Assembly (NCBI GenBank): GCA_966243015.1
Contig: CBIMES010000002.1
Span: forward strand, 117,458 to 181,457
Direction: 5' to 3'
Source: an uncultured bacterium
GTDB lineage: Bacteria > Patescibacteriota > Minisyncoccia > Phycocordibacterales > UBA6065
Length of the DNA stretch: 64,000 nt
Shown here: positions 1-64,000 of the stretch, piece by piece
How positions within the stretch are numbered: position 1 is the first letter of the stretch
Layout: every line of letters starts with the position of its first letter
The notes under the pieces: model-generated
Told to the model about the DNA's origin: nothing
Databases searched by the model: none
Seen by the model: the letters and a program-made list of their open reading frames with translations, nothing else
Program-made: the position numbers and the translations under genes

Positions 1-306
1 CTGTACTCGCCTAATGGCGTCTCACTAGTTTTGGGCCTAAGCCCTACCAGGGTAAGAGTGAACTCATGACGCCTGGCAATCTACGCTCGTTCCGAACCAG
101 CGCACATTGCCAAGAATCATCACCGCCCACTGAAAACCCTTTGACCAAACCTTAAACGATTTTTACCGGCATGTGTGAAAGAACTTGTGGTCCCGTCAGA
201 GAAATTCTCTGCGACTCACAAAGACATTGTAGCAATCATTAAAGACATGTAAAGGACATACATGTGGATAAGTGTCCTTTATAAAAGACACTCCTGAAAA
301 AACGGC

Positions 307-1107
307 CTAGTTAAGAGTCTCCAGAAGAATCGGGCAATGATCCGATCCCATAATCTGAAAGAGGATGTCGGCTTTTTTTATCTTGCCGACAATGTCGTCG
401 CTCACGAAAAAGTAATCTATTCTCCACCCGACGTTTCGTTCCCGCGCGAACGTCTTCATATCCCACCAAGAGTAAGCATCCTTTCGATCAGGATTGAGAT
501 GTCGAAACGTGTCGACGTATCCGTGAGAGATTACCATATTTATCCAGGCGCGCTCCTCGGGAAGGAAGCCTGTATTTTTCTCGTTCTCCCTTGGTCGGGC
601 GAGGTCAATTGGCATATGCGCCGTATTTACATCGCCCGTAAAGATTACTGAATAGCCTTTTTTCCTCAAATTATCGACGTATTCAAGAAAGGCAGCGTAA
701 TACTTCATCTTGTATGCAAGTCGCTCGGGACCGCCGCCACCGTTGGGGAAATAGGTGTTAATAAGAGCAACCTTGGAAAGGGCCCCAAACCGACTCTCAA
801 AAAACAAGGTTATTTGACGCCCCTCCTGATCAAGCTCGGCAATATCGAAGCCGTATTCGACACTATCGGGCTTAACTCTCGTGTAAATAGCTACGCCGCT
901 GTAACCTTTCCGGGCCTTTGAATGGTCAAAATACGAATAGTAGCCGACGGGGTAGACTATATTTGATTCGAGCTGCTCTGGGTGGACTTTCGTCTCTTGA
1001 AGGCAGAATACGTCAAAATCCTGGGAGACGAGCCAATCAAACGAACCCTTCTTGATAACCGCACGAAGGCCGTTCACGTTCCAAGAGATGATTTTCATGA
1101 AACCCAT
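307..1107 (-). CDS. xth: Exodeoxyribonuclease III (AP endonuclease, ExoIII/Xth family). An alternative start at 1098 (MKIISWN...) is possible.
   Basis: The N-terminus MKIISWNVNGLRA and the ...CLQETK... motif are typical of ExoIII-family endonucleases. Length is about 260 aa. Confidence 0.9.
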   Translation of the reverse strand: MGFMKIISWNVNGLRAVIKKGSFDWLVSQDFDVFCLQETKVHPEQLESNIVYPVGYYSYFDHSKARKGYSGVAIYTRVKPDSVEYGFDIAELDQEGRQITLFFESRFGALSKVALINTYFPNGGGGPERLAYKMKYYAAFLEYVDNLRKKGYSVIFTGDVNTAHMPIDLARPRENEKNTGFLPEERAWINMVISHGYVDTFRHLNPDRKDAYSWWDMKTFARERNVGWRIDYFFVSDDIVGKIKKADILFQIMGSDHCPILLETLN

Positions 1108-1175
1108 AATACAACAGGGTCCGTCTCAAGACGAACCCCGCAAGGCGACAGCGGCACAATGTGAAACCGACCAGC

Positions 1176-2111
1176 CTAAGATTTCTTCTTATTGTGGAAT
1201 TGTTTGTGGATGTTTCTCAGGTGACTGTCGGTAACATGGGTGTAAATCTGGGTCGTGCCAATATTTGCATGGCCAAGAAGAGCCTGAACCGAGCGCAAAT
1301 CAGCGCCATTTGAGAGCAAATCGGTGGCGAATGAGTGGCGAATGACATGCGGAGTGACCTTTTTCGACATGATTCCAGCCTTCGCCGCATAGTGTTTCAC
1401 GATGCGCTCGACAGACCGGGTGGTAAGAGGCAAAGATTCCCCTTTATTCTTTTTCTCGTGGGAGACCTTAACAAAGAGAGCGTTATCAATATCATCGCGT
1501 TTATCGAGGTATCTTTTGATGATTTTTTTTGCGTCTTCCGACACGAATACCACACGCACCTTGTCTCCCTTACCGCGTATAGACAGGTCGTCCACGGAAA
1601 GGTCTATGTCTCGGGTGAGAGAGCAGAGCTCAGAGACTCGAAGCCCCGTGGAAAAAAGCATCTCGAGAATAGCCCGATCACGAAGGGATTTTAGGTCATC
1701 GCCGTCCGGGGCCTTGAGAAGGCGTTGCAATTCCTGGTCAGACATGAAATCGATATGTCGTTCGCCGACCTTTGCGAGCTCGATTCGCTCAGGAGACAGA
1801 GAGGGAATACCCCGTCGAGCGAGATACTTGAGAAAACCTCGCAAGGCAATCAAATAATAGTTCTGGGTCTTTTTCTTGAGAGTTTGGGCCGTGAAACGGT
1901 TGTTTCCCGTACTCTGCCTGTTGAGCCAGAGACGGAACTCACGGACAGAGGTGTCAGTTATGGCCGAAGGGCTATCCGATTTGATGAAGGAGAAAAAGCG
2001 ACTTACGTAGCGATCGTAATTCTCGACCGTCTTTACGCTACGGCCTCGTTCTATCTCTATATACTCCAAAAACTGCTGTTTGAGCTCTTTGAGGGAAGCC
2101 ATGTCGCACAA
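1176..2111 (-). CDS. xerC: Site-specific tyrosine recombinase XerC/XerD
   Basis: C-terminal catalytic motifs HVIRHSFATDLL and LLGHANIGTTQIYTHV carry the R-H-R-Y catalytic residues. Length is 311 aa. Confidence 0.85.
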   Translation of the reverse strand: MCDMASLKELKQQFLEYIEIERGRSVKTVENYDRYVSRFFSFIKSDSPSAITDTSVREFRLWLNRQSTGNNRFTAQTLKKKTQNYYLIALRGFLKYLARRGIPSLSPERIELAKVGERHIDFMSDQELQRLLKAPDGDDLKSLRDRAILEMLFSTGLRVSELCSLTRDIDLSVDDLSIRGKGDKVRVVFVSEDAKKIIKRYLDKRDDIDNALFVKVSHEKKNKGESLPLTTRSVERIVKHYAAKAGIMSKKVTPHVIRHSFATDLLSNGADLRSVQALLGHANIGTTQIYTHVTDSHLRNIHKQFHNKKKS

Positions 2112-2204
2112 TATTATAGCAAATAAGCCACCAGCATGCCGTCCTATAAAAAGGCCGGGAAAGGGCTTGCAATTTAAGAAGATATGTGCTATCCTTACTA
2201 CACC

Positions 2205-2471
2205 ATGCTTTCAACGACAAAGAAAACTAAAGTTATCAAGACAGCGGCAATCCACGACAAGGACACCGGTTCTCCGGAGGTTCAGGTCGCCCTTCTCACT
2301 TCTAAGATCGAGGAGCTCGCAAAGCACCTCAAGAAGCACTCAAAGGATCGACACTCGCGCCGCGGTCTTCTTGCGATGGTCGCTGACAGGCAGACCCATC
2401 TCAAGTACCTTCAGGCAAAGCATCCGAAGCGATACAGCGAGATCGCAAAGAAGCTCGAGCTCAAGAAGTAA
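2205..2471 (+). CDS. rpsO: 30S ribosomal protein S15
   Basis: The sequence ...GSPEVQVALLT..I..L..HLK.H.KD.HSRRGLL..V..R...L.YL is the S15 signature. The start was chosen at MLSTTKK (88 aa). A terminator hairpin follows. Confidence 0.9.
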   Translation: MLSTTKKTKVIKTAAIHDKDTGSPEVQVALLTSKIEELAKHLKKHSKDRHSRRGLLAMVADRQTHLKYLQAKHPKRYSEIAKKLELKK

Positions 2472-2479
2472 GTAACGAT

Positions 2480-2508
2480 ATCCGCCTTCAAAAGGCGGAT
2501 TCGTTTTT
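2480..2508 (+). terminator. Rho-independent terminator after rpsO
   Basis: Hairpin ATCCGCC-ttcaaaa-GGCGGAT followed by TCGTTTTT. Confidence 0.7.
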
Positions 2509-2637
2509 GATAACCTTCGCGATACAATGGCGCGAGAGCCCGTGACGGTTTTCGGCCGAGAGCAAACACTCGCGGGCGGCATGGCATTTATTTCACACGT
2601 TTAGACGGTATTTTTATAATCTAGTACTTTATATTTT

Positions 2638-3372
2638 ATGAGCGTAATCAAACACAAGAATCAACGAGTCGGCGTATTCATCGACGCGCAGAACCTCTAT
2701 CACAGCGCGAAGAACCTCCATCAGGGCCGAGTCAATTTCGGCGAGGTTCTCGCCACGGCAGTGGGGGAGCGACAGCTCGTCCGCGCCATCGCCTACGTCA
2801 TCACGACGGAATCGGGCGAGGAAAGCAACTTTTTCGACGCCCTCAACAAAGTGGGTATTGAAACCAAGACTAAGGACCTGCAGATTTTCTCGAGTGGATC
2901 AAAGAAGGCTGACTGGGACGTCGGTCTCGCCATCGATGCGGTAAAGCTGGCCGACAAGCTCGACGTGGTCGTGCTCGCATCGGGCGACGGCGACTTTGTG
3001 CCACTTGTCGAGTATCTCAAAATGAATGGCTGCCAGGTTGAAGTGATCACGTTCGGTAAATCCGCGTCAGGCAAGCTCAAGGAGGCCGCCGATGATTTTG
3101 TCGACCTCGACGAGAAACCCAATCTCTACGTCCTCGGACACGGGGGTAGGGGGTACGACAAGAGGCACGACGAGGCGAGAGCGCACAAGGGTCCACGCCC
3201 CAGCCAACAGGCTAGCGTCCCAACCATAGCGGGATCAATGCTTCCGCCAAAGCCAGAAAACGACCGAGCTGAGCGCACGCAGAACCGCCAGAGGCAGCAG
3301 GGAGGCCAGCGCCCAGAGCGACCAGCAAATCCACAGAATAAAATCACCAAAATCGTCAGGAAAATGAGGTAG
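2638..3372 (+). CDS. NYN/LabA-like (PIN-like) domain protein with a disordered basic C-terminus
   Basis: VGVFIDAQNLYHSAK...DVVVLASGDGDFVPLVEYLKMNGCQVEVI matches the NYN/LabA architecture. The C-terminal 80 aa are low-complexity and Arg/Gln-rich. Confidence 0.65.
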   Translation: MSVIKHKNQRVGVFIDAQNLYHSAKNLHQGRVNFGEVLATAVGERQLVRAIAYVITTESGEESNFFDALNKVGIETKTKDLQIFSSGSKKADWDVGLAIDAVKLADKLDVVVLASGDGDFVPLVEYLKMNGCQVEVITFGKSASGKLKEAADDFVDLDEKPNLYVLGHGGRGYDKRHDEARAHKGPRPSQQASVPTIAGSMLPPKPENDRAERTQNRQRQQGGQRPERPANPQNKITKIVRKMR

Positions 3373-3383
3373 AATAAAGGGAC

Positions 3384-4694
3384 ATGGAACCGAACGCTCT
3401 TAACCCCCAGAATCAGGCAGCGAAAAACGGAGCACCTGACATGACGAAGACGGTAAGCGACCTTCATGACGAAGGCGTCGATATCGTTGACCAGGGATCA
3501 TCAGAGCCAGATGAAATCGCGATGGGTTCAGAGACAGGTGCCCAGACGGAAGAAACAGAGGGAACCCTAGACGTTGACGTCGAGTCTGCCGAAAAGCCCA
3601 CTTTAGAAAAAAGCGCCGCATCGCAACCCCAGCCTCAGATTCACGTCGAATCACTCATACCTCGACCAACGGCACCGTCAGCAAGCCCCGCAAAAACCCA
3701 GGCGAGCTCAACACCAAACCCCTCTGCACCAAAACCTCAGACCCCTCCTCAGTCAGCCCTTCCAAAGACAGCCCTGCAGCAGGAAATGCAGGCGGCATGG
3801 GGAGATTCCTACGGTACAGAGCCGATGGCAAAGCCGACCGTACACAATGACCCTTCGATAAAGCCCCTCCGAACCTTCAAAAGCGACGCGGAAGAGGCCG
3901 TGCGTTATCAGAATATCTCAGCGGCGCAAATCGCCATCGCCGAGCAAAAGAAAAAGCAGGCCTCCACGCCAGTCGAAAGGGAAGAGGGGGAGAAGAGCTC
4001 GTCAGTTGGGATTCTTGCGCTCGCCCTCATAATCCTCCTTGTGGGCGCAGGCGGCGCATACTACTGGTTCTTCGTCATGAAAAAGAACCCTGCGAGCGCC
4101 CTCCCGCAGGAGCTTCGAGTAAGTACCATCATTCCGTACGCAAAGGCGAACACAGTCATTATTGGCCAGGGCAACATTATGGACACAATCGGCGGGGCAA
4201 TTCGCGCTGCAGAGCTTGAGCCGAACAGCGTCTACGCGCTCATTCCTGTCCCACAGGGAACCACAACCGTCGCGGCGCCAGTAACCTCCCTTCTCAGGGA
4301 TACCAAGATACCAAGCATGCTCAGCAGATCCCTAGCTTCGCAGTACATGGTAGGGGCCTACAACGGGACCACGAAAGACCCTTTCGTCATTCTCAAGAAT
4401 ACGTATTTCCAGAACGCCTTCGCGGGAATGCTTGAATGGGAAAAAGACCTCAGAAACGATCTCATCTCTCTCATCCGAGTCTCCCGACCCCAGGATGAAA
4501 TCACCCTCGTAAACAGAGACGTATTCGAGGATACCGTCATATCGAACATCGACGCGCGAGTCCTCAGGAACGAGGAGGGTGGAATCCTTGTCGCATACGC
4601 CTTTGCAGACAAGGACACCATTGTCATCGCAACCACGGTCGAAACCCTCAAGACAGTGCTCGACAAGCTCCTTGCGGTCAGGATTGTTCAATAA
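3384..4694 (+). CDS. Hypothetical single-pass membrane protein with a Pro/Ala/Ser-rich acidic N-terminal region
   Basis: Long ORF. One clear TM helix (SSSVGILALALIILLVGAGGAYYWFFV) separates a P/S/T-rich N-terminal half from a roughly 200-aa C-terminal domain. No recognisable family. Confidence 0.5.
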   Translation: MEPNALNPQNQAAKNGAPDMTKTVSDLHDEGVDIVDQGSSEPDEIAMGSETGAQTEETEGTLDVDVESAEKPTLEKSAASQPQPQIHVESLIPRPTAPSASPAKTQASSTPNPSAPKPQTPPQSALPKTALQQEMQAAWGDSYGTEPMAKPTVHNDPSIKPLRTFKSDAEEAVRYQNISAAQIAIAEQKKKQASTPVEREEGEKSSSVGILALALIILLVGAGGAYYWFFVMKKNPASALPQELRVSTIIPYAKANTVIIGQGNIMDTIGGAIRAAELEPNSVYALIPVPQGTTTVAAPVTSLLRDTKIPSMLSRSLASQYMVGAYNGTTKDPFVILKNTYFQNAFAGMLEWEKDLRNDLISLIRVSRPQDEITLVNRDVFEDTVISNIDARVLRNEEGGILVAYAFADKDTIVIATTVETLKTVLDKLLAVRIVQ

Positions 4695-4721
4695 TATGAT
4701 GGTCACATAGCAAAAAAACAC

Positions 4722-5105
4722 ATGTCACACACCGCACAGCTCAACACCACACACTTTAAGAAACTCCTCGAAAAGGAGCTCTCGACCCTCGAGGCCGAGC
4801 TTAAGAGCGTCGGCCACATCAACCCTGACAACCCAAAGGATTGGGAGCCGTCTTCGGGCGAGGTTGACGTGAACGCATCTGACAGCGCGGACATCGCCGA
4901 CAATATCGAGAGCTATGAATCGAACACCGCGATCCTCAAGCAGCTCGAGGCCCAGTACAACGACGTGAAGCGAGCGCTCGACAAGATAGAGAAGGGAACC
5001 TACGGGGTCTGCGAGGTCTCCGGCCACCCTATTGAGACGGAGAGGCTCGAGGCAAATCCCGCGGCGCGCACCTGCCTTGCGCACAAGGACTCCGTAGTCG
5101 CGTAA
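4722..5105 (+). CDS. DksA/TraR-family C4 zinc-finger protein
   Basis: An N-terminal coiled-coil-like region is followed by C-terminal CEVSGHPIETERLEANPAARTC, a Cys-x2-Cys...Cys-x2-Cys motif as in the DksA/TraR zinc finger. A strong terminator follows. Confidence 0.55.
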   Translation: MSHTAQLNTTHFKKLLEKELSTLEAELKSVGHINPDNPKDWEPSSGEVDVNASDSADIADNIESYESNTAILKQLEAQYNDVKRALDKIEKGTYGVCEVSGHPIETERLEANPAARTCLAHKDSVVA

Positions 5106-5121
5106 GCAAAGCATCAATATA

Positions 5122-5149
5122 AAAGGGCGCCAGAACTGGCGCCCTTTTA
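5122..5149 (+). terminator. Rho-independent terminator
   Basis: AAAGGGCGCC-agaac-TGGCGCCCTTTT. Confidence 0.8.
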
Positions 5150-5160
5150 TATTTCCTTGA

Positions 5161-6665
5161 ATGGTCGTTTGCTATGGTTGTCTCATGCCATTCGCCCGAG
5201 TATACAGTGCCCAGAATCACGCGCTCAAGGCGCACATTATATCCGTAGAGATAGACATATCTCGTGGCCTTCACTCGTTCTCAATCGTTGGACTTCCTAA
5301 TAAGGCAGTCGAGGAATCGAGAGACAGGGTGTCAGCGGCCATAAAGAACTCCGGATTTAAGTCACCCAAACAAACGCAAAGGTGACCGTTTCGCTTGCGC
5401 CGGCAAATCTCCGGAAAGAGGGCCCCGTGTTTGACTTACCCATCGCCATTGCCTATCTCTTGGCATCCGAACACCTCTCGTGCGATCCAGAGGGGAAGAT
5501 ATTCGTTGGCGAGCTCTCGCTCGATGGAAAGATAAGGCCGGTTCGAGGTATTTTCTCAATAGCAGAGATGGCCGCACGGAAGGGGGTAAGGGAAATATAC
5601 GTGGCCAAAGAGAATGCTGGCGATGCGGCAACGATCAAGGGACCCCTAGTGTTTGGATTCGAAACACTCGACGAGCTCATTTCACACCTATCGGGTACAA
5701 AGATGATCAAGCCCGCAAGGCTGTCTCAACGAGCAACAGCGGAGATGCCTTACAGCGTCACGCTCGATGACATAGCAGGCAATAATAGCGCCAAAAGAGG
5801 ACTCATCATTGCCGTCGCGGGAATGCACCCAATCGCGTTCTTTGGACCTCCGGGTACAGGCAAAAGCATGCTCGCCAAAGCCTCACAAAGCATATTGCCC
5901 GATTTAACGACCAAGGAGAGCCTCGAGGTCTCTGGTATCCACGCGGTGTCGGGACGCTTCCACTCCGGACTCATCACCAGGCCACCATTCAGATCTCCTC
6001 ACCACACGTCATCGCACACATCTATTATAGGTAGTGGTTCACCTCCGCTCCCAGGGGAGATGACGTTAGCACACAGGGGAATCCTCTTCCTCGACGAATT
6101 CCTGGAATTCGACAGGAGAACTATCGAATGCCTCAGGCAGCCACTCGAGGACAAGCGTGTCTGCATATCGCGAGCGAAGGGCGGGGCAGTTTTTCCCGCT
6201 GATTTCATGCTCATCGCCGCATTCAATCCATGCCTGTGCGGCAACAGGGGATCAAGGACGGCAAAATGCACATGCACTGCAAGCGACAGAAATCGATACG
6301 ATAGAAAACTCTCGGGCCCCATAATCGACAGAATAGACCTGTGGGTTGAGGTAGCGGAGGTGGATTACGAGGCACTCATGATTCCTGTCCCCTCAGGACA
6401 CGAAACCTTCCAGGCGAAGACACTCGTCGAGAAAGCAAGAAAGGCAAGGGAAAAAAGAGTGGCGCGAGGCGGCGAGCCCGACAGAGCAGGCATATCCGAC
6501 AAAGGGAGGGAGACGCTTCTGGCCTACGCAAAAGCAGGGAATATCTCAGCAAGGTCGCATAAAAACATCCTCCGCGTGGCGAGGACCATCGCAGATATCG
6601 AGGGGAGCGAAAACGTAGAAGCGCCCCATATTCTTGAGGCGCTTCAGTATAGAAAAAGAGAGTAG
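5161..6665 (+). pseudogene. comM: ComM/YifB-family Mg-chelatase-like AAA+ ATPase, interrupted by a frameshift near 5377-5385
   Basis: The N-terminal ComM domain (…SVEIDISRGLHSFSIVGLPNKAVEESRDRVSAAIKNSGF...) is in frame 1 and ends at a TGA at 5383-5385. The remaining roughly 427 aa (…VTVSLAPANLRKEG…, Walker A FFGPPGTGKSMLA, C-terminal Mg-chelatase domain) continue in another frame from 5382. Restoring a single A in the caaagg run gives a continuous protein. Confidence 0.8.
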
Positions 6666-6680
6666 GGCCCCAAAGAAAAC

Positions 6681-7640
6681 CTAGAACGGATTTGCCGCGC
6701 CTCGAATCTCGAAATGGACGTGAGGGCCCGTAGACTTTCCAGTCGAACCGACAAGGGCGATAGTGTCTCCCTTGGCAACAGCCTGTCCCTGGGTGATAAG
6801 GACCTTGCTTGCGTGAGCGTAGAGGGTCTGAGTTCCGTTCGGATGCGAGACCACAATGTAGGAACCGTAACCGCCGTTATAGCCAGACGATCGGACGATG
6901 ATGGCGACGCCGTCAGCGGAAGCATGGATAGGCGTACCAGTTGGCGCGGCGAGATCGACGCCGTTGTTGCCGTGAAGACCCTGGCTTCGTCGACCGCCGT
7001 CGATAGGCCTCATGTAATAATCCTTATAGAGAGGGCCGCCCGTGCTGCGGAGAGGTGCAGTAAGCTTGCCGTTTGAAGCAACGGTGGGAACCGCCTGAAT
7101 TTCGCCGTCAGGAATAAGAACGGTCGATCCGACGGCGAGCACGTCAGTTGATTTGAGGCCGTTGTAAGCCATAATTTCGTCCATGTCCGCCTTGTACTTT
7201 GTCGCAATCGAGCGGATGGTCTCGCCCTTGGCGACCGCGTGCGAAACACCGGTGATAGGAAGAATGACGAGCTCATCGCCCTCTCGAATGAGGCCCTTCT
7301 TGATGTCGTTGGCCCAAACAATGGTATTGACCGAGACGTCGAACATATCGGCGATCTGAGAGAGATTGTCGCCAGCGCGAACCACATAGAGACTGATTTC
7401 AGTCGACTTAGTCTCCGCAAAGTCTGCTGGAGTGCCCGTAACCCCCGAAGCCTGGACAAGGGCTGAGCCGTCCACAATGGTTACATCGGGACCACCTGTA
7501 GCGTTCGGATTGAGCCGAGACTGAAGGAGGGGCATATTCTGAGAGGTAAGGGTAGTGATGCCCGCATCCGCCTGCTTATTGGAAATGAGGTCTCCCACAA
7601 ACGAAAAAACGCCCGCGGAAGCGCTCAAAGGGCTCAACAT
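6681..7640 (-). CDS. LysM-domain M23-family peptidoglycan endopeptidase
   Basis: Two LysM repeats (YVVRAGDNLSQIADMF..., AVAKGETIRSIATKYK...) precede a C-terminal M23 domain (…GVDLAAPTGTPIHASADGV…GSTGKSTGPHVHFEIR). Confidence 0.85.
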   Translation of the reverse strand: MLSPLSASAGVFSFVGDLISNKQADAGITTLTSQNMPLLQSRLNPNATGGPDVTIVDGSALVQASGVTGTPADFAETKSTEISLYVVRAGDNLSQIADMFDVSVNTIVWANDIKKGLIREGDELVILPITGVSHAVAKGETIRSIATKYKADMDEIMAYNGLKSTDVLAVGSTVLIPDGEIQAVPTVASNGKLTAPLRSTGGPLYKDYYMRPIDGGRRSQGLHGNNGVDLAAPTGTPIHASADGVAIIVRSSGYNGGYGSYIVVSHPNGTQTLYAHASKVLITQGQAVAKGDTIALVGSTGKSTGPHVHFEIRGAANPF

Positions 7641-7901
7641 GGCCCCAAAAACAAAAAGAGGCTTTACGGAGTAAAGCGCTACATTGAGCCATATCTGGAA
7701 CCTCAGCCCATCCTTCTGGGGAGTAGGGGCGGAAGCTATGTGTGGGGTCTTAAAAATAACGTTAACTTATCCGGGATTTGCGGTATGTCCTTCTATTAAA
7801 TGGCTTTGTTAAGCCGTTTATGAAGGCATCTGAAGTTCGGTGTGGTATAACTATACCCAAGCCAATCCCCAAGTCAACGGTCACTTATCCCCCATGCTAG
7901 A

Positions 7902-9854
7902 ATGTCTCCTGTGACCTATCTAAACCATCTCAACGAGCAGCAGCGACAGGCTTTGAACAAAACCGAGGGACCGATGCTCATCCTGGCAGGCGCCGGAGCG
8001 GGAAAAACCAAAACAGTAACCTACAGAATCCTCCACCTGGTCAAAAAAGGGGTGCGCCCAGACAAAATCCTGGCAATCACCTTCACCAACAAGGCCGCAA
8101 AGGAGATGAGAGAACGTCTTTTCAAGCTTATTGAGCAGGATGCCGAGATAAACATGCCGGTTTCCTTCAACGAGCGACCGTTCGTGAGCACCTTCCACGC
8201 CCTCGGCGTGCACATCATCAGGGAAAACGCCCAGAAGTTCGGATTGACCCGCCATTTCACCATATTCGACCGAAGCGACTCGAAGAGAGCAGTCAAGAAT
8301 GCCATCGAGGAGATTCAGCTCGATCCGAAGCAATATGACCCGAACACAATTCTATCCATTATCTCGCGAGAGAAGGGAAATGCCGTCGGCATCGAGGAGT
8401 TCGCCAAGACCGTGAACGGCGAGTACATGCGCGAGATTATATATAAAGTATGGCAGAAGTACGAAATCGCCCTCAAAAAAGAGAAGGCTCTCGACTTTGA
8501 TGACCTGCTGCTGAAAGCCATGGAACTCCTTCGCGACGATGCGGCCGTACGAGCCCACTACCAGGAGACGTGGCACTACGTGCACATCGACGAGTACCAA
8601 GACACGAACCGAGTTCAGTACTCAATGGCGAAACTCATCACCGGCGAACGCAAGAACATCTGTGTGGTGGGCGACGTGGACCAGAACATCTACAGCTGGC
8701 GAGGGGCGGACATCAAGAACATCCTCAACTTCGAGCGAGACTTCGCGGGTTCGGTCATGGTCATGCTCGAGGAGAACTACCGATCGACCCAGACCATTCT
8801 CGAGGTAGCGAATCATATCATCAAGAAGAACAAGAACCGATTCGAGAAAAACCTCTTCACCAAAAACGGCGAGGGCGAGAAGATTACCGTCTACCCGGCA
8901 TTCGACGAGAACGACGAGGCCCGCTTTGTCGCAGAGAAGGTTCACACGCTGATAGGGCAGGGCGTCGACCCACGGGAAATCGCCGTGCTCTACCGCGCGA
9001 ACTTCCAGTCGCGAGCCCTCGAGGAAGGCATGCTCTCGCGAGGCATCGCATACCAGGTGCTCGGCACCAAGTTCTTCGACCGAAAGGAGGTTAAGGACGT
9101 GCTCTGCTTTATCCGAGGCGCTCTCAACCGCGACTCGCTCTCTGACCTCATGCGCATCATCAACGTTCCGCCGCGAGGCATCGGCAAGGCGAGCATCGCC
9201 AAGATCTTCTCGGGCATGATAGACAGCATGTCATCCGCACATCAAGAAAAGTGGCGGCAGTTCAGTGCCCTCCTCGACGGCATCAAGCACAAGGCTGAGA
9301 CCGAAAAGACGTCGGAGCTCGTCAAATACGTTCTCAACGCCACGGGGCTCGAGCAAAGCTTCCGCACCGAGGGAACGGAGGAGGCGATGGAGCGCATCGA
9401 AAACGTGCGCGAACTCGCGACACTCGCGACGAAATACGATTTCATGATGCCGGGCGAGGGCGTACAGAAGCTCCTCGAGGACGCCGCGCTCGCGAGCGAC
9501 CAGGACGAGATGGAAGAGGAGGCCCGTGCGGCGCGTCTCATGACCATACACGCCTCAAAGGGACTCGAGTTCGAATACGTCTTCATTGTCGGCCTCGAGC
9601 AGGACCTATTCCCGCACAAGGCCATGGAAAGCAAGGGCGGGAAGAAGGACGACGAGGAAGAGAGACGCCTCTTCTATGTGGCGCTCACGAGGGCGAAAAA
9701 GAAGATCTTCCTGTCACACACCTCTATCAGAACCATCTTCGGCCAGCGACAGGTGGCCGTGCCGTCTGAGTTCATCTTCGACGTACCAGACACCTACACT
9801 GAGGAGGAAGTGCGCACGACCGGCGGTGGCAAAGTTATCTATTTCGATATATAA
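7902..9854 (+). CDS. uvrD: ATP-dependent DNA helicase UvrD/PcrA family
   Basis: Helicase motif I (AGAGAGKTKT), ...TFTNKAAKEM..., ...DEYQDTN... (motif II), and C-terminal LTIHASKGLEFEYVFIVG...RLFYVALTRAK. Confidence 0.9.
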   Translation: MSPVTYLNHLNEQQRQALNKTEGPMLILAGAGAGKTKTVTYRILHLVKKGVRPDKILAITFTNKAAKEMRERLFKLIEQDAEINMPVSFNERPFVSTFHALGVHIIRENAQKFGLTRHFTIFDRSDSKRAVKNAIEEIQLDPKQYDPNTILSIISREKGNAVGIEEFAKTVNGEYMREIIYKVWQKYEIALKKEKALDFDDLLLKAMELLRDDAAVRAHYQETWHYVHIDEYQDTNRVQYSMAKLITGERKNICVVGDVDQNIYSWRGADIKNILNFERDFAGSVMVMLEENYRSTQTILEVANHIIKKNKNRFEKNLFTKNGEGEKITVYPAFDENDEARFVAEKVHTLIGQGVDPREIAVLYRANFQSRALEEGMLSRGIAYQVLGTKFFDRKEVKDVLCFIRGALNRDSLSDLMRIINVPPRGIGKASIAKIFSGMIDSMSSAHQEKWRQFSALLDGIKHKAETEKTSELVKYVLNATGLEQSFRTEGTEEAMERIENVRELATLATKYDFMMPGEGVQKLLEDAALASDQDEMEEEARAARLMTIHASKGLEFEYVFIVGLEQDLFPHKAMESKGGKKDDEEERRLFYVALTRAKKKIFLSHTSIRTIFGQRQVAVPSEFIFDVPDTYTEEEVRTTGGGKVIYFDI

Positions 9855-9863
9855 AGAGCCGAC

Positions 9864-10658
9864 ATGCTATTCGCAAAGAAATCGCTCGGCCAGAACTTCC
9901 TGATATCACCCGGCATCATCGACAGAATCGTCGAGGCAGGGGAGATACGCCAGGGTGAGACCGTCATCGAGATCGGCCCAGGAAAGGGTGCGCTCACCGC
10001 GGCGCTTCTTCGTGCCGGCGCACACGTAAAAGCAATCGAGAAGGATGATCGACTCATCCCCGTACTCGACCAGACCTTCGCGTCCGAAAAGGCAAGTGGC
10101 GCCTTCGAGCTCTTCCATGACGACGTCATGGAAATTACCCCTGAAAAGCTCGCCGCCCACGTCTCGGGAAACTACAAGCTCATCGCGAACATCCCTTATT
10201 ACATCACCGGTCAAATCATCAGGCTCTTCCTCTCGCTTCCGCAGAAGCCCGAGAACATGGTACTCATGGTTCAGAAGGAAGTCGCGAACCGCATCATCGC
10301 CCGAGACGAGAAGGAGAGCATCCTGTCTCTTTCCGTGAAAGCGTACGCGAAACCCGAGCTCGTCGTGAACGTCGCCCGTGGAAACTTCTTTCCGATACCA
10401 AACGTAGACTCGGCGGTCATTAAGCTCAGCGAGATACGAAACCCCTTTGCGAACCCAGCCGAGGAAGAGAGATTTTTCGAAGTCGTGAAGGCGGGCTTCG
10501 CACAAAAGAGGAAGAAGCTCGCGCGAAACCTCGAGAGCGCCGCGCCCGCCGAGGCAATCTCCGGGGCGTTTGCGGAGCTGGGCCTCGACGACAACGCACG
10601 TGCCGAGGACGTGTCGCTGAATCAGTGGATCGCGCTCGCGCAGAAACTAACGCAGTAG
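9864..10658 (+). CDS. rsmA: 16S rRNA (adenine1518/1519-N6)-dimethyltransferase RsmA/KsgA
   Basis: KSLGQNFL near the N-terminus, SAM-binding IEIGPGKGALT, and NIPYYIT. Confidence 0.9.
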   Translation: MLFAKKSLGQNFLISPGIIDRIVEAGEIRQGETVIEIGPGKGALTAALLRAGAHVKAIEKDDRLIPVLDQTFASEKASGAFELFHDDVMEITPEKLAAHVSGNYKLIANIPYYITGQIIRLFLSLPQKPENMVLMVQKEVANRIIARDEKESILSLSVKAYAKPELVVNVARGNFFPIPNVDSAVIKLSEIRNPFANPAEEERFFEVVKAGFAQKRKKLARNLESAAPAEAISGAFAELGLDDNARAEDVSLNQWIALAQKLTQ

Positions 10659-10664
10659 AATGAA

Positions 10665-10698
10665 AACAAAATCACCGCCTCGGGGCGGTGATTTTTTC
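10665..10698. terminator. Bidirectional hairpin terminator between rsmA and the convergent downstream gene
   Basis: AAAATCACCGCC-tcgg-GGCGGTGATTTT with T-rich flanks on both strands. Confidence 0.7.
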
Positions 10699-10701
10699 GA
10701 G

Positions 10702-11094
10702 TTACTTACCTCCGGGCAATCCCGTACCGACGAACCCCATCACGCCAAGCGAGGGAAGGGGAACGCAGGCGATACCGACGTAAATCCAACACGCCTGAAC
10801 GCCAGGGATATACGCACCATCATGGGGCACGGAAGGAATCGAGGGAAGAAAATTGGCAAAAGGAACAGTCGCATAGGGCACATATACGAGTGGCCCTGTT
10901 GCGATAACGGGGCCTCCGAGATAAAGAGGCGCAAACCAAGCCCAAATAGAAGCACTGCAGATGCAGGGAAAGATAAAAACGGGCCAGCCACCAAAGGGAA
11001 GCATGGGGGGAACGAGCGCATCGGCCTTCTGAACAGGAAAGAACAGCACGGCGAGGAGACAGAGGGAGACGGCGATTGCGGCGAGCTTCTTCAT
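10702..11094 (-). CDS. Hypothetical small secreted/hydrophobic Pro/Gly-rich protein
   Basis: The N-terminal signal peptide MKKLAAIAVSLCLLAVLFFPVQKADA is followed by a hydrophobic Pro/Gly/Val-rich sequence. No family is recognisable. Confidence 0.4.
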   Translation of the reverse strand: MKKLAAIAVSLCLLAVLFFPVQKADALVPPMLPFGGWPVFIFPCICSASIWAWFAPLYLGGPVIATGPLVYVPYATVPFANFLPSIPSVPHDGAYIPGVQACWIYVGIACVPLPSLGVMGFVGTGLPGGK

Positions 11095-11100
11095 AGATAA

Positions 11101-12204
11101 CTAATATTGTACATCAAAAACAAACGGCTCGGCGTTAAGGCCGCCATCGGCGAGAACGTACACGTAGAGCGGAATCTTCATACCCTTGACCGAAGGATCC
11201 TCGAGAACGAGCCTTGCATACTCAAGATCAGAGATGCGAAATGAAAGAGAGGTGCTCTTTGAGGGACCAAGTGTCGTATAAACGCCCTTCAATCCGCCGA
11301 GGTTCTCTCCAGAGAGCGTAATTACATCTCCGTATGAGGGATTCTCGGGCGACACCGAGATTATGCGAGGCGCAGCCACGGGATTGTTCGAAATAACCAT
11401 GTATATAGGCCTTTCGGATACTTGGGATGAGCCCCTGGCATTCGACACAGAGACGGCATACGTCCCTGAAGATACGGCCGGAACAGTAAAGGCGAGGGTT
11501 ATACCGTCCTCGCTTGCCAGACCCGAGACCGTGGTACCGCCGATATGGACGACATTGGTAGCGTCGAGAGCAAAACCCCAACCTTGAAGCCTTGCTAGGC
11601 TACCCGGCTTGTTCTGATAAGGCTGAACTGAGTAAAGAGTAAGGGGGGCCTCATTCGCGCTGCGCTGATAAAACCCTTCAACGCTCGTTTTCGCGATTTC
11701 CTCATCAGAAAGGCTCGTTTGAAACGAAGAAAGGCCGTCCGAAGAAGAAACAGGTGAAAAAAAGGGGGGCGAACTAACTGATTGAGCCCCATAGCTTCTC
11801 ACAAATGACTCATAAGCGCTTCGGGCAGGGGGGACCAAGGTCTCGACACGCGCGTCAGACGTGCCACGGAGACAGGAGGCTCGGGCAAGGGCACCCTCGA
11901 CTGAAGAGCAGAGCCCTTCATCTCCAGTTTCCTCAGCAAGCCTTGTAATACAGTCATTTTTTTCGAAAAGAGAGGCCTGTGGACACGCTGACTCGACAGG
12001 CGAAGGCGACGTCTGGGGCAAGGAAGGACGAGAGGCGAAAAAACAAGGCTTGTTTGAGTCCTCCGACTGGAAGACAAGGCACGCCCCGTCGACCATCGGG
12101 GTTGTGTCGACTGGCTGAATCTTTTCCTTTTTGAGGAAAAACCATACGGCCACAGAGGCGACTGCCAAGATGAGAAGGGAGGCGAGAAAAATTTTCTTGT
12201 TCAC
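11101..12204 (-). CDS. Hypothetical membrane-anchored surface protein with Ig-like (IPT/TIG-like) repeats. A GTG start at 12204 is likely; the track ATG at 12294 would give an N-terminal extension that overlaps the divergent gene.
   Basis: N-terminal TM (KKIFLASLLILAVASVAVWFFLKK), a Ser/Pro-rich linker, and C-terminal beta-rich repeats (…GGTTVSGLASEDGITLAFTVPAVSSGTYAVSVSN… and …ISVSPENPSYGDVITLSGENLGG…). Confidence 0.5.
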   Translation of the reverse strand: MNKKIFLASLLILAVASVAVWFFLKKEKIQPVDTTPMVDGACLVFQSEDSNKPCFFASRPSLPQTSPSPVESACPQASLFEKNDCITRLAEETGDEGLCSSVEGALARASCLRGTSDARVETLVPPARSAYESFVRSYGAQSVSSPPFFSPVSSSDGLSSFQTSLSDEEIAKTSVEGFYQRSANEAPLTLYSVQPYQNKPGSLARLQGWGFALDATNVVHIGGTTVSGLASEDGITLAFTVPAVSSGTYAVSVSNARGSSQVSERPIYMVISNNPVAAPRIISVSPENPSYGDVITLSGENLGGLKGVYTTLGPSKSTSLSFRISDLEYARLVLEDPSVKGMKIPLYVYVLADGGLNAEPFVFDVQY

Positions 12205-12245
12205 ATCAACAGTATAACAAAATAAGTGATATACTGTGACCACAT

Positions 12246-13205
12246 ATGTTTCGAAAGACACTCTCTTTTCTTGGCACGAAGATAGGACTCTCACTTATCG
12301 CGGCACTCGTGATAGTCGTCGCAGCATTCGCCTTCAAAGACATCAATATTTTCAGCGGAGCGTCTAAGAATTCAGCAGCCCTTGTCGCGGAAAAGAGCGC
12401 GACCGAGCAGGTCTTCGAGAAAGACACTGATGGCGACGGGCTCAAAGACTGGGAAGAGGCGCTCTACGGATTCGACATCAACAATCCAGACACCAAAGGG
12501 AATGGCGCGGGTGATCTCAAAGAGATCGAGAAACTCAAAACCGAATCGGCGGAAACCTCTGAGACAGGTGAGACAAGCTCATCTACGCCGACGGCCACCG
12601 ACAGATTCTCGAGGGAGCTTTTCATACGCTACGTCGAGGCGAAGCAGGCAGGTAAGGATATTACGCCCGAGTTGAGCAAAATAATAGCAGACGAGGTCCT
12701 CGCAAAGAGCTACGAGTCGGAGACTCCGGCCTTTGACGATAGTGTCCTCGTCACCGTGTCCACGAACGACACCTCTTTTATAAAGAACTACGGAAACGCG
12801 CTCGGAGCCATCGTGTCAGTGCCGCTTCCCGAAGAGACACCCAACGAGCTCTTCATCCTCGAAGAGATAACGGCCCGAGAGTCGACGACCAAGACCAACA
12901 GGGAAGACCTGGCAAAGCTGCTTGCTCGATACACCAAGATGCGAGACTCCGTAGTTGCGCTCAAGGTGCCGCTCGCGGCCAAAGCCGCCCACGCCCAACT
13001 CGCGCAGGGAATCGAGCTCATGATGGGTGTGGTGATCGGCGTTCAGAACCTCGAGACCGACCCTATCAGCTCACTGCCACGAATCTCCCAATATGAGGAC
13101 GGCGTCGACCTGCTCAGCGCCGGAACCCTGAGACTTCAGCAGTACTTCCTGAAAAGCGGTGTCAGCTTCTCCTCGCGCGACGCGGGTTACATCTTCATGC
13201 AATAA
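12246..13205 (+). CDS. Hypothetical N-terminally membrane-anchored protein, first gene of the T4SS-like locus
   Basis: TM helix LSLIAALVIVVAAFAF, then an acidic region with a DTDGDGLKD-like motif and Ser/Thr-rich linker. No family assignment. Confidence 0.45.
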   Translation: MFRKTLSFLGTKIGLSLIAALVIVVAAFAFKDINIFSGASKNSAALVAEKSATEQVFEKDTDGDGLKDWEEALYGFDINNPDTKGNGAGDLKEIEKLKTESAETSETGETSSSTPTATDRFSRELFIRYVEAKQAGKDITPELSKIIADEVLAKSYESETPAFDDSVLVTVSTNDTSFIKNYGNALGAIVSVPLPEETPNELFILEEITARESTTKTNREDLAKLLARYTKMRDSVVALKVPLAAKAAHAQLAQGIELMMGVVIGVQNLETDPISSLPRISQYEDGVDLLSAGTLRLQQYFLKSGVSFSSRDAGYIFMQ

Positions 13206-13240
13206 AGTGAGATATACTAATGTATAAGCACGAGACACAT

Positions 13241-15670
13241 ATGAAACGCCTCCTCATCAAGATAAGCTCATCTCTCATCATCTTCTCGCTTGTAAGCTCA
13301 AATCTCTTCCTCGCACTCCCCGAGAAGGCCGAAGCCCAGGGCGCCGCCGCCTCGTGTACCGCAGGTTACGTTGCGGCAGGACTCGCTGCGCTGATGGCGG
13401 TTCCCCAGAACATCATCGGAGTACCAAAGTCGCAAGCTGGAGATACGGCCCAGAACGCAGTCACCGGAGGCAGCACGAACGCGATGTCCTTCAATAACTG
13501 CATACTCAAGCCCCTTGGCCAGATGATGGTTATCTCCCTCATCCGAAACATCGGAGCAAGCATCGTCGACTGGGTGAACAGCGGCTTTCAGGGAAAGCCG
13601 TCTTTCGTGACCGACTTCGGAGGCACCCTCCTCAACGCCGCAGACCAGGCAATCGGAAAATTCATCGAGGGAACAGAGCTAGGCTTTCTCTGTAACGACT
13701 TCTCGTTCCAGATTCGCATCGCCCTCGCGCTCAAATACAGCAAGCCGTACCGAGAGGAGATAAGGTGTACGCTTTCGGGAATAGGGGACAACGTAAACAA
13801 TTTCGTCGAAAACAACGGTGGAGCAGGCTGGAACAACTGGCTGCAGCTCACCACCGAGCCAAACAATAACGTATACGGTGCATACCTCGCGGCAGACAGC
13901 GAGCTGGCGCAGCGAGCGCTCACGGCCACGGGACTTCAGGACAAGAAGATCACGATAGGGCAGGGCTTCCTCGACTTCGAAACCTGCGATGAGTACGAGA
14001 CTCCGACCGAGGCCCAGACCCGCTACCTCGAAGAGACGAAGTCTCTCAACACGTCTTCTTCAAACAACGCCTTTGATTCAAGCATCAACGTAAACACCGA
14101 CATAAACAGCTTCGAAAATTCCGGATTTGACGACGGTAGCGGCAATAACAGCATTAACAGCAACACCTTCGACACCTCGGGAGTAAACATCCCATCGTCG
14201 CCGTCATCAGCGACTTTCGACTCAAGCTTCAGCTCAACGGCGACGCCTCAGTGTAAGCCGGGCAAGATGACCTCAAAGACCCCGGGAGGGGTAATCGCGC
14301 GCAAACTCGACTCCGTACTTGGTCAGGGAGAAATCCAGGCGGCAGTGGCAGACGAGATCGACGAGGTTATCGCAGCCACCCTTAACCAGCTCGCTACCAT
14401 GGCGATTCAGGGAGCAGGTGGACTTCTTGGTCTCTCGAAGAAAAGCTCTTCTTCGGGCTCTTCATACATAAACCGATACAGGAGCCAGTACTATTCAGGC
14501 AACAGTGGGTCAACCTCATCGGGAGTCGACACGGCCGAGGACATCTATACCGTAGACGTAGGAGCGTCATCAGCACTCGACGACTATCGAGTAAGCAACT
14601 ATGACGAGGCAAATGCCATTCTCAACAACCCAGACGACGAGGGGCTTCAGGAGATTTACGATACGACAGACGATGCCGTAAACGACGGAATTGACGGTCA
14701 GAAACAGCAGATTGACGCGATAAACAACAAGGCAAACCTCAACACGCAGCAGGAGCTCAACATAGCCCTTCTCGAAAAGACAACTCAGTCATCGGGAGAC
14801 GATGGGTCGCATGCGGTTGACGGCATCAACGACACTTCGAAGTACAAGCCCGGAACAGCGACCTCGAACCAGGACAGCGCGAACCCGTGGTGGGAGGTTG
14901 ATCTCGGCAAGGACCAGAAAATAGATGAGGTGAGAATCTGGAAGTTCAGCGGCAAGGATACGCGATACACGCTCGGAACCTTCCGTGTCATCGTCAAAAA
15001 AGAGAACGGAAACCGATGGACCAGCACTTCTATCAACAGCGCATCGACGGCAAACCCAACCAAGGTAACGGTAGGGCAGACGGGTCGCTATATTCGCATC
15101 GAGAAGAACGCCTACAGCTACTCGTGCGGAAACACGCGATTCCCTCAAACCTGCTACCACCCTCTCCAGCTCGCAGAGGTTAAGGCCATTCAGTTCATAA
15201 GCGCACCAACTGGATCGACAACAACTCCGACAACAGGAAACAATAATGACGAAGAGGAGACAACGGGAGGAGGCACGGTAACGATTCAGACGCCCTCAAT
15301 GACCCAGACGGTGCTGGCAGGGAAGGACGCCGTCCTCGGCGTCGCAGTCAACGCACCTCAGAATACGACCATACCGAGCGTCGAGGTTCGGATCACCTCA
15401 AACGGAAACCCGGCAAACTTCAGCAACGTCTTTCTTAACGCAAACCTGGGGATAAATGTCTCGGGAAAAACTGGCAACGTATCCATCGGGAACGTCCCAG
15501 CGGTCAAACTCACCAATCTCGCCGCCGGAAAATCCTATAATACAAGCCTCGTATTCTCAGGAAAGATACGAGATGACCAGAAGGGGGCTCGATACGAGAT
15601 AACCATCACCGCGCAGGACAAGGACGGAGACCCGATCAGTACTGGCACACTTGATTTTGTAGTAGAATAA
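13241..15670 (+). CDS. Large secreted protein with a C-terminal F5/8 type C (discoidin) domain, a putative surface adhesin
   Basis: Signal peptide MKRLLIKISSSLIIFSLVSSNLFLALPEKAEA. Ser/Asn-rich low-complexity middle. SHAVDGINDTSKY…NPWWEVDLGKDQKIDEVRIW…GRYIRIE matches the discoidin-fold pattern. The track ORF starts 7 codons upstream at 13220. Confidence 0.6.
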   Translation: MKRLLIKISSSLIIFSLVSSNLFLALPEKAEAQGAAASCTAGYVAAGLAALMAVPQNIIGVPKSQAGDTAQNAVTGGSTNAMSFNNCILKPLGQMMVISLIRNIGASIVDWVNSGFQGKPSFVTDFGGTLLNAADQAIGKFIEGTELGFLCNDFSFQIRIALALKYSKPYREEIRCTLSGIGDNVNNFVENNGGAGWNNWLQLTTEPNNNVYGAYLAADSELAQRALTATGLQDKKITIGQGFLDFETCDEYETPTEAQTRYLEETKSLNTSSSNNAFDSSINVNTDINSFENSGFDDGSGNNSINSNTFDTSGVNIPSSPSSATFDSSFSSTATPQCKPGKMTSKTPGGVIARKLDSVLGQGEIQAAVADEIDEVIAATLNQLATMAIQGAGGLLGLSKKSSSSGSSYINRYRSQYYSGNSGSTSSGVDTAEDIYTVDVGASSALDDYRVSNYDEANAILNNPDDEGLQEIYDTTDDAVNDGIDGQKQQIDAINNKANLNTQQELNIALLEKTTQSSGDDGSHAVDGINDTSKYKPGTATSNQDSANPWWEVDLGKDQKIDEVRIWKFSGKDTRYTLGTFRVIVKKENGNRWTSTSINSASTANPTKVTVGQTGRYIRIEKNAYSYSCGNTRFPQTCYHPLQLAEVKAIQFISAPTGSTTTPTTGNNNDEEETTGGGTVTIQTPSMTQTVLAGKDAVLGVAVNAPQNTTIPSVEVRITSNGNPANFSNVFLNANLGINVSGKTGNVSIGNVPAVKLTNLAAGKSYNTSLVFSGKIRDDQKGARYEITITAQDKDGDPISTGTLDFVVE

Positions 15671-15675
15671 GGAGG

Positions 15676-17949
15676 ATGAGAAAGCTCCTCTCTCCATACA
15701 ACCTTATAACGGTCTTGCTCGTTGGAGTGAGTGTGTTTGCCTTGCCCCAGTTTGCCCATGCGGCAATCTGGGACGGCATCCTCAACGGTCTCAATTTCGG
15801 CGCAAATTGGTTCTACGGCCTTATCGCCAAGGTGTTCTGGTGGGGAACCATTCCTCTGACCAGCTGGGTGCTCTGGCTCGTGGGAGTCATGATAGACGGC
15901 ATCATCGCCCTGTCTTCTGACCCGTCTTTCTACAACGCGCCCGCCATATCAGCGTCATGGGGGATAGTCCGCGACGTTTGTAACATGCTGTTCATATTCA
16001 TCCTCATCTACGAGGGAATACGAACCATTCTTAACCTCGGCAACATGGTGAGCGTGAAGACCACCATCGCAGGAGTCATCCTTGCGGCCGTATTCATCAA
16101 CTTCAGCCTCTTCGCGACCAAAGTCGTTATCGACGTCAGCAACATAACCGCAGCATGGTTCATACAGGGCGTTAAGAACGTCGGGGGTACGGAAAGCATC
16201 AGCGATGCAGTCGTCGCATCGCTTCAGATGAAGAAACTCGTCCAGAACAAGGACTACGGCAGGGGAGCGATGACCAAGGAGTCCTTTGTGGCGGGATTGG
16301 CGATGACCGTCCTCAACTGCGTGGCGATATACGTGATGTTCAAAGTCTTCTTCCTCCTTCTCGGAAGGCTCATCACCTTCATGTTCCTCCTCGTTACCGC
16401 ACCAATCGGCTTTGTCGGCCCCCTTCTGCCTCAGCTCAAGAAATACGCCGAGAAGTGGTGGAACGAACTGAACTCGATGGCCATAATGGCGCCAATGTTC
16501 TTCCTGATGCTCTATATCACCCTGTTCATTATCGATCAGGTGGACACCTTCGTGTTCGGAGGAGCGGGATCGGCAGACCCCGTGACCGGATCGAGCTTCG
16601 CCCCGACGAACTACATCATGTTCGCGATCATCATCGCCATGCTGCTCAAGGTACTTGAGATAACCGAGGAATACAGCGGCGAAATGGCAGGGAAGATAGG
16701 TGAGCTGTTCAAGAGCAGCGTGGGCGTGGCCCTCGGTGGCGTAACCGCTGTGGGAGGTGTCATCGGCCGACAGACCCTCGGAAGGGCCGCATTTAACATC
16801 ACTCAAGATGACAAGAAGATGGGCGCACTTCGATCAGAGGCGGCCACAAGCCTGTTCGGCAAAGTGAAGCTTGCCGCAGTTACCAAGGGCGCGTCATCGA
16901 GCTTTGATGCTCGAGCCACAACCGTCGGAGGAAAAGCGTTGGGTGCCTTCAATCCAAAAATAAGCGTTGCCGGTATCTCTGTTGACGCCTCTAAGGTTGG
17001 AAAGACCGAAAGCGGTGGATTTAAAGCTGGTGCAGAGGCATTCGCCAAGAAAGAGAAGGACTGGGCGGAGAAAAATCTCGGCAAGGGCGCAGCAGGGGAG
17101 ATCAATCGAATGCGATTCTCTGAGAGCATGCAGAAGGGAACCCTTCTCACGAATTACAACAAGCTCGCCAATGCTGGTGTTGGCAAGAACGCTTACAAGG
17201 ATGCCTATAGGGATATAGAGAAGGCCGCTCGAGACAACTTCCGAAAGAAGACACTTGAGGATGCAAAGAAGGGCACCAAGGACATCAGCAACAAGATCGT
17301 GGACGAACAGATGGCAATCTACCAGATGGAGGAGGCTATCAAGTCAAATAACAACGACCAGATTAACGCCGCTCTTGAAACAGAGAAGAATAGAATCGAG
17401 GGCATCTGGTCCGAGATGGAGAAAAATGCCCTTGAGAAAAACAAGGCCGCACATATCGAATACAGCCTCACTCAGGTGGAGAAGAGGGTTGCGGAGCCGG
17501 GTCCAGTCGGTGAAGCGGCAAGGGCAACCAAGACATCACTTGAAAAAGAGCTTGCTGATTTGAGGACAAATATGACCGCAGACGAAAAGAATAAGGCAAG
17601 CGAGGAGGCGGAAAAACTCAGATCATACAAAGATTACAAGGAGAAACAGGTCGATGCCGTTAAGTCTGCGATTGAGGAGTCAAACCCTGTCGCAAAGAAG
17701 GAACTCACCAAGGGAGTCATCGGGGTCATAAAGACCAAGAGGATTGGCGAGAGAGAGGAATTCAAAGATGAGGAGGGGAAGAAAAAGAAAGTCGCCCCTA
17801 AGGGAACCCTCAACTGGGAACTCGACAAGAAGAAAACCAGCCTCAAGGAGGCCCAGGAGGAACTCGATGCGATAGAAGGAAAGAAAGAGGAGAAGAAGGA
17901 GGAAAAGAAAGAGGAGAAGAAAGAAGAAGGGGATAGCAAAAAGAAATAA
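15676..17949 (+). CDS. VirB6/TrbL-like polytopic membrane protein with a long charged coiled-coil C-terminal tail
   Basis: GGAGG RBS 6-8 nt upstream. Signal/TM N-terminus, at least 6 predicted TM helices in the first 330 aa, then a roughly 400-aa Lys/Glu-rich tail ending in EEKKEEKKEEKKEEKKEE. It sits upstream of PrgI/VirB4 homologs. Confidence 0.5.
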   Translation: MRKLLSPYNLITVLLVGVSVFALPQFAHAAIWDGILNGLNFGANWFYGLIAKVFWWGTIPLTSWVLWLVGVMIDGIIALSSDPSFYNAPAISASWGIVRDVCNMLFIFILIYEGIRTILNLGNMVSVKTTIAGVILAAVFINFSLFATKVVIDVSNITAAWFIQGVKNVGGTESISDAVVASLQMKKLVQNKDYGRGAMTKESFVAGLAMTVLNCVAIYVMFKVFFLLLGRLITFMFLLVTAPIGFVGPLLPQLKKYAEKWWNELNSMAIMAPMFFLMLYITLFIIDQVDTFVFGGAGSADPVTGSSFAPTNYIMFAIIIAMLLKVLEITEEYSGEMAGKIGELFKSSVGVALGGVTAVGGVIGRQTLGRAAFNITQDDKKMGALRSEAATSLFGKVKLAAVTKGASSSFDARATTVGGKALGAFNPKISVAGISVDASKVGKTESGGFKAGAEAFAKKEKDWAEKNLGKGAAGEINRMRFSESMQKGTLLTNYNKLANAGVGKNAYKDAYRDIEKAARDNFRKKTLEDAKKGTKDISNKIVDEQMAIYQMEEAIKSNNNDQINAALETEKNRIEGIWSEMEKNALEKNKAAHIEYSLTQVEKRVAEPGPVGEAARATKTSLEKELADLRTNMTADEKNKASEEAEKLRSYKDYKEKQVDAVKSAIEESNPVAKKELTKGVIGVIKTKRIGEREEFKDEEGKKKKVAPKGTLNWELDKKKTSLKEAQEELDAIEGKKEEKKEEKKEEKKEEGDSKKK
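17875..17932 (+). repeat. Short tandem purine-rich repeat encoding (K/E)EEKK units at the 3' end of the VirB6-like gene
   Basis: gaggagaagaaggaggaaaagaaagaggagaagaaagaagaagg has GAR-GAR periodicity. Confidence 0.6.
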
Positions 17950-17951
17950 TC

Positions 17952-18611
17952 ATGGACAAAGAACTTCAAACCCGATTTGATTCGCTCCCTGCCGACATAC
18001 AGACGGCGCTTCAGTCGACTGACATCATCGAGAAACTCCAGGCCATCGGAAGAGCCCATGATCTGCACACCGATCAGCTTGGGGGACTGGAAGCATGTGT
18101 GAGCAGAATCATGCTCGGCATAGATAAGACCGATGATTTTGTCGAGAGCATTGAAAACAACCTTAATGTAACGACGGATGATGCCATAAACATAGCGACG
18201 GAGGTAAACACGACCATATTCCTCCCCGTCAGGGAATCCCTCATGAAAATGCAGGCCGCTGGAACAGAAACCCCCGCAATAAGCAACGAACCGACCGTCG
18301 ACGAACACCCCATGAAAGCGGACATCCTCGCCGAGATAGAGGATCCGAAGCCGGTGGCTCAGCCTATATCGTCGATACGACCCGCACCAACCCCCGCAAC
18401 CCCCGTAAACACAGCACTCCCGACAATTGAACCGTCACATCTTCCAACCACCGCATCTCAGCCGAAACCGACCCCGACATTCCAGACTCCGGCACCAAAA
18501 CCCCAGAGCTCCAGTGTCACCAACGAGTTCATAGCGGGGAAGATGACCGAGACCGTGAATATGCCGCCTCAGAAATACAGCGCAGACCCTTACAGGGAAC
18601 CGCTCAACTAG
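17952..18611 (+). CDS. Hypothetical soluble protein with a Pro/Thr-rich C-terminal half (locus member)
   Basis: The start is 3 nt after the upstream stop, suggesting translational coupling. No TM helix. PAPTPATP… proline-rich tail. Confidence 0.45.
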   Translation: MDKELQTRFDSLPADIQTALQSTDIIEKLQAIGRAHDLHTDQLGGLEACVSRIMLGIDKTDDFVESIENNLNVTTDDAINIATEVNTTIFLPVRESLMKMQAAGTETPAISNEPTVDEHPMKADILAEIEDPKPVAQPISSIRPAPTPATPVNTALPTIEPSHLPTTASQPKPTPTFQTPAPKPQSSSVTNEFIAGKMTETVNMPPQKYSADPYREPLN

Positions 18612-18619
18612 GCGAAAAT

Positions 18620-18651
18620 AAAAGGCTCAGTCCACTGAGCCTTTTATTTTT
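18620..18651 (+). terminator. Rho-independent terminator with an adjacent TATAAT -10 element
   Basis: AAAGGCTCAG-tccac-TGAGCCTTTT-ATTTTTG followed by TGTGTATAAT at 18651-18660. Confidence 0.7.
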
Positions 18652-18666
18652 GTGTATAATGAACTC

Positions 18667-19113
18667 ATGCGATTCCAGGTTCCTCAGTTCATCGAGGTGG
18701 AGGACAAGATCTTCGGCCCCCTCACCATCAAGCAGTTCATCTACCTCGTTGGAGGCGCGGGACTTTCCTTTATTGCCTACACTCTCATAGGCAACATATT
18801 CATCAGCGTCATCTTCATCCTGCCGATCATGGGCCTTTCGCTCGCCCTGGCGTTCTATAAGGTCAACAACAAGCCGCTCATCAACGTCATCGAGGCCGCA
18901 TTCAACTACTTCGTGAGCAACAAGCTCTATATCTGGAAGAAAATCGACAAGCCAATAGAAAATAAGGCCCGGGAGAACCCAGCAGGGGACCTGACCTCAA
19001 ACTTCTACATACCAAAGCTGTCTGACTCGAAGCTCAAGGATCTCACCTGGAGCCTCGACATCAAGCAGAGCGCGAACCCAGCGCAGAACCAACAGGGCAA
19101 GAAAACATTTTAG
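18667..19113 (+). CDS. PrgI-family (VirB3-like) small membrane protein
   Basis: MRFQVPQFIEVEDKIFGPLTIKQFIYLVGGAGLSFIAY… matches the PrgI family pattern (vP.dl...edKiffgLt.rQ..yl). It has two TM helices and sits immediately upstream of a VirB4 homolog, as prgI-prgJ does. The track ORF starts at 18652 (GTG). ATG 18667 is preferred and lies only about 6 nt after TATAAT, so the mRNA may be leaderless. Confidence 0.6.
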   Translation: MRFQVPQFIEVEDKIFGPLTIKQFIYLVGGAGLSFIAYTLIGNIFISVIFILPIMGLSLALAFYKVNNKPLINVIEAAFNYFVSNKLYIWKKIDKPIENKARENPAGDLTSNFYIPKLSDSKLKDLTWSLDIKQSANPAQNQQGKKTF

Positions 19114-19130
19114 GCGGTATACTATAGCTC

Positions 19131-19766
19131 ATGGCGCTTAACGCGAAGACAACACAGGAGTTCGTTCCGATAAAGGAAATCCGACAGGGAATCGTCATCC
19201 TCCGCGACGACTCTCTGCGAGGCGTCGTCATGGCGTCATCGCTCAACTTCGCCCTCAAATCGGCCGACGAGCAGCAGTCAATCATCTTTCAATTCCAGAA
19301 CTTCATCAACTCGCTCGACTTCTCGGTGCAGATCTTTATCCAGTCTCGTAAGCTCGACATCAGGCCATACATCGCCCTTCTCGAGAACAGGCTTCGCGAG
19401 CAGATGAGCGATCTCCTCAAGATCCAGACGCGCGAGTACATCGAGTTCGTGAAGAACTTCACCGAGAACTCGAACATCATGACAAAGACCTTCTTCATCG
19501 TCGTACCGTACAGCCCGACGGTCGTCTCGAAGGGAAGCGTGCCGAACCCGCTCGGCAAGAAGAAGACGGGGGAGGAGACCGCCGAGCGAAGACTCGAGCT
19601 CTTCGAGGAGCATCGCAGCCAGCTCGAGCAGCGTATCAGCGTCGTCACCCAAGGTCTTAGCCGCTGCGGAATCCGCAGCGTCGAGCTGGGAACGGAGGAG
19701 ATCGTCGAGCTCTTCTACAAGATCTTCAATCCGGGCGACACCGAGAAGCCTATACCTCTCAACTAA
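19131..19766 (+). CDS. VirB4/TrbE/PrgJ-like ATPase, N-terminal domain fragment (211 aa)
   Basis: TQEFVPIKEIRQGIVILRDDSLRGVVMASSLNFALKSADEQQSIIFQFQNFINSLDFSVQIFIQSRKLDI is the characteristic N-terminus of Gram-positive-type VirB4 proteins. It ends at TAA 19764-19766, 4 nt before the next ATG. Confidence 0.7.
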   Translation: MALNAKTTQEFVPIKEIRQGIVILRDDSLRGVVMASSLNFALKSADEQQSIIFQFQNFINSLDFSVQIFIQSRKLDIRPYIALLENRLREQMSDLLKIQTREYIEFVKNFTENSNIMTKTFFIVVPYSPTVVSKGSVPNPLGKKKTGEETAERRLELFEEHRSQLEQRISVVTQGLSRCGIRSVELGTEEIVELFYKIFNPGDTEKPIPLN

Positions 19767-19770
19767 ACAC

Positions 19771-21576
19771 ATGGGAATCTTCGATTTTCTAAAAAAGAAA
19801 GAGAATAACATCAACATCTCCCCGGTTCTTCCGCAGGAGATTTACGAGGCGGGCGTGCTCGAGCTCAAGGACGTTATCGCGCCGTCGGCCCTCAAGGTCA
19901 CGCCGCGCGAGCTTAATCTCGGAGACAAAATCGTCCGAAGCTTCTTCGTCATCTCATACCCTCGATATCTCTCAGAGTCATGGTTCGCACCGATCATCAA
20001 CCTCGACAAGGTCTTCAACATTTCCATATTTGTCCACCCCGTCGACACCGCTCGAGTTCTCCGCCAGTTCCAGAAGAAAGTGGCCGAGGTGCAGAGCCAG
20101 ATCTCCATCAGGGAGCAGAAGGGCCTCGTCCGCGACCCGATGCTCGACACCGCGTACCAGGATCTCGAGGGCCTGCGCGACCAGCTCCAGCAGGCGCAGG
20201 AGAAGCTCTTTGACGTGGGCATCTACATCTCAATCTACGCCGACAGCGACGCAGAGCTCGATAAGACTGAGAGCGAGATCAAGTCGATTCTCGAGTCAAA
20301 GCTCGTGTACGTAAAGCCGGCGCTCTTCCAGCAGGAACAGGGGTACCGCAGCAACCTACCGACGGCAAACGACGAGCTCCTTGTCCATTCCAAGCTTAAC
20401 TCAAGCCCTCTTTCGTCACTTTTCCCGTTCATATCCTTCGACCTCACCTCTGACAAGGGAATCCTCTACGGCATCAACAGGCACAACTCGTCGCTCGTGC
20501 TCTTCGATCGCTTCTCGCTCGAGAACTACAACTCGATTACCTTCGCGAAGTCAGGTTCGGGTAAGTCATACGCCACCAAGCTCGAGATTCTCCGAACGCT
20601 CATGTTCGACACCGAGGTGATCGTCATCGACCCGGAGAGGGAATACGAGTACCTTGCCGAGGCAACGGGAGGAAAGTACTTCAACATCTCCCTCAACTCC
20701 GAGCATCACATCAACCCGTTCGACCTGCCAATCCCGCGCGAGGACGAGTCGACCGCCGACGTGCTTCGCTCGAACATCATCAACCTCGTAGGACTCTTCC
20801 GCATAATGATGGGAGGCCTGACCCCCGAGGAAGACGCGCTCATCGATAAGGCGATCACCGAAACCTACGCGCTCAAGGACATCACGCCTGACTCAGACTT
20901 CAGGAACACCGAACCGCCGCTCCTGTCTGACTTCGAGCTCGTGCTTGCCGGCATGGAGGGAGGGGAGTCGCTCGTGCAGAGGCTGACCAAATACACCAAG
21001 GGAACCTGGTCTGGCTTCATCAACAGGCCGACAAACGTCGACATTAACGCGAAGTTCATCGTCTTCTCGCTCCGAGACATGGAGGAGGAGCTCAAGCCCG
21101 TCGCGATGTACATCGTGACCCACTACATCTGGAACGCGGTGCGCAAGAACCTCAAGAAGCGCCTGCTCGTCATCGACGAGGCGTGGTGGATGATGAAGTC
21201 GGACGACACCGCGTCGTTCCTCCTCGGACTCGCCAAGCGAGGCCGAAAGTACTTCCTCGGACTGGCGACCATTACCCAGGACGTGGACGACTTCCTCAAG
21301 TCGCCGTACGGAATGCCGATTATCACCAACTCGTCGATACAGATGCTGCTCAAGCAGTCCCCATCGTCGATCGACAAGCTTCAGACGGTCTTCAACCTCA
21401 CGGAAGAGGAAAAATACCTCCTTCTCGAGTCAGACGTGGGAGAGGGAATCTTCTTCGTGGGACTTAAGCACGTGGCCATCAAGATTATCGCCTCGTACAC
21501 CGAGGACCAAATCATCACCTCTGACCCTTCGCAGATTCTCGCCATCAAGGAAGCGAAAAGAAACCTTCAGGGGTAG
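19771..21576 (+). CDS. VirB4/TrbE/PrgJ-like ATPase, ATPase portion (601 aa)
   Basis: …LKDVIAPSALKV…YPRYLSESWF…, Walker A FAKSGSGKSYA, Walker B LLVIDEAWWMM, and C-terminal …GLATITQDVDDF… form the VirB4 (CagE_TrbE_VirB) architecture. Together with 19131..19766 it totals about 812 aa, typical of a single VirB4. Confidence 0.8.
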   Translation: MGIFDFLKKKENNINISPVLPQEIYEAGVLELKDVIAPSALKVTPRELNLGDKIVRSFFVISYPRYLSESWFAPIINLDKVFNISIFVHPVDTARVLRQFQKKVAEVQSQISIREQKGLVRDPMLDTAYQDLEGLRDQLQQAQEKLFDVGIYISIYADSDAELDKTESEIKSILESKLVYVKPALFQQEQGYRSNLPTANDELLVHSKLNSSPLSSLFPFISFDLTSDKGILYGINRHNSSLVLFDRFSLENYNSITFAKSGSGKSYATKLEILRTLMFDTEVIVIDPEREYEYLAEATGGKYFNISLNSEHHINPFDLPIPREDESTADVLRSNIINLVGLFRIMMGGLTPEEDALIDKAITETYALKDITPDSDFRNTEPPLLSDFELVLAGMEGGESLVQRLTKYTKGTWSGFINRPTNVDINAKFIVFSLRDMEEELKPVAMYIVTHYIWNAVRKNLKKRLLVIDEAWWMMKSDDTASFLLGLAKRGRKYFLGLATITQDVDDFLKSPYGMPIITNSSIQMLLKQSPSSIDKLQTVFNLTEEEKYLLLESDVGEGIFFVGLKHVAIKIIASYTEDQIITSDPSQILAIKEAKRNLQG

Positions 21577-21624
21577 GGGAGCGGTGGATTGGCGCGCGGG
21601 GTTTCGTGCTACAATATACTCGTC

Positions 21625-22623
21625 ATGCTTCTCAAAAGGATATCTCTTATCTTTGCTTTTGTCGGTGTACTCCTCTCATGCTCCTTTGCCCATGCTCAGT
21701 CTATTCCAGGCATACAGAATCCTCTCGTCGTGAGCGTCATACCGACCGAACCGAGGGCCAATCAGACGGTCTATATCGGCATTCAGAGCTACAGCCTTGA
21801 TCTCGACAAGGCTCTCATCACTTGGTACGTAGACGGCAAGGAAACATCGAGCGGGGTCGGCCTCAAGGAATTCAGGGTACTCGCCGGACCGTCGGGTTCG
21901 ACCAAGACGGTCGACGTAAAGGTGGCAACCGTGGGCACAGGAACCTTCTCCGATACCGTCGTCATCAGGCCGGCAGACGTTGGCCTCCTCTGGGAATCTG
22001 ACACCTACACCCCTCCTTTCTACCAGGGAAAGGCTCTTCATTCTTACAACGGCTCCTTCAAAGTTACCGCGTTGCCAGAGCTCTACACTTCGGCGGGCGC
22101 AAAGATTGATGCGAAGGACTTGATCTACACCTGGAAAAAGAACGGTGAGATTCAGGGTGCCGCATCTGGATACGGCAAGAACACCTATATCGGCAGCCAG
22201 ACGAGCTACCTCAGGGAAGGGGAGGATATCTCCGTTGAGGTGTCAGCGCCGCGAGACAACGTGGTCGCCTCAAACAGCATCCTCATCACGCCAGCGGTGC
22301 CTTACGTATCGTTCTACGAGAAGAGCCCTCTCTACGGAATCATCTACGAAAAGAGCCTTCGCAACAGGACCAGCCTGACCAACGAGGAGGTCTCGATCAT
22401 CGCCGAGCCATTCTTCTTCTCAATTCCAAACCGAGACTCCTCGAACCTCTCGTATACCTGGACCCTCAACGGCAGCCCCCTCCCTGACTTCTCGGGAGAG
22501 AGTCTCATGACGCTCCGAAAGGCGGGCGGGGAAGCGGGAAGGGCTGATCTTCGCGTCGTCCTGCAGAACAACATGAAGCTCCTTCAGGGCGCCTCGCAGA
22601 ACCTAACCATTTTCTATGAATAA
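21625..22623 (+). CDS. Hypothetical secreted beta-rich protein (locus member)
   Basis: Signal peptide MLLKRISLIFAFVGVLLSCSFAHAQS. No TM helix afterwards. No family assignment. Confidence 0.45.
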   Translation: MLLKRISLIFAFVGVLLSCSFAHAQSIPGIQNPLVVSVIPTEPRANQTVYIGIQSYSLDLDKALITWYVDGKETSSGVGLKEFRVLAGPSGSTKTVDVKVATVGTGTFSDTVVIRPADVGLLWESDTYTPPFYQGKALHSYNGSFKVTALPELYTSAGAKIDAKDLIYTWKKNGEIQGAASGYGKNTYIGSQTSYLREGEDISVEVSAPRDNVVASNSILITPAVPYVSFYEKSPLYGIIYEKSLRNRTSLTNEEVSIIAEPFFFSIPNRDSSNLSYTWTLNGSPLPDFSGESLMTLRKAGGEAGRADLRVVLQNNMKLLQGASQNLTIFYE

Positions 22624-23821
22624 AACCCGAGCACTCGCCATCGCCTCAGCAAGCATCGTCACGCTCTTCGCGGGCTGGGCAACTGTCGCGTCGGCACAGA
22701 CAACCGAATACGTTCCCCTCACGACGGTTCCCGGCCTCTTCAAGCAGGGAAGCTCGACCAACCCCGTCACCATCATCAAGGGAATCTACGGACTGGCCAT
22801 CGGCATCGGCAGCGTCATCGCCACTGTCATGCTCATCATCGCCGGCTTCGAGTATATGTACCAGGAGTCAATCACGGGAAAGTCACAGGCAAAGGAGCGC
22901 ATCACCAATGCGTTTCTCGGTCTCTTGGTCATCCTTGGATCGTACATACTCCTCCGAACTATCAACCCAGCACTTGTAGACTTCAACCTCACACTCCAGG
23001 GTGGCAGCAATCGACTCAAGGGACTGATTGCCGACAAGGCATATGACGATCTAAGGGAAAGGCAGAAGGCCTTGCAGGAAGATCAGACCGCCATCAACAA
23101 GCTCAAGGCAAATGGCGTGGAAATGGAGAAGCTGATTGAGCAGAAAGAGGACACCATGCGCGGCTACGACTGCGAGAACGAGGATAAGGCTGATTGCGAG
23201 AGAATCGAGAAAGAGATCGCCGAGCTTGAAACGCGAGTAAAAGAGAACACGGACAACATCGCCGCAACGCAAATAGAGCAGGGAAAGGGGATTGCCTCGA
23301 CCTATGTGTACGAACTCCTCGAAACCAGGTATTGGGAGCTCGCCGGCAAGCTCAGACAGGACAACGGTCAGGGGGAGCTTGAGTTCGACGAATTCCTTCA
23401 GGCAGCCTCAGCCGCATACAAGAGCTCAATCGACGGCGTGGAGAAACAGCTGGTCGCCATAAAAGCCGTACAGACGAACGATGCCGGGATCCTGAAACAA
23501 AAGACGGATACCATCAGAGACCTCGAGAACGAGAAAAAATATCTCGCCCTCGCCGCTACGTACGTCATTTGGCAGAACAGCTATGACAATAACGGCCTCG
23601 ATCTCACGGATCTAGCGAACAGCATCAAGTACAGGACTGATGCCTACACAAAGAAGCTCAAGGAGGCGGGTTTCAGCAACGAGTTCATCGAGGAGCGCGT
23701 AAAACGCGACAGAACCAATCTCATAACCGCATTCTCGATGTCTGAGGAGGTACAGGAAGACTGCGCATCAAATACCGATGTGCTCCCGGCCGACTACGCA
23801 CAGCTCTGCTCAAACGCATAA
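22616..23821 (+). CDS. VirB2/TrbC-like T4SS pilin-like protein with a roughly 270-aa C-terminal coiled-coil extension
   Basis: Signal peptide (…VASA|Q) is followed by two hydrophobic helices (IYGLAIGIGSVIATVMLIIAGFEYMY and ITNAFLGLLVILGSYILLRTI), the classic T4SS pilin topology. The C-terminal part is coiled-coil-like. The start overlaps the upstream gene by 8 nt. Confidence 0.5.
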   Translation: MNKTRALAIASASIVTLFAGWATVASAQTTEYVPLTTVPGLFKQGSSTNPVTIIKGIYGLAIGIGSVIATVMLIIAGFEYMYQESITGKSQAKERITNAFLGLLVILGSYILLRTINPALVDFNLTLQGGSNRLKGLIADKAYDDLRERQKALQEDQTAINKLKANGVEMEKLIEQKEDTMRGYDCENEDKADCERIEKEIAELETRVKENTDNIAATQIEQGKGIASTYVYELLETRYWELAGKLRQDNGQGELEFDEFLQAASAAYKSSIDGVEKQLVAIKAVQTNDAGILKQKTDTIRDLENEKKYLALAATYVIWQNSYDNNGLDLTDLANSIKYRTDAYTKKLKEAGFSNEFIEERVKRDRTNLITAFSMSEEVQEDCASNTDVLPADYAQLCSNA

Positions 23822-23827
23822 AACAAC

Positions 23828-25060
23828 ATGTCGAAAAAAACATTCACGCTCTTCATCATAGTACTCCTGGGAATCATCGCCTTCCTCGGCTGGTTCTTTT
23901 TCTTCCGCGCGAATGAGTCAACGCTTCCCGGTGACCCCAACCAGCCGACCGACCTCTTTCCCTTTGGGCAGGGGAGCACAACCCCTGATGGAAACAACAC
24001 GGGGCAAACGGGCAGCTCGACGGGGCAGATAGACATCTCGGGTGACACCCCACGCCTTCCTCGACTAAGACAAATCTGGCGAGACCAGACCGCAGGCGCC
24101 ACGTTCTTTCCAGGCACGGGAACCACGACAAGCGTGAGGTTCGTCGACAGAGCAACGGGTCACATCTACGAGTCTCCTATCGAGGCGACGGGGGAGACCA
24201 AGATATCGAACGTCACCATCCCACAGGTGCACGAAGCGCTTTGGGCATCAAACGGAAACGAGCTCATCTTCCGCTACCTCAGGAGCGATTCGATGACGAT
24301 ACAGTCGTTCTATGGAACGCTCGCCACATCGAGCGCCACTACAACCATGACGGTGGAAGGTTACTTCTTGCCCGCAAACATCCGCGACATCTCGGTATCA
24401 GGCGACAGGATTCTCTATTTCAACCCAGCCGTTCAGATCGGAAGCCTCGTCGACGCACGCGTCGACGGCACAGGAAGACGCGTGGTCATGAGCTCCGAGG
24501 CACGAGACTGGTCTCTCTCATACACCAACACAAAAACCGCATTCCTCGAAACCAGGCCAAGCGGTCTCGTAAAGGGATTCGGCTACGCCCTTAACCTCGC
24601 CACGGGAGCGACTTCAAAAATAGCTGGTGACATACTCGGTCTCACCGGAACCATAAACCCAGCAGGGGACAGAGCGCTTATGTCAGCGCAGGAGGGCGGA
24701 AGCATCGTCACGGCAGGCTACGACATGACGTCAAAGAGGGCCTCCACCCTTTCCATCAAAACCCTTTCCGACAAATGCGTGTGGAGCAGGAAAAAGGCCG
24801 AGATGGCATACTGCGCAGTGCCCTCAAACATTCCGTCGGGAACATATCCTGATGACTGGTATCGAGGCGACACGAGCTTCTCCGATCGACTCTGGACCGT
24901 CGACCTCTCGACAGGGGAGACCGATCTCATCATGGACCCATCCTATGAGACCGGCCAGAGCATGGACATCATGAAAATCAGCGTGGACAGCGGGGAGGAG
25001 TACATTACATTCACCAACAAGAAGGACATGAGCCAGTGGCTGCTGAGGATCGAGGAATAA
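23828..25060 (+). CDS. Hypothetical N-terminally anchored extracytoplasmic beta-rich protein (last locus gene)
   Basis: TM helix FTLFIIVLLGIIAFLGWFFFF, then a Gly/Thr-rich linker and a roughly 330-aa domain. A bidirectional terminator follows. Confidence 0.45.
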   Translation: MSKKTFTLFIIVLLGIIAFLGWFFFFRANESTLPGDPNQPTDLFPFGQGSTTPDGNNTGQTGSSTGQIDISGDTPRLPRLRQIWRDQTAGATFFPGTGTTTSVRFVDRATGHIYESPIEATGETKISNVTIPQVHEALWASNGNELIFRYLRSDSMTIQSFYGTLATSSATTTMTVEGYFLPANIRDISVSGDRILYFNPAVQIGSLVDARVDGTGRRVVMSSEARDWSLSYTNTKTAFLETRPSGLVKGFGYALNLATGATSKIAGDILGLTGTINPAGDRALMSAQEGGSIVTAGYDMTSKRASTLSIKTLSDKCVWSRKKAEMAYCAVPSNIPSGTYPDDWYRGDTSFSDRLWTVDLSTGETDLIMDPSYETGQSMDIMKISVDSGEEYITFTNKKDMSQWLLRIEE

Positions 25061-25073
25061 GAAAGCCCCAAAA

Positions 25074-25105
25074 GAAAGCCGCATCGATCGATGCGGCTTT
25101 CTTTT
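25074..25105. terminator. Bidirectional terminator between the T4SS-like locus and yidC
   Basis: AAAGCCGCATCG-atcg-ATGCGGCTTTCTTTTTC, with a T-run on the opposite strand as well. Confidence 0.75.
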
Positions 25106-25106
25106 T

Positions 25107-25862
25107 CTATCTAACCTTCACCGCCAAATTCTCCTTCGCCTCCTTCTCCCGCGCCATCTGCCGTCGGATGTACAGCTCCTGCCCGATCATGAACAGGTTG
25201 CTCGTCACCCAGTACAGGGCGAGGGCCGAGGCCACGTGGTAGGCGATGAAGAGGATCATGATAGGGAAGACGTACTTCATCTGAGTCTGCATGTTGCGGG
25301 CGAAGTCCTCCTGGAAGTTGCCGTTGCCGGTCTTGGGGGCAGCCTTTGGTATCGAGAGCCTTATCTGGAAGTACTGGGAGACCGCCGCGAGAACCGCGAG
25401 AGCGAAGCTTTTGGTACCCATGTCTATGAGACCAAGGAAGTTCATGTTAACAACCTCAGGAACCTTAACGAACGAGTAGAGGAGACTCGGGTCAGGCGCC
25501 GAAATGCCTGACGAATAAAAGATTCGATACAAGGCGAAGAAGATAGGAAGCTGGAGAAGGATAAGGAAGATGCCGGCAAACGGGTTTATGCCCTTTGCCT
25601 TGTAGAAGGCCATGACCTGAAGCGCCTGCGCCTGCCGATCGTCCTTGTACTTCTCCTTGATGGCATTCATCTCGGGCTCGTACATCTTGAGGGCAACCTG
25701 GGTGCGGGCAGACTTTCTCGAAAGAGGGAAGAGGATGACCTTAACGATAACCGTGAAGAGGATAATGACGACGCCTGCGTCGAGGAAGGGGAGGTGGCCG
25801 GCGAGGAATACAAGACCGTTATAGAGGGGCTCGTAGATGAACGTAGTATAAAGATAATGCAT
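25107..25862 (-). CDS. yidC: Membrane protein insertase YidC/Oxa1 (short form)
   Basis: 251 aa and multi-TM. Its position downstream of rnpA and rpmH is the conserved rpmH-rnpA-yidC arrangement. Hydrophobic core motifs are typical of the 60-kDa IMP family. Confidence 0.8.
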   Translation of the reverse strand: MHYLYTTFIYEPLYNGLVFLAGHLPFLDAGVVIILFTVIVKVILFPLSRKSARTQVALKMYEPEMNAIKEKYKDDRQAQALQVMAFYKAKGINPFAGIFLILLQLPIFFALYRIFYSSGISAPDPSLLYSFVKVPEVVNMNFLGLIDMGTKSFALAVLAAVSQYFQIRLSIPKAAPKTGNGNFQEDFARNMQTQMKYVFPIMILFIAYHVASALALYWVTSNLFMIGQELYIRRQMAREKEAKENLAVKVR

Positions 25863-25915
25863 ATGATTATTGTGCGGGCTAAGCCATAGTAGCCTATTTC
25901 AGACCCTTACTCAAT

Positions 25916-26242
25916 CTACGCGAGACCAGCTTTTTTCAACGTAGCCTGTATATCAGAGGAAACCGCTTCAGGGGAAGCGGCTAGACACTCCTTCTTAGGG
26001 AGAATCATGGCAAATACCGGTGTTTTAAGGCTTTTCTTTGCGGACCTGAGGGCAAGATACACCTTTCGGCGCACGGAATTCCTGTCGACGGCCCTGGCTG
26101 CCACTTTTTTGGACACAGGCACGGCGAACTTCGCCCTCTCGGCGGGAACGAAGCGCAAAGAAAGAAGCGTCCCGAAGACGCTTTTTCCTTGAGAGAGAGC
26201 TGCTACCTCTTTTGTGGTGAGACGGTCAGCCTTCCTGAGCAT
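25916..26242 (-). CDS. rnpA: Ribonuclease P protein component
   Basis: 108 aa basic protein. …FAVPVSKKVAARAVDRNSVRRKVYLALR… matches the RnpA RNR motif region. It lies between rpmH and yidC. Confidence 0.8.
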   Translation of the reverse strand: MLRKADRLTTKEVAALSQGKSVFGTLLSLRFVPAERAKFAVPVSKKVAARAVDRNSVRRKVYLALRSAKKSLKTPVFAMILPKKECLAASPEAVSSDIQATLKKAGLA

Positions 26243-26245
26243 GGG

Positions 26246-26383
26246 TTAGATCTTAACAATCTTCTTTCGACCCTTCTGTCGTCGTCGGACGAGCACCTTC
26301 TTGCCGGTAGGGGAGTTCTTTCGGGCAAGGAAGCCATGGGCTCGAGCGCGCTTCCTGTTCTTTGTTTTGTATACGATTGCCAT
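26246..26383 (-). CDS. rpmH: 50S ribosomal protein L34 (not in the supplied ORF track because it is under 60 aa)
   Basis: The reverse strand translates to MAIVYKTKNRKRARAHGFLARKNSPTGKKVLVRRRQKGRKKIVKI, the L34 signature. It is directly upstream of rnpA and divergent from dnaA. Confidence 0.85.
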   Translation of the reverse strand: MAIVYKTKNRKRARAHGFLARKNSPTGKKVLVRRRQKGRKKIVKI

Positions 26384-26503
26384 AAATTGGGATTTCTAAA
26401 AGATATGTTCACATATTATTAACATACTTAGCGCCTGTTCACAAGTAGCGCGCCTCGTACCACGCTATATACTTACAGGAACCATAACGATCCGGTAACT
26501 CAC

Positions 26504-27847
26504 ATGGACAACAAGAAACTCTGGGAAAGCGTGTTAGGTGCACTGGAACTTCAGGTATCCAAGGCAACCTTCAGCACCTGGCTGAGAGAGACCCACATCC
26601 ACAAACAGGATGACGGCGTCATCTACCTCTCGGTACCGAGTATCTTCGCCAAGGACTGGCTCTCCAACAAGTTCCACAAGGTTATCCTCAAATGCCTCAG
26701 GGACTTCGGCAACGACGTGAGGTCGCTCGAATACGTCATCGCCAAGGCCCCCGAGAAAAAGCAGGAGGTCGAGGAACCAAAGAAGCCGGCACCGACCTAC
26801 GAGCTACCCCTCCAGGATCTCTATATAAGCAAAGAAGACAACCTCAACCCGAAATACACCTTCGACACCTTTGTCATCGGTCCCTTTAACGAGCTCGCCC
26901 ACGCCGCGGCGCAGGCGGTAATGAAGAATCCCGGCATCGCCTACAACCCACTCTTCATCTACGGGGACACGGGAAGAGGGAAGACCCACCTCATCCAGGC
27001 CGTCGGCAACTACATCAAGCACAACCACCCCTCAAAGAAGGTGTTCTACATCACCTCAGAGCGCTTTGCCGTCGATTACATGAACTCGCTTCAGCTTGGA
27101 AAGGCGAACCAGTTCAAGGAAAAGTACCGAAAGTACGACGTCCTCATCATGGACGACGTGCAGTTCTTCTCGAGCAAGGAGAAGTCACAGGAGGAGTTCT
27201 TCCATCTCTTTAACACCCTCCACGAGAACAACAAGCAGCTCATCTGCTCTTCGGACAAGCACCCGAACCACATCCCCGACCTCGAAGACCGCATAAAATC
27301 ACGCTTCAGCGCGGGAATGATTGTCGACGTGTCCGCCCCAGACCACGACTCACGCCTCGCCATCCTCAGAAACAAGACCCTCACGCAGAGAATCAACCTC
27401 TCGGACGAGACCATCGAATTTCTCGCCAAGACCGTGGAGGGAAACGTGCGAGAACTCGAAGGCATCGTGAACTCCATCGCCATGCAGACCCATATCCGGG
27501 GAAGGGAGCTCAACCTCATCGAGATCAAGAATCTCATCAAGAACAGCACGAAGCCGAAGAAAACTGTGTCTATCAAGGACGTGGTGAAGGTCGTCTGCGA
27601 CTTTTACAACATAAACGAGAATTCCGTATACGAGAAAACCCGAAAAAAGGAGGTCGTTAAGCCACGACAGGTCATCATGTACATCCTCAGGGAGGACCTG
27701 AACATCTCATACCCTTCAATTGGCGAGAAAATGGGAGGCCGCGACCACACCACCGTCATACATTCTTGCGAAAAGATAAAGGAGGATATAAAGTCTGACC
27801 AAACGCTCATACAGGAGGTCAATCACATCCGATCCCTCATCTCATAA
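26504..27847 (+). CDS. dnaA: Chromosomal replication initiator protein DnaA
   Basis: N-terminal domain, AAA+ Walker A (NPLFIYGDTGRGKTHL), sensor motifs, and C-terminal DNA-binding helix-turn-helix (…VVKPRQVIMYILRED…). 447 aa. Confidence 0.95.
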   Translation: MDNKKLWESVLGALELQVSKATFSTWLRETHIHKQDDGVIYLSVPSIFAKDWLSNKFHKVILKCLRDFGNDVRSLEYVIAKAPEKKQEVEEPKKPAPTYELPLQDLYISKEDNLNPKYTFDTFVIGPFNELAHAAAQAVMKNPGIAYNPLFIYGDTGRGKTHLIQAVGNYIKHNHPSKKVFYITSERFAVDYMNSLQLGKANQFKEKYRKYDVLIMDDVQFFSSKEKSQEEFFHLFNTLHENNKQLICSSDKHPNHIPDLEDRIKSRFSAGMIVDVSAPDHDSRLAILRNKTLTQRINLSDETIEFLAKTVEGNVRELEGIVNSIAMQTHIRGRELNLIEIKNLIKNSTKPKKTVSIKDVVKVVCDFYNINENSVYEKTRKKEVVKPRQVIMYILREDLNISYPSIGEKMGGRDHTTVIHSCEKIKEDIKSDQTLIQEVNHIRSLIS

Positions 27848-28120
27848 CTGGGGATAAACTTGTTAATAAGTGGGTATAAGCTTGTGGGTAAGTTTATACA
27901 CAGACTGTGAATTGCCTGGGGATGGAATCTAACAAACTGTGGATGATTTTGAAGGATGGGGAATAGCCCCTGTTTCTATTCGCGAGAACTCCACAGGAAC
28001 ACGTCCTTATAATGCCATCAAACCCTTACAGATAAACGTTTTATGGGTTATACACATATCCCCAGTGATTATAGAAATAGTAGTTATTCTTTAAATATAT
28101 AAGAGAGATATACTAGGAAC
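27848..28120. promoter_or_regulatory. oriC: Candidate oriC: AT-rich dnaA-dnaN spacer with multiple DnaA-box-like 9-mers and an AT-rich DUE
   Basis: One-mismatch variants of TGTGGATAA/TTATCCACA occur at about 27849 (TGGGGATAA), 27885 (TGTGGGTAA), 27894 (TTATACACA), 27935 (TGTGGATGA) and 28045 (TTATACACA). An A/T-rich stretch (atagaaatagtagttattctttaaatatataagag) lies at about 28070-28112. The rpmH-rnpA-yidC | dnaA-dnaN context supports it. Confidence 0.6.
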
Positions 28121-29221
28121 ATGAAAATCGAGTGCATCAAGGAAAAACTGATTGAGGCGGTTTCCAAGGCTGACAGACTGACGGGGAAGAACCTCTCTCT
28201 TCCCGTGCTCTCGTGCGTCAGCATCAAGACCGACGAGAATTCCCTCCTTGTACGCGCGACAAATCTTGATTGCGGTATCGAGATCAGGATCCCCGCCAAA
28301 GTCGACGCTACGGGCGAAATTGCCGTTCAGGGAGGCATCCTCACCTCTCTTCTCTCTGGCCTCCCGAAGGAGAAGAACGTGACCCTTGAGCTTAAGGAGG
28401 GGAACGTGCTCGTCTCCACCTCTTCCAATAGAACGCTGGTTAAGGCCTTTCCCGCCGAGGATTTCCCCTCGATTCCCAAGATTGAGGCTTTCAAGAGCCT
28501 TGAGCTGAGCCCGAAGACCCTCCTCAAGGGATTTAAGTCGGTTGTTTACAGCGCATCTGTTTCGACTGTTAAGCCTGAGCTTGCGAGCGTGTACGTCTAC
28601 AAGGACGAGGCTGACCTTGTGTTCGTGTCCACCGACTCGTTCAGGCTCGCGGAGAAGAGGCTTAAGATTAAAGAGACCCTCGACTTCCCGTCGGTAATCA
28701 TTCCCGCCAAGAATGTGACCGACATCGTCAGGTCTCTCGAGGCAGCGACTGACGACGTGCGCGTCATTTTCGACAAGAATCAGATCGCTTTCGAGTCGAA
28801 GGACACCTATCTCATGTCCCGCGTCATTGACGCCACCTTCCCAGACTACAAGAACATCATCCCCAAGGCATTCGTGACCGAGGTTGTCGTGCTTAAGCAG
28901 GATTTCATTGATTCTCTCAAGACGTCTCATATCTTTGCGGACAAATTCAATCTCGTGAACATCAAGGCCCTTCCCTCGAAGAAAACCTTTACCATATCAA
29001 CCAAGAACAGTGACGTGGGTGAGTACGTAAACACCATCGATTCGAGCGTCACGGGCGAGGACGTGGATATAAACTTTAACTACAAGTACATCTCAGACTG
29101 CTTCCAATCGATCGACGCCGACAGCCTCTCCCTTTCGATCGCGGGCATGAACAGGCCTCTCGTCATCAGGGGTGTCTCCGACAGGTCGTTCATGTGTCTT
29201 GTGATGCCAATGAACAGATAG
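28121..29221 (+). CDS. dnaN: DNA polymerase III beta sliding clamp
   Basis: 366 aa with three-domain clamp architecture and the typical MKIECIKEKLIEAVSKADR… N-terminus. It follows dnaA. Confidence 0.9.
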   Translation: MKIECIKEKLIEAVSKADRLTGKNLSLPVLSCVSIKTDENSLLVRATNLDCGIEIRIPAKVDATGEIAVQGGILTSLLSGLPKEKNVTLELKEGNVLVSTSSNRTLVKAFPAEDFPSIPKIEAFKSLELSPKTLLKGFKSVVYSASVSTVKPELASVYVYKDEADLVFVSTDSFRLAEKRLKIKETLDFPSVIIPAKNVTDIVRSLEAATDDVRVIFDKNQIAFESKDTYLMSRVIDATFPDYKNIIPKAFVTEVVVLKQDFIDSLKTSHIFADKFNLVNIKALPSKKTFTISTKNSDVGEYVNTIDSSVTGEDVDINFNYKYISDCFQSIDADSLSLSIAGMNRPLVIRGVSDRSFMCLVMPMNR

Positions 29222-29222
29222 C

Positions 29223-29474
29223 ATGTTCAACGTCGCCGACTATTTCAAGAAGTTCGCGAAAATAGAGGGTGAGAGCCTCGCCTTGAGAGATTCGATACGG
29301 GTGGCGCTGCTTGAGGTGTGCGGGGTGGGGAAGGCTGATTTTGAGGTTAAGAAAGGTGTTTTGATTATGAAGGGTCACCCTGTCATCAAGTCGATGGTGT
29401 TCATGAAAAAGAAAGAGGTTCTCGAGCATCTCTCGAGAACCTCTCCTCAGTCCAGGATTTCCGATATCCGCTAG
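29223..29474 (+). CDS. Small protein, possibly DUF721/DciA-like (putative helicase-loader family)
   Basis: 83 aa, immediately after dnaN. The C-terminal …GVLIMKGHPVIKSMVFMKKKEVLEHLSRTSPQSRISDIR resembles the DUF721 pattern (…vL.v.v.s…eL.f.k.eil.rLn…v.dIr). The call rests on pattern and position only. Confidence 0.35.
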   Translation: MFNVADYFKKFAKIEGESLALRDSIRVALLEVCGVGKADFEVKKGVLIMKGHPVIKSMVFMKKKEVLEHLSRTSPQSRISDIR

Positions 29475-32014
29475 CCGTCGAGCTGTACCTGGAAACTCGA
29501 TGAGGCTTCCGCCTTGTTGTACACGGTATCCGTTCCTATGACGCGGATATCGTTTTTCTCGCTGATGTTCGGGATGTCCTTGGGGCTAAACCTGAAGATG
29601 AACGGCTGTTTGTCGATGGTCTCGATGAAGGCGCCGTTTATGTAGAGGGATGCCTTTGCGAGTGAGTATCTGCCCGCTGATGACACGAAGAGCGAGATGC
29701 TCTCGTTAGGGCCATAGAGCTTCGACCCGTCGACGTTCTGGATGTGTATGGTTGGTCTGCCCTCTATTACATGCACGTCGTCCGTTTGGGTCGGTATCTC
29801 AGAGCCATCCTCGTCCTCGTACCCATTCTCGAGGGCCCATTTCCTTACAGGCGTCTCCCATCGCTCGAACTGCGGGTCGTCGGCGGGATTCTCTGGCGGT
29901 GGACCGAGCGGGTTCTTCTTGTCTATCCAGTAGAGGATTGAGTGCACCGACTGGACCTCTCGCTCCTCGCGGGTCTCTGGTGGGGTGAGATCGGTCGCGA
30001 GCTTTCCGGATATCGTGTCTACGAAATATGTCTCGCCGCCGCGCCACATGCCGTACATGATGGGCTTCAGGTTTGTCCTGTCGATTGGGTTCGGCTCGAC
30101 AAAGCGCTCGTCTGGTACGATCGCGAGGGCCTCTTTCATTGCTGCGTTCCAGAGGGGGGCAACGATTTGCCCCGCGACCTTTTTTACCATGGGCGCGTTG
30201 TCGTTGTTTCCTGCCCATACGCCGATGACGATGTTGGGGCTGTAGCCAACGGTCCATGCGTCGACCGAGTTGTTGGTGGTTCCCGTCTTCACCGCGACGT
30301 CTCGGTCGGAGAAGTTGAGCACGGAGTTCGGCCCGTAGGCCGGTGTTCGCGCCTCGTTGTCGCTCAGGATGTCTGAGACGGTTCGTGCGACGTTCGGGTC
30401 GAGAACCTGGCTTGATCGCTGGGAGGGGAGAGTGACCTCTTTTCCGTTCGAATCAAAAACCTGAAGCACAGACTTGTAAGGAACTCTTGTGCCGTCGTTC
30501 GCGAACACGCCGTAGGCGCTCGTCATCTCGAGAAGGGAGATCTCGCCGCCTCCGAGCACGAGGGTGAGGCCGTAACGGTCACCATCGGTGAGGCTCGTAA
30601 TACCCATGTCCTTGGCGAGATCAAGGGAGTCCTTGATGCCGGCGAGGTAGAGAGTCTTGATGGCTGGAATGTTGATTGATTGGGCCAGGGCGTTCCTGAG
30701 GCTGATTGGCCCTCTGAACGTCTCGTCGTAGTTTCCGGGGCTGTAGCAGACGGCGTCAGGCGTGAGGGGCTCGCTTTCGAGCGAGCATTGCGAGCTGAAT
30801 TCGGTCTTAAGGTCGAAGACGACGGTGTCGGGAGTGTATCCCTTGGTGAAAGCCTCGGCGTAGATAATCGGCTTCATCGTCGATCCCGGCTGTCTGTTCG
30901 GCGCGATGGCCGCGTTGAACTGGCCGTCGATGTCCTTGTCGAAGTAGTCTCGCGACCCAACCATGGAAAGTATCTCTCCGGTCTTTGGGTCAATTGCCAC
31001 GAGCGCCGCGTTCTCGGCGGTGAAGTCCTCTTCGTTTCTGAGGGCGGTCGCCTTCACAAGCGCCTCGTTCTTGTCCTGGAGGTCTATGTTGAGCGAGGTG
31101 ATGACTTTGTAGCCGTTGTTGTCGAGCGCCTCCTCGCCGAGTATGCCTTCGAGGTAATCCTTCACGAAGAACACAAAGTGGGGGGCTCTTATTCCGTATT
31201 TGGTCTGAGGGGAGAATGTGACCCTCTCGTTTTTCGCCTGTTCGTATTCCTCGGGGGTAATCTGTCCCGTTTCGAGCATGAGGCTGAGCACGAGATTCTT
31301 GCGGGCCTCGAGCTTGTCGGTGTTCTTTCCGTACGGCGAGTAGAAGGTCGTCGCCTGGGGAATGGCCGCAAGATACGCCGCCTCCGCCAGGGTCACGTTC
31401 TTCGAAGACTTGTTGAAGAACTGTTGTGCGGCCTCCTCGACGCCGTACATGTTGCCGCCGTACGCAGTTTCATTGAGGTAGAGCTCAAGAATCTTGTCCT
31501 TGGGAAGCTGTCTGTCGAGTTTGATGGCGAGAACCCATTCCTTCAGCTTTCGCGAAATTGTCTTGTCCGTGGTGAGCACGGTGTTCTTGATGACCTGTTG
31601 GGTGAGGGTGGATCCTCCCTGGCTGTAGCCTCCGGTCGTGAGGTTGGCAAAGACCGCGCGGATGATTGACGAGATCTTGATGCCTCCGTGCTCGTAGAAG
31701 TCCTTATCCTCGATGGCGACGGTCGCCTTCTTGATGTAGGGGGAGACGTCGTCTCCGGACACGACGGTTCTCTTCACGGTGTCGTGCAGGTCAAAGAGAA
31801 GCACTTCGCCGGTGCGGTCGTATATCTTGGTTGATTCCGATATTCTGCGCTGGTCGAAGGAGGTGAGGTCGGGGAGCCTGAACGATGAGATCCAGAGTAT
31901 GCCGCCGCCGGCGACCAGGAAGGCGAGGGAGGCGCCGAGCACCAAGAGGTCTTTCGCGGTGTGGGACTTAAAGTGTCGTACGATCTTTCGGACCGTGCTT
32001 TTTTTGGTGTGCAT
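29471..32014 (-). CDS. mrcA: Class A penicillin-binding protein (PBP1A: glycosyltransferase + transpeptidase) with a C-terminal extension
   Basis: N-terminal TM. GT51 motifs (EDKDFYEHGGI, GGSTLTQQ). Transpeptidase motifs (S*TMKP, SxN, KTGT). 847 aa. Confidence 0.9.
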   Translation of the reverse strand: MHTKKSTVRKIVRHFKSHTAKDLLVLGASLAFLVAGGGILWISSFRLPDLTSFDQRRISESTKIYDRTGEVLLFDLHDTVKRTVVSGDDVSPYIKKATVAIEDKDFYEHGGIKISSIIRAVFANLTTGGYSQGGSTLTQQVIKNTVLTTDKTISRKLKEWVLAIKLDRQLPKDKILELYLNETAYGGNMYGVEEAAQQFFNKSSKNVTLAEAAYLAAIPQATTFYSPYGKNTDKLEARKNLVLSLMLETGQITPEEYEQAKNERVTFSPQTKYGIRAPHFVFFVKDYLEGILGEEALDNNGYKVITSLNIDLQDKNEALVKATALRNEEDFTAENAALVAIDPKTGEILSMVGSRDYFDKDIDGQFNAAIAPNRQPGSTMKPIIYAEAFTKGYTPDTVVFDLKTEFSSQCSLESEPLTPDAVCYSPGNYDETFRGPISLRNALAQSINIPAIKTLYLAGIKDSLDLAKDMGITSLTDGDRYGLTLVLGGGEISLLEMTSAYGVFANDGTRVPYKSVLQVFDSNGKEVTLPSQRSSQVLDPNVARTVSDILSDNEARTPAYGPNSVLNFSDRDVAVKTGTTNNSVDAWTVGYSPNIVIGVWAGNNDNAPMVKKVAGQIVAPLWNAAMKEALAIVPDERFVEPNPIDRTNLKPIMYGMWRGGETYFVDTISGKLATDLTPPETREEREVQSVHSILYWIDKKNPLGPPPENPADDPQFERWETPVRKWALENGYEDEDGSEIPTQTDDVHVIEGRPTIHIQNVDGSKLYGPNESISLFVSSAGRYSLAKASLYINGAFIETIDKQPFIFRFSPKDIPNISEKNDIRVIGTDTVYNKAEASSSFQVQLDG

Positions 32015-32083
32015 TCATGTACGATAACACCAATCAAAAGGCCTCACAAGACAATAAAATACGGCTGTGATACAGTATTTTCC

Positions 32084-33313
32084 ATGATGTTTTCAAAGAT
32101 TCTGCCCAATACCGACAAGGCGGCAATAGACAGCTTCCTCTCGCGCGGCGTCGAGGCTGTTTTCCCCTCCAAAGAGGCCTTTGCCAAGGCTCTTTCGAGC
32201 GGTAGGCGACTCTCTATGTATCTCGGCGTAGACCCGACTGGTCCAACGCTTCACCTCGGCCATGTTATCCCTCTCATGAAGCTCGCCGAGCTTCAGAGGC
32301 TTGGTCACCAGATTATCTTCCTTATCGGAGACTTCACTGCCATGATTGGCGATCCAACCGACAAGGCGGCCGCGCGCAAGAAACTCACGAGGAGGGAGGT
32401 TCTGAGAAACCTCAGACTCTACAAGAAGCAGGCGTCAAAGTTTATCTCGTTCTCAGGAAAAAACGCTGCGAAGATAAAATACAACAGTGCGTGGCTCGGA
32501 AAAATGAGCTTTGCCGATGTTGTCGAGCTCGCCTCCCATATGACGGTTGACCAGATGCTCAAGCGAGACATGTTCCGCAAGAGGATGGACGAGGGCAAGC
32601 CGGTGTTCATACATGAGTTCATGTACCCGCTCATGCAGGGATATGACAGCGTCTTTATGAACGTGGACGCAGAGGTGGGTGGAAACGATCAGACTTTCAA
32701 CATGCTCGCGGGACGAGACTTCGTTAAGTCGCTCCAGGGAAGGGAGAAGTTTGTCGTGGCGACAAGGCTCCTTGTCGACCCAACGGGCAAGAAGATGGGT
32801 AAGACCGAGGGAAACATGATTACCCTTCAGGACAGTGCGTCGGATATGTTTGGAAAGGTCATGAGTTGGTCAGATGATCTTATTGTCTCTGGTCTCGAGC
32901 TGTGTACCCCTGTCTCTGATACTGATATTGAGAAGGAGAGGGCGTTTCTCGCAAGCGGTGGCAACCCTCGTGATGCGAAGGTTCGCCTCGGCGAGGCCCT
33001 CGTCGCCCTTCACCACGGCGCCGAGGCCGCACAGAGGGCGCGCGAGTCTTTCTTCTCAACCTTTAGCGCAGGCACCATTCCCGCTGACGCACCTGAGGCA
33101 AACGTTGTCTCCGGGACCCTTCTCGTGGATGTCCTCCTTCAGAACGAAGTCGTCTCGTCGAAAACTGATTTCAGGAGGCTTGCCTCCGAGGGGGCGATCA
33201 AGAACCTGAAGAATGGGGGTGAGGCCATCAAGGCTTTTGACGCAACAATCTCCGAGGATGCCGATCTCAAGATAGGCAAGCACAGGTTCCTCAAGGTTCG
33301 CGTCAGGAAATAG
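32084..33313 (+). CDS. tyrS: Tyrosine--tRNA ligase
   Basis: HIGH-class motif (PTGPTLHLGHV), KMSKS-class motif (KKMGKTEG), and a C-terminal S4-like domain. The start was chosen at MMFSKILPN. Confidence 0.9.
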   Translation: MMFSKILPNTDKAAIDSFLSRGVEAVFPSKEAFAKALSSGRRLSMYLGVDPTGPTLHLGHVIPLMKLAELQRLGHQIIFLIGDFTAMIGDPTDKAAARKKLTRREVLRNLRLYKKQASKFISFSGKNAAKIKYNSAWLGKMSFADVVELASHMTVDQMLKRDMFRKRMDEGKPVFIHEFMYPLMQGYDSVFMNVDAEVGGNDQTFNMLAGRDFVKSLQGREKFVVATRLLVDPTGKKMGKTEGNMITLQDSASDMFGKVMSWSDDLIVSGLELCTPVSDTDIEKERAFLASGGNPRDAKVRLGEALVALHHGAEAAQRARESFFSTFSAGTIPADAPEANVVSGTLLVDVLLQNEVVSSKTDFRRLASEGAIKNLKNGGEAIKAFDATISEDADLKIGKHRFLKVRVRK

Positions 33314-33321
33314 CAAAAGAA

Positions 33322-33350
33322 AAAAGCGCCCGTTGGGGCGCTTTTCGTTT
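33322..33350. terminator. Bidirectional terminator (tyrS / convergent acidic-protein gene)
   Basis: AAAGCGCCC-gttg-GGGCGCTTT-TCGTTTTC. Confidence 0.75.
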
Positions 33351-33351
33351 T

Positions 33352-33618
33352 CTACCAGCTCTCTTCCTCGTCTACGAGGAAGTCGTTGACTGGGTCATCG
33401 CTCTCCTCGCTGCCCTCGCCGTCTTCGTCGAGCGAGTCGTCGTCGAAGTCAGAGTCGCTGTCCTCGTCCGCGGTCTCGTCGTCATCGCTCGCGACCTTCT
33501 TTGGGCTCGGATCATCGTCACCCTCTTCCTCGTCGGTTTCCTCTTCCTCGTTCTGTGCAGCGATGGGCTTCTTTACCTCTTCCGCGTCTTCTTTTCGTGC
33601 GATTTTCTTGCTTGGCAT
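33352..33618 (-). CDS. Extremely acidic small protein (about 45% Asp/Glu), function unknown
   Basis: The 88-aa ORF MPSKKIARKEDAEEVKKP… continues into D/E/S-rich sequence ending …DDPVNDFLVDEEESW. Codon usage matches neighbouring genes. No strong SD. Confidence 0.45.
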   Translation of the reverse strand: MPSKKIARKEDAEEVKKPIAAQNEEEETDEEEGDDDPSPKKVASDDDETADEDSDSDFDDDSLDEDGEGSEESDDPVNDFLVDEEESW

Positions 33619-33689
33619 TTCCTTTGAAATTTAGAGTCCTCTATTTTTAGCAGATGTAGTTTTTTGACGCAATATGTGGATAAGTACAT

Positions 33690-33790
33690 GTACCGAGACC
33701 GTCGGAAAAAGCACGGATATTCGCCTGCTGGCGAATTCCTCGAGCTCGCGCCGGTCGCGCTCGCTAGTCTTTTTCCGACGGTCTCGGTAC
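33690..33790. repeat. Long perfect hairpin (22-bp stem) holding a 57-nt conserved loop element. This is copy 1 of a dispersed repeat, with a perfect DnaA box just upstream.
   Basis: GTACCGAGACCGTCGGAAAAAG … CTTTTTCCGACGGTCTCGGTAC, with loop cacggatattcgcctgctggcgaattcctcgagctcgcgccggtcgcgctcgctagt. TGTGGATAA lies at 33675-33683. The loop recurs about 89% identical at 61430-61486. Confidence 0.7.
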
Positions 33791-33807
33791 TCGGCGGTGA
33801 TAGAAAA

Positions 33808-34284
33808 TTAGAAGCGTTCAATCGCGAAGCAGGTGAGACCTACGGCGATGGCGTCATACTCGTCGTCGTGCCGTATGTCCTTGTCGATTTTTATGAGGCG
33901 GGAAACCATGGCGATGACCTGTTCCTTGTCGCTCGCGCCATAGCCCGTGACGGCGACCTTGATTTGTCCGGGGCCGTACTCGTAGACGGGAAGCCTGTTT
34001 GTGGCGGCCTGGTAGAGAATGACGCCTCGGGCCTCGGCGACGGTGATGGCGCTCTTCTTGTTGCTGCTGAAGAAGAGGTTCTCGAGGCAGAGTGCCTGGG
34101 GCGCGTATTCGCCGATGATGCGGGCGATTTCCGCGCCGATGAGCCCGAGGCGTTCGTGATGGGGGAGCTTGGCCGAGGTCTTGAAGCAGTCTGAATACAC
34201 AAGCGTCTCCTTCTGGCGGGGGAGCTTCTCGATGACGGCGATGCCGAGGCGTTCGTATCCGGGATCGATGGCGATGATGCGCAT
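33808..34284 (-). CDS. ruvC: Crossover junction endodeoxyribonuclease RuvC
   Basis: MRIIAIDPGYERLGIAVIE… RNase H-like fold motifs and …DEYDAIAVGLTC… carry the catalytic acidic residues. 158 aa. Confidence 0.9.
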   Translation of the reverse strand: MRIIAIDPGYERLGIAVIEKLPRQKETLVYSDCFKTSAKLPHHERLGLIGAEIARIIGEYAPQALCLENLFFSSNKKSAITVAEARGVILYQAATNRLPVYEYGPGQIKVAVTGYGASDKEQVIAMVSRLIKIDKDIRHDDEYDAIAVGLTCFAIERF

Positions 34285-34308
34285 GTGCGTATATCATACC
34301 TCAAAACA

Positions 34309-34332
34309 AAAGCGGCCCGCGGGCCGCTTTTT
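34309..34332. terminator. GC-rich hairpin between yebC and ruvC, a possible terminator or attenuator
   Basis: AAAAGCGGCCCGCGGGCCGCTTTT with T-runs on both strands. Confidence 0.55.
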
Positions 34333-34333
34333 T

Positions 34334-34861
34334 CTATTCGACGTTGGTGAAGACCTCCTGCACCTCCTCGTTCTCCTCGAGGGCGTCTACAAGCTTTCCG
34401 AGGGCCTCGAGATCCTCGTCAGAGAGGTCGACCGTCGTGTTTGGCTTCCAGCCGGCACCCTCGCGGGTGAAGGCCCATGATGCTGATCCCGGCGCGGCAA
34501 GCGACGATCCGTTCTCGGAGAGGATGTGCTTCACCTCCTGGGCGGCCTTGTTCTTGCTCGCGGTGAGCGCCTCAATAATGAGGGCGCATCCGCCCGGCCC
34601 ATATGCCTCGTAGGTGATGGACTCGAGCGCCGCGCCCGGTTCCGACGCCTTCTTGATGGCTCGGTCGATGACTTCGTTCGTGACGTCCTCGGACTTCGCT
34701 CGCTCGATAAGCGCTCGCAGCGAAGGGGAGTTTCGGTCACCCTTCACCTTCTGCGCCTCAGCGGAGATGAGCTTCGAGTATTTCGAATAGAGCTTAGACT
34801 TAGCCCCGTCAGTCTTTGCCTTCTTGTGCTTGATCTGTGACCATTTATTGTGTCCGGACAT
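34334..34861 (-). CDS. yebC: YebC/PmpR-family DNA-binding regulator (compact form, about 70 aa shorter than E. coli YebC)
   Basis: MSGHNKWSQIKHKKAKTDGAKSK… N-terminus, …YEAYGPGGCALIIE…, and the C-terminal …EVQEVFTNVE motif. It sits in the conserved ruvC neighbourhood. Confidence 0.8.
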   Translation of the reverse strand: MSGHNKWSQIKHKKAKTDGAKSKLYSKYSKLISAEAQKVKGDRNSPSLRALIERAKSEDVTNEVIDRAIKKASEPGAALESITYEAYGPGGCALIIEALTASKNKAAQEVKHILSENGSSLAAPGSASWAFTREGAGWKPNTTVDLSDEDLEALGKLVDALEENEEVQEVFTNVE

Positions 34862-34951
34862 GTGGTTTTCTGATTAGTGAGAAAAGTATGTCTCAACGCT
34901 GGCCAAAAAACAACCCGCGCTTTTGGCGGGGGCTGTCTCATGGTGCGAATA

Positions 34952-35983
34952 TTACTCTTTCTTGATTTTAAGATGCGTCCAGGCCTTCTCGGTCGCCTTG
35001 CGGCCTCGGGGCGTTCGCTCGATGAGGCCGAGCTGAAGGAGGTACGGCTCGTGAACTTCCTCGACGGTGGCATCCTCCTCGGCGAGCGATGCCGCGAGGG
35101 TGTTAAGGCCGACGGGGCCGCCGTTGAACTTGTCGATGAGGGTCTTGAGAAGCTCGCGGTCGCTCTGCGAGAGGCCGAGCTCGTCGATGCCGAGCATGGA
35201 AAGGGCCCGATTGACGATGTCGGGGGAGACGGGGGTCTTCTCGACCTGGGCGAGGTCGCGCACGCGCTTGAGGAGGAAGTTCGCCGTTCGCGGGGTAAAG
35301 CGGCTGCGCTCGGCGATCTTCTGGGACGAGGCGCTGTCTATGTCGATTCCGAGAACGCGGGCCGATCGGTGGATGATGTCCTGTATCTCCTTGTCCGTAT
35401 AGAATTCGAGCCTGAAGGTTCCGCCGCTGAAGCGAGATCGGAGCGGCGCGGAGAGAAGGGCGATACGCGTCGTTGCCGCGATGAGGGTGAACGGGGGGAG
35501 TTCGAGCTGAATCGTGCGTGCGCTTGGTCCCTTGCCGATGATGATGTCGAGCGAGCCTGACTCCATGGCAGGGTAGAGGACTTCCTCAATCGCCTTGTTC
35601 AGTCGATGGATCTCGTCGATGAAGAGCATGTCTCCCGGCGCGAGGTTGGTGAGGATTGACGCGAGGTCCCCGACCTTCTCGATTGCGGGACCGGAGGTTG
35701 TCTTTATCTGCGACGCGGTCTCCTTCGCGATAAGGTGGGCCAAAGTCGTCTTTCCGAGACCTGGCGGTCCGTAAAAGAGGATGTGCTCGGGCGGGTGCTT
35801 TCGCTCCGCGGCCGCTTTGAGCAGGACCTTGAGGTTCTCCTTTATGGATTTCTGGCCAATGTATTCGTCCCACGAAGAGGGGCGCAGCGTTTGATCCAGG
35901 AAAAGGTCATCATTTCCAAAAGAGCCCTTATTTTCAGGCTTTTTATGGGTTTCCGAATCTGGGCGGGCGGGAGTACTTGACAT
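34952..35983 (-). CDS. ruvB: Holliday junction branch-migration ATPase RuvB
   Basis: Walker A (FYGPPGLGKTTLAHLIA), Walker B (MLFIDEIHRL), sensor 2, and a C-terminal winged-helix domain. 343 aa. Confidence 0.95.
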   Translation of the reverse strand: MSSTPARPDSETHKKPENKGSFGNDDLFLDQTLRPSSWDEYIGQKSIKENLKVLLKAAAERKHPPEHILFYGPPGLGKTTLAHLIAKETASQIKTTSGPAIEKVGDLASILTNLAPGDMLFIDEIHRLNKAIEEVLYPAMESGSLDIIIGKGPSARTIQLELPPFTLIAATTRIALLSAPLRSRFSGGTFRLEFYTDKEIQDIIHRSARVLGIDIDSASSQKIAERSRFTPRTANFLLKRVRDLAQVEKTPVSPDIVNRALSMLGIDELGLSQSDRELLKTLIDKFNGGPVGLNTLAASLAEEDATVEEVHEPYLLQLGLIERTPRGRKATEKAWTHLKIKKE

Positions 35984-36005
35984 ATGTAAAGCTTTATGCT
36001 AAGAT
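35977..36005 (+). promoter_or_regulatory. Sigma70-type promoter (TTGACA-17-TAAGAT) driving a plus-strand non-coding transcript
   Basis: TTGACA at 35977-35982, a 17-nt spacer, and TAAGAT at 36000-36005. It overlaps the ruvB start codon on the other strand. Confidence 0.55.
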
Positions 36006-36011
36006 ACAAGA

Positions 36012-36238
36012 GTAGTCAGGTTGAAACGGCGGTACTCCAGAATATAAATCTCTAAGCAATTAAACCTTTACGGTTTACTAGTTGATATTCTCGGGACGTT
36101 CTGGTTTGCACTTCGGTGCACTTACTGGGGCTATCCTAAGAACTCTGCTTAACTTTAGATGCACATCTTTAAGTATTGCTTAGAGATTTATGTTCTCGAG
36201 CGAGAGGCTCGCTTCCGAAAGGGGCGAGCTTTTCTTTC
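36012..36238 (+). ncRNA. Candidate small structured RNA of about 225 nt with a promoter and an intrinsic terminator. Class unknown, 6S-like architecture possible.
   Basis: There is no ORF of at least 60 aa on the plus strand here. A perfect UUCG hairpin (GCAC-UUCG-GUGC) lies at about 36127-36138. A 15-bp perfect long-range inverted repeat (AAATCTCTAAGCAAT at 36044-36058, ATTGCTTAGAGATTT at 36176-36190) encloses about 117 nt. A terminal GC-rich hairpin with a GAAA loop is followed by TTTTCTTT at 36204-36238. Confidence 0.4.
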
Positions 36239-36322
36239 CCTATGGTACTACTCCTATTACTCCCCGCAACTACGTTTTAGCAGGGGAGCACAGAGGTAAT
36301 TTTAAGTAAATCTTGACGGAAT

Positions 36323-38008
36323 TTAGACGATTTCCGAGATGTCGATGACGCGCTCGAGCTCGTCGAGCGAAGTGATGCCTTTGAGCACCTTCACGATGCC
36401 GTCCTCGCGCATGTCGGGGATCCCCTGGATGCGCGTCGCGGCCTTGATGTCGCGCTCGCTTGGGTTCTTCTCGACTGCGGATTCGAGGGTTTCGTCCGTT
36501 GCCACGGCCTCGTATATGCCGATTCGCCCCTTGTATCCGCTCTGGTTGCACGCTTCGCAGCCTGCGGCGGCCCACATCTTTTCGGTCTGGAGCCCCACTA
36601 CGGAATTTTTGTCCTGGACGCCTGAGACGATCTCGTCGACGCGTCGCTTCGTCTCGCCTTCGAGAATTACTTCCGTCTTGCAGACGGCGCAGAGCTTTCT
36701 CACCAGTCGCTGGGCGAGCACGATGTTAATCGCCGAGGTCATGGTCTTTGAGTTTACGCCGAGATCGATGAGGCGAGGGTATGCACCCGCCGCCGAGTTG
36801 GTGTGGAGGGTGGAGAAGACGAGGTGTCCCGTCTCCGCGGAGTCGACGGCGATCTTCGCGGTTTCCTCGTCTCGGATCTCTCCCACCATGATCACGTCTG
36901 GGTCTTGTCTGAGCGCCGAGCGGAGACCGAGCCCGAAGGTGTAGTTCTTGTCGGGGTTGACCTGCGTCTGTACGATGCCGGGGAGGTGGTACTCGATAGG
37001 GTCCTCGATGGTAATGATTTTAACTCCCGGGCTGTGAATCTTGCGGAGGAAGGCGTACAGGGTCGTGGTCTTTCCAGATCCCGTCGGACCGGTGGTGAGA
37101 ATCATGCCGTTTGGTCGCGCAATCTCCTTGAGGAGGATGCCAAGGAGCTTCTCGGGAATGCCGAGGTTCTCGAGGGGCACCTGAATCGAGCGGGGATTGA
37201 GGATTCGGAGCACAATGGACTCATTGTACGCGCCAGGCAAGACCGAGGTTCGGATCTCGATATCGTCCTCGCCGACCTTCACGCTGAAGCGGCCGTCCTG
37301 GGCCTCGCTCTTCACGTTGAGCTTGAGTCCCGAGAGCAGCTTGATGCGCGAGAGAAGGAGAAGGAATGTCTCGGTGTCGAAGCTGAGTATGTCTGTGAGC
37401 ACGCCGTCGAGTCGATAGCGGAGCCGCACATACGCTTCTTCCGGCTCGACGTGGATGTCTGACGCTTTGGTCGCGAGCGCTCCCGAGAGCACGATCTCGA
37501 GGATCTTCGAGATGCGGAAGCCCTTTTTGAGTTTGAGGACCTCGGCCATCGAGGCCTTCACGTCATCGATGCCTTTAATCTGGCCGAGGTAGTTTTTGAT
37601 GTCCTCGCTCGAGATGTCGAGAGCGCCCGCCTTGGTCTCCGTCGAGAAGGAGAGGTCAGCGTAGCGGCTCCAGACCTTTTCGAGGCTCGAGAGCGAGGCG
37701 ACAGCCACGGTCACCTCGTATCCCTTGTTCGTGACCGTGTCGAGGATGGCGAGGGTCTTGTCGCTGACGGGGGAGAGGACGGCGATCTTCACGCGCTTGC
37801 CGACGAGGCTGAACGGCGCGATCTTCGTGTCGCGGGCCTCCGCCTCGGTGACGACGCGGAGGGCGTCCATGTTAATAGGCACCGGACCGAGGTCCGCGTA
37901 CTCGAGGCCGTGTCGCGAGGCGATGATCTGGGCGAGATCCTCTTCCTCGCGCTTTCTGAATTCCTCGAGCTTTTTACCCTGCTTTTCCTCGTCAAATGAG
38001 AGTGACAT
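36323..38008 (-). CDS. pilB: Type IV pilus / type II secretion assembly ATPase (PilB/GspE family)
   Basis: N-terminal GSPII-like domain, Walker A (LTTGPTGSGKTTTL), Asp/His boxes, and a tetra-Cys motif (CAVC…CEAC). 561 aa. Confidence 0.9.
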   Translation of the reverse strand: MSLSFDEEKQGKKLEEFRKREEEDLAQIIASRHGLEYADLGPVPINMDALRVVTEAEARDTKIAPFSLVGKRVKIAVLSPVSDKTLAILDTVTNKGYEVTVAVASLSSLEKVWSRYADLSFSTETKAGALDISSEDIKNYLGQIKGIDDVKASMAEVLKLKKGFRISKILEIVLSGALATKASDIHVEPEEAYVRLRYRLDGVLTDILSFDTETFLLLLSRIKLLSGLKLNVKSEAQDGRFSVKVGEDDIEIRTSVLPGAYNESIVLRILNPRSIQVPLENLGIPEKLLGILLKEIARPNGMILTTGPTGSGKTTTLYAFLRKIHSPGVKIITIEDPIEYHLPGIVQTQVNPDKNYTFGLGLRSALRQDPDVIMVGEIRDEETAKIAVDSAETGHLVFSTLHTNSAAGAYPRLIDLGVNSKTMTSAINIVLAQRLVRKLCAVCKTEVILEGETKRRVDEIVSGVQDKNSVVGLQTEKMWAAAGCEACNQSGYKGRIGIYEAVATDETLESAVEKNPSERDIKAATRIQGIPDMREDGIVKVLKGITSLDELERVIDISEIV

Positions 38009-38130
38009 GGCCTTTATTGTAGCGCTTTAAGGCCGTTTTTCTTCTATTGACAAATCGGTATTATTTGATATAATATACACAGAACAACATGGCATGGTGC
38101 CGTGATACAGAAACTCTGGATTTTCTACCG

Positions 38131-38622
38131 ATGCACAAGAAACTGCTAGCGATCATTGTCAGCCTGTTTGTGGTCAGTGTCTTCAGCGGATGCGCCTCGC
38201 GTCTTCAGCGGGGTGCCCGTGTCGGAGACAAGCCTCCTCTCATGTCTCAGTGGGGTAACGCCCTCTCGTTCAACATGAGTCCCGCGCAAGGTAATGTGTT
38301 TGCTCAGCCTGCGATATGGGCGGGTGATATTGCCAAGGTTCCGAATGCGACTCCTTTCACCCTTGCTATCAGGGGCAATACGAGCGACAAGGTGGTGTAT
38401 CTGAGGCCGGGCGAATCGACTGAAATCGACCTGTCTCTGACGAATTACTCGATCATGGTATATGCGCAGATTGATGGCGAGCAGCAGTTCGTTCTCTCTC
38501 GGAGCTTCGCCAGGTCGGGGGATACCGTCAACCGCTATCACTATACCTTCACGGTCAAATACTATGACGGTCCGAGTTACGAGAATCGGCTTAATCGCTT
38601 CTACGGCGAAATGAGCTGGTGA
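38131..38622 (+). CDS. Putative lipoprotein, function unknown
   Basis: Signal peptide with lipobox MHKKLLAIIVSLFVVSVFSGC. The track ORF starts upstream at 38089. A UUCG-loop terminator follows. Confidence 0.55.
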   Translation: MHKKLLAIIVSLFVVSVFSGCASRLQRGARVGDKPPLMSQWGNALSFNMSPAQGNVFAQPAIWAGDIAKVPNATPFTLAIRGNTSDKVVYLRPGESTEIDLSLTNYSIMVYAQIDGEQQFVLSRSFARSGDTVNRYHYTFTVKYYDGPSYENRLNRFYGEMSW

Positions 38623-38641
38623 TCGTTCTCCTAACAGGGTC

Positions 38642-38675
38642 CACTTCGGTGGGCCCTTTTCTTTTGTCCGCGCCG
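38642..38675 (+). terminator. Rho-independent terminator (UUCG tetraloop hairpin)
   Basis: GGGTCCAC-ttcg-GTGGGCCC-TTTTCTTTT. Confidence 0.7.
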
Positions 38676-38696
38676 CATCTGATATATAGTATCGGC

Positions 38697-39131
38697 ATGA
38701 TATCGAAAGGCATTCAGGACACCTTCGCCATCGCTGCCGAGTTCGCTCGCGGGCTTGAGTCGCGCGAGGGCGGGGCGACCGTCATTGCCCTGAAAGGAGA
38801 CCTTGGTTCGGGCAAGACGACCTTTACCAAGGCTTTTGCTGCCGCCCTGGGTGTTCCCGCAGAGGAGATAACCAGCCCAACCTTCGTCATCGAGAAGCGC
38901 TTTGACCTCGCCGGTCACGCCTTTTTCAAGAATCTTATACATATAGACGCCTATCGTCTCGAGCGGCCCGAGGAGATTCAGAAGCTCGGGTGGTCTGAGA
39001 CCCTGAAGGGGAAGGGTAACCTCGTCCTCGTAGAGTGGCCCGAGCATATTGGCGCCGCGTTGCCTCCGAATACCCCCACGATTTCGTTCCGTTTCATAGA
39101 TGAGAATACTCGGGAAATAGTGTTTAATTAG
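38697..39131 (+). CDS. tsaE: tRNA threonylcarbamoyladenosine biosynthesis ATPase TsaE (YjeE)
   Basis: P-loop LKGDLGSGKTTFTKAFAAALGV, about 145 aa and in the TsaE size range. The track ORF is extended upstream to 38619. Confidence 0.8.
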   Translation: MISKGIQDTFAIAAEFARGLESREGGATVIALKGDLGSGKTTFTKAFAAALGVPAEEITSPTFVIEKRFDLAGHAFFKNLIHIDAYRLERPEEIQKLGWSETLKGKGNLVLVEWPEHIGAALPPNTPTISFRFIDENTREIVFN

Positions 39132-39134
39132 GGG

Positions 39135-41558
39135 GTGAAAAGACTCATTCTTCTGGACTCTCACGCCATCCTTCACCGGGCCTATCACGCGCTCCCGGAC
39201 TTTTCGACGGCTGCTGGCGAGCCGACGGGCGCCCTCTACGGTGTGGCGACCATGCTTATCGGCATCATCGAGACGCTCAAGCCCGATTACATCGTTGCGG
39301 CCTACGATTTGCCGAAGCCGACCCATAGGCATGAGGCGTACAAGGACTACAAGGCCGGAAGGGCAAAGACCGACGACGCCCTCGTCGCGCAGATTATTCG
39401 CTCGCGCGACGTCTTCGACGCGCTCGGCATTCCTGTGTACGACAAAGAGGGTTTTGAGGCGGACGATATCCTGGGAACCATCGTCGAGAAAACAAGGAAA
39501 GAGCGCGAGGCGGGCGAGCTTCAGATTGTCATCGCCTCGGGCGATATGGATACGCTCCAGCTCGTCTCGGGCGAGAGCGTCCAGGTCTACACCCTCAAGA
39601 AGGGAATCAAGGACACGGTTATCTACGATGAGGCCGCGGTGCGCGAGCGCTTCGGCTTTGGCCCAGAGCTTCTCCCTGACTACAAGGGGCTCAGGGGCGA
39701 TCCGTCAGACAACATCATCGGCATCAAGGGTATCGGCGAGAAGACCGCCACGACCCTCATCACCACCTTCGGCACCATCGAGAATATGTATAAGGCACTC
39801 GCCGAGGACGACGCCGCGTTCCGCGATGCGGGCATAACGCCTCGCGTCATTGAGCTTCTGCGGGCGGGCGAGGAGGACGCCGAGTTCTCCAAGGTGCTCG
39901 CCACCATTCGTCGGGACGCGCCCATCGAGTGGAAGGCGCCCGTTGTCGGTTGGCGCGATTCTATTGATATGGACAAGACGGCAAAGCTTTTCGCCGATCT
40001 CGAGTTTAGGACGATGATGCCACGCCTCAAGGCAGCGATCGAGGGCAGGATTCCCACAAAATCACCGGCAAAGGCTTCGGGCGCTGGTGGCGTCGGCGCC
40101 GAGACTCATTCATCAGCCACCGTCGCTGACGAGGAAAAGAGGCTCGCCGAGATGGAGGCGGCCATTCCCGCAGACAGGCTCCGCGAGGCGGCACTCATGC
40201 TTTGGCTCGTCAACTCGAACATATCGGATCCAAAATTCTCGGACATCCTCTCGTTCGCCAAGGCGAAGACCTTTGACGACGCCTACGCAGTTCTCTCGAA
40301 AGAAATCACGCGCCTTGGCCTTACGAGGGTATACGAGGAAATCGAAAAGCCTCTCATCCCTCTCCTCGACAGGATGAAAAAAGTGGGTGTGAAGATAGAC
40401 GGGGAGTACCTTCAGTCGCTCGGCGACGAGTATCGCAAGGAGCTCTCGGCCATCGAGCAGTCTATCTGGCGCATGGCCGGCATGGAGTTTAACGTGTCGT
40501 CGCCCAAGCAGCTTGGCGAGGTGCTGTTCGTGAAGCTTGGTCTGAAGTCAAAGAAGAAGACGGCTGGGGGCGCACTTTCCACCAAGGAGAGTGAGCTCGA
40601 GAAACTCGCTGACGAGCATCCCATCATCGACGAGATACTCCGCTATCGCGAGCTTTCCAAACTTCTTGGCACCTATATCGAGACTATTCCGGCGCTTCTC
40701 GACGAGAACTCCCGCGTCCATCCGACGTTCATACAGACGGGCGCCGTGACCGGTCGCATGGCGACCAAGGACCCGAGCATCCAGAACATACCAAACAGGA
40801 CGGAGCTCGGTCGCAGGATCAGGAACGCCTTCGTGGCGGAGAAGGGCTGGAAGCTCGTGGCCTTTGACTATTCTCAGATCGAGCTTCGCATCGCCGCGTT
40901 TCTCTCGAAGGACGAGAAGTTCATCGACATCTTCCGCAGGGGAGAGGACGTGCACGCCGCGGTTGCCGCACAGGTGTTTGGCGTGCCGGTCGCGGCAGTC
41001 ACCAAGACTATGCGCTCTCAGGCGAAGGTCATCAATTTCGGCGTCATGTACGGTATGGGGGTGACGGCCCTTCAGAAAAATCTTGGCACCGACCGCAAGG
41101 CGGCGCAGAAGTTCTATAACGACTATTTCGAGAAGTTCCACGGTCTCGCGGGGTATCTCGAGAGCGTGAAGGCGCAGACCGCGCGCACGGGCTATACCGA
41201 GACGTTTTTCGGCCGACGCCGCTACTTCGACGGCATTAAGTCAAAAGTCCCGTTCATCCGCGCGGCCGCCGAGCGCATGGCCATCAATGCGCCGATTCAG
41301 GGGACAGAGGCCGATATCGTGAAGCTCGCCATGATTCGCATAGACGAGTATCTCCGCGACAGGGGACTCTCCGAGGACGCGCGCATTCTCATGCAGGTGC
41401 ACGACGAAATTGTCCTGGAGGTTAAGAGTGAGCTTGTGAACAAGATATCCCCAGATATCAAGAATATTATGGAAAATATCGTCTCCCCAGACGATATTCA
41501 AGGCATCGTCATCGCGGCTGAGGAAAAGGTTGGGGACAACTGGGGTATTATGGAATAG
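39135..41558 (+). CDS. polA: DNA polymerase I (5'-3' exonuclease + polymerase; the 807-aa length implies a reduced or absent 3'-5' proofreading domain)
   Basis: N-terminal FEN/5'-nuclease motifs (LILLDSHAILHRAYHA). Pol A motif (…DYSQIELRIAA…), motif B (…RSQAKVINFGVMYG…), and motif C (…QVHDEIVLE…). Confidence 0.9.
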   Translation: MKRLILLDSHAILHRAYHALPDFSTAAGEPTGALYGVATMLIGIIETLKPDYIVAAYDLPKPTHRHEAYKDYKAGRAKTDDALVAQIIRSRDVFDALGIPVYDKEGFEADDILGTIVEKTRKEREAGELQIVIASGDMDTLQLVSGESVQVYTLKKGIKDTVIYDEAAVRERFGFGPELLPDYKGLRGDPSDNIIGIKGIGEKTATTLITTFGTIENMYKALAEDDAAFRDAGITPRVIELLRAGEEDAEFSKVLATIRRDAPIEWKAPVVGWRDSIDMDKTAKLFADLEFRTMMPRLKAAIEGRIPTKSPAKASGAGGVGAETHSSATVADEEKRLAEMEAAIPADRLREAALMLWLVNSNISDPKFSDILSFAKAKTFDDAYAVLSKEITRLGLTRVYEEIEKPLIPLLDRMKKVGVKIDGEYLQSLGDEYRKELSAIEQSIWRMAGMEFNVSSPKQLGEVLFVKLGLKSKKKTAGGALSTKESELEKLADEHPIIDEILRYRELSKLLGTYIETIPALLDENSRVHPTFIQTGAVTGRMATKDPSIQNIPNRTELGRRIRNAFVAEKGWKLVAFDYSQIELRIAAFLSKDEKFIDIFRRGEDVHAAVAAQVFGVPVAAVTKTMRSQAKVINFGVMYGMGVTALQKNLGTDRKAAQKFYNDYFEKFHGLAGYLESVKAQTARTGYTETFFGRRRYFDGIKSKVPFIRAAAERMAINAPIQGTEADIVKLAMIRIDEYLRDRGLSEDARILMQVHDEIVLEVKSELVNKISPDIKNIMENIVSPDDIQGIVIAAEEKVGDNWGIME

Positions 41559-41563
41559 CCCAT

Positions 41564-42283
41564 ATGCTGTATCTCATTCACGGAACTGATATCGAAACCG
41601 CTCGCGCCAAGGCCCGCGCGCTCTTTGAGGCGCTCAGGCAGAAGAAGCCAGACGCGTCTGCGGGGACCCTGTCGGCCGAGCAGGTGACATTCGAGCGCCT
41701 CGACGAGCTTACCCAGACGCAGGGCCTCTTCGAGAACAGGCAGATTATTTTCATGGACCGCACGCTCGAGAATAAGGACATGCGTGACGTCGTCCTCGAG
41801 CGCATCGACGCCCTTGCCGAGTCGCCGAACATATTCATATTCTCGGAGGGCAAACTCACCAAAGAGGTTCTCAAGAAATTCGAGAAGCGCGCCGAGAAGG
41901 TACAGGAATACGAGGCAAAAGAGGCGTCCAAGGCAAAGCAGGACGGCGGTTTCTTCGCTCTCGCTGACGCTCTCGGCTCTCGCGACAAGAAGAGCCTCTG
42001 GGTACTCTTCAGGGACGCGATGGACAAGGGCGCCGCGCCAGAAGAAATTCACGGTATTCTCTTCTGGCAGGCGAAGTCTCTTGCGCTCGCCGAGCGAACG
42101 CGCGACGCGGCCGAGGCGGGACTCAATCCGTTCGTGTATGGGAAGGCGAAGAGGCACTCTTCAAACTTCAGGGAAGGCGAAGTTGACTCGCTCGTGTCTC
42201 GGCTCGTCCATCTGTATCATCGGGCGCATCGCGGTCAGGAGGATTTCGAGGTGTCGCTCGAGAAGCTGATTCTCGATCTCTAG
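41564..42283 (+). CDS. holA: DNA polymerase III delta subunit-like protein (HolA family, short)
   Basis: N-terminus MLYLIHGTDIETA… and overall helical clamp-loader-delta-like pattern (…ILFWQAKSLALA…). It lies immediately downstream of polA. Assigned by pattern only. Confidence 0.45.
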   Translation: MLYLIHGTDIETARAKARALFEALRQKKPDASAGTLSAEQVTFERLDELTQTQGLFENRQIIFMDRTLENKDMRDVVLERIDALAESPNIFIFSEGKLTKEVLKKFEKRAEKVQEYEAKEASKAKQDGGFFALADALGSRDKKSLWVLFRDAMDKGAAPEEIHGILFWQAKSLALAERTRDAAEAGLNPFVYGKAKRHSSNFREGEVDSLVSRLVHLYHRAHRGQEDFEVSLEKLILDL

Positions 42284-42291
42284 GATAAAAA

Positions 42292-42325
42292 AGTCCCCGC
42301 TGGAAAGGCGGGGACTTTTGTTTGC
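42292..42325 (+). terminator. Rho-independent terminator
   Basis: AGTCCCCGC-tggaaag-GCGGGGACT-TTTGTTT. Confidence 0.75.
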
Positions 42326-42329
42326 CGTT

Positions 42330-42722
42330 TTATGCGGCGGCCTCTTCGTCATCCGGCATGACCACGGCGGGCCGGGGGCGATGGGTGGGGAATTCGAATT
42401 GCTTCAGAATTTCCTCGGGAAGATTCGCGCGGACGTATTCCATTGAAACCGAGAACAGGAAGTGCTCGCCTCGCTCGCTGTGGTGGCTGACGTTTGCCGC
42501 CTCGGCCGCGTAGAAACTCAACCCTCCACTGATGAATGACTCCTGATGGCCCCGCCTGCTTGTCTCAGGTATGCCGCTTATGGCGGATACCGGAATCCTG
42601 ATCCATTCGGGGTCGTTGAAGCGACTGATGACGAGCTCTGTCGCCCCTTCGGGTATTGGCTTGATCATGGCTGATGTGTTCCAAGGAACTCGCGATATGC
42701 CCTCGCGTAAGGCTGTGCGCAA
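42330..42722 (-). CDS. Hypothetical protein
   Basis: 130-aa ORF. An alternative start at MIKPIPEG is possible. No family is recognisable. Confidence 0.35.
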   Translation of the reverse strand: MRTALREGISRVPWNTSAMIKPIPEGATELVISRFNDPEWIRIPVSAISGIPETSRRGHQESFISGGLSFYAAEAANVSHHSERGEHFLFSVSMEYVRANLPEEILKQFEFPTHRPRPAVVMPDDEEAAA

Positions 42723-42814
42723 CGTGCGCGTTTGTAGAAAACATTACGCCCGCCAGATTAGTTTGTCAAAACTTCTGTACCTTGCGAAGTTTTGTGGTAT
42801 TATCGGTTTCAATT

Positions 42815-42887
42815 CCGCCCATAGCTCAGTCGGTAGAGCAGCTCCCTTTTAAGGAGAGGGTCGTTGGTTCGATTCCAACTGGGCGGA
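42815..42887 (+). tRNA. tRNA-Lys (anticodon TTT)
   Basis: Cloverleaf: acceptor CCGCCCA/TGGGCGG, D-arm GCTC-AGTCGGTA-GAGC, anticodon loop CTTTTAA, T-arm GTTGG-TTCGATT-CCAAC, discriminator A. An upstream TGGTATTAT extended -10-like element is present. Confidence 0.9.
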
Positions 42888-42893
42888 CACTGT

Positions 42894-43367
42894 ATGAAGC
42901 GCGACGTCAGGATCCTCCTTCACGACATTCGCAGCGTCCATAATGTCGCAGCGATATTCCGTACCGCGGACGCAATCGGCGCGACCAAGATATACCTGGG
43001 TGGATACAGTCCGGCGCCCGTGGATCGTTTCGGGAACGCACGCGCTGATTTTTCGAAGGCCGCTCTTGGCTCCGAGAACACGGTTTCATGGGAGGCAATT
43101 AAAAACCCGATAACCCTCATTGCCAAGCTCAAAGGCGAGGGGTTTTCTGTCGTGTCTGTCGAGCAGGATGCTCGATCTGTCGATTACAAAAAGACGAAAC
43201 CCGGCCCGAGGGCCCTCATCGTCTTCGGTAACGAAGTGACCGGTGTTTCGAAGAAAGTCCTTGCCGTCTCTGATACTGTCGCCGAGATACCCATGCGTGG
43301 CTTGAAGGAGTCCCTGAACGTATCGGTTTCGGCCGGAATCGTTCTGTATAGGTGGTTCGACAAGTAA
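42894..43367 (+). CDS. SpoU/TrmH-family tRNA/rRNA 2'-O-methyltransferase
   Basis: …HNVAAIFRTADAIGA… and C-terminal …LIVFGNEVTGVS…IPM.G..ESLNVSVSAGIVLY are the SPOUT class motifs. Start taken at MKRDVRIL. Confidence 0.8.
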   Translation: MKRDVRILLHDIRSVHNVAAIFRTADAIGATKIYLGGYSPAPVDRFGNARADFSKAALGSENTVSWEAIKNPITLIAKLKGEGFSVVSVEQDARSVDYKKTKPGPRALIVFGNEVTGVSKKVLAVSDTVAEIPMRGLKESLNVSVSAGIVLYRWFDK

Positions 43368-43397
43368 AAGCCCTCGGATACCGAGGGCTTTTACTTA
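43367..43397. terminator. Bidirectional terminator
   Basis: AAAGCCCTCG-gatac-CGAGGGCTTTT. Confidence 0.7.
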
Positions 43398-44363
43398 GAA
43401 GGTTATTGCGTCGAGAACCTCTCCCTTGGCGTCACGGAGCCTGATGATCTCCTGGCGGCTCCTCCAGAGCTCCTTGGTCTCCTCGAGGAAAAGTCTCCAC
43501 TCGTTCTTCAGGAACCCCCTTTCTTTCTGGTGCGCATAGACACAGCTGTTGTAGTTAAGCGTCTCGGCCACGAACGCTTTGCACGTTGGCGATATGTCAC
43601 TTGGAAGCGTTTCTTCGTATGTGCGGCAGCGGGGAATGGTCTCCACGAATTTTCGACACGACTCCTCTTCGTATGGCCCTGACGCCTTGAGCTCGTCGAG
43701 GGGCTCGGGGCAGTCCTTCCTGAGATCAGGCGTGTACGACTGGAACTGGTCGAGATATCCGCTGCAGATGTTTACTCGGAATGATGTGCCGACGGGGGAG
43801 CGGCCCGAGGTGATGAGGACGCGACCCTCTGCCGGAACGGATACTGCGGTTTTGAGGTAAGGGGTACCGAGCACGAGAAGGTCGGCAGCCGTCGGGATGC
43901 TCTTGATGATGTCGCGCGCATCGCCCGTGATAGTCATGCCCTCGAGTGACAAAGGGGCTTTTGCGGACGACTCGGCGATAATGCGGAGATACTCGTCCTG
44001 GGGCGAGGTTGCTGCCGCACCTGCGATTCCGTCGATGCGGAGCTCGCCTGATCCTCTGGTGACGGGGTGGATTTCCTTGGCCGTGCGTGGCTGCGAGAAA
44101 AAGCTGATGATGCTCGCGCTTATGGTGCGCGCGACCCTGGCGGGCGCCTCGGGGAGGTTGAGGGTTTCCTGCCTCTCTGGGTCGCCGCCAAAATAGGTTC
44201 GCCCATAGGTATCGCCGCTGTCGATAGGGGCGAGTGGCTTTATGTATGGTTGGCGGGCGTCAGGGTCGCTTGCCCCTCCGGTGAGGAACCAGATGAGGCC
44301 AATGCCGACGAGTCCCCAGATGAGCCAGGCGAACTCTTTGTGTAGTCCTTTGAGTATATCCAT
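43395..44363 (-). CDS. Hypothetical N-terminally anchored extracytoplasmic protein (Cys-containing C-terminal region)
   Basis: TM helix FAWLIWGLVGIGLIWFL. 322 aa. Several Cys in the C-terminal third may form disulfides. Confidence 0.45.
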   Translation of the reverse strand: MDILKGLHKEFAWLIWGLVGIGLIWFLTGGASDPDARQPYIKPLAPIDSGDTYGRTYFGGDPERQETLNLPEAPARVARTISASIISFFSQPRTAKEIHPVTRGSGELRIDGIAGAAATSPQDEYLRIIAESSAKAPLSLEGMTITGDARDIIKSIPTAADLLVLGTPYLKTAVSVPAEGRVLITSGRSPVGTSFRVNICSGYLDQFQSYTPDLRKDCPEPLDELKASGPYEEESCRKFVETIPRCRTYEETLPSDISPTCKAFVAETLNYNSCVYAHQKERGFLKNEWRLFLEETKELWRSRQEIIRLRDAKGEVLDAITF

Positions 44364-44379
44364 GACGGTAAGTATAGTG

Positions 44380-45324
44380 CTAGCGCGCCTTTCTCAGCAA
44401 CTTCTGGTGTACGGGGCAGAAGTGCGCGCTCCTCCCGCCCACGACGATTCTCTCGATGACGCCGTCGCAGCCTTTCTTGGCGCAGGGAAATCCCGTCTTG
44501 CGGTAAGCGTTGTGCTTTTCCTGGAACGATCCTCGTTCCCCGAGTATGTTGCGATAGTCCGACATTGAGTCTCCGCCGAAATCGATACCTTTTATGAGCG
44601 TTTCCTTGATTGCCTTGAGCACAATCTTCCATTGTTTCTCGGTAACGTGCTTCACGCGCTCGAGTGGGTGGATGCCAGCGCGCCACAGTACCTCGTCAGA
44701 GTAGATGTTTCCGATGCCGGAGACGATGGTGTGATCCATGAGCACGGTCTTGATAGGGCCGTTAGGTCTTTGTGACACTGCGGCCACGAGCTCGTTTGGG
44801 CCAAAGCCTTCGTCGAGAGGCTCGGGGCCGTGATGTCTGATGTGCTCGGACTCGTGCAAGCCTGCCGTGTCCGTAACGGTCACCTTTGCAAACTTTCGCA
44901 TGTCAGAGAGCACGAGATGGGTGCCGTCGGAGAAGGAGAGGACGAAGTGTATGAAGCGGTTGAAGGGGTCGTTGAGGGCCTTGTCGTCGGGATCAGCCGG
45001 CCTCCACGACTCTCCTTGGCTGTCTTTCCGGGCGAGTCTGCGATAGCGGCCGTGCATGACGTGGCCCGTCATTTTCATGTGAATCAGAATCGTCTTCCCG
45101 TTCGAAAGGTTGATGAGGATGTTCTTGCCCCGCCGCTCCGCGCCCCCGATGCGCGCGCCGATGACCTGTTTCCTGAAGAGGGGGAAGAAGCGCGGGTTCT
45201 TTATGTTGTCGCTCTGGGCGTGGAAGGGACTGTCATAGTCTGTCCAGGCATCCGAGATAAGGAGGCCTTTCGTGCGGGAGTTTATCCCGTTCACCGTCGT
45301 TTGTACCTCGGGGAGTTCGGGCAT
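44380..45324 (-). CDS. fpg: Formamidopyrimidine-DNA glycosylase / Nei-family DNA glycosylase
   Basis: N-terminal catalytic MPELPEV, H2TH region, and C-terminal zinc finger CAKKGC…CPVHQ. The track ORF starts 3 codons upstream. Confidence 0.85.
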   Translation of the reverse strand: MPELPEVQTTVNGINSRTKGLLISDAWTDYDSPFHAQSDNIKNPRFFPLFRKQVIGARIGGAERRGKNILINLSNGKTILIHMKMTGHVMHGRYRRLARKDSQGESWRPADPDDKALNDPFNRFIHFVLSFSDGTHLVLSDMRKFAKVTVTDTAGLHESEHIRHHGPEPLDEGFGPNELVAAVSQRPNGPIKTVLMDHTIVSGIGNIYSDEVLWRAGIHPLERVKHVTEKQWKIVLKAIKETLIKGIDFGGDSMSDYRNILGERGSFQEKHNAYRKTGFPCAKKGCDGVIERIVVGGRSAHFCPVHQKLLRKAR

Positions 45325-45350
45325 ATACTTCATATAAGCACAAACGAATC

Positions 45351-46586
45351 ATGTTGAGAACCATACAGCAGTACGTCTCTATCCTCATCCTTTTTGCCTG
45401 CTCAAGCATGATACTGAAGGCGGCCTTTGATTACTGTCTGCCGATTCTCATGTTGGGCGAGAACGCCGCTGCGGTGTATTTCGTGGACAACAAGACAGCC
45501 TCTGATCTCAAGAACACCTACGCCTCCGCATCGACGACTGAGGGTCGTTTGAGGATTTTCATCATGCCGGGACACGAGCCGGGTTTTGGCGGCGCTGAAT
45601 ACCGTGTGCTGAGGGAGCGCGACATGAATGTGGCCCTTGCCCAGTATCTTGCTGACTATTTGTACGCGCAGGGGAAGTATGACGTGATTGTCGGTCGCGA
45701 CGGTTCGTCCTGGCTACCCGAGCTCGATGCATATTTCGAGGCTCACGAGGACGAGATTATCGCATGGAAGGAGAGTCAGGAGGATATCACGGACAGCCTG
45801 ATCGAGGGCGGTCATTTCGAGGTGGACGCAAATCCTGTTCCTCACATGTCGGTTAAAAGTGACGTCGCCATGCGACTCTATGGCATCAACAAGTGGATAG
45901 GGGAGAACGATTTCGATCTCGCGGTCCACGTCCACTTCAATGACTATGGGTCGCGACGTCGAGGTCAGCCCGGCGAATTCGCGGGCTTCGCCATTTATGT
46001 CCCCGATGGGCAGTATTCAAACGCGAAGGCGGCCCATGACGTGGCCGAGTCGCTTCGCGGAAGGCTCGATGACATCGTTGCTCCGAGCAGCGCCCCTCGC
46101 GAGAAGGGAGGGATCGTCGAGGATCAGAACCTCATTGCCCTCGGCAGCAACAATACCGCTGACGCCCCGAGCATCCTCATTGAGTACGGGTATATCTACG
46201 AGCCGCAGTTCCAGGACAAGAAGACGAGCGATCTCCTCATGAGGGAGTACGCGTATCAGACATTCCTCGGCATAGAGGACTTCTTCAGGGTGGGACAGAG
46301 GGATCTCGCCTACAGGACGAGCGTTCTGCCGTATCGCTGGGATTCAAACGTGCCTCGCTCGACCGTCGCGAGCGCCGACGTTCTTGGCCTGCAGTTCACG
46401 CTCCTCGCGGGCGGCATGTATCCTCCCGCGGGCAAGGATCTTTCCTCGTGCCCACTTTCCGGTGTTTTTGGGCCGTGTACCGTTTCGGCCCTCGCTGATT
46501 TTCAGAGGAAAAACGACATAGAAGGTGACGGAACCTTTCTCGGCCCCCGAACCAGGGAGTTACTGAACGCTCTCTTTAGAGAGTAG
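45351..46586 (+). CDS. N-acetylmuramoyl-L-alanine amidase (Amidase_3) with a C-terminal peptidoglycan-binding domain
   Basis: N-terminal TM/signal. …IMPGHEPGFGGAE…NVAL…DLAVHVHFND… are Zn-ligand motifs of Amidase_3. The C-terminal …ALADFQRKNDIEGDGTFLGPRTRELL is PG_binding_1-like. Confidence 0.75.
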   Translation: MLRTIQQYVSILILFACSSMILKAAFDYCLPILMLGENAAAVYFVDNKTASDLKNTYASASTTEGRLRIFIMPGHEPGFGGAEYRVLRERDMNVALAQYLADYLYAQGKYDVIVGRDGSSWLPELDAYFEAHEDEIIAWKESQEDITDSLIEGGHFEVDANPVPHMSVKSDVAMRLYGINKWIGENDFDLAVHVHFNDYGSRRRGQPGEFAGFAIYVPDGQYSNAKAAHDVAESLRGRLDDIVAPSSAPREKGGIVEDQNLIALGSNNTADAPSILIEYGYIYEPQFQDKKTSDLLMREYAYQTFLGIEDFFRVGQRDLAYRTSVLPYRWDSNVPRSTVASADVLGLQFTLLAGGMYPPAGKDLSSCPLSGVFGPCTVSALADFQRKNDIEGDGTFLGPRTRELLNALFRE

Positions 46587-47840
46587 CTTTCGGAGTTCCT
46601 CGCGCGAAACCTCGGCGTCGCTCCACGGAATTTTGGTGTTGTTTGCTCCCATGATGTACGGGTCAGTGCCTTTGCCCGTTATAAGGACAGCGTCGCCGGT
46701 ATTTGCCTTGGAAAGCGCGAGGGCGATCGCCCCACGACGATCCATAACGATGTGAGGCTTAGCCTCAGGCATCGCGTCGGCCATGTCCTTTACGATTTGA
46801 TGAGGGTCGTCGTCGTAGGGGTCCTCGTTGGTGAGGATTATCTCGTCGCACGACTTCGCGGCGATCTGCGCCATCTCATCTCGCTTCCACACGTCTCGTC
46901 CGCCGCCCGTGTTGCCGAGCACGCATATCCTGCGCGACCTCTGGAACACGTCGTATAGCTTCTGGAGGGAGTCGGGTGTGTGCGCATAGTCCACGATCAC
47001 CTCGAAGTCCTGGCCCTCGTCGATCTTCTCGACGCGGCCGCGGATGCCGGTGAACTTCTCGATGGCCTTGCGCGAGGTCTCGATGTCGACTCCCTGCGTC
47101 TCGGCTGCGGTGATTGCCGCAAGCACGTTGTAGACGTTGAACTCGCCCGAGAGGTGAGAGTGGATGAGCTTGTGTCGGACAGTGATGTCGAATCCTTCCT
47201 TGAACACGTTGTACGGCTTGGCGTCGTCGAGAGAGTAGGGGCGCCTGTCGGTAAAGCCCTTTGTCAGGAATTTCTCTGCCTGAGCGTCGTCGCTGTTTGC
47301 GATGATGAAGGTCTTCGGTTTCTTTGACTTGACTACGGCGTCGGCGATGGAGAGTTTCGCGTTCACATAGTTCTCGAACGAGCCGTGCGCCTCGATATGT
47401 TCGGGCGCGATGTTGGTGAAGACAAGAGCGTCAAAGTCGATGAACTTGTGTCGGCTGAGAATCGCACCCTGCGAGGTCGCCTCAAGGACAACGTGGGTGC
47501 ACCCAGCCTTTACCGCTTTCGCGAGGAACCTCTGTACGAAAAAACGTCCGGGCATCGACATCTTATAGAGATTGTCCGTGGACTCGTCGCCGACCTTGAA
47601 GCGAATGGTGTTTGAAAGCGCAGTCTTGAGACCTGCCTCCTCGAGAATGGCGTTGGTGATTTCGGTGACGGATGTCTTGCCCTTGGTTCCCGTCACGCCG
47701 ATGACCGTGAGCTTGCGGGAAGGAAAGCCGTAGCGAGCCGCGCCCATGAGGGCCATCGTCCAGTGGTACTTCGGCTGGATGAAGCGGAAGACTGGGGCGG
47801 GAACAAGCTTGCGGAGGGAGTGGAGGGTTTGGTCGATCAT
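46560..47840 (-). CDS. murE: Mur ligase family protein, most like MurE (UDP-MurNAc-tripeptide synthetase), N-terminally shortened
   Basis: P-loop VIGVTGTKGKTS, …DYAHTPDSL…, and the C-terminal Mur ligase domain. 426 aa is shorter than typical MurE. Confidence 0.7.
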   Translation of the reverse strand: MIDQTLHSLRKLVPAPVFRFIQPKYHWTMALMGAARYGFPSRKLTVIGVTGTKGKTSVTEITNAILEEAGLKTALSNTIRFKVGDESTDNLYKMSMPGRFFVQRFLAKAVKAGCTHVVLEATSQGAILSRHKFIDFDALVFTNIAPEHIEAHGSFENYVNAKLSIADAVVKSKKPKTFIIANSDDAQAEKFLTKGFTDRRPYSLDDAKPYNVFKEGFDITVRHKLIHSHLSGEFNVYNVLAAITAAETQGVDIETSRKAIEKFTGIRGRVEKIDEGQDFEVIVDYAHTPDSLQKLYDVFQRSRRICVLGNTGGGRDVWKRDEMAQIAAKSCDEIILTNEDPYDDDPHQIVKDMADAMPEAKPHIVMDRRGAIALALSKANTGDAVLITGKGTDPYIMGANNTKIPWSDAEVSREELRKLLSKESVQ

Positions 47841-47849
47841 AAAAATGTT

Positions 47850-48419
47850 TTATTTTCCTAAAACCTTGAGGGCCTTCTTCACGCGCTCTCCCGTATCCGT
47901 AATCGAAGGGTCGATATCCTTGAGCGCCTCGCGCGCCTCGTTGTGCTTATAGCCGAGGGCCTTGAGCGCCTCGAGTGCGTCTACCTCGTCGCGGAGGGTG
48001 ATGCTCTGGGCCGCCTCGGCCGCAAACTTGCCCTTGAGCTCGAGAACGATTTTCTCGGCGACCTTCTTGCCGATGCCCGACACCTTGGTGAGGTGGGAGG
48101 TGTCACCGGTCGATACCGCGGTGCGAATGGCCTTTACCGACGATACGTTGAGGATGCCGAGGGCGGTCTTGGGACCGATGCCCGACACCGACGAGATGAG
48201 AAGTTCGAAGAAATAGAGCTCCTCCTTGTCGATGAAGCCGTAGAGGGTGTGGGCGTCCTCGCGCACGGCGAGGTGGGTCCAGAGCGAGGCCTCGGCGTTT
48301 TCCTTGAGGTGGTCGAGGGTCTGACTGGTGCAGAATGCCTTGTATCCGACGCCGCTTACGTCGATGACGGCCGAGCGCTCCTCCTTGTCTATAACTGTGC
48401 CTCTCAGGTGGGTAATCAT
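47850..48419 (-). CDS. ruvA: Holliday junction DNA helicase subunit RuvA
   Basis: N-terminal OB domain MITHLRGTV…, two HhH motifs (…ISSVSGIGPKTALGIL…, …LTKVSGIGKKVAEKIVLELK), and the C-terminal RuvB-interaction domain. Start chosen at MITHLRG (189 aa). The track ORF is extended to 48509. Confidence 0.85.
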   Translation of the reverse strand: MITHLRGTVIDKEERSAVIDVSGVGYKAFCTSQTLDHLKENAEASLWTHLAVREDAHTLYGFIDKEELYFFELLISSVSGIGPKTALGILNVSSVKAIRTAVSTGDTSHLTKVSGIGKKVAEKIVLELKGKFAAEAAQSITLRDEVDALEALKALGYKHNEAREALKDIDPSITDTGERVKKALKVLGK

Positions 48420-48502
48420 GGCCCAAGTATAGCAGGGGAAGGGGATAAAACGCATCTGGCGCTTGCTTTTTCCGTTGTTCGCTGTTAAAGTAATCGCCAC
48501 AT

Positions 48503-48766
48503 ATGCCAATCACATCTTCAGCAAAAAAGGCCCTTCGATCGTCAAAGCGCAAGCGCGTGTACAACGTACGCCGACGCGACGCGGTCTCTGAGGTCACCAA
48601 GCAGATCAAGAAGCTCGCCGTCTCAGGCAAGAAGGCCGAGGCAAACAAGCTCCTCGCCCAGGCCTACAAGCAGCTCGACAAGTCAGCGAAGGCCGGCTTC
48701 ATCAAGAAGAACACCGCCGCTCGAAACAAGTCGCGACTCTCTGCCCTCATCAAGAAGGTAAAGTAA
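48503..48766 (+). CDS. rpsT: 30S ribosomal protein S20
   Basis: MPITSSAKKALRSSKRKRVYNVRRR… is the S20 signature. 87 aa. Terminator at 48774-48805. Confidence 0.9.
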   Translation: MPITSSAKKALRSSKRKRVYNVRRRDAVSEVTKQIKKLAVSGKKAEANKLLAQAYKQLDKSAKAGFIKKNTAARNKSRLSALIKKVK

Positions 48767-48773
48767 TCAAAAG

Positions 48774-48805
48774 AAAAACCGCCCTGCAGGGCGGTTTTTC
48801 TTTTT
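48774..48805 (+). terminator. Rho-independent terminator after rpsT
   Basis: AAACCGCCC-tgca-GGGCGGTTTTTCTTTTT. Confidence 0.8.
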
Positions 48806-48846
48806 CCTCGTTTACTTTTCCTGAATTTCCTGTAAGTTAATAGCAC

Positions 48847-48921
48847 GCTCTCGTCGTTCAATGGATAGGATTCAACTTTGCGGAAGTTGCGATGTAGGTT
48901 CGATTCCTACCGAGAGCACCA
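48847..48921 (+). tRNA. tRNA-Arg with apparent anticodon GCG (unusual; CCA encoded)
   Basis: Acceptor GCTCTCG/CGAGAGC, D-arm GTTC-AATGGATA-GGAT, anticodon stem CAACT/AGTTG with loop TTGCGGA, T-arm GTAGG-TTCGATT-CCTAC, then ACCA. Confidence 0.7.
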
Positions 48922-48926
48922 TACGA

Positions 48927-48952
48927 AAAGCGCCCCTTAGGGCGCTTTTCGT
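48927..48952. terminator. Bidirectional terminator
   Basis: AAAGCGCCC-ctta-GGGCGCTTT-TCGTTT. Confidence 0.75.
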
Positions 48953-49411
48953 TTAGAGACCGAGTCTGTCCAGAATAACCTGGAAGGGGCTTTCCTCGTA
49001 GGGTTCCGCCTTGAGCTTTGTATCGAGAAATTCTCCGAGCTCCTTTATGTCATCGTGCTCTACCGCGATGATGATGTAGGGCATGATCATCTTCTGGGAC
49101 ACGAGAATGAGTCGGGCTCCTTCACGGTGCTCCTCGTCAATCCAGAATGACTTGAGTGTCTTGAAAGGGTAGAGAACGTTGCCGACGCGCACGCCTTTTT
49201 CGCCGATGTCGACGTTTACAATGTTCGGCTTGCGCGCGGCGAAGAGCGCGATGACGAACGCTCCGATGACGATGACGATGGCGAAGAGGACGTTGCCGAA
49301 AATGATCGACGTGATTGCTGCCGCGACCGCAACGATGCCGAGCACCCAGAACCAGTCCTGGGTCTTCTCCCTGTGGGCGTATTCGTGAGTGTGCCAAGAA
49401 AACTCTTTCAT
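48953..49411 (-). CDS. Hypothetical small membrane protein (2 TM)
   Basis: WFWVLGIVAVAAAITSIIFGNVLFAIVIVIGAFVIALFAA forms a hydrophobic hairpin, with a soluble C-terminal domain. 152 aa. Confidence 0.5.
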   Translation of the reverse strand: MKEFSWHTHEYAHREKTQDWFWVLGIVAVAAAITSIIFGNVLFAIVIVIGAFVIALFAARKPNIVNVDIGEKGVRVGNVLYPFKTLKSFWIDEEHREGARLILVSQKMIMPYIIIAVEHDDIKELGEFLDTKLKAEPYEESPFQVILDRLGL

Positions 49412-49478
49412 TGCCTCAGTATAGCACCGATGCCTCGCGGCTTGCTATTATTCGATTTCACTATATATTTGTAGGCAC

Positions 49479-49565
49479 GGAGGAGTGCCTGAGTGGTTTA
49501 AAGGAACAGTCTTGAAAACTGTCGTATCCGAAAGGGTACCGTGAGTTCGAATCTCACCTCCTCCG
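49479..49565 (+). tRNA. tRNA-Ser (anticodon TGA), class II with a long variable arm
   Basis: Acceptor GGAGGAG/CTCCTCC, anticodon loop CTTGAAA, variable arm CGTATCCGAAAGGGTACC, T-arm GTGAG-TTCGAAT-CTCAC, discriminator G. Confidence 0.9.
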
Positions 49566-49623
49566 CAGCCAAGAATCCGCCCGCAAGGGCGCGATTTCAT
49601 TTCGGTCATCCTGTTTTAATCCT

Positions 49624-50331
49624 ATGGAACGCATCGATCGCATACTCTCAAATCTCGGATACTGCACGCGCAAGGAAGCTCGTGACATTCTTCGCGCGGG
49701 TGTCGTCACGGTGAACGGGGAAGAGGTCTCGGACCCGGGGGCGCGCGTCCGCGCCGCCGACGTTCTCTTTGACGGCGAGCCACTTGATCACGCAGACGGC
49801 ATCCTCATCGCCTTCAACAAGCCTATCGGCGTTGTCTGCTCAAAGAGCGCGAACGAGGGCCCGACTGTCTACGAGTATCTGCCAGAGCAGTGGCTTCGAA
49901 GGAATCCCGAAGTGTCGACCGTTGGTCGCCTCGACAAGGATACGAGCGGTCTTGTACTTATCACTGATCAGGGCGTTCTCTCGCACAGGCTGGCGTCACC
50001 CAAGACGCACGTGCCGAAGGTCTATCGCGTTTACGTCGATCGCGATCTCTCGCCGGAACTCGTGGGCCTGTTCGCCGCGGGCAATCTCTTGCTTGAGGGG
50101 GAGGGGGAGCCGTGCGCTCCCGCGGAGCTCAAAATCGTCGGCCCGAGGGAGGCAGAGCTCACTCTCTACGAGGGACGTAACCGCCAGATTCGTCGCATGT
50201 TCGCGAGTCAGGGATACATGGTGACGTCGCTTCGTCGCGAGAAGATCGGCGGGCTTGAGCTCGGTGACCTCGAGGAGGGGAAGTGGCTTGAGCTGCCCCT
50301 CGACCTTTTCGGCGCTTTCCAGTCAAAGTAA
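49624..50331 (+). CDS. rsuA: 16S rRNA pseudouridine synthase (RsuA family; S4 domain + PseudoU_synth_2)
   Basis: N-terminal S4 domain (MERIDRILSNLGYCTRKEARDIL…). Catalytic …VGRLDKDTSGLVLIT…. …NRQIRRMF…. Confidence 0.85.
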   Translation: MERIDRILSNLGYCTRKEARDILRAGVVTVNGEEVSDPGARVRAADVLFDGEPLDHADGILIAFNKPIGVVCSKSANEGPTVYEYLPEQWLRRNPEVSTVGRLDKDTSGLVLITDQGVLSHRLASPKTHVPKVYRVYVDRDLSPELVGLFAAGNLLLEGEGEPCAPAELKIVGPREAELTLYEGRNRQIRRMFASQGYMVTSLRREKIGGLELGDLEEGKWLELPLDLFGAFQSK

Positions 50332-50349
50332 CGGTGTTATCATAAAAGT

Positions 50350-50739
50350 ATGACCACATACCGCCTCATGGCCCTCGACTATGGCACCAAGCGCATCGGC
50401 GTGGCGCTTTCCGACGATCAGGGCATGATGGCCTTTCCGCACTCTGTCATTCATCGAACCAAAGAGTATGTGGCCGAGATCGCAAGGCTCGCCCGTGAGA
50501 ACGGGGTGACAACCATCGTGATGGGGGACTCGAAAGACTATGCCGGCGTTCGTAATCCAATCATGAAGGAGGCGCTGGAGTGCGTCGACGCGCTCAGGGC
50601 CCTCGGCTTTGAGGTTGTGCTTGAGCCGGAAATACTCTCGTCCCACCAGGCGTCTCACTTTCAGGGCAAGACCGACATGACTGACGCGGCGGCGGCGAGC
50701 ATCATTTTGCAGAGCTATATCGACAGAAAAAAGAACTAA
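50350..50739 (+). CDS. ruvX: Putative pre-16S rRNA nuclease YqgF/RuvX
   Basis: LMALDYGTKRIGVALSDD… RNase H-like N-terminus. 129 aa. Confidence 0.85.
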   Translation: MTTYRLMALDYGTKRIGVALSDDQGMMAFPHSVIHRTKEYVAEIARLARENGVTTIVMGDSKDYAGVRNPIMKEALECVDALRALGFEVVLEPEILSSHQASHFQGKTDMTDAAAASIILQSYIDRKKN

Positions 50740-50754
50740 CATACAACCAATCAT

Positions 50755-51159
50755 ATGATTACCTACGACGATTTTTCGAAGGTTGAGATAAAGGTGGGAA
50801 AGATCCTCTCCGCGGAGAAGGTGCCTGAGACCGACAAACTTCTCAAGCTGTCGGTCGATTTCGGCATTGTCGCAGCCGCCCCCGTTGCTACCGTTCAGGT
50901 GGAAGGGGAGCCCGTCGCCCACATCGAGATGCAGGAGCTCAAGAAGGACGTCCGTCAGATTGTTTCGGGCATCTCTGCGTTTTTTCCAGATCCGCAGACG
51001 CTTGTCGGCAGGAAGTGCATGTTCGTGACAAATCTCGAGCCTCGCAAGATCAAGGGTCTTGAGTCGAACGGCATGCTCTTCGCCGTCTCGACCCCTGAGG
51101 GCAAGTTCTCTCTTCTCGAGCCGCATTCTGAAATTCCTGAGGGCACTCGAGCGTACTAG
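50755..51159 (+). CDS. csaA: tRNA-binding protein (CsaA/Myf/EMAP-like OB-fold domain)
   Basis: …FSKVEIKVGKILSAEKVPETDKLLKLSVDFG… …RKIKGLESNGMLFAVS… matches the MetG C-terminal-like tRNA-binding domain. Confidence 0.75.
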   Translation: MITYDDFSKVEIKVGKILSAEKVPETDKLLKLSVDFGIVAAAPVATVQVEGEPVAHIEMQELKKDVRQIVSGISAFFPDPQTLVGRKCMFVTNLEPRKIKGLESNGMLFAVSTPEGKFSLLEPHSEIPEGTRAY

Positions 51160-51163
51160 TTAC

Positions 51164-51802
51164 ATGCCTGAATTCCTTGATCCTAAATTTCTCATACAGA
51201 CCGTAGGGCTCATCGGCGTCATCTCCATTGTGTTCGCGGAGTCTGGTCTCTTCTTCGGATTCTTCCTGCCGGGCGACTCTCTGCTCTTCACCGCGGGACT
51301 GTTTGCGTCACAGGGGTACTTCAATATCGTCTGGCTCACCATCGGGACTATCGTCGCCGCGATTCTCGGAGACAGTGTTGGTTACGCGTTTGGCCGCAGG
51401 GTAGGGCCGGCGCTTTTTTCAAAGGAGGACTCGTTCTTCTTCCACAAGAAGCACATCGACCGCGCGAGCGCTTTCTATGCCAAGTACGGCGTGAAGACCA
51501 TCATGCTCGCGCGTTTCGTGCCAATCGTGAGGACCTTTGCCCCTATCGTCGCGGGCATCGGTCAGATGAGCTATCGCACGTTCCTCACCTATAACGTTAT
51601 CGGAGGAATCGTCTGGGCGGGTTCGATGACGCTTGGCGGGTACTTCCTCGGCGAGCTCATCCCGAACTCCGAGAAGTATCTCCACTACATCATCGCCGGC
51701 ATCATCATCGTCTCCTTCATTCCTATCATCATCGAATGGCTCAAGGCTCGAAAGGAGAGGAAGAGCGCGGCGGAGAAGGTGAGTGACGGCGGACTGCTTT
51801 AG
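51164..51802 (+). CDS. dedA: DedA-family (VTT/SNARE-associated) membrane protein
   Basis: …GLFFGFFLPGDSLLFTAGLFA… …ARFVPIVRTFAPIVAGIGQM… is the DedA signature. Start chosen at MPEFLDP. The track ORF is extended to 51059 and overlaps csaA. Confidence 0.8.
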   Translation: MPEFLDPKFLIQTVGLIGVISIVFAESGLFFGFFLPGDSLLFTAGLFASQGYFNIVWLTIGTIVAAILGDSVGYAFGRRVGPALFSKEDSFFFHKKHIDRASAFYAKYGVKTIMLARFVPIVRTFAPIVAGIGQMSYRTFLTYNVIGGIVWAGSMTLGGYFLGELIPNSEKYLHYIIAGIIIVSFIPIIIEWLKARKERKSAAEKVSDGGLL

Positions 51803-51841
51803 AATCGGTCCCTACGGGACCAGTACGGGTTTTTCTTTTTG

Positions 51842-51913
51842 TGCCCTCGGTAGGAATCGAACCTACATAACCGGCTTAGAAGTCCGGTGTTCTATCCATT
51901 GAACTACAAGGGC
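51842..51913 (-). tRNA. tRNA-Arg (anticodon TCT)
   Basis: Reverse complement: GCCCTTG-TA-GTTC-AATGGATA-GAAC-A-CCGGA-CTTCTAA-GCCGG-TTAT-GTAGG-TTCGATT-CCTAC-CGAGGGC-A. One A:G mismatch sits at the base of the anticodon stem. Confidence 0.8.
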
Positions 51914-51959
51914 AACGGGCACTGAAGAGAATAGCAGGAAAGGGGACGAGAGAGAAGTT

Positions 51960-52036
51960 TGGTGCGCCCTGAGGGATTCGAACCCCCGACCCCCTGTGTG
52001 TAAAACAGGTGCTCTAACCAACTGAGCTAAGAGCGC
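51960..52036 (-). tRNA. tRNA-Val (anticodon TAC), CCA encoded
   Basis: Reverse complement: GCGCTCT-TA-GCTC-AGTTGGTTA-GAGC-A-CCTGT-TTTACAC-ACAGG-GGGTC-GGGGG-TTCGAAT-CCCTC-AGGGCGC-A-CCA. A TTGAAA-17-TATTGT promoter-like element lies upstream on the minus strand at about 52060-52095. Confidence 0.9.
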
Positions 52037-52197
52037 TTCGTCTGGCCTCGCGGCTGACTGCGAGGATAACAATAGCCCATGTCGGCCCTTTTTTCAAGGA
52101 AAACCGGTGATTTCCGCCGTATTCTTGCTAATTTCAGGCTCGCATGTTAGATTAACTGCCACGTTAGCAACGTTTACAAATTATCAAAAATCCCCGG

Positions 52198-52632
52198 ATG
52201 GAAAGCAAAGTAACTATTTCTCCAGTCGACATGAACGCTCGCAAGGCTCTCGAGCTGCGATCGGGCGACACCGTGCGCGTATGGCAGAAGATCAAGGAGG
52301 GTGACAAGACCCGACTTCAGGCCTTCGAGGGCCTTATCCTCGCCCGAAAGCACGGCGACGAGGCCGGCGCGACGTTCACCGTCCGCAAGACTATCGACGG
52401 AGTCGGCGTAGAGAGGATCTTCCCGCTCTACTCGCCGGTCATCGACGAGATCGAGATCATCCGACGATCTAAGGTCCGACGCGCGAAGCTCTACTTCGTG
52501 CGCGAGAAGGCGGCAAAGGAGATCCGACGCCAGATGCGAAACCTCCGAAAGGAGAAGGGCGGAAACACCGACGTGGTGAAGAGCCCAAAGGCTGCCAAGG
52601 CAGAGGCTCCGGCAGAGGAGGCAAAGGCCTAA
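52198..52632 (+). CDS. rplS: 50S ribosomal protein L19
   Basis: …[31 protein letters not shown]… is the L19 signature. A Lys/Ala-rich C-terminal tail. An alternative start at MNARKAL (52231) is possible. Confidence 0.85.
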
Positions 52633-52643
52633 AACTCTCACGA

Positions 52644-52676
52644 AAAAACTCCGCGAAAGCGGGGTTTTTCTTTTGC
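52644..52676 (+). terminator. Rho-independent terminator after rplS
   Basis: AAAACTCCGC-gaaa-GCGGGGTTTT-TCTTTTG. Confidence 0.8.
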
Positions 52677-52785
52677 CTCTATCGAGAATCGCGCGAAATA
52701 GTTGAAAAGTAGGGCGTCTTTATGCATAATAGGCAGACTCAGGTTGGGAAGGGCCTCGGGCACGCCGAACCAGAGATCGAAATAT

Positions 52786-52872
52786 GCGCGGATGGCGAAA
52801 TTGGCAGACGCACTACCTTGAGGTGGTAGCGCCCTCACGGGCATGGAGGTTCAAGTCCTCTTCCGCGCACCA
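52786..52872 (+). tRNA. tRNA-Leu (anticodon GAG), class II, CCA encoded
   Basis: Acceptor GCGCGGA/TCCGCGC, anticodon stem CTACC/GGTAG with loop TTGAGGT, long variable arm, T-arm GGAGG-TTCAAGT-CCTCT, ACCA. Confidence 0.9.
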
Positions 52873-52922
52873 GGAGAACGACGGACGGATGATCCGTCCG
52901 TCGTTTTTCTAAAGAAAAAGAT

Positions 52923-52994
52923 GGTGCCTATAGTTTAGTGGTAAAACGCTGGATTGTGGTCCCGGTGTCGAGGGTTCGATTCCCTCTAGGCACC
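52923..52994 (+). tRNA. tRNA-His (anticodon GTG) with encoded G-1 pairing with C73
   Basis: G-GTGCCTA…anticodon loop TTGTGGT…T-arm GAGGG-TTCGATT-CCCTC, then TAGGCAC-C. The 8-bp acceptor with G-1:C73 is the bacterial tRNA-His hallmark. Confidence 0.85.
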
Positions 52995-52999
52995 CCGAT

Positions 53000-53033
53000 G
53001 AGAAAGCCGCCCTCGTGGCGGCTTTCTCATTTG
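53000..53033 (+). terminator. Rho-independent terminator after the tRNA-Leu/His pair
   Basis: GAGAAAGCCGCC-ctcg-TGGCGGCTTTCTC-ATTTG. Confidence 0.75.
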
Positions 53034-53088
53034 CCAAACGGGATCAATTTGCTGGCGTGGTATACTTTTTGCATCAAATTTTAAATAC

Positions 53089-53862
53089 ATGGTGAATATC
53101 CAATTGCTCGAATATATTAAGCAACAGCTAGCGCTAAATACAGATAGAGAGGCAGTAAAGCGCAATTTGGTTGCTAGTGGCGGGTGGTCGATTCAAGATA
53201 TAGACCAGGCATTTTCGGCGCTTTCTTCGGGACAAAAACCTTCCAAGGTAACCTTGCTCGCTCTGGTTGTTGTCGTTGTCTTGTGCGTGGTGGGAGGAAT
53301 TTACGTATTTTTTAAAAAAGCTCCCGATGAGAAAGGGGCTTTCGTTGAGACGGTGGATTCGTCCGCCGCAGGCCCATCTCAGCCGGGTGGGGGTTATTAC
53401 CTTTACACGAATCCGGCAATACCTTATTCATTGGAGCTGCCAGAAGGTTGGGGTGTTGCAGATCGAGATTCTGAAGGAGAGTACCGAAAACAGCTGGATG
53501 TTCTCACGCCATCGGAGAGCCGCTATGTGGAATACTCAGCGACTGAACAGGCGGTCCTTCTGGCGAAAAGTTATATTCAGATATCGATAGTTACTCCCAC
53601 GGAGGACAATCGGGCGAAGATTTGGTCTATGCATACGAGCGGGGGAACCAGGATTGAAGTCGCGAATGCGTCTGAACCTGTAAGAGAGGTTATTCAATTT
53701 GATTCCCAGGGCCCTCTGGAGAATTGCACCGGGGCAGGTTACGCGATACTTACGACGAAAAGGATATATCAGATTGCCTCGTGCTCAAAAAATGAATCTG
53801 ACCGAGGTGATCTCATCGGTCATTTGAATAGGATTGTTCAGACCTTGGTCGAAAGGGAATAG
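53089..53862 (+). CDS. Hypothetical N-terminally anchored protein in a lower-GC segment next to tRNA-His
   Basis: TM helix VTLLALVVVVVLCVVGGIYVFF about 50 aa in. It is visibly more AT-rich with different codon usage than its neighbours. No family assignment. Confidence 0.45.
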   Translation: MVNIQLLEYIKQQLALNTDREAVKRNLVASGGWSIQDIDQAFSALSSGQKPSKVTLLALVVVVVLCVVGGIYVFFKKAPDEKGAFVETVDSSAAGPSQPGGGYYLYTNPAIPYSLELPEGWGVADRDSEGEYRKQLDVLTPSESRYVEYSATEQAVLLAKSYIQISIVTPTEDNRAKIWSMHTSGGTRIEVANASEPVREVIQFDSQGPLENCTGAGYAILTTKRIYQIASCSKNESDRGDLIGHLNRIVQTLVERE

Positions 53863-53963
53863 TTTGAAATGATTTTCATATCCCGGATTTTACCAAGCAG
53901 GCCGCTGATGTGACTGGCGTTTTGGAGAATGTTTATAATACTGTCCTGCCACTGACCCACGAG

Positions 53964-53990
53964 GAAAACCGCCGCAGGGCGGTTTTTCGT
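53964..53990 (+). terminator. Rho-independent terminator
   Basis: AAAACCGCC-gcag-GGCGGTTTTTCGTT. Confidence 0.75.
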
Positions 53991-54090
53991 TGGCCGAAGT
54001 GATTTCGATTCCGCGGAGACTTAGTTTCGGGTAGCGATTTGCTTTTGATTTCTCTCGGGGTAGGGTGATGGCAGAATCCCGAAACTAACC

Positions 54091-54804
54091 ATGAACCTTC
54101 ATAGTCAAATCAAAAACCTGCAGGAACTCTTCGGCCAGCGAAACGCGATGTATATAAAAGGGCAGCGCCTTTTCTTTCTCTTGGACGCAGTCAGGATATT
54201 TGCCAAGCATGTCAGGAGGGAGTCGGCGAAGCCCCATCTCGAAAGCTCGCTTGCGAGCGTGTTCAGGTGGACCTGCGCCGTTGCCGACGAGTTCAAGGAT
54301 TTGCCCCTCGTCGAGGCGATGTGCGAGAAGTTTCCCGCTGGTCGCTGTGCCTATTGCGGCGACCCTGTCTGCACATGCCATACCGCAAAGCGGAAAGACA
54401 TTATCTTGGCGGTTCCCGACCCTCGTCAGCTTGATTGGTCGGCAAACGACTGGATGGCCAACCTGATGTCGGTCTACGGCGAGGGCAACAGAAAGAGGGG
54501 CATGCAGTTCGTCATAGGCCGCCTCTATGAGGAGGTCGGGGAGACGAGCGGCGCCCAGCTTTTGGAGATACACCGTCCCAACATGAGCCTTGCCGACATG
54601 CGCAAGGCTGTGTCGCACGAGCTGGCCGACATCTTCTCGTGGGTATTGGTTATCTCCGGCTTGCTGGAGATCGATATGGATAGGGTGCTTGCCGAGAAGT
54701 ATGAGGGCAAGCACTATCGTTGTGGCTCTCGTCCCTGCAATTGCGGGCCGCACTACGCTCACTACGACACTCCGCATCCCTATATCGCGAAACGAATCAG
54801 GTGA
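54091..54804 (+). CDS. MazG-like all-alpha NTP pyrophosphohydrolase-fold protein with two Cys-rich motifs
   Basis: …RLYEEVGETSGAQLLEI…HELADIFSWVLVISGLLEIDMDRVLAEKYEGK resembles the MazG/HisE core (E-x2-E…E-x2-D). Cys motifs are CAYCGDPVCTCH and CGSRPCNCGPH. A fully overlapping antisense ORF (54085..54777) was judged spurious. Confidence 0.45.
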   Translation: MNLHSQIKNLQELFGQRNAMYIKGQRLFFLLDAVRIFAKHVRRESAKPHLESSLASVFRWTCAVADEFKDLPLVEAMCEKFPAGRCAYCGDPVCTCHTAKRKDIILAVPDPRQLDWSANDWMANLMSVYGEGNRKRGMQFVIGRLYEEVGETSGAQLLEIHRPNMSLADMRKAVSHELADIFSWVLVISGLLEIDMDRVLAEKYEGKHYRCGSRPCNCGPHYAHYDTPHPYIAKRIR

Positions 54805-54812
54805 GGTGTATG

Positions 54813-54850
54813 TATCAAGGCCCGCCGCTTTACCGCGACGGGTCTTTTTT
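54813..54850 (+). terminator. Rho-independent terminator
   Basis: GGCCCGCCGC-ttta-CCGCGACGGGTC-TTTTTT. Confidence 0.6.
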
Positions 54851-55663
54851 ATGCTAATCTCTCATTTACGTATGACCATCTCGTTCATCATCTCCGAGTT
54901 CCTTGCCTTCCTCCGCAAGCAGGCCTCGAGCTCGCTCTTCGGCGGTTTGATGCTGTTCTTCCTCGTCGTGTCTCGATACGTGGAGATCCCTGGTCTCTAT
55001 CGATACGATTTTCTTTTTCTCGCCGCGCTTGCAACGCAGGCGGCTCTCATCATTGCCAGGCTCGAGACCAAGAGGGAGGTGTTCGCCATCGTCGTTTTTC
55101 ACCTGCTCGCCATGGGCATGGAGATATTCAAGACCGCCCCGTCGGTCGGGTCATGGACCTATCCCGAGCCGGCGTTCTTCGCTGTGGCGACCGTGCCGCT
55201 GTTCACCGGTTTCCTGTATTCGTCCGTTGGCTCCTATATGGCAAGGTCATGGAGGATAAACAGGTTTCAGTTTGTTAACTTCCCGAACCCGGTCGTTCTC
55301 GCCTCTGTCGGCGCGCTCATCTACGCGAACTTCTTCACCAATCATTACGTTCCTGACGTGAGGTGGGCCATTCTCGTTCTCCTCGTCATCATCTTCTGGA
55401 AGACGAAGCTCCGTGTGGAGCTTACCAACAGGGTTTGGGTTTTCCACCCTCTTGCCTCTAACGCCCTTCTGGCCTTCTTTGTCTGGATCGCCGAGCAGAT
55501 CGGCACCTTTGCCCGGGCGTGGGTGTATCCAAGCCAGGCGGAACAATGGGTCCCTGTCTCGTTCCACATGTTCACGTCGTGGTACATGCTGCTCGTATTC
55601 TCCTTCATCATCATTGCTCTCATTAACGGTCTGAGGTATGAGGCACCCGCGCTCGAGAAATAG
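54851..55663 (+). CDS. DUF817-family (YoaT-like) polytopic membrane protein
   Basis: 270 aa with 7-8 TM helices and the typical …EIFKTAPSVGSWTYPE… …WVYP… segments. Start chosen at MLISHLRM, after the terminator. The track ORF is extended upstream into the previous gene. Confidence 0.6.
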   Translation: MLISHLRMTISFIISEFLAFLRKQASSSLFGGLMLFFLVVSRYVEIPGLYRYDFLFLAALATQAALIIARLETKREVFAIVVFHLLAMGMEIFKTAPSVGSWTYPEPAFFAVATVPLFTGFLYSSVGSYMARSWRINRFQFVNFPNPVVLASVGALIYANFFTNHYVPDVRWAILVLLVIIFWKTKLRVELTNRVWVFHPLASNALLAFFVWIAEQIGTFARAWVYPSQAEQWVPVSFHMFTSWYMLLVFSFIIIALINGLRYEAPALEK

Positions 55664-55698
55664 CTGTCCGACACGCCCGTTCTGATATACTCCTTTTT

Positions 55699-56220
55699 AT
55701 GAGTCTTCTCATACTCTCAACCAAGACCCCTGTCGGAGACCTTCACCTTGTCATCGAGAGGGAAGGGCGTCGGGGCAAGACGCGCGACATCGTTAGGGCG
55801 TCGGGCTTTGGCGAGCTCGGTGATCTGCTCGCGCGATTCTCGACAGACGTAAGCCTCGCTGACATGCAGGACGCGCCGATGTCCCATCCGTATGCCAAGG
55901 CGATTGCGGCGTACTTCAGGGGCGACGCGAGGGCGCTCGAGGCGGTCGAGTGTAAACAGAAGGGAAGCGAGTTCCAGCAGAAGATCTGGAAGGCGATGTC
56001 CAAGGTGAAGTTCGGCGAGACGGTCTCGTATCAGGAGCTCGCCGAGAGGGCGGGCGAGCCGGCGGCCATCCGCGCCGCAGGCTCTGCCTGCGCGAAAAAC
56101 CTCCTCGCACCGTTTATCCCATGTCACAGGATACTCAAATCCGACGGCTCGGTCGGCAGCTACTATTACGGCTCTGAGATAAAGGAGGCGTTGCTCGCCC
56201 TGGAGGGTTCTCTCAAATAA
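55699..56220 (+). CDS. ogt: Methylated-DNA--protein-cysteine methyltransferase (Ogt/Ada C-terminal domain)
   Basis: Active-site PCHRIL and helix-turn-helix …TVSYQELAERAGEPAAIRAAGSACAKN…. Confidence 0.85.
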   Translation: MSLLILSTKTPVGDLHLVIEREGRRGKTRDIVRASGFGELGDLLARFSTDVSLADMQDAPMSHPYAKAIAAYFRGDARALEAVECKQKGSEFQQKIWKAMSKVKFGETVSYQELAERAGEPAAIRAAGSACAKNLLAPFIPCHRILKSDGSVGSYYYGSEIKEALLALEGSLK

Positions 56221-56247
56221 GGGCCTTGTTGAGGGCTGGTGTGACTA

Positions 56248-56276
56248 TTGACTTTTATTGAATAGTGGTGTATTAT
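56248..56276 (+). promoter_or_regulatory. Near-consensus sigma70 promoter (TTGACT-17-TATTAT) for the small gene at 56335
   Basis: TTGACT at 56248-56253, a 17-nt spacer, and TATTAT at 56271-56276. An AAGGAG RBS lies 7 nt before the ATG at 56335. Confidence 0.6.
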
Positions 56277-56334
56277 TAGATAGTAATACCGTTCAGTCAA
56301 CCAGTACCATCAAACCAAGAAGGAGACCCTTAAG

Positions 56335-56688
56335 ATGACAGCTAATACACCCGACGTTCTCACCCTCGATGGCCTTGTTGAAGCCATGACCGAAGCCCTC
56401 GGAGGAGTGGTTACGCAGGAGAAAAATTCCGTCGAAGACAAGCGGATTGTGTTTGGGAGTGACAGTGATCGGCAGTCTATTGATTCCGTCGAGGCGGCCG
56501 TTCTCGCTTATTGCGAGATGTTCGGATGCGAAGTTCTGGTTATTCAGAAGAAATCGTCCGGTCCGCAGCGCGTAGACCTTCTCGATTGCCAGATCCAGGA
56601 TACCGATGGCCGTCAGCTCAGTCTGGTTATCACGGGATACCTGGAAAGAATCGACGTTCGCCTCCGCGTCTTGATCGCCGCCCGTTAA
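56335..56688 (+). CDS. Hypothetical small acidic protein (117 aa), standalone transcription unit
   Basis: Consensus promoter, AAGGAG RBS, and a strong terminator at 56712-56748. No family is recognisable. Confidence 0.55.
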   Translation: MTANTPDVLTLDGLVEAMTEALGGVVTQEKNSVEDKRIVFGSDSDRQSIDSVEAAVLAYCEMFGCEVLVIQKKSSGPQRVDLLDCQIQDTDGRQLSLVITGYLERIDVRLRVLIAAR

Positions 56689-56711
56689 CAGGCGATCGAT
56701 CTGCGTTAGAT

Positions 56712-56748
56712 TAAACCGCCCTCAGTATTGAGGGCGGTTTTTGTTTTC
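56712..56748 (+). terminator. Rho-independent terminator
   Basis: AAACCGCCCTC-agtat-TGAGGGCGGTTT-TTGTTTTC. Confidence 0.8.
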
Positions 56749-56803
56749 CCGCTCTCACGCCGCGGGAGTTTGTGGGCGAGTGGGGGACTGATATAATGAC
56801 GGC

Positions 56804-57781
56804 ATGAAGCATGTGACTCTCTCTCATATCTTTGCCGCCGCACTTCTCTCGGCGTCCTTCGTCGCGCCCTCCGTTTCTTTTGCGGCCGCATCTTGCACAA
56901 AGTTAACCGCTGATATCGGTACGGGCTCGAGCGACTCGTACGGCTCCCAGAACGTCATCGCGCTTCAGCGATTCCTTGTCTCGGCGGGATACATGGCTGC
57001 GACGCCTAATGGTTATTTTGGCCCGGCGACTACGATGGGCGTGAAGATGTTCCAGGCGGCGCGGGGCATCTCTGCTACGGGCTTCGTTGGACCCCTTACC
57101 CGCGCCGCCATCGAGACGGCGAGCTGCTCTGGTTCGACGGCAAGCCCTTCGGCGCGATCAGATTCTTCGTCGCAGGCGCCCGTTCTCAAGAATCCCTCGT
57201 CGACCCTCTTTAGCGCGCCGAAGGCGGGCGAGGCTCTCGCGATTGGCTCAACTTACAAAATCTCCTGGAATGCTCCGTCGAGCGGGGCGTATAGTCTCGT
57301 TCTCGATAACGCGACCAGTACGGCGAGGGGAGTGATAGAGTACTACTCTCCCGATTCCGGCAAGAAGACTTGGGACGTCGGCGCGGTTACGGTTGGCTCT
57401 GAGAAGGAGTTTATCGAGCCGGGTATGTACCGTCTCCGTCTCCAGGACAGGACCCAGGGACCCACCGCGTCTGACCAGGTGAGCAACTGGTTCGAGATTA
57501 CCGCGCCCGCGGCATCTATCAAGACCATGCTTCCCTCGGTTGCCGTCGCGGATGGCAAGACCGCGGTCGTCATGTACGGGTCGGGCTTTACGCAGGGGAC
57601 CTCTCTCTATGTGTATGATTCGTACAAGAAATGGATGAACGTGCTCTTCACCTCGGCCGATGCCACGGTCATGGTATTCTCGGTGCCGACCGAGATCAGC
57701 GCGGGGACGTATGACCTCATCATCACCGACAAGTACGGCGCGATCTCGACGGGACCTCGGGTCACTATAAGGAAGCCATAA
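56804..57781 (+). CDS. Secreted protein with an N-terminal peptidoglycan-binding (PG_binding_1-like) domain and C-terminal Ig-like domains
   Basis: Signal peptide MKHVTLSHIFAAALLSASFVAPSVSFAAAS. …VIALQRFLVSAGYMAATPNGYFGPATTMGVKMFQAARGISATGFVGPLTRAAI matches the PG-binding repeat pattern. A Ser-rich linker precedes beta-rich C-terminal domains. Confidence 0.6.
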   Translation: MKHVTLSHIFAAALLSASFVAPSVSFAAASCTKLTADIGTGSSDSYGSQNVIALQRFLVSAGYMAATPNGYFGPATTMGVKMFQAARGISATGFVGPLTRAAIETASCSGSTASPSARSDSSSQAPVLKNPSSTLFSAPKAGEALAIGSTYKISWNAPSSGAYSLVLDNATSTARGVIEYYSPDSGKKTWDVGAVTVGSEKEFIEPGMYRLRLQDRTQGPTASDQVSNWFEITAPAASIKTMLPSVAVADGKTAVVMYGSGFTQGTSLYVYDSYKKWMNVLFTSADATVMVFSVPTEISAGTYDLIITDKYGAISTGPRVTIRKP

Positions 57782-57788
57782 CTAACAG

Positions 57789-58874
57789 ATGCCAAGCCTC
57801 AGCGACATAAAGGCCTTCGCGCTCAAGTACGAGCGATACGTATCGCCGGTAACCCTGGTGACGGGATTTATCTTTGACAGCATGATGCTGAAGAGGATTG
57901 ACGTCCTCTTCAGCAACGCGCTCCTCATCGGCTACCTTCTCATTGCCTCTCTCTCGATCCTGCTCCTTAACGTGTCAGTGAGCAGGAGGGCGGACGAGGA
58001 GAAGGAGTCTACCTTCCACGTCATCCTGGTCTTCATGATGCAGTTCTCCTTCGGAGGACTGTTCAGCGCGTCGTTCCTCTTCTATTCGAAGAGCGGATCG
58101 ATCGTGGCGAGCTGGCCGTTCCTTGTTCTTATTTTCGGATACATGCTCGGAAACGAGTTCTTCAGGAAGAACTACACCAGACTCGGCTTCCAGGTGTCTG
58201 CTCTCTTCTCGGCCCTGTTCTCGTTCCTTATCTTCTTTTTCCCTGTCATCCTCGGCAGAATGGACGACGCCATATTTCTTCTGAGCGGTATCGCGTCCCT
58301 CATCATCACGGGGTTTTTCGTGTACGTGCTGTCGTGGTTCACGCCTCAGAGGGTCAAGAAGGGAGCCTTCATGCTTATCGCGAGCGTCTTCGGTATCTTC
58401 GCCCTCATCAACTCGCTCTATTTCACCAATCTTATCCCGCCCATCCCTTTGTCGCTCAAGGATCTGGGCGTGTACCGTTCGCTTACCAAGTTCCCGGACG
58501 GATCGTATCTTCTGAGCGGGGAAAAGCAATCCTGGGTTGATTCGCTTTTTGGCAGGGCTGACCTGCACCTGGTGATGGGGGAGCCTCTCTACGCCTTCAA
58601 CGCCATATTTGCGCCGACGAGTCTTTCGGCAAACATCGTGCACGTGTGGCAGTACTACGACGAGGACAACGGCTGGACGACCTCGAGCCGCGTGAACCTT
58701 TCGATCGTCGGCGGTCGCGACAACGGCTTTAGGACCTACTCAACCAAGACTAATCTCTTCCCGGGAAAGTGGAGGGTGAGCGTCGAGACGCTCAGGGGCC
58801 AGCTTATAGGTCGCCTTACCTTTAACCTCGAGCTTTCCGATGGTACCGAGGAGGTTGTGGCAGACGTCAAATAG
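57789..58874 (+). CDS. Hypothetical polytopic membrane protein with a C-terminal extracytoplasmic beta domain
   Basis: About 6 TM helices in the first 230 aa, then a roughly 130-aa soluble domain. 361 aa. Confidence 0.5.
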   Translation: MPSLSDIKAFALKYERYVSPVTLVTGFIFDSMMLKRIDVLFSNALLIGYLLIASLSILLLNVSVSRRADEEKESTFHVILVFMMQFSFGGLFSASFLFYSKSGSIVASWPFLVLIFGYMLGNEFFRKNYTRLGFQVSALFSALFSFLIFFFPVILGRMDDAIFLLSGIASLIITGFFVYVLSWFTPQRVKKGAFMLIASVFGIFALINSLYFTNLIPPIPLSLKDLGVYRSLTKFPDGSYLLSGEKQSWVDSLFGRADLHLVMGEPLYAFNAIFAPTSLSANIVHVWQYYDEDNGWTTSSRVNLSIVGGRDNGFRTYSTKTNLFPGKWRVSVETLRGQLIGRLTFNLELSDGTEEVVADVK

Positions 58875-58963
58875 TCGCTATTGGCAAGTGCGGAGGCGTG
58901 CTATACTTTCGGGACAGTGTCGCTTATCAGTTAACCGCGGCACCTAGTTAATTCTTAGTTTCT

Positions 58964-59593
58964 ATGAATAAAAAAGGGATTCTTGCCGCTCTCGTCATCA
59001 TCGTTCTCGCCGTCGTGGCCGTTAAGGCCTTCAAGGGAGGCGATGTGACAGCTCCTTCGACTTCGACCAGCACCCCATCAACCACTACCGAGGTTCCTGC
59101 GGGCGTTACCAAGGACGATTTCGCTCCTGTTACCAAGGACTCGACTGATAGCACCCTCCTCGGTCGCCTCAAGAGGACTTCTGTCGGCGTAAGCGAGGAT
59201 GGAACTCGCATCGCGCTTTCGAACGGAAAGGCGACTTTCACCGTTCCGGGCACCAAGACTACCGGCACCGCCGCTCTCGGTGACATCGCGGTCGAGAAGG
59301 CTGAGGGTTCCCGAAAGGACGTTCTCGCTTCTCTTGCGGTTAATAACGGCGGATCGGCTACCTACAGCTACGTAGTTCTCTTCGAGGACAACGGCTCAAC
59401 CCTCGCTGACAAGTCATACGCTGTTGTGGGCGAGAATGTCACCGTTACCGGCGTCCGAGCCGACGACGTGTCTGACGCAAGCATCGACTACATCGTCTCT
59501 GTGTCGTACAAGGATAAGGCGGGCGCAGCGCGCACCAAGATCCTCGTCGTTCAGGGAGGAGCGTTCAACCCTGCCAAGGAGATCAATCTCTAG
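58964..59593 (+). CDS. Hypothetical N-terminally anchored or secreted Thr/Ser-rich protein
   Basis: Signal/anchor MNKKGILAALVIIVLAVVAVKAF, then an S/T-rich linker. The terminator at 59633-59660 is AAAAAGCCGCC-ttcg-GGCGGTTTTT. Confidence 0.5.
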   Translation: MNKKGILAALVIIVLAVVAVKAFKGGDVTAPSTSTSTPSTTTEVPAGVTKDDFAPVTKDSTDSTLLGRLKRTSVGVSEDGTRIALSNGKATFTVPGTKTTGTAALGDIAVEKAEGSRKDVLASLAVNNGGSATYSYVVLFEDNGSTLADKSYAVVGENVTVTGVRADDVSDASIDYIVSVSYKDKAGAARTKILVVQGGAFNPAKEINL

Positions 59594-59727
59594 TCACAGG
59601 CCTCGCCGCGGCATTCACTTGCCGGTCTTCGGAAAAAGCCGCCTTCGGGCGGTTTTTCCTACCAGGCTCTCCTGACCCGCCTGACTTATTGTTGAGAGGT
59701 TTCCCTTGCGGTGCTATAGTCTCCTCC

Positions 59728-60600
59728 ATGATTATTCTCGATGGCAGGAAGGTCCGCGACGCTCATGCCGCTCGACTCGTCGAGCGGGTTCGCGCGTTGT
59801 CGTGTCAGCCCACGCTTGCCCTCTTCCAGGTGGGGGATAACAGGGAGTCGAACGTGTACATCGCCCAGAAGAAGAAGTTTGCGGAGTCGATTGGCGCGCG
59901 AGTCATTCACCGGCGCTTCGCCGAGGACGCGTCCTTTTCAGTTCTCGCGGATGCCGTGCGCATGGATAATGCCGACGACTCAATTCACGGAATCATCGTT
60001 CAGCTTCCTCTGCCTCCGCATGTGAACAAGGATGACCTCATCGACGTCATTGATCCGCTCAAGGATGTTGACGGCCTGACCACCGAGAACCAGAGGCTGT
60101 TGGCGGAGGGCAATCCCGGCCTCGTCCCGGCGACGGCCCGGGCCGTCATGTTCATCCTCGACTTCTACGGTATCGACATGAGGGGAAGGAAGGTTGCCGT
60201 GCTCGGTCGCTCGAGGCTTGTCGGCTCGCCGGTCGCGCGTCTTCTTTCTCTGCGCGGCGCAGAGGTCTCGGTCTGCCATTCAAAGACCCTGAATACCAGG
60301 GAAATTACGAGTTCCGCGGACATTGTCGTAGTCGCCATCGGTAAGCCGGAATTTATTGGCGCCGACTATTTCAAGGCAGGTGCCACGGTCGTCGATGTGG
60401 GCATCAACAGCGTCGCGGGGCAGGCTTTCGAGAACGAGGTCCCGAAACGAAGGCTCGTTGGTGATGTCGATCATAGGGCCGTAGAAGGCCTTGTTTCAGC
60501 CATCACCCCTGTGCCTGGGGGTGTGGGGCCTGTGACGGTCCTTTCGTTGTTTGATACACTGGTGGGGTCGGCAGAGAAATCGTGCCGTATGGATTCCTAG
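59728..60600 (+). CDS. folD: Bifunctional 5,10-methylene-tetrahydrofolate dehydrogenase/cyclohydrolase FolD
   Basis: MIILDGRKV…, …HGIIVQLPLP…, and the NAD(P)-binding …VAVLGRSRLVGSPVARLL… are FolD motifs. The track ORF starts 13 codons upstream. Confidence 0.9.
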   Translation: MIILDGRKVRDAHAARLVERVRALSCQPTLALFQVGDNRESNVYIAQKKKFAESIGARVIHRRFAEDASFSVLADAVRMDNADDSIHGIIVQLPLPPHVNKDDLIDVIDPLKDVDGLTTENQRLLAEGNPGLVPATARAVMFILDFYGIDMRGRKVAVLGRSRLVGSPVARLLSLRGAEVSVCHSKTLNTREITSSADIVVVAIGKPEFIGADYFKAGATVVDVGINSVAGQAFENEVPKRRLVGDVDHRAVEGLVSAITPVPGGVGPVTVLSLFDTLVGSAEKSCRMDS

Positions 60601-60630
60601 TCTCTGTCATTACCCATAATTAAACACATC

Positions 60631-61407
60631 ATGGAAAACACTCAGGTAAGGAAGGTTGCCCTGACGCTCGGCGCGGTCCTCATCGCCCTCGTTGCGGTTA
60701 AGATCGTGAGCGAGCTCAAGGCTATGCCGTACATCGGCAAGAGTGAGAACATCGCGAACGTTATCACCGTCTCGGGCAAGGGTGAGGTTCTCGCGACCCC
60801 TGACATCGCGACCTTCTCGTTCAGCGTGACCGAGGAGGCGGCGACTGTTGGCGAGGCTCAGTCGAAGGCGACCGAGAAGGCGAACGGTATTATCGCTTAT
60901 GTTAAGGATGCTGGCGTCGAGGACAAGGACATCAAGACTTCCTCGTACAACATCTACCCTCGATACGAGTATCGAAACGCGACCATCTACACCTCGGGAA
61001 CCCGATATCTCGCGGCATACGTAGTGTCTCAGTCGGTTGAGGTCAAGGTTCGCAACATCGAGAAGGCGGGTGAGATTCTCTCGGGCATCGGCGAGTTTGG
61101 CGCTGACAACGTGTCTGGCCTCTCGTTCTCGATCGACGAGCAGGACGCCCTCGCGCGAGACGCCCGCGAGCAGGCAATCAAGGACGCCCGCGAGCAGGCC
61201 AAGACTCTCGCGAAGGCCCTCGGCGTCAGCCTCGGCCGCATCACGAGCTTCTACGAGTCAGCCCCTTATCAGCCATACCCAATGTACTACGCAAAGGACA
61301 TGGTTATGAACGCATCAGGATCGGCTCGACCAGAGGCCGCCCCAGAGCTTCCTGCCGGCGAGAACAAGATCATCTCGAACGTCACTATCACGTACGAAAT
61401 AAAATAG
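60631..61407 (+). CDS. SIMPL-domain (DUF541) periplasmic/outer-surface protein
   Basis: N-terminal anchor. …ITVSGKGEV..PDIA.FSF.V…A..A…N… and C-terminal …G..E..…KI.SNVTITYEI match SIMPL / 26-kDa periplasmic immunogenic protein family proteins. Confidence 0.75.
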   Translation: MENTQVRKVALTLGAVLIALVAVKIVSELKAMPYIGKSENIANVITVSGKGEVLATPDIATFSFSVTEEAATVGEAQSKATEKANGIIAYVKDAGVEDKDIKTSSYNIYPRYEYRNATIYTSGTRYLAAYVVSQSVEVKVRNIEKAGEILSGIGEFGADNVSGLSFSIDEQDALARDAREQAIKDAREQAKTLAKALGVSLGRITSFYESAPYQPYPMYYAKDMVMNASGSARPEAAPELPAGENKIISNVTITYEIK

Positions 61408-61413
61408 TCGCTC

Positions 61414-61501
61414 GTGAGTTCCCGAAGGGCACGGATATTTTCCTGGTGGAAAATTCCTCGAGCTCGCGCCAGTCGCGCTCGCTAGTCCCTTCAGAAATCA
61501 C
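61414..61501. repeat. Copy 2 of the dispersed hairpin-embedded 57-nt element
   Basis: The loop cacggatattttcctggtggaaaattcctcgagctcgcgccagtcgcgctcgctagt is about 89% identical to 33712-33768. It is flanked by an imperfect inverted repeat GTGAGTTCCCGAAGGG…CCCTTCAGAAATCAC. Base changes in the stem keep the pairing (GAAAAAG/CTTTTTC versus GAAGGG/CCCTTC). Confidence 0.7.
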
Positions 61502-61530
61502 TCGCTCCTCATTGGAAGACAAAGACAGCC

Positions 61531-61556
61531 TTAACAGGCTGTTTTTGCTTGTCTGG
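61531..61556 (+). terminator. Rho-independent terminator
   Basis: ACAGCCT-taac-AGGCTGT-TTTTGCTTG. Confidence 0.65.
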
Positions 61557-61610
61557 AGAAGGGGATGACATCCCTTTACTTTTTCGTTAGATTTGGTAAT
61601 ATATAAGAAC

Positions 61611-61637
61611 AAACAGCCCGTCGGGGCGGTTTTTATT
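61611..61637 (+). promoter_or_regulatory. Terminator-like hairpin plus U-run in the 5' leader of secE-nusG-rplK, a possible attenuator
   Basis: AAACAGCCC-gtcg-GGGCGGTTT-TTATT lies between a TGGTAATAT extended -10-like element (about 61598-61610) and the secE ATG at 61654. Confidence 0.4.
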
Positions 61638-61653
61638 AACCAGAAACAACACC

Positions 61654-61836
61654 ATGAAACTCGTCGAATACATCAAGGACACGAAGGGGGAGATGAAGCA
61701 CGTTACGTGGCCTACCAAGAAGCAGGCTCTCAATTACACGCTCCTCGTGATCGGCCTTTCGGGAGTTGTCGCCCTCGTTCTCGCGCTCGCCGACAAGCTC
61801 TTCGCCCTCGGCCTCGAGAGGATAATCATCAACTAA
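61654..61836 (+). CDS. secE: Preprotein translocase subunit SecE
   Basis: 60 aa with a single C-terminal TM (…LLVIGLSGVVALVLALADKLFALGLE…). It sits directly upstream of nusG. Confidence 0.85.
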   Translation: MKLVEYIKDTKGEMKHVTWPTKKQALNYTLLVIGLSGVVALVLALADKLFALGLERIIIN

Positions 61837-61840
61837 CCAC

Positions 61841-62386
61841 ATGTCCAAGCAGCAAACTGGCGGTGAACGCCACTGGTATGCGATCCATACCTACGCGGGA
61901 TACGAGAACGCGGTTGCCCGAAACCTCAGGCAGCGCATCGACTCCCTCGGCATGCAGGAGAAAATCTTCAACGTTCTCGTCCCGACCGAGACCAAGATCA
62001 AGGTTAAGGGAGGCAAGAGGGTAGAGGAGGAGGAGAAGGTATACCCGGGATACATCCTCGTCGACATGATCGTGGACGACGCGTCGTGGTTTATGGTCCG
62101 AAACACCCCTCGCGTGACGGGATTCGTCGGATCGGGAGTGCACCCGGTGCCTCTCACCCAGAAGGAGATTGACCAGCTCGTCGGACGCATGGACTCACTC
62201 AAGGTCAAGCACGACATCAATCTCGCCCAGGACGACATCGTCCGCATCTCGGACGGTCCATTCAAGGACATGGAGGGTCGTGTCAGCGAAGTCGACGACG
62301 AGAAGGGCAAGGTCAAGGTTCTCGTGGCTATGTTCGGCCGAGAGACCCCTGTCGAGCTCGATTTCTTGCAGGTTAAGAAGATTTAA
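61841..62386 (+). CDS. nusG: Transcription termination/antitermination factor NusG
   Basis: NGN domain (…WYAIHTYAGYENAV…) and KOW motif (…DIVRISDGPFKDMEGRVSEVD…). Confidence 0.9.
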   Translation: MSKQQTGGERHWYAIHTYAGYENAVARNLRQRIDSLGMQEKIFNVLVPTETKIKVKGGKRVEEEEKVYPGYILVDMIVDDASWFMVRNTPRVTGFVGSGVHPVPLTQKEIDQLVGRMDSLKVKHDINLAQDDIVRISDGPFKDMEGRVSEVDDEKGKVKVLVAMFGRETPVELDFLQVKKI

Positions 62387-62416
62387 GGTAGTCTACTCCT
62401 CACTCAACAAACATTT

Positions 62417-62839
62417 ATGGCAAAGAAAATTACAAAGCAGCTTAAGCTTCAGATCCCGGGCGGCAAGGCCGTTCCAGGACAGGCTCTCGGACCAGCGCTC
62501 GGTTCGGCCGGTATCAACATCGGTGAGTTCGTGAAGCGCTTCAACGACGAGACCAAGACCCGCGTAGGCGAGATCGTCCCTACCATCATTGAGGTCTACG
62601 ACGACCGAAGCTACAAGCTCATCTACAAGACTGAGCCCGCATCGAAGATGATCCTCAAGGTTCTCGGAAAGGAGAGCGGATCAGGCAAGCCAAACTCAGT
62701 GAAGGTTGGCACCATCACCAAGGCTCAGGTCAAGGCGATCGCCGAGAAAAAGCTCGCTGACCTCAACACCGACGACGTGAACGCGGCCATGAAGATGGTC
62801 GAGGGCACCGCTCGAAACATGGGTGTCGACGTTAAGTAA
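62417..62839 (+). CDS. rplK: 50S ribosomal protein L11
   Basis: MAKKITKQLKLQIPGGKA…PGQALGPALGSAGINIGEFVKRFN… is the L11 signature. 140 aa. Confidence 0.95.
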   Translation: MAKKITKQLKLQIPGGKAVPGQALGPALGSAGINIGEFVKRFNDETKTRVGEIVPTIIEVYDDRSYKLIYKTEPASKMILKVLGKESGSGKPNSVKVGTITKAQVKAIAEKKLADLNTDDVNAAMKMVEGTARNMGVDVK

Positions 62840-62851
62840 AACATCTCTCAA

Positions 62852-62884
62852 GAAAAGCCTCCCGAAAGGGAGGCTTTTCTTTTG
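62852..62884 (+). terminator. Rho-independent terminator after rplK
   Basis: AAAAGCCTCCC-gaaa-GGGAGGCTTTT-CTTTTG. Confidence 0.8.
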
Positions 62885-62942
62885 TGGGGAAGAGGAGTCT
62901 TTACTTTGCGCGTTCGTGGGTATACTCTGGGACGCAAACACC

Positions 62943-63392
62943 ATGAGACCCAAACTTGGTATTGCTCTTGTCGGCGTCAGTCTGTGTCTTCTCTCCGTTC
63001 CCATGCCGAGTTCGATGTCCCAGCGTCAGACTCAGTCGGTGAGCGTCATCGTCATTGATGTGTCGGGTATTCCCGCTCAGATGTTGCCTCTGCCCGGGTC
63101 CATACCTGTGCCCAAGCCGTTGCCCGTCGAGCCGGTCATCCCTCGGATTCCTCGACTCTGTGTCCCGGTATCCGGCGGGGACTTTGTTTCGTTTCGCACG
63201 CTCAAGCTTTCGGTCGCGATTCCCTCGTGGCCGATGGAAACAGCACCCTTGAGAGGTTTGACGCATACGGGACAAACGAGTCAGCAATACCCGTATGACA
63301 CGCTCGATCCGGGATTAGAATCTCGCCATGTGAGTCAGGAGAATACTTCGGCGGCCCTCTGTGGGGCCGCCTTTTTCTTTTCTATATCTTGA
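62943..63392 (+). CDS. Questionable ORF: putative small secreted Pro-rich protein occupying the position where rplA would be expected
   Basis: A signal-peptide-like N-terminus (MRPKLGIALVGVSLCLLSV) is present. However the last 14 codons translate a terminator hairpin (63351-63371), and the ORF overlaps the dcd 3' end by 11 nt. No family assignment. Confidence 0.25.
   Translation: MRPKLGIALVGVSLCLLSVPMPSSMSQRQTQSVSVIVIDVSGIPAQMLPLPGSIPVPKPLPVEPVIPRIPRLCVPVSGGDFVSFRTLKLSVAIPSWPMETAPLRGLTHTGQTSQQYPYDTLDPGLESRHVSQENTSAALCGAAFFFSIS
63350..63382. terminator. Bidirectional terminator
   Basis: GGCGGCCC-tctgt-GGGGCCGCC-TTTTTCTTTTC. Confidence 0.65.
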
Positions 63393-63909
63393 ATCTCTCT
63401 TTGAGTTCCCTGATGGCACCCTTTTGGATGAGATCTATCTCTTCCTCGTCCTGTCCCTTGAGTCCCGGGTTGTTTCGGATAGCGCCTTCGATGATGTCCT
63501 TTCCGTGATAGCGGTTCGTCTCGGTCGCGTCGGGGAGGGCGCTGCCGATTTCCTGTATGACGATCTGGCAGATGCGCTCGCCGGGGTAGAGCTTGATGAC
63601 TTGATGGGAGGTGTTGTTCTTCACGGGGATGGCAAGCTGGCCAGAGTACCCGGAATCCACTATTCCGGTGAGGTCGACGGAGAGGCCCCGACGGTTGACC
63701 GATGACCTCGGGTAGAGGACCGCCATGGCGTCGGTCGGCATGGTTATTTTCTCGAGGGTCGAGACGATGACGTGCTCGCCGGGGAGGATCTCGAAATACT
63801 GGCCCTGCTCGAGCTCGACTACGTCGAAATACTCGGGACGGTTCTTGTCCATGTGGTCGATCGACATTGCCTCGCGTCCCTTTGCCGACAGTCGCCATGA
63901 CTTTGGCAC
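63382..63909 (-). CDS. dcd: dCTP deaminase (dUTPase superfamily)
   Basis: …VDSGYSGQLAIPVKNNTSHQVIKLYPGERICQIV… is the dUTPase-fold motif III/IV region. 175 aa. Confidence 0.8.
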   Translation of the reverse strand: MPKSWRLSAKGREAMSIDHMDKNRPEYFDVVELEQGQYFEILPGEHVIVSTLEKITMPTDAMAVLYPRSSVNRRGLSVDLTGIVDSGYSGQLAIPVKNNTSHQVIKLYPGERICQIVIQEIGSALPDATETNRYHGKDIIEGAIRNNPGLKGQDEEEIDLIQKGAIRELKERFKI

Positions 63910-64000
63910 GAGGAACGTGTAGCCGAGTCGCAGGTCGATCGCGTGGGGGCGGAGCTGGAAGAGGTCGAGGGAGGGGGAGAGCTTGAGGCTGCCAGAGGCT

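Follow-up and report, generated by a model that had tools for sequence, protein, structure and literature searches.

Positions 35977 to 36237 of the forward strand almost certainly form an independent gene whose product is a structured non-coding RNA of about 225 nt, its transcription being inferred from sequence signals. The gene lies in a stretch of 64,000 nucleotides that was analysed as a whole (hereafter the window), for which an earlier note had proposed a promoter-to-terminator structured small RNA; this proposal is borne out by conservation, covariation, strand-specific G·U pairs and the presence of promoter and terminator in about 200 loci. The RNA very probably represents a new family, which is easily recognised, with as many examples and strong covariation. 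We further propose that it acts in trans by binding a protein and that its promoter is coupled to ruvB, an overall explanation that we believe no more than we doubt. The CPR/Patescibacteria account for a large share of bacterial diversity and their RNA biology is almost unknown; non-coding RNAs receive no mention in a 2026 review of the phylum, and no earlier description of such an RNA was found in the literature.

The RNA gene is flanked by two genes of the opposite strand:

34952-35983, reverse strand, ruvB, flanking gene
36323-38008, reverse strand, gene for a PilB-family ATPase, flanking the RNA on the other side

Its neighbours encode TsaE, a hypothetical protein, the PilB-family ATPase, RuvB, YebC, RuvC and a tRNA synthetase. 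The gap had been described as free of plus-strand reading frames and this holds, no forward-strand ORF of more than 46 aa being found between ruvB and the PilB-family ATPase gene. The gene downstream of the RNA is on the opposite strand with its 3' end facing the RNA terminator, so that the criterion of a riboswitch or cis-regulatory 5' leader (a same-strand gene downstream) is not met: there is a terminator and then an opposite-strand gene. The sole locus with a same-strand downstream gene is weak and divergent (L097), and its own terminator and a promoter intervene. A small ORF on the ruvB strand (GGAG-N4-ATG past the terminator) was considered and rejected, as by eye it is not conserved and the window has no ATG there.

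Homologues were sought with a covariance model of the following element:

36034-36201, forward strand, conserved structured core of 168 nt, scored by the model at 167.8 bits on this strand and 56.3 bits on the reverse strand

The genome set consisted of Paceibacteria-type (CPR) genomes retrieved through RuvB, and the model found a single match at every genome locus (80/80; 79 of them complete and one cut by a contig end), with forward-strand scores of 78-168 bits against 29-60 bits on the reverse strand. In the metagenomes, 116 strong matches and one weak match were obtained in 120 loci (117 contigs); three metagenome loci (L105, L129 and L203) that a sequence pattern had picked up were rejected as chance hits without a model match. 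No match was found in the viral contigs searched with the same model. Altogether, about 200 homologous loci carry the element in single copy at a fixed site beside ruvB, with one copy in the window and one per locus elsewhere. Blocks of the RNA are invariant among relatives whose RuvB proteins are only 61-91% identical, and constraint that exceeds RuvB's in parts usually marks an RNA working with core cellular machinery. The RNA appears universal in one major class; a RuvB protein search directed at more distant CPR classes returned only relatives at least 71% identical. With the family model, thousands of metagenome-assembled genomes can be better annotated.

Transcription signals frame the core on both sides:

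35977-35982, forward strand, -35 hexamer TTGACA of the RNA promoter, overlapping the ruvB start codon on the other strand
35997-36005, forward strand, extended -10 element TG-C-TAAGAT, with TAAGAT at 36000-36005 and a spacer of 17 nt from TTGACA
36011-36033, forward strand, variable leader beginning at an inferred transcription start (about 36011-36013), deduced from the position of the -10 element
36207-36237, forward strand, intrinsic terminator, GCUCGCUUC-CGAAA-GGGGCGAGC and then UUUUCUUU, with a 9-bp G+C-rich stem and the loop CGAAA

The near-consensus sigma-70 promoter TTGACA-17-TAAGAT, which the earlier note had pointed out, is present; it scores 10/12 and is the sole promoter-like site on either strand between 35700 and 36600, where 0.6 would be expected. 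The criterion of an own sigma-70-type promoter conserved in homologues is met: TTGACA occurs in 78/79 genome loci, as does TTGACA-17-TGnTAnnnT, with all loci taken together the full pattern is seen in 163/175 (93%), and the scan called the same promoter in three relatives (L020, L015 and L031). The leader is 11 to 121 nt long across homologues. A terminator-like hairpin is located between promoter and core in 32 loci, for which we have no explanation.

The strong intrinsic terminator was also correctly seen and its hairpin is present in the minimum-free-energy fold of the transcript. A simple terminator scan of the window did not call it; terminators were called by scan in L020 and L015. A same-strand intrinsic terminator downstream, without a downstream gene on that strand, was a further criterion that is met, and a hairpin with a T-run, or P1 (the closing helix described below) with a T-run, follows the core in 125/177 homologues (about 70%). 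About 30% of loci are without a clear terminator by the criteria used. The terminator is the only part with a weak resemblance to an Rfam model (the terminator of Thr_leader, 23 bits for a cutoff of 55). The alternative hairpin CGAGC-GAGAG-GCUCG, suggested as one half of a mutually exclusive switch, does exist in the window (36197-36211); the sequences flanking the terminator differ in relatives, and the switch itself is not conserved.

The folding energy of the 229-nt transcript is -86.1 kcal/mol (z = -5.6), a stability that none of 200 shuffled sequences attains; the opposite strand folds well too (z = -4.9). The parts of the core, all on the forward strand, are as follows:

36035-36060, forward strand, 5' arm of the closing helix P1, whose inner 15 nt AAAUCUCUAAGCAAU are nearly invariant
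36061-36077, forward strand, accessory hairpin P2, variable and covarying, missing in L033 and L026
36080-36149, forward strand, long arm P3, supported by covariation
36093-36097 and 36134-36137, forward strand, GGGAC/UCCU helix of P3 with a bulged C and an invariant GGA/UCC
U36102·G36127 and G36103·U36126, forward strand, conserved tandem wobble in the P3 helix GUUCUGGU/ACUGGGGC
36108-36119, forward strand, apical UUCG hairpin of P3, GCAC-UUCG-GUGC, variable among homologues
36149-36156, forward strand, conserved junction UUAACUUU preceding P6
36152-36174, forward strand, accessory hairpin P6, reduced or absent in L033 and L026
36175-36200, forward strand, 3' arm of P1 (AUUGCUUAGAGAUUU...), forming an inverted repeat with the 5' arm and supported by covariation

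Comparison of the homologues shows the predicted core to be a rod in which P1 is stacked on the long arm P3, with P2 and P6 completing a modelled four-way junction in most lineages and being dispensable in some. The perfect 15-bp inverted repeat of the earlier note is real and turns out to be longer, with arms of 26 nt that are 92% complementary; the 26-mer is unique in the 64 kb (0 matches expected) and the arms form a 25-bp helix with two-sided changes in 21/25 pairs. The GCAC-UUCG-GUGC hairpin was likewise described correctly. Within the model, pairs 72:123, 73:122 and 82:112 are invariant, with U·G in 72/79 and G·U in 73/79 sequences. Two other structural candidates were discarded: a refolding hairpin of the product-RNA style (CUUUAAG-UAUUG-CUUAGAG), present in the window and by eye not conserved in distant relatives, and an 11-nt tetraloop receptor (CCUAAG), found only in the close relatives of the window and with an unfit partner strand.

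Conservation and covariation had been named among the checks to be made, and both gave positive answers: besides being kept in 80/80 genomes, the element has two-sided compensatory changes in 50/62 pairs in the genome set, values that 0/500 shuffles reach, and 86.7% of the alignment cells are paired, compared with 36-52% when the partners are slid. The independent metagenome set replicates this result with two-sided changes in 45/62 pairs. The alignments used here were fitted to the model, a caveat for these figures; an independent MAFFT/RNAalifold run gave compensatory changes in 27/40 pairs. G·U and A·C pairs stand at 425:60 in P3 and 70:4 in P2, and because G·U outnumbers A·C we assign the RNA to the forward strand; the criterion that helix-keeping compensatory changes occur on one strand only is met.

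These data bear on two other ways of reading the locus. If the element were a cis-regulatory structured 5' leader of the ruvB mRNA, it would be read on the reverse strand; it does lie directly upstream of ruvB in every locus and the fold of that strand is significant, but the covariance model scores the forward strand two to three times higher, G·U far exceeds A·C (the invariant tandem U·G/G·U would become a tandem C·A/A·C mismatch), and promoter as well as terminator have the forward orientation. This reading is already largely refuted and we judge it highly improbable. The earlier note had also left room for a TIR-like DNA element, and the broader form of this idea (a miniature inverted-repeat transposon, a pair of protein sites or a strand-specific hairpin of single-stranded DNA) could draw on the long inverted repeat with its conserved sequence, on a G+C content below that of the flanks and on the tolerance of single-stranded DNA for G·T wobbles. 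It is contradicted by the single copy per genome, always at the same site, where a miniature inverted-repeat transposable element should have multiple dispersed copies, by the covariation of the internal helices P2, P3 and P6 with many pair types, by a dedicated promoter and terminator oriented as the G·U strand, and by the lack of matches in viral contigs. The TIR-like element is thus dismissed, and the DNA-level reading in general has next to no credibility left.

For the RNA gene itself, 4,227 models of Rfam release 15 were compared with the window and none matches at the gathering threshold; at E up to 10, there was no family match in a 601-nt search of the locus and nothing consistent in 20 diverse homologues. 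The criterion of an Rfam match to SRP RNA, RNase P RNA, tmRNA or other described families is therefore not met, in agreement with the earlier failure to recognise the first three by eye. SRP RNA was rejected as a candidate on two counts, the absence of a model match and an apical loop that is variable and not the conserved GNRA loop. Bacterial Y RNAs (Yrn1/YrlA, partners of Ro/Rsr) have a long stem formed by their ends with a sequence-conserved protein-binding segment. The likeness with our RNA comprises the long end-to-end stem, a one-sided loop and further stem-loops above it; our RNA differs in having no Rfam match, no tRNA-like T-loop and no TROVE/Rsr gene among the neighbours listed above. 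The msr-msd region of retrons is similar in that inverted repeats close a domain in which a small hairpin on the 5' side is accompanied by a long irregular one. However, retrons are sporadic defence elements, whereas this RNA is found in 80/80 related genomes at one fixed site, and no reverse transcriptase domain was found in the neighbours, so that the adjacent reverse transcriptase gene that would identify a retron is missing.

The likeness to 6S RNA (ssrS) goes further. Both RNAs have about 170-230 nt, with ends that pair in a long closing stem, above which an apical stem contains conserved small internal loops; indeed, the rod of outer closing stem and apical stem with small internal loops expected of 6S is met by P1 and P3. 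A divergent 6S-type RNA, that is, an open-promoter mimic which binds the sigma-70 RNA polymerase holoenzyme and templates short product RNAs, would be consistent with this size and shape and with the single copy, clade-wide presence, strong local synteny and very strong promoter, all fitting for a housekeeping regulator. The junction UUAACUUU moreover contains a TAnnnT-like string, and a conserved product-RNA template sequence and strong synteny are known for 6S RNAs in other clades (PMC8414754). In 6S RNAs, however, the product-RNA start site is on the single-stranded 5' strand of a large central bulge (PMC8414754), and here two covarying hairpins fill the would-be bubble, its 5' side consisting of P2 and 2-4 nt, and of only 1-2 nt in L033 and L026, which leaves no single-stranded template. 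P1 is nearly perfect and conserved in sequence, without the small bulges and loops of the canonical closing stem (PMC8414754), the predicted template lacks the GG hallmark of product RNAs, and no 6S model matches the locus (601-nt search) or the 20 homologues even at E up to 10. Of the 6S-type resemblance first suggested, the closing stem thus stands; the model match and a large two-sided central bubble do not. Membership of the 6S family was rejected on the covarying hairpins that replace the bubble and on the reduced forms with a 5' side of 1-2 nt, and a divergent relative seems to us unlikely.

The position of the RNA gene is as constant as its fold, since it is head-to-head with ruvB wherever flanking sequence exists (100%). 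Three elements of the ruvB strand are relevant to this arrangement:

35981-35983, reverse strand, ruvB start codon ATG, the complement of CAT in TTGACAT
35996-36001, reverse strand, TAGCAT, a -10-like hexamer, inferred candidate for a weak bidirectional arm
36242-36269, reverse strand, TTGCGG-16-TACCAT just past the RNA terminator, a weak promoter-like element inferred as an alternative source of ruvB transcripts

The overlap of the -35 element with the ruvB ATG, which the earlier note had missed, is found in at least 67/79 genome loci (at least 85%), a clean case from nature in which the beginning of one gene doubles as the -35 element of the promoter that points away from it. The ruvB ATG and the RNA promoter leave no space between them for a promoter of ruvB's own. 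On the ruvB strand, TAGCAT forms with TAAGAT of the RNA promoter a symmetric 10-mer, ATGCTAAGAT, in which either strand shows TAnnnT; in 117/151 loci this motif stops 11-12 nt short of the ruvB ATG. Given a -35 element placed over the ruvB start codon and a -10 region of the form AnnnTAnnnT, one bidirectional promoter would be the simplest explanation for the transcription of RNA and ruvB. In 117/151 loci, the geometry is that of a shared -10 with predicted divergent start sites about 23 bp apart, the start sites themselves not having been observed. In described bidirectional promoters, -10 elements of opposite strands share bases, the common distances between start sites are about 10, 18 or 23 bp, and high activity of one arm can repress the opposite one (PMC12825309). 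Like these shared-(-10) promoters (Warman et al.; PMC12825309), the putative one here has a symmetric -10, a predicted spacing of about 23 bp and possible competition for polymerase; it differs in that one arm makes a structured RNA from a perfect -35 and an extended -10, while the weak arm has no -35 and the strong arm's -35 is inside the coding start of the weak-arm gene.

Genes in the genome of the window mostly have no Shine-Dalgarno sequence and a -10 box 6-10 nt before the ATG; TAGCAT has no -35 partner and, at 12 nt from the ATG, is slightly further away. The A that makes the -10 symmetric also belongs to the known TRTGn consensus of extended -10 elements, and TAGCAT may for this reason be a mere by-product. 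With these points weighed, a putative promoter coupling of the RNA to ruvB is the reading towards which we lean. In organisms whose messages are largely of the leaderless type, it would link expression of the RuvB-YebC-RuvC recombination operon to a very strong RNA promoter. Alternatively, a direct functional connection between the RNA and ruvB could lie behind their invariable association.

A different use of the same layout would be that of a cis-encoded antisense RNA, in which the ruvB mRNA starts from a promoter beyond the RNA gene, or is read through from the PilB-family gene, and carries about 250 nt of leader with complete complementarity to the RNA; repression would follow from convergent transcriptional interference and duplex formation, then RNase III cleavage. 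Besides the lack of space for a proximal ruvB promoter, the constant linkage and the folding of the opposite strand, this model can call on the distal element, from which ruvB-strand transcripts would be antisense to the RNA: TTGCnn-16-TA[GC]TAT recurs about 40 nt past the core, with a best score of at least 8/12 in 57% of loci against 31% of shuffles. Yet this element is weak and was not called by the standard promoter scan in the window or in relatives including L020, L015 and L031, and it would be unusual for a genome with mostly very short leaders and mostly no Shine-Dalgarno sequences to begin translation at an internal AUG 250 nt into the message. The 5' end of the RNA would also pair no nearer than about 28 nt from the ruvB AUG. 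Antisense RNAs of the CopA/RNAI type share with ours a structured small RNA opposite and beside a possible target at a fixed location; here, in contrast, overlap with a ruvB transcript is not demonstrated and conservation goes far beyond the needs of complementarity. Such an overlap hinges on the place where ruvB transcripts begin, for which both the proximal shared -10 and the weak distal element are candidates. Pairing requires no set sequence, yet blocks of the RNA are invariant while RuvB diverges. Overall, the antisense model remains a minority possibility, and a rather poor one.

Primary sequence is indeed held far tighter than helix upkeep or cis-antisense pairing demands. Whether the RNA acts in trans on a protein partner is, in our estimation, evenly balanced; no partner has been identified and there are no expression data. 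In the mechanism that we propose, leader and trailer would be trimmed to the P1-closed core, which would be a stable RNA, abundant to judge from sequence signals alone, working in trans through its folded shape, and a conserved protein or enzyme would probably be bound at the invariant P1 duplex and the P3 module, although binding data are lacking. The RNA would be transcribed from the strong arm, and ruvB from the weak arm, of a single bidirectional promoter with starts about 23 bp apart, where RNA polymerase engaged on the strong arm may limit ruvB-yebC-ruvC transcription; such a promoter fusion would be the reason why the two genes are never separated.

Somewhat more tentatively, the RNA could be a component or regulator of an unknown clade-wide ribonucleoprotein of Paceibacteria, recognised through the invariant duplex and the tandem-wobble module. 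If true, this would make it a new housekeeping-type RNA class with a standing comparable to 6S or Y RNAs. The window contains no sites complementary to the invariant blocks, as trans targets would be, above chance. A near-perfect 25-bp duplex is normally an RNase III substrate, and the mature form could differ from the model. Finally, a function tied to recombination or DNA uptake, for example as a four-way-junction decoy for junction-binding proteins of the RuvABC type, was considered and appears very improbable, being disfavoured because some lineages have neither P2 nor P6.

The gap between ruvB and a PilB-family ATPase gene carries a conserved, strand-specific structured RNA gene which has its own promoter and terminator and is fused to the start of ruvB, as established by sequence comparison, without expression data. 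The two flanking genes are:

34952-35983, minus strand, ruvB (459 bits against the RuvB equivalog)
36323-38008, minus strand, PilB/GspE-family ATPase gene (454 bits, below the PilB equivalog cutoff)

All the elements listed in the earlier note, which had proposed a promoter-to-terminator small RNA on the plus strand, were found in the sequence. The 339-nt gap contains no plus-strand ORF longer than 46 aa, and the promoter (TTGACA at 35977-35982, 17 nt, TAAGAT at 36000-36005, with a TG ahead of the -10) is the sole promoter-like site on both strands of 35700-36600. The inverted repeat is longer than first noted (26 nt, 92%, 36035-36060 versus 36175-36200) and occurs once in the window. The predicted transcript (36012-36240) has a computed fold of -86.1 kcal/mol (z = -5.6), in which both the UUCG-capped hairpin and the terminator hairpin, followed by UUUUCUUU, are present. 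The G+C content of the locus falls to 0.39, versus about 0.6 in the flanks.

A TTGAAA motif 6-9 nt ahead of the core (36022-36027 in the window) is also conserved among the leaders of close relatives; with a TATAAA inside the 5' arm of the closing helix P1 it forms a second, weak promoter-like pair (TTGAAA-15/18-TATAAA), or it could be a processing site. Between the terminator and the 3' end of the PilB-family gene (36242-36300), the window and its close relatives (L006-L020) share the conserved blocks CATACTACTCC, GCAATAGC and TTTTTCAAGAGAACAC; read on the ruvB strand, the first two resemble a weak promoter (TTGCnn-16-TAGTAT). Other clades have AAATTCAATTGACA at this place, within a hairpin resembling a terminator of the PilB gene.

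Homologous loci were collected among species-representative genomes by taking the 80 best RuvB loci, which carry the labels Paceibacterota, Parcubacteria, Taylorbacteria, Kaiserbacteria, Campbellbacteria, Minisyncoccia, Patescibacteria and, in some automated cases, Saccharibacteria; these relatives assign the window to a CPR bacterium of the Paceibacteria type. This sampling does not set the phylogenetic limits of the family, the protein search having given close relatives only. Many assemblies with the locus (L009, L011, L014, L015 and others) are automatically labelled 'uncultured Candidatus Saccharibacteria', contradicting the names on near-identical RuvB proteins. In most of the 80 loci, blastn confined conservation to the repeat-closed domain (36035-36200), upstream of ruvB and on the opposite strand. 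A covariance model (R1; 169 positions, 62 pairs) built from 38 sequences, with the minimum-free-energy fold of the window as structure, gave one match in each of the 80 loci (79 complete, one cut by a contig end), always opposite the ruvB strand. A context-free pattern scan of metagenome contigs yielded at least 120 loci; among the 120 listed, 116 match R1 strongly and one weakly, the other three being chance hits of the pattern, and viral contigs searched with the pattern gave no match. The exact RuvB protein of the window is found on 11 metagenomic contigs. Wherever flanking DNA exists, ruvB lies head-to-head with the RNA; on the other side, most but not all loci have the PilB-family gene.

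Two loci deserve separate mention. The weak match (L097, 6439-6607; 41.6 bits, RuvB 67% identical) is a divergent member about 400 nt from ruvB, with a PilB-like gene on the same strand, beyond the RNA's terminator and a separate promoter, and is the sole locus seen with another layout. In L048, the genuine RNA is directly followed by a second, degenerate rod-like element (2475-2634, minus strand; 33 bits). This element is closed by a perfect 27-bp repeat of its own but differs in sequence from the RNA; it could be a tandem copy that has diverged.

The helices covary across homologues, which was one of the checks that the earlier note had called for. Standard pairs fill 86.7% of cells in the 80-sequence alignment, versus 36-52% after the partners are shifted by 1-3 columns, and two-sided changes affect 50 of 62 pairs (0/500 shuffles as high); the metagenome set replicates this (86.1% paired, 45/62 pairs, 0/500 shuffles). 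These counts come from alignments fitted to R1; independently, MAFFT/RNAalifold found compensatory changes in 27 of 40 predicted pairs. The closing helix P1 has 25 bp: the outer 10 covary freely, and the inner 15 (AAAUCUCUAAGCAAU / AUUGCUUAGAGAUUU) hardly vary. P2, a hairpin, is short and variable. In the long arm P3, the GGA/UCC helix is invariant and has a bulged C and a UA bulge; the arm also contains an 8-bp helix in which a tandem U·G/G·U is conserved, and its apical hairpin varies. P6, another hairpin, follows the conserved junction UUAACUUU. Two lineages (L033 and the Campbellbacteria locus L026) lack P2 and most of P6, fold as clean rods (z-scores -12 and -13) and leave just 1-2 nt at the 5' side of the junction, with 8-15 nt at its 3' side; the essential core is thus P1 plus P3, the four-way junction being optional. 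G·U exceeds A·C by 425:60 in P3 and 70:4 in P2, hence the structure is selected on the plus strand of the window. Together with the R1 scores (78-168 bits, versus 29-60 bits on the reverse strand), this leaves only a very slight chance that the element is a leader of the ruvB mRNA.

No known family accounts for this RNA. At the gathering threshold, Rfam release 15 gave no match in the window; with E values up to 10 allowed, the 601-nt locus matched only the Thr_leader terminator (23 bits), and 20 diverse homologues showed no consistent family match. Canonical 6S RNA comprises a closing stem, a large central bulge on the 5' side in which product RNAs start, a hairpin facing that bulge, and an apical stem (PMC8414754). 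Of the 6S resemblance suggested in the earlier note, the rod stands, whereas the 5' bulge and any Rfam match are missing. Because the rod is present without that bulge, the RNA is not a member of the 6S family; a 6S-like mechanism is unlikely, and a 6S-type RNA in general improbable. SRP RNA was excluded by the variable apical loop, and Y RNA and retron RNA by neighbour genes and distribution. The other suggestion, that the repeat might be a TIR-like DNA element, was not borne out, as copy number excludes a MITE, and a DNA-level element is practically ruled out. We found no earlier description of the RNA in the literature. No rRNA, tmRNA, RNase P, SRP or 6S RNA was found in the entire 64 kb; six tRNA genes lie within about 4 kb on both strands (48847-52994), with a seventh at 42815-42887.

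The transcription signals are conserved with the fold. A perfect TTGACA, a 16-17-nt spacer and TG(C/A)TAnnnT precede the core in 78 of 79 genome loci, a stricter pattern holds in 163 of 175 loci overall, and a promoter scan independently called the same promoter in three homologues (L020, L015, L031). Since anything between 11 and 121 nt separates the -10 from the core, we infer that the RNA ends may be trimmed to the P1-closed core. Downstream, a hairpin with a T-run (85 loci) or a T-run right after P1 (40 loci) was found in 125 of 177 loci. Separately, 32 loci (including L021/22, L024, L028, L030, L034, L037, L038, L042, L058, L061, L079, L082 and L084) have a terminator-like hairpin and U-run just after the transcription start, before the core (e.g. 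AGAGCCUGAACAAGGGGCUUUUUAUUUU); it resembles a promoter-proximal attenuator, and we have no explanation for it.

In at least 67 of 79 genome loci, the CAT of TTGACAT, read on the opposite strand, is the ATG with which ruvB begins, and this ATG is usually the only in-frame start. The shared bases (TTGACAT / ATGTCAA; 35977-35983; L006-L085) fix the first codons of RuvB as Met-Ser. A Shine-Dalgarno-like motif precedes only 5 of the 45 longest ORFs of the window, and many ORFs (e.g. 38047-38091, 1176-2102, 12246-13205, 56804-57781) have an extended -10 (TGnTAnnnT) 6-10 nt ahead of the ATG, which suggests, from sequence motifs, that leaderless or very short-leader mRNAs may be the norm in this organism. 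In 117 of 151 loci, the RNA's ATGCTA gives TAGCAT on the ruvB strand, a hexamer whose end lies 11-12 nt ahead of the ATG; the 10-mer ATGCTAAGAT reads TAnnnT on both strands, and the predicted start sites (near 36012 and 35989) are 23 bp apart. Bidirectional promoters sharing a -10, with starts 18, 10 or 23 bp apart, are common, and strong activity of one arm can repress the other through competition between polymerases (PMC12825309). Judged by geometry alone, the RNA and ruvB would be the arms of one such promoter, from which ruvB would obtain its own; this would explain why the -35 and the ATG overlap so constantly, and why the two genes are never separated, with no functional link needed. 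As caveats, the key A of the symmetric -10 is also part of the TRTGn extended -10 motif, and the ruvB arm has no -35. Alternatively, ruvB might be transcribed from beyond the RNA, with a leader of about 250 nt antisense to it: some 40 nt beyond the core, the ruvB strand has a weak, positionally recurrent TTGCnn-16-TA[GC]TAT element, which reaches 8/12 or better in 57% of loci, compared with 31% of shuffles. Whichever of the two promoter models holds, the RNA's very strong promoter should work against ruvB transcription.

Invariant primary-sequence blocks, covering both a duplex and an internal-loop/wobble module, persist across genomes whose RuvB is only 61-91% identical. A pure cis-antisense RNA would need no such blocks, and a primarily cis-antisense regulator of ruvB is accordingly a minority possibility. 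The blocks indicate that the RNA would most likely act in trans, through a defined shape that a conserved protein or enzyme recognises, although this is inferred and no partner is identified; we give about an even chance to a trans-acting, protein-binding RNA combined with promoter-level coupling to ruvB, and some probability goes to none of the readings considered here. The RNA is new at the family level and of a known kind, the stand-alone structured bacterial RNA, and there is a substantial chance that it represents a new housekeeping-type class.

On the other side of ruvB, between it and ruvC, a YebC/PmpR-family gene (34334-34861, minus strand) encodes only 175 aa, matching the first 135-140 positions of a profile of about 240 residues with a score below the cutoff; the identical product is also called on metagenomic contigs.
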